This document shows positions 1 through 1,116 of a stretch of DNA of 1,116 bases, in pieces. The stretch lies in NCBI GenBank assembly GCA_000004985.1, contig GG739550.1. One strand, written 5' to 3'. Made by a program: the position numbers and the translations under genes. The stretch's first letter is position 1. Each line of letters opens with the position of its first letter. This stretch comes from Naegleria gruberi. Taxonomy: Eukaryota. The notes under the pieces are model-generated. The model made no database searches. It was given only the letters and a program-made list of their open reading frames with translations, and was not told where the DNA came from.

Positions 1-20
1 GATCCCTATTCTTATTACTA

Positions 21-108
21 CACTACGAGCCAAGCGGTTTAACCAGCAGCCTCCACTTGTATTCTAATTACAGCTCGACGATATTTTGTGAGTGGTTGGC
101 TCGTAGTG
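21..108. repeat. 13-bp perfect inverted repeat (21-33 cactacgagccaa / 96-108 ttggctcgtagtg), 62-nt spacer; 15/15 with one mismatch
   Basis: Direct base-by-base comparison of the reverse complement. Composition here is fairly balanced, so a 13-mer inverted match within about 90 bp is unlikely by chance. It lies just 3' of the PPR relic stop at 138. Confidence 0.5.
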
Positions 109-124
109 ATAGTTTAGTGGTTGG
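73..124. repeat. Imperfect tandem duplication of a ~26-nt unit (73-98 gctcgacgatattttgtgagtggttg / 99-124 gctcgtagtgatagtttagtggttgg). The 9-mer agtggttgg is exact at 91-99 and 116-124
   Basis: Manual alignment gives about 75% identity with small indels. The second unit carries the right arm of the inverted repeat above. A third motif-like copy, gctcgacgat, sits at 632-641 inside the pseudogene and is an exact 10-mer match to 73-82. Confidence 0.4.
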
Positions 125-137
125 AATTGAAACGTGC

Positions 138-749
138 CTAGAAATAATCAACCACAAGAACAAGTGCCATTTCTAAAGTGGTGAACTCTACTTGCATCGG
201 TTAGAATAATTTCTCTTTTTCTTAGCTTTGAGCTCTCTGATCACAACTTGTATCCTGTTTGAAGCCAGCTTGCTCCATCTCTTTGGATAGTTTGTCTAAT
301 TCCTCATAAATTTCTTTTTTCATTTCATGATTTTTCTCTTCACAAACAAAGGAGTGGACTTTTCCATTTACAGTAATAAAACTTCTTCCAGGCTCTTTGG
401 TAACTCCTCTTTTCTCCATTAGTAAACGTATGTGGTTTCTCTTTTCCATTAATCCTTTCGAAGAATAAATTGGATAATAGTAATGTCTACAATATTCAAA
501 GGATTGCAATGTGGTGGTGTTAAAACAACAATTTAAGGAGAATCCAAATAATGCGCTTTTGTGGTTTTAAAGAGTAAAAAGACTACAGCACCACAGGTTC
601 CCAAGTTGTCTCCAACCTCAGTACTGATGTGGCTCGACGATGCTTAACTTCTCAAATCGGACGGGATGAGGTGCATTCATCGTGATATGGCCGTAGCCAT
701 TCAATACCTTAATCTGCCTCCTTTCAACAATCTCGGGAAAAGATAAAAT
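138..749 (-). pseudogene. PLS-class PPR protein (E1-like / E2 / E+ / decayed DYW deaminase tail) gene fragment, probably a pseudogene
   Basis: Seen in sequence, minus strand. (1) 222-509 translates to …LLMEKRGVTKEPGRSFITVNGKVHSFVCEEKNHEMKKEIYEELDKLSKEMEQAGFKQDTS. From memory this closely matches the E2/E+ consensus of plant PLS-PPR editing factors (~ VRKLMKERGVKKEPGCSWIEVNNKVHEFVAGDKSHPQSKEIYAKLEELSKRMKEAGYVPDT). (2) After the TAA at 222-224, the frame shifted by +2 (240-151) reads SESSKLRKREIILTDASRVHHFRNGTCSCG. This matches the DYW-domain C-terminus (…ISKIxGREIIVRDxNRFHHFKDGxCSCGDYW). It is followed by TGA at 148-150. (3) One extra T (GGT-T-GAT, around 150) displaces the terminal GAT TAT TTC TAG (D-Y-F-stop, 149-138) back into the original frame. 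(4) About 45-50 residues expected between …PDT and the CxxCH region, including the HSE and CGDCH zinc motifs, are absent. The junction is around 243-251. (5) In the ORF frame, 621-737 reads PEIVERRQIKVLNGYGHITMNAPHPVRFEKLSIVEPHQY. This is a weaker E1-like match (…ALLGACRIHGNxELGExAAEKLLELEPxNxGxY). It is cut by TGA at 618-620 and TAA at 567-569. (6) There is no P/L/S repeat array upstream: sequence beyond 750 is AT-rich with stops in all frames. Support is strong for 138-509 and weaker for 510-749. Confidence 0.65.
222..509 (-). CDS. Longest intact frame inside the PPR relic; encodes the E2 + E+ motifs only (95 codons as listed in the ORF track). Probably not an independent functional gene
   Basis: This is the ORF-track entry. 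Its listed first residue 'M' is actually a TTG codon (plus 507-509 = caa). So there is no ATG at the listed start. The first in-frame ATG is at 449-447, which would give MEKRNHIRLLMEKRGV…, 75 aa. The frame is closed upstream by TAA at 567-569. It ends at TAA 222-224, immediately before the shifted DYW remnant. The motif match to PPR E2/E+ is strong. Whether it functions as a stand-alone product is unsupported. Confidence 0.45.
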   Translation of the reverse strand: MQSFEYCRHYYYPIYSSKGLMEKRNHIRLLMEKRGVTKEPGRSFITVNGKVHSFVCEEKNHEMKKEIYEELDKLSKEMEQAGFKQDTSCDQRAQS

Positions 750-875
750 TTAGTTAAATCCATTCTCAATTTTAAATAAACATCAACTCTATAAAAACAT
801 TCAATATTGACTGCCTCAACTCTTTACAATGAATATTCAAACAAACTATCTTCTTTCCATAAAAAAATAATAATA
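750..875. other. AT-rich low-complexity spacer between the edge ORF and the PPR relic
   Basis: Runs of A/T: tttaaataaa, tataaaaa at 790-797, and aaaaaaataataat at 862-875. Stops occur in all six frames. The region also contains 8-bp AT-only inverted arms, ataataat…attattat. Confidence 0.5.
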
Positions 876-1115
876 TCAATTATTATTTCCAAATTCCGTA
901 AAAAGATATGAGTCTAGACTTTTCAGTGCATTTACAATATGTGTGATTGTAAGAGAAACTACCAATTTCGTTCTTCCTAAAGTTAAAATCGTTGTATTAC
1001 GATATGAATCTAACTGTAAATCAGGCGGCAACAATATTGGCAATATTAAGCAACATACAAAGAATCCAAATAAATCGGTTTGAACTCTTGATAAAGTTAC
1101 GGTATTGAAGAAACA
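876..1115 (-). CDS. Edge-truncated open reading frame (79 codons + TGA), unknown product; possible 3' exon or 3' end of a gene continuing beyond the window
   Basis: Manual translation of the minus strand from 1115 gives CFFNTVTLSRVQTDLFGFFVCCLILPILLPPDLQLDSYRNTTILTLGRTKLVVSLTITHIVNALKSLDSYLFTEFGNNN, ending at TGA (plus 876-878 = tca). Seventy-nine stop-free codons is unusual for AT-rich plant non-coding DNA; I estimate chance around 0.3% per frame and start point. No start codon or splice site can be assigned, and I do not recognise the family. The L/I/F/T-rich composition is also what AT-rich non-coding sequence would produce, so the call rests mainly on frame length. Confidence 0.3.
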   Translation of the reverse strand, partial: CFFNTVTLSRVQTDLFGFFVCCLILPILLPPDLQLDSYRNTTILTLGRTKLVVSLTITHIVNALKSLDSYLFTEFGNNN

Positions 1116-1116
1116 C

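Follow-up and report, generated by a model that had tools for sequence, protein, structure and literature searches.

A full-length 5S rRNA gene and the remnant of a DYW-type PPR gene in probable nuclear DNA of the Naegleria/Willaertia group

DYW-type PPR proteins are encoded in the nucleus in Naegleria, Acrasis and plants, and in plants they edit organelle RNA from C to U at specific sites. Outside plants, genes of this type were first found in Naegleria gruberi, which has 11 of them (Knoop and Rudinger 2010, cited in PMC4202320). Acrasis kona encodes 12, and the family shows lineage-specific expansion (PMC4202320). Confirmed mitochondrial C-to-U sites number only two each in N. gruberi and Acrasis (PMC4202320; bioRxiv 10.64898/2026.09.04.749523). 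The genome of N. gruberi also contains 279 putative 5S rRNA genes that are found on many scaffolds at widely separated coordinates (PMC3369914 Table S1), are not linked to the rDNA unit and end in T-run terminators (PMC3369914).

The DNA analysed here, a stretch of 1,116 nt that we call the window, is eukaryotic nuclear DNA with one element of each kind, the remnant of a PPR-DYW gene and a full-length 5S rRNA gene, both on the minus strand (Table 1). The two elements are unrelated to each other, belong to known kinds and are ordinary for a Naegleria-like lineage. We conclude that the window very probably derives from the nuclear genome of a member of the Naegleria/Willaertia group (Naegleriidae or near) and that it carries an apparently functional solitary 5S copy beside a dead DYW-type PPR gene of which the 3' end is left. 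The NCBI taxonomy currently places both Willaertia and Naegleria in the heterolobosean family Naegleriidae. The heterolobosean origin follows from two independent lines of evidence, namely the gene that neighbours another copy of the 5S gene and the homologues of the PPR relic; heterolobosean sequences are the closest both to the elements of the window and to the genes that neighbour the nearest copies of these elements.

Table 1. Position of the features in the window, with position 1 as its first nucleotide.
Feature	Position	Strand	Basis
Fragment of a PPR-DYW pseudogene with E2, E+ and a truncated DYW domain (only the 3' end)	138..498	-	tblastn, DNA alignment to L004, blastn
Second half of the E motif (E2)	375..470	-	Pfam PF20431, positions 31-62 of 63, 18.9 bits, below the cut-off of 27.3
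E+ motif, after the PG box KEPGRSFITVNGKVHSF	276..359	-	Pfam PF20430, positions 1-28 of 28, 25.6 bits, cut-off 24
C-terminal end of the DYW deaminase, in another frame than E2/E+ (SKLRKREIILTDASRVHHFRNGTCSCG at 231..151)	151..234	-	Pfam PF14432, positions 62-90 of 93, 38.6 bits, cut-off 24
Junction of an out-of-frame deletion, centre of the deaminase lost	236..247	-	blastn against L004
In-frame TAA closing the E2/E+ frame just past the deletion junction	222..224	-	ORF calls
Extra T at 150 giving a premature TGA (150..148); without it GAT TAT TTC TAG = D-Y-F-stop (149..138)	138..150	-	Sequence
5S ribosomal RNA gene, full length	580..698	-	Rfam RF00001, 105.4 bits (gathering score 38), E 7.8e-24, model positions 1-120, no truncation
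Five consecutive T that close the 5S gene, a terminator of RNA polymerase III type	576..580	-	Sequence
TTGTTGAAA, -32 to -24 upstream of the 5S gene, candidate upstream promoter element	722..730	-	Alignment of two loci

The G+C content of the window is about 35%, with 23-31% in 750-1050 and 43-45% over 526-750. Neither tRNA genes nor tandem repeats were found in the window, the Rfam scan of the window returned no family besides 5S rRNA, and the other ORFs of the window had no matches in Pfam. A prokaryotic, plasmid or phage locus has a negligible probability. Nothing was found in its favour; the phage and plasmid collections (searched with blastn) and the viral-contig and prokaryotic genome collections contained no match to the window, and the counts of sigma-70 promoters and terminators in the window equal those of shuffled sequence. 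Moreover, the closest relatives of both elements are eukaryotic, since the 5S gene recurs beside a Naegleria-like gene and the relic resembles eukaryotic PPR proteins. The preliminary description of the window had correctly taken the locus for eukaryotic. It had also recognised that the TTG “start” of the longest ORF (95 codons, minus strand, 509..222) arises only because ORFs were called by bacterial rules.

The signal of E2/E+ motifs and a DYW tail, on which the same description was built, is real and far above chance. The matches to E+ and DYW_deaminase within 138-509 are significant in Pfam, and the partial match to the E motif stays below its cut-off (Table 1). For E2 and E+, the translation of the 95-codon ORF was extended upstream to the preceding stop and used as Pfam input; no PPR repeat was matched in this extended frame. 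Using PPR-DYW proteins as queries (P0030, P0034 and others), tblastn gave two HSPs in different frames, at 470..210 (frame -2, E 9e-27) and at 231..142 (frame -1, E 2e-10), and seven full-length PPR-DYW proteins showed no homology to the window outside 470..142. At the DNA level, the alignment to the tail of the PPR-DYW gene on contig L004, which encodes P0030, reaches to position ~498. The remnant of the DYW_deaminase domain corresponds to the last 29 model positions, with model positions 1-61 missing, and the site upstream of the relic where a PPR tract would be expected is taken by the 5S gene. Searched exhaustively with phmmer, 1.8 billion representatives yielded 670 matches at E ≤ 0.001, and all matches inspected by name or sequence were PPR/DYW proteins. 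This exhaustive HMMER search was required, as a word-index protein search with the repaired relic gave no match. Within the interval 138-749 of the earlier description, only ~498..138 is PPR-derived. The part 510-749 is not PPR sequence; it holds the 5S gene and its upstream region, and this full-length gene, identified with Rfam, had been overlooked within the very interval that was highlighted.

The lesions of the relic were determined by comparison with the closest intact gene, which encodes P0030, a protein of 765 amino acids. Homology to P0030 begins only at position ~498, so that the last ~120 codons survive, and about 21 nt are missing inside E2 near 471-475. According to blastn, window 248-419 corresponds to L004 12035-11864 and window 139-235 to L004 12297-12202. 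The intervening junction comprises 166 nt in L004 and 12 nt in the window, a net loss of 154 nt that shifts the frame. The residues of P0030 that are missing from the relic, DMNEDEKKELLCKHSEK...RVCGDCHEATKMI, include the HxE and CxxC zinc/catalytic residues (HSEK...CGDCH), and their loss is consistent with the absence of positions 1-61 of the Pfam DYW_deaminase model. The 3' end of the relic reads GGT-T-GAT TAT TTC TAG, and removal of the single T restores G-D-Y-F-stop, which matches the terminus CSCGDYF of P0030. The end of the domain reported as a DYW tail is therefore present, but it is a DYF end and is put out of frame by the extra T. No short GT...AG intron was found that could mend these defects. 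A processed, LINE-mediated pseudogene was considered and rejected, there being no poly(A) tract past the stop of the relic. Likewise, a conserved 3' flank was sought by comparing window 1-141 with the gene flanks on L004 and L008, and the similarity did not exceed that of shuffled sequences.

Judged by these lesions relative to P0030 and L004, the PPR-DYW fragment is a pseudogene and is unable to edit RNA, because it has no PPR tract for RNA binding, no HxE...CxxC centre, an in-frame stop, an additional T before DYF and no ATG-initiated full frame. In this respect the earlier reading of the coding signal as a relic instead of a live gene agrees with our analysis. The E2/E+ frame is free of stops over 82-95 codons, for which the chance probability at the composition of the window is ~0.0005 (95 codons) or ~0.0015 (82 codons). 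Given the loss of both the RNA-binding tract and the catalytic centre, we read this as probable recent decay and not as retained function; otherwise some constraint would persist on the frame. That the fragment still has a use, for instance by encoding a short E2/E+ protein that starts at an internal ATG (75 codons, MEKRNH...) or by giving rise to a regulatory transcript, appears highly improbable to us. The unexpectedly stop-free frame (P ~0.001) would fit such a use, as would the truncated E+ proteins of plants, which act in trans with DYW partners (bioRxiv 10.64898/2026.09.04.749523). However, the complete absence of the PPR tract leaves no RNA binding, E2 itself is damaged by the 21-nt gap and falls under the Pfam cut-off, three more lesions follow downstream, and no homologous short protein was found. 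Furthermore, young pseudogenes keep open frames for a while.

Compared with the DYW-type PPR proteins of Heterolobosea (N. gruberi, A. kona and Willaertia magna KAL9655006), the relic shares the C-terminal module of E (matched in part), PG box, E+ and DYW domain, and it shares with them FxCEE..H, a remnant of ...VTR, K/RKREI and, as in P0030, the terminal DYF. It differs from them in having neither PPR repeats nor the zinc/catalytic centre, and in its frameshifts and stops. The best match of the relic is P0030 (57% identity, 82.7 bits). The contig encoding this protein (14.8 kb) also carries CFAP91 and RPB2, and its RPB2 reaches 83% to N. gruberi, 73% to Willaertia and at most 66% to any other full-length match. 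The second match in a single stretch is W. magna KAL9655006 with 72.0 bits, and N. gruberi XP_002679496 is among the matches too. On 113 retained columns, identity to the relic is 57% for P0030, 51% for Willaertia, 49% for N. gruberi and 39-49% for the named plants. In a neighbour-joining tree of these columns, the relic and P0030 are paired with 81.5% bootstrap support, and this pair lies inside a Willaertia/N. gruberi group that is weakly supported (~20%). Similarity at the DNA level was detected by blastn to the Willaertia gene on L008 (74% over 78 nt) as well as to the gene on L004. Single motifs agree with this affinity: the FxCEE motif reads FVCEEKNH in the relic vs FYCEENKH and FICEDKHH, RKREI is found as in N. 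gruberi, and a remnant (CDQR) of the ...WVTR motif is kept where plants show ...VLHD. We count the affinity to Heterolobosea among the firm results, together with the motif content, the lesions and the 5S gene.

With the PLS-class PPR-DYW factors of land plants the relic has the same Pfam families in common (E_motif, Eplus_motif and DYW_deaminase), but it is less similar to these factors than to the heterolobosean proteins, it is non-functional, and its company, a solitary 5S gene of Naegleria type, is not plant-like. The origin from land plants, specifically Brassicaceae, that the preliminary description proposed is not supported; the gene linked to the 5S copy and the homologues of the relic point to the Naegleria/Willaertia group. 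We regard land-plant nuclear DNA, for instance a PLS-class PPR pseudogene of a bryophyte or an angiosperm, as a most improbable source, notwithstanding that the E/E+/DYW architecture is commonest in land plants and that proteins of Sphagnum, Calypogeia and angiosperms are among the significant matches of the relic. Plant proteins occupy ranks 2-4 of the phmmer search with scores that are built from 2-11 repeated stretches. Per single stretch, the plant-named clusters reach no more than 59.7 bits, the value of the best plant-containing cluster (Sphagnum), compared with 82.7 for the Naegleria-like P0030 and 72.0 for Willaertia. The pairing of the relic with P0030 in the tree speaks against plants as well, as does the 5S gene, which is nearly identical to a copy beside a clearly Naegleria/Willaertia-type gene and stands alone, unlike the tandem 5S arrays of plants. 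The earlier description had called the architecture nearly restricted to land plants, with rare transfers to protists; the window is that protist exception, which had been named and set aside.

A DYW-bearing eukaryote outside Heterolobosea, such as a member of the Amoebozoa (Balamuthia, Physarum, Acanthamoeba), a malawimonad or a rotifer, is a very unlikely source. The distribution of the DYW family is patchy (PMC4202320; bioRxiv 10.64898/2026.09.04.749523), and a PPR protein of Balamuthia mandrillaris is a significant match of the relic with 59.6 bits. Against this, the two top single-stretch matches and the gene neighbours of both the 5S copy and P0030 are all Naegleriidae-like.

The 5S gene of the window provides the second line of evidence for a heterolobosean origin. 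Its structure is complete, and it is conserved as a whole. In the cmscan alignment, several helix positions deviate from the consensus and pairing is nevertheless kept, including in helix IV (GGUUGGAGACAAC). A 29-mer of the gene led to a single metagenome contig (L001, Ga0247722_10036048). A second contig, L005 (2878 nt, ENA sample), represents the same locus, independently assembled from a different sample. The 5S genes of the window and of L001/L005 are identical at 118 of 119 positions, and the similarity starts and ends with the gene, with the exception of the T-run and of TTGTTGAAA. L001 has a T-run at the equivalent site, where the similarity between the two 5S loci stops. As the flanks are unrelated, the window and L001 are different loci that share this gene, whether within a single organism or between close relatives. 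The link between the 5S gene and a taxon passes through a metagenome contig.

The neighbour of the 5S gene on L001 is an intronless gene for an ABHD11-like hydrolase of 361 amino acids. Its top named matches are proteins of W. magna (52%, E 1e-104) and Naegleria lovaniensis (58%), followed by mammalian ABHD11 with 29%. Orthologous ABHD11 loci without a 5S gene are found in Naegleria sp. (L009/L010), N. lovaniensis (L003) and Willaertia (L002), and the gene order on L009 is that of N. lovaniensis. In an Rfam scan of ten loci (L002-L004, L007-L011 and two copies of the L001 locus), 5S was detected only at L001/L005. Since the 5S gene is missing from the orthologous ABHD11 loci, we conclude that 5S positions turn over between relatives.

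In comparison with the dispersed 5S genes of N. gruberi, the 5S gene of the window is likewise a stand-alone gene of ~119 nt, located off the large rDNA unit and terminated by a T-run, with copies at unrelated loci. Due to the large number and dispersal of 5S genes in N. gruberi, it is unremarkable to meet a solitary one within any given kilobase of such a genome. We take the gene of the window for an apparently functional solitary copy that is presumably expressed. 5S-derived SINEs (e.g. SINE3) also place 5S sequence at scattered sites; in contrast to these, the similarity between the window and L001 covers exactly the 119-nt gene and the T-run, with no shared tail. Because nothing past the gene is common to the copies, the 5S sequence of the window is a gene copy and not a SINE. 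A second, degenerate 5S copy in 1-137, suggested by the shared 10-mer GCTCGACGAT at seemingly equal spacing to CTCCA, was rejected at a score of 20 vs a shuffle mean of 15 and maximum of 24. Similarly, a direct repeat (539-559 / 1061-1081, 18 of 21 positions identical) was discarded as a target-site duplication flanking a mobile 5S unit, since its gapped score of 33 is not significant against a shuffle mean of 25.7 (sd 4.4, maximum 50).

The copy number of the 5S gene also bears on the integrity of the window. An assembly chimera, in which the flanks ≤579 and ≥699 come from different 5S loci that were joined through the 119-nt repeat, would mean that the relic and the AT-rich region 699-1116 are not neighbours. 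Multi-copy 5S genes with unrelated flanks, 279 putative ones in N. gruberi, and the shortness of the contig would allow such a join. We consider it unlikely, because the sequence has no sign of a join and the composition is similar on either side, and a chimera would leave the identities of the relic and of the 5S gene unchanged. The possibility that PPR sequence resumes upstream of the 5S gene, with the 5S gene lying in an intron or inserted into an intact gene, was rejected, as tblastn was empty in 699-1116.

We propose that the 5S gene at 698..580 is one among many scattered copies in such genomes and that RNA polymerase III would transcribe it, directed by internal and upstream elements and stopping at the T-run of the gene. 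The dead 3' end of the DYW-type PPR gene lies ~80 nt downstream of it and is probably silent and subject to drift. A rearrangement may have removed the 5' part of the PPR gene, and the same event could have brought the 5S gene to its place ~80 nt upstream of the remainder. In our reading the relic is a decaying by-product of the lineage-specific expansion of its gene family; a decayed copy is to be expected because the DYW family undergoes such expansion.

More speculatively, 5S copies might be mobile in the Naegleria-like lineage, and one arrival, or the rearrangement that brought it, might have cut the PPR tract and killed the DYW-type PPR gene. Movement of 5S genes is supported by their presence beside the ABHD11-like gene in L001/L005 and their absence at the orthologous loci of Naegleria sp., N. 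lovaniensis and Willaertia, yet for the scenario in its entirety we see only a small chance. If it were true, the window would capture 5S dispersal in the role of a mutagen while a family of editing factors, expanded and possibly acquired by horizontal transfer, was turning over.

The chief value of the analysis is a correction, in that a motif architecture treated as diagnostic for land plants marks a protist here, and the decisive clue was the 5S rRNA gene inside the flagged interval. The relic indicates that Naegleria-like DYW-type PPR families leave pseudogenes behind, and the comparison of the ABHD11 loci demonstrates that the positions of 5S genes differ between close relatives. The block TTGTTGAAA is the sole part of the flanks that is common to the window and the L001 5S loci (n = 2 loci compared). 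It is not a canonical TATA box, and its conservation at -32 tentatively suggests a candidate upstream promoter element.

The 5S rRNA gene of the window can be compared with that of a metagenome locus present in two independent assemblies (L001 and L005), where the 5S gene lies beside a gene for an ABHD11-like hydrolase. In the alignment of the two 5S loci, the block TTGTTGAAA is located at exactly −32 to −24 relative to both genes, and outside of this block the 5S flanks of the window and L001 are unrelated. Judged from the sequences of these two loci (n = 2), TTGTTGAAA is a candidate for an upstream Pol III promoter element of this lineage. A direct repeat around the 5S gene was considered as a target-site duplication and rejected, its gapped alignment score being inside the shuffle range.

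Coordinates of repeats and of the shared upstream block
Feature	Position	Strand	Description
Inverted repeat	window 21-108 (arms 21-33 and 96-108)		perfect, 13 bp, 62-nt loop
Direct repeat	window 539-559 and 1061-1081		18/21, core AGAATCCAAATAA; one copy on either side of the 5S gene together with its upstream sequence
TTGTTGAAA	window 722-730; L001 681-689	(−) in both	from the alignment of the two 5S loci

Only the organism of L001/L005 carries an intergenic 5S gene upstream of the ABHD11-like gene, whereas none was found at the orthologous loci of Naegleria sp. (L009, L010), N. lovaniensis (L003) and Willaertia (L002). Thus, 5S gene positions are not conserved between these relatives. The upstream neighbour of the ABHD11-like gene in L001/L005 is also not the same as in the orthologous loci.

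An orthologue of the L001 hydrolase with 68% identity is encoded on contig L011, which comes from JGI sample 3300002220 (MLSBCLC). Contig L004, which encodes the closest intact homologue of the PPR-DYW pseudogene fragment of the window (the relic), originates from the same sample. Because L004 and L011 share this sample, we conclude that much of the genome of a Naegleria-like organism is contained in it, the RPB2 of this genome being 83% identical to that of N. gruberi. This genome is open to further mining. Two plant proteins among the matches to the relic, P0031 (Asparagus) and P0033 (Carica papaya), are ranked over homologues that are truly closer, since duplicated E/E+ blocks in their gene models (2 and 11 matched stretches, respectively) raise the whole-protein scores. 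Both gene models look like products of tandem duplication or of annotation artefacts.

Just 3′ of the stop of the relic, the window contains an inverted repeat, the arms of which can be extended if one bulge is allowed. By our own rough estimate, chance alone would give about 0.01 repeats of this kind in 1.1 kb. The folding z-scores of the region are −3.5 for the plus strand and −2.7 for the minus strand. Rfam gave no match for this region, and the arm sequence was not found in the other loci retrieved for comparison. The repeat could represent a small RNA, the end of a MITE or the 3′-end signal of the former gene. The sequence record may represent a restriction fragment that was cloned, and not a metagenome contig, which would agree with the absence of the window from all collections scanned: at its very start (positions 1-5), the window reads GATCC, the remainder of a cut BamHI (or Sau3AI) site.

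Follow-up and report, generated by a model that had tools for sequence, protein, structure and literature searches.

The window, by which we mean the entire 1,116-nt stretch of DNA analyzed here, carries on its minus strand the remains of the 3' end of a gene for a PLS-class PPR-DYW RNA-editing factor. These remains, referred to below as the relic, very likely represent an ordinary pseudogene with no function left. Three lesions are visible. The PPR tract is missing in its entirety, as is the first half of the E motif, with an unrelated spacer and an intact 5S rRNA gene found upstream instead; a net deletion of 154 nt removes the HxE...CxxC deaminase centre and shifts the reading frame; and a single T inserted between CSCG and DYF creates a stop codon. 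A sequence-only reading had placed a decayed DYW-type PPR gene here. Partial Pfam matches, together with profile HMM matches to a head and a tail segment in two minus-strand frames, bear this out.

A PPR-DYW remnant in two reading frames

The head of the relic (246-473, minus strand, like all parts of the relic), with weak similarity perhaps extending to about 497, comprises the second half of the E motif, at about 375-470, together with the PG box KEPGRSFITVNGKVHSF (348-392) and the E+ motif (276-359), and ends in ...AGFKQDTS. Its frame (ORF 509-222) reads ...YYYPIYSSKGLMEKRNHIRLLMEKRGVTKEPGRSFITVNGKVHSFVCEEKNHEMKKEIYEELDKLSKEMEQAGFKQDTS and then, just as had been described from the letters, CDQRAQS, a frameshifted read-through closed by a premature TAA at 222-224; up to this stop, the head frame is ...KEPGRSFITVNGKVHSFVCEEKNHEMKKEIYEELDKLSKEMEQAGFKQDTSCDQRAQS. 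The C-terminal tail of the DYW domain, SKLRKREIILTDASRVHHFRNGTCSCG (151-231), recognized by both Pfam and a custom profile, occupies a different frame. This second minus-strand frame begins after a TGA at 243-241, continues as SESSKLRKREIILTDASRVHHFRNGTCSCG and ends at a TGA at 150-148; between the two stops it corresponds to SES-SKLRKREIILTDASRVHHFRNGTCSCG. Beyond it, nt 138-149 hold the terminal DYF triplet (141-149) followed by TAG (138-140), the gene's original stop.

The DNA at the end of the tail is GGT-T-GAT-TAT-TTC-TAG, and removal of one T yields G-D-Y-F-stop. Direct reading of GGT-T-GAT places the extra T at 150, with 151 equally good; an insertion near 150, separating CSCG from DYF-stop, had been expected. 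The extra T makes the TGA (150-148) directly after CSCG and returns DYF to the head frame. The retained tail amounts to 87 nt, plus 9 nt for DYF, in agreement with the earlier estimate that about 90 nt of the DYW 3' end are kept in another frame. With two frame changes and stops at 222-224, 241-243 and 148-150, the relic is without an uninterrupted reading frame. Its longest ORF starting with ATG is 75 aa, and its 95-codon ORF has no ATG ahead of residue 21.

Profile searches recovered the same segments. Pfam matched the E+ motif over 28 of 28 positions (E = 9.6e-6; 25.7 bits, cut-off 24), the E motif only in part (profile positions 31-62 of 63, at 19.1 bits, below the 27.3 cut-off, with positions 1-30 missing), and the DYW_deaminase family at positions 64-93 of 93 alone, that is, the last 30 (43.5 bits, E = 2.8e-11). 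A custom profile HMM was built from 159 intact C-termini and used to scan all six frames of the window; it matched the head with E = 4.9e-25 (nt 473-216) and the tail with E = 6.5e-12 (nt 231-145, HMM positions 146-174). HMM positions 14 to about 88 map to nt 473 to about 246, and an extension of this alignment to position 100 across a low-complexity EKEK stretch is regarded as spurious. Using the contiguous 95-aa ORF as query, an exhaustive protein search returned 686 matches at E <= 0.001. A stitched pseudo-protein gave no matches in a word-indexed protein search, and none of three ORF variants from the window (75, 95 and 65 aa) had an exact match on record.

Intact relatives

The best match is P0001, a 765-aa PPR-E-E+-DYW protein encoded on a 14.8-kb metagenome contig (L001), which is 58% identical to the relic in the head and 67% in the tail; in tblastn against the window, P0001 matched the head at E = 8.6e-27 and the tail at E = 1.7e-10. 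It is followed by P0165, from an ENA metagenome, by P0005 (Willaertia magna KAL9655006, 813 aa; 51% head, 63% tail) and by P0018 (Naegleria gruberi XP_002679496, 799 aa; 41% head, 73% tail). Identity of the tail with intact relatives is 60-73%. P0001, P0005 and P0018 are full PPR-DYW proteins in which approximately 600 residues of PLS repeats precede the E motif, and the short gene call P0165 (locus L015) has a PPR-rich gene call immediately upstream. At the nucleotide level, blastn aligned window positions 139-235 with L001 7297-7202 at 72% and positions 248-419 with L001 7035-6864 at 68%; the match to L015 was 80% over 104 nt.

Two observations concern the reference loci themselves. On L015 (432-1941), gene calling divides the P0165 gene into two overlapping parts, one covering the PPR tract (432-1373) and the other E/E+/DYW (1366-1941). 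This PPR-DYW gene thus contains a frameshift or a sequencing error, and it may be another decaying copy. On L001, positions 1-7832 hold tightly packed, intronless eukaryotic genes, including one for a 1228-aa RNA polymerase II Rpb2, a gene density that fits a compact protist genome.

The relatives also clarify the end of the protein. At the position of the extra T, L001 reads GGG GAT TAC TTT TAA, without the insertion. The DYF triplet had been taken for a decay variant, a view we abandon because the closest intact relative, P0001, itself ends in ...KCSCGDYF. N. gruberi XP_002679496 ends in GDFF and others in DYY or NFF; DYF is native to the clade and not a mark of decay.

Loss of the deaminase centre

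Between the S codon at 246-248 and the S of SKL at 229-231, the window has 14 nt, compared with 168 nt (56 codons) in P0001 and its contig L001. These 56 codons, WVTRDMNEDEKKELLCKHSEKIAIAYGLISTPAGTPLTLHKNLRVCGDCHEATKMI, include both HSE and CGDCH. A second, independent reference, L015, also has 168 nt at this junction. The net loss of 154 nt takes out HxE and CxxC, as had been proposed for the catalytic core, and, being 3n+1, explains the frame change between head and tail. DNA alignment against L001 and L015 left a 14-nt junction remainder, TGTGATCAGAGAGC (232-245), which could match either the GDCHEA or the KMI side, the two not being separable at about 70% nucleotide identity. The deletion junction is mapped within nt 232-248, with end points fixed only to about 15 nt; the earlier prediction of 243-251 was close. 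HMM positions ~89-145, which contain HSE and CGDCH, had no match in the six frames of the window (other matches had E > 2), and the deaminase centre HxE(x)nCxxC is absent from all six. The sequence-only reading would have been undermined had nt 138-240 lacked DYW similarity or had the missing segment lain elsewhere in the window. The similarity is real, and the six-frame HMM scan located the segment nowhere else.

Errors of assembly or sequencing deserve consideration at this point: the record might be a chimera joined at the repeated 5S gene, and its frameshifts might be mistakes in an intact gene. The record, just 1116 nt long, begins with GATCC and has the repeated 5S gene at its centre; such a contig could be chimeric. 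Sequencing often introduces single-base indels, and the one inserted T could be an error of this kind. However, a net loss of 154 nt from the best conserved part of the domain cannot be a base-calling error, and even in a chimera the 5S gene would still stand where the E motif and PPR tract belong. Substitutions at conserved positions (see below) also point to real decay. As such, we regard an artefact as a highly improbable source of the relic.

Truncation on the 5' side

Similarity to the PPR family ends at about nt 473-497. A very permissive tblastn search (word size 2, E up to 10) that used three full-length relatives as queries found no PPR repeats in the window: the best match to a PPR tract, with E = 0.13, lies inside the relic, and nothing upstream of the 5S gene fell below E = 0.7. 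Pfam likewise found no PPR motif in the window ORFs. The boundary of homology is abrupt on this side, approximately 100 nt from the 5S gene, which occupies the place expected for the PPR tract. The intervening spacer, from the relic to the 5S terminator (474-579, minus strand), has no PPR-family similarity by tblastn or HMM; it is here that the former gene is cut off on its 5' side. Given that the PPR tract and the deaminase centre are both missing, the relic is truncated at both ends of its functional parts.

The sequence-only reading had left a choice between a DYW-to-E-type truncation route and straightforward pseudogenization. The latter is upheld here. The former fails because an E-type editing factor still needs a PPR tract and the window is without one; half of the E motif is also missing. 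A more specific version of the E-type idea, in which the relic would be a transitional but still functional E/E+-type factor that has lost its deaminase and recruits a DYW domain in trans, can appeal to an intact E+ motif and PG box, to a frame free of stops over 95 codons, and to the existence in plants of E+-type proteins that use DYW partners in trans. Yet without a PPR tract such a factor would have no RNA-recognition module, its E motif would lack the first half (Pfam 31-62 of 63 only), and its ORF would have no ATG before residue 21. Moreover, the 5S gene and its terminator stand just ~70 nt upstream of this ORF, and the conserved positions are eroded, 31 of 44 being kept. We consider a working factor of this kind extremely unlikely, and return to an ordinary pseudogene as the preferred explanation. 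The relic, as read from its sequence, has no part predicted to bind RNA or deaminate cytidine, and the fragment is probably not expressed.

A dispersed 5S rRNA gene beside the relic

A full-length 5S rRNA gene (580-698), which like the relic is on the minus strand, lies ~100 nt upstream of it and matches Rfam RF00001 over model positions 1-120 of 120, with 105.4 bits against a gathering score of 38, high posterior probabilities throughout and all helices present. A T-run, TTTT (576-579), directly follows its 3' end and is succeeded by the motif TTTTACTCTTT; this terminator is approximately 70 nt ahead of the relic's ORF. The gene looks like a working, separately transcribed Pol III gene. It was the only feature found in an Rfam scan of the window at E <= 1.

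Scanning metagenomes with a 32-mer of the 5S gene identified 13 loci. One of these, L006 (Ga0247722_10036048), differs from the window by a single base across the gene (blastn, 99.2% over 124 nt including flanking bases), and its flanks are unrelated to those of the window. The other 5S loci are 77-85% identical to the window 5S, and the one-base difference from L006 therefore implies a close relative. At L002-L013, including L006, the 5S genes are single-copy with unique flanks, indicating that they are dispersed and not arranged in tandem arrays. The window gene is thus of the eukaryotic nuclear 5S type (RF00001), with its full model, helices and T-run, and of the dispersed kind; it is a separate Pol III gene and not part of the PPR relic. 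In several contigs, TTTTACT(C)TTT occurs right after the 5S gene (window 569-579), in organisms with 5S genes that are only ~80% identical. A tandem 5S array with a 522-nt period was considered for the window and rejected: the window end (1101-1116) is unlike the 5S 3' end. Searches of the literature found nothing relevant on PPR pseudogenes within 5S spacers or on dispersed 5S genes in Naegleria.

The proximity of the two genes raises the question of how the relic came to lie there. Possibly there was never a full gene at this site, and a 3' piece of a PPR-DYW paralogue was copied or brought in by a rearrangement associated with 5S gene dispersal and then decayed. The abrupt 5' homology boundary ~100 nt from the 5S gene and the dispersed, uniquely flanked 5S singletons of the group, seen across the 13 loci, are in keeping with such an event. 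So is an imperfect direct repeat of about 37 nt (523-559 and 1048-1081; start-to-start 522 nt, with an exact 13-mer, AGAATCCAAATAA) that flanks the 5S gene together with the AT-rich region upstream of it, and whose score was reached by 3 of 1000 shuffles. However, the repeat regions were picked post hoc and have a self-BLAST E-value of only 0.07. By tblastn, none of the 13 related 5S loci has PPR sequence beside the 5S gene, and upstream of the window 5S there is no continuation of the PPR gene. We judge this origin rather doubtful; it is in any case a variant of the pseudogene explanation and offers no alternative function. More doubtful still is that a ~520-nt segment carrying the 5S gene and its upstream region between the direct repeats landed in or beside a PPR-DYW gene and destroyed it, which we think improbable. 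The repeat is a lead, not a finding.

Probable host

An implicit plant framing in the sequence-only reading is probably wrong. The nearest named PPR-DYW matches are from Willaertia magna and Naegleria gruberi. The 5S marker points the same way: adjoining the nearly identical 5S gene of L006 is an intronless gene for a 361-aa hydrolase whose nearest named matches are Willaertia magna (52%) and Naegleria lovaniensis (58%). On this indirect evidence the window is very probably not plant DNA, and a nuclear origin in a heterolobosean amoeba of the Naegleria/Willaertia group is likely. The window 5S sequence is also presumably not of streptophyte type. Bdelloid rotifers, in which DYW genes are numerous (PMC13386178), were considered and rejected as a source: rotifer DYW proteins score well below the environmental, Willaertia and Naegleria sequences, and the 5S-linked marker indicates Heterolobosea.

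The window has several further features. Positions 17-33 and 96-113, just downstream of the relic's stop, can form a 17-bp long-range stem with 13 nt perfectly complementary and ~62 nt enclosed. Its fold has z-scores of -4.2 (minus strand) and -4.7 (plus strand), and there is no Rfam match; the stem could represent either a small inverted-repeat element or some structured RNA. An ORF at 3-176 (plus strand, 58 codons), open to the window end, converges on and overlaps the relic's tail. Another, at 879-1115 (minus strand, 79 codons), is also open to the window end and encodes a hydrophobic stretch, LFGFFVCCLILPILL. Pfam gave no match for the four flanking ORFs that reach the window ends, and these two could be either chance frames or terminal parts of neighbouring genes. 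The first five nucleotides, GATCC (1-5), resemble a BamHI or Sau3AI-type cloning end. A scan for tRNAs in the window found none, and a scan for bacterial-type promoters and terminators was uninformative.

State of decay

Of the 44 columns with at least 70% conservation across the 159 intact proteins, 31 are retained in the relic, compared with 36-42 in its nearest intact relatives. Positions that are usually fixed have changed in SNIYA (N to P), VRD (R to T) and RFHHF (F to V). Neither the head nor the tail has an internal stop, and the chance of this is ~5e-4 for 95 codons at the base composition of the window. The freedom from internal stops suggests that inactivation was not ancient. It appears to have been relatively recent, with relaxed constraint probably acting for a limited time.

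Set against five defining features of a functional PPR-DYW factor, the relic shows two: E/E+ motifs with a PG box (the E motif being partial) and an HxxF...CxC-DYW-like tail (out of frame, with DYF split off). It lacks the other three, having no PPR tract, no deaminase centre and no intact ORF. The PPR tract and complete E motif required of the E/E+ subclass are likewise not found.

Comparison with known PPR proteins

Heterolobosean DYW-type PPR proteins are plant-like mitochondrial C-to-U RNA editing factors, a family thought to have been transferred horizontally from early land plants. Their E, PG-box, E+ and DYW-tail regions are homologous to those of the relic, and they share with it a non-canonical terminal aromatic (DYF/DFF). 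By descent the relic is one of this family. It differs in that the PPR tract and the HxE/CxxC centre are missing and the frame changes twice, and it would be unable to edit.

Plant E/E+ PPR proteins are editing factors without a DYW domain, thought to derive from DYW-type genes by C-terminal truncation. Like them, the relic has a frame that ends soon after the E+ motif and has lost the DYW core. Plant E/E+ proteins, however, keep a long PLS tract and a complete E motif, neither of which the relic has, and unlike them the relic keeps a DYW-tail remnant out of frame. Plant DYW1, a DYW protein without PPRs, offers another point of resemblance, as the relic is also short, has no PPR tract and retains some E+/DYW sequence. 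Yet DYW1-type proteins keep an intact catalytic core, precisely what the relic has lost, and the relatives of the relic carry PPR tracts, unlike DYW1-type proteins. The relic belongs neither with the E/E+-type factors nor with the PPR-less proteins of the DYW1 kind.

Expanded PPR families commonly include pseudogenes, and only the non-plant host and the 5S neighbour make this one mildly unusual. Naegleria gruberi has 11 DYW-type genes and Acrasis kona 12, against two confirmed editing sites per species (PMC4202320). These numbers are consistent with gene turnover in the family. The window adds one dead copy to this small heterolobosean PPR-DYW family, which fits a birth-and-death picture and carries little weight alone. 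It also corrects a plant-centred reading and shows DYF as a tail variant native to these proteins. The relic's position beside a dispersed 5S rRNA gene is the sole lead that may be worth following. Should a 5S-carrying segment indeed have landed here, dispersed heterolobosean 5S genes would act as mobile units, breaking host genes or taking fragments of them along.
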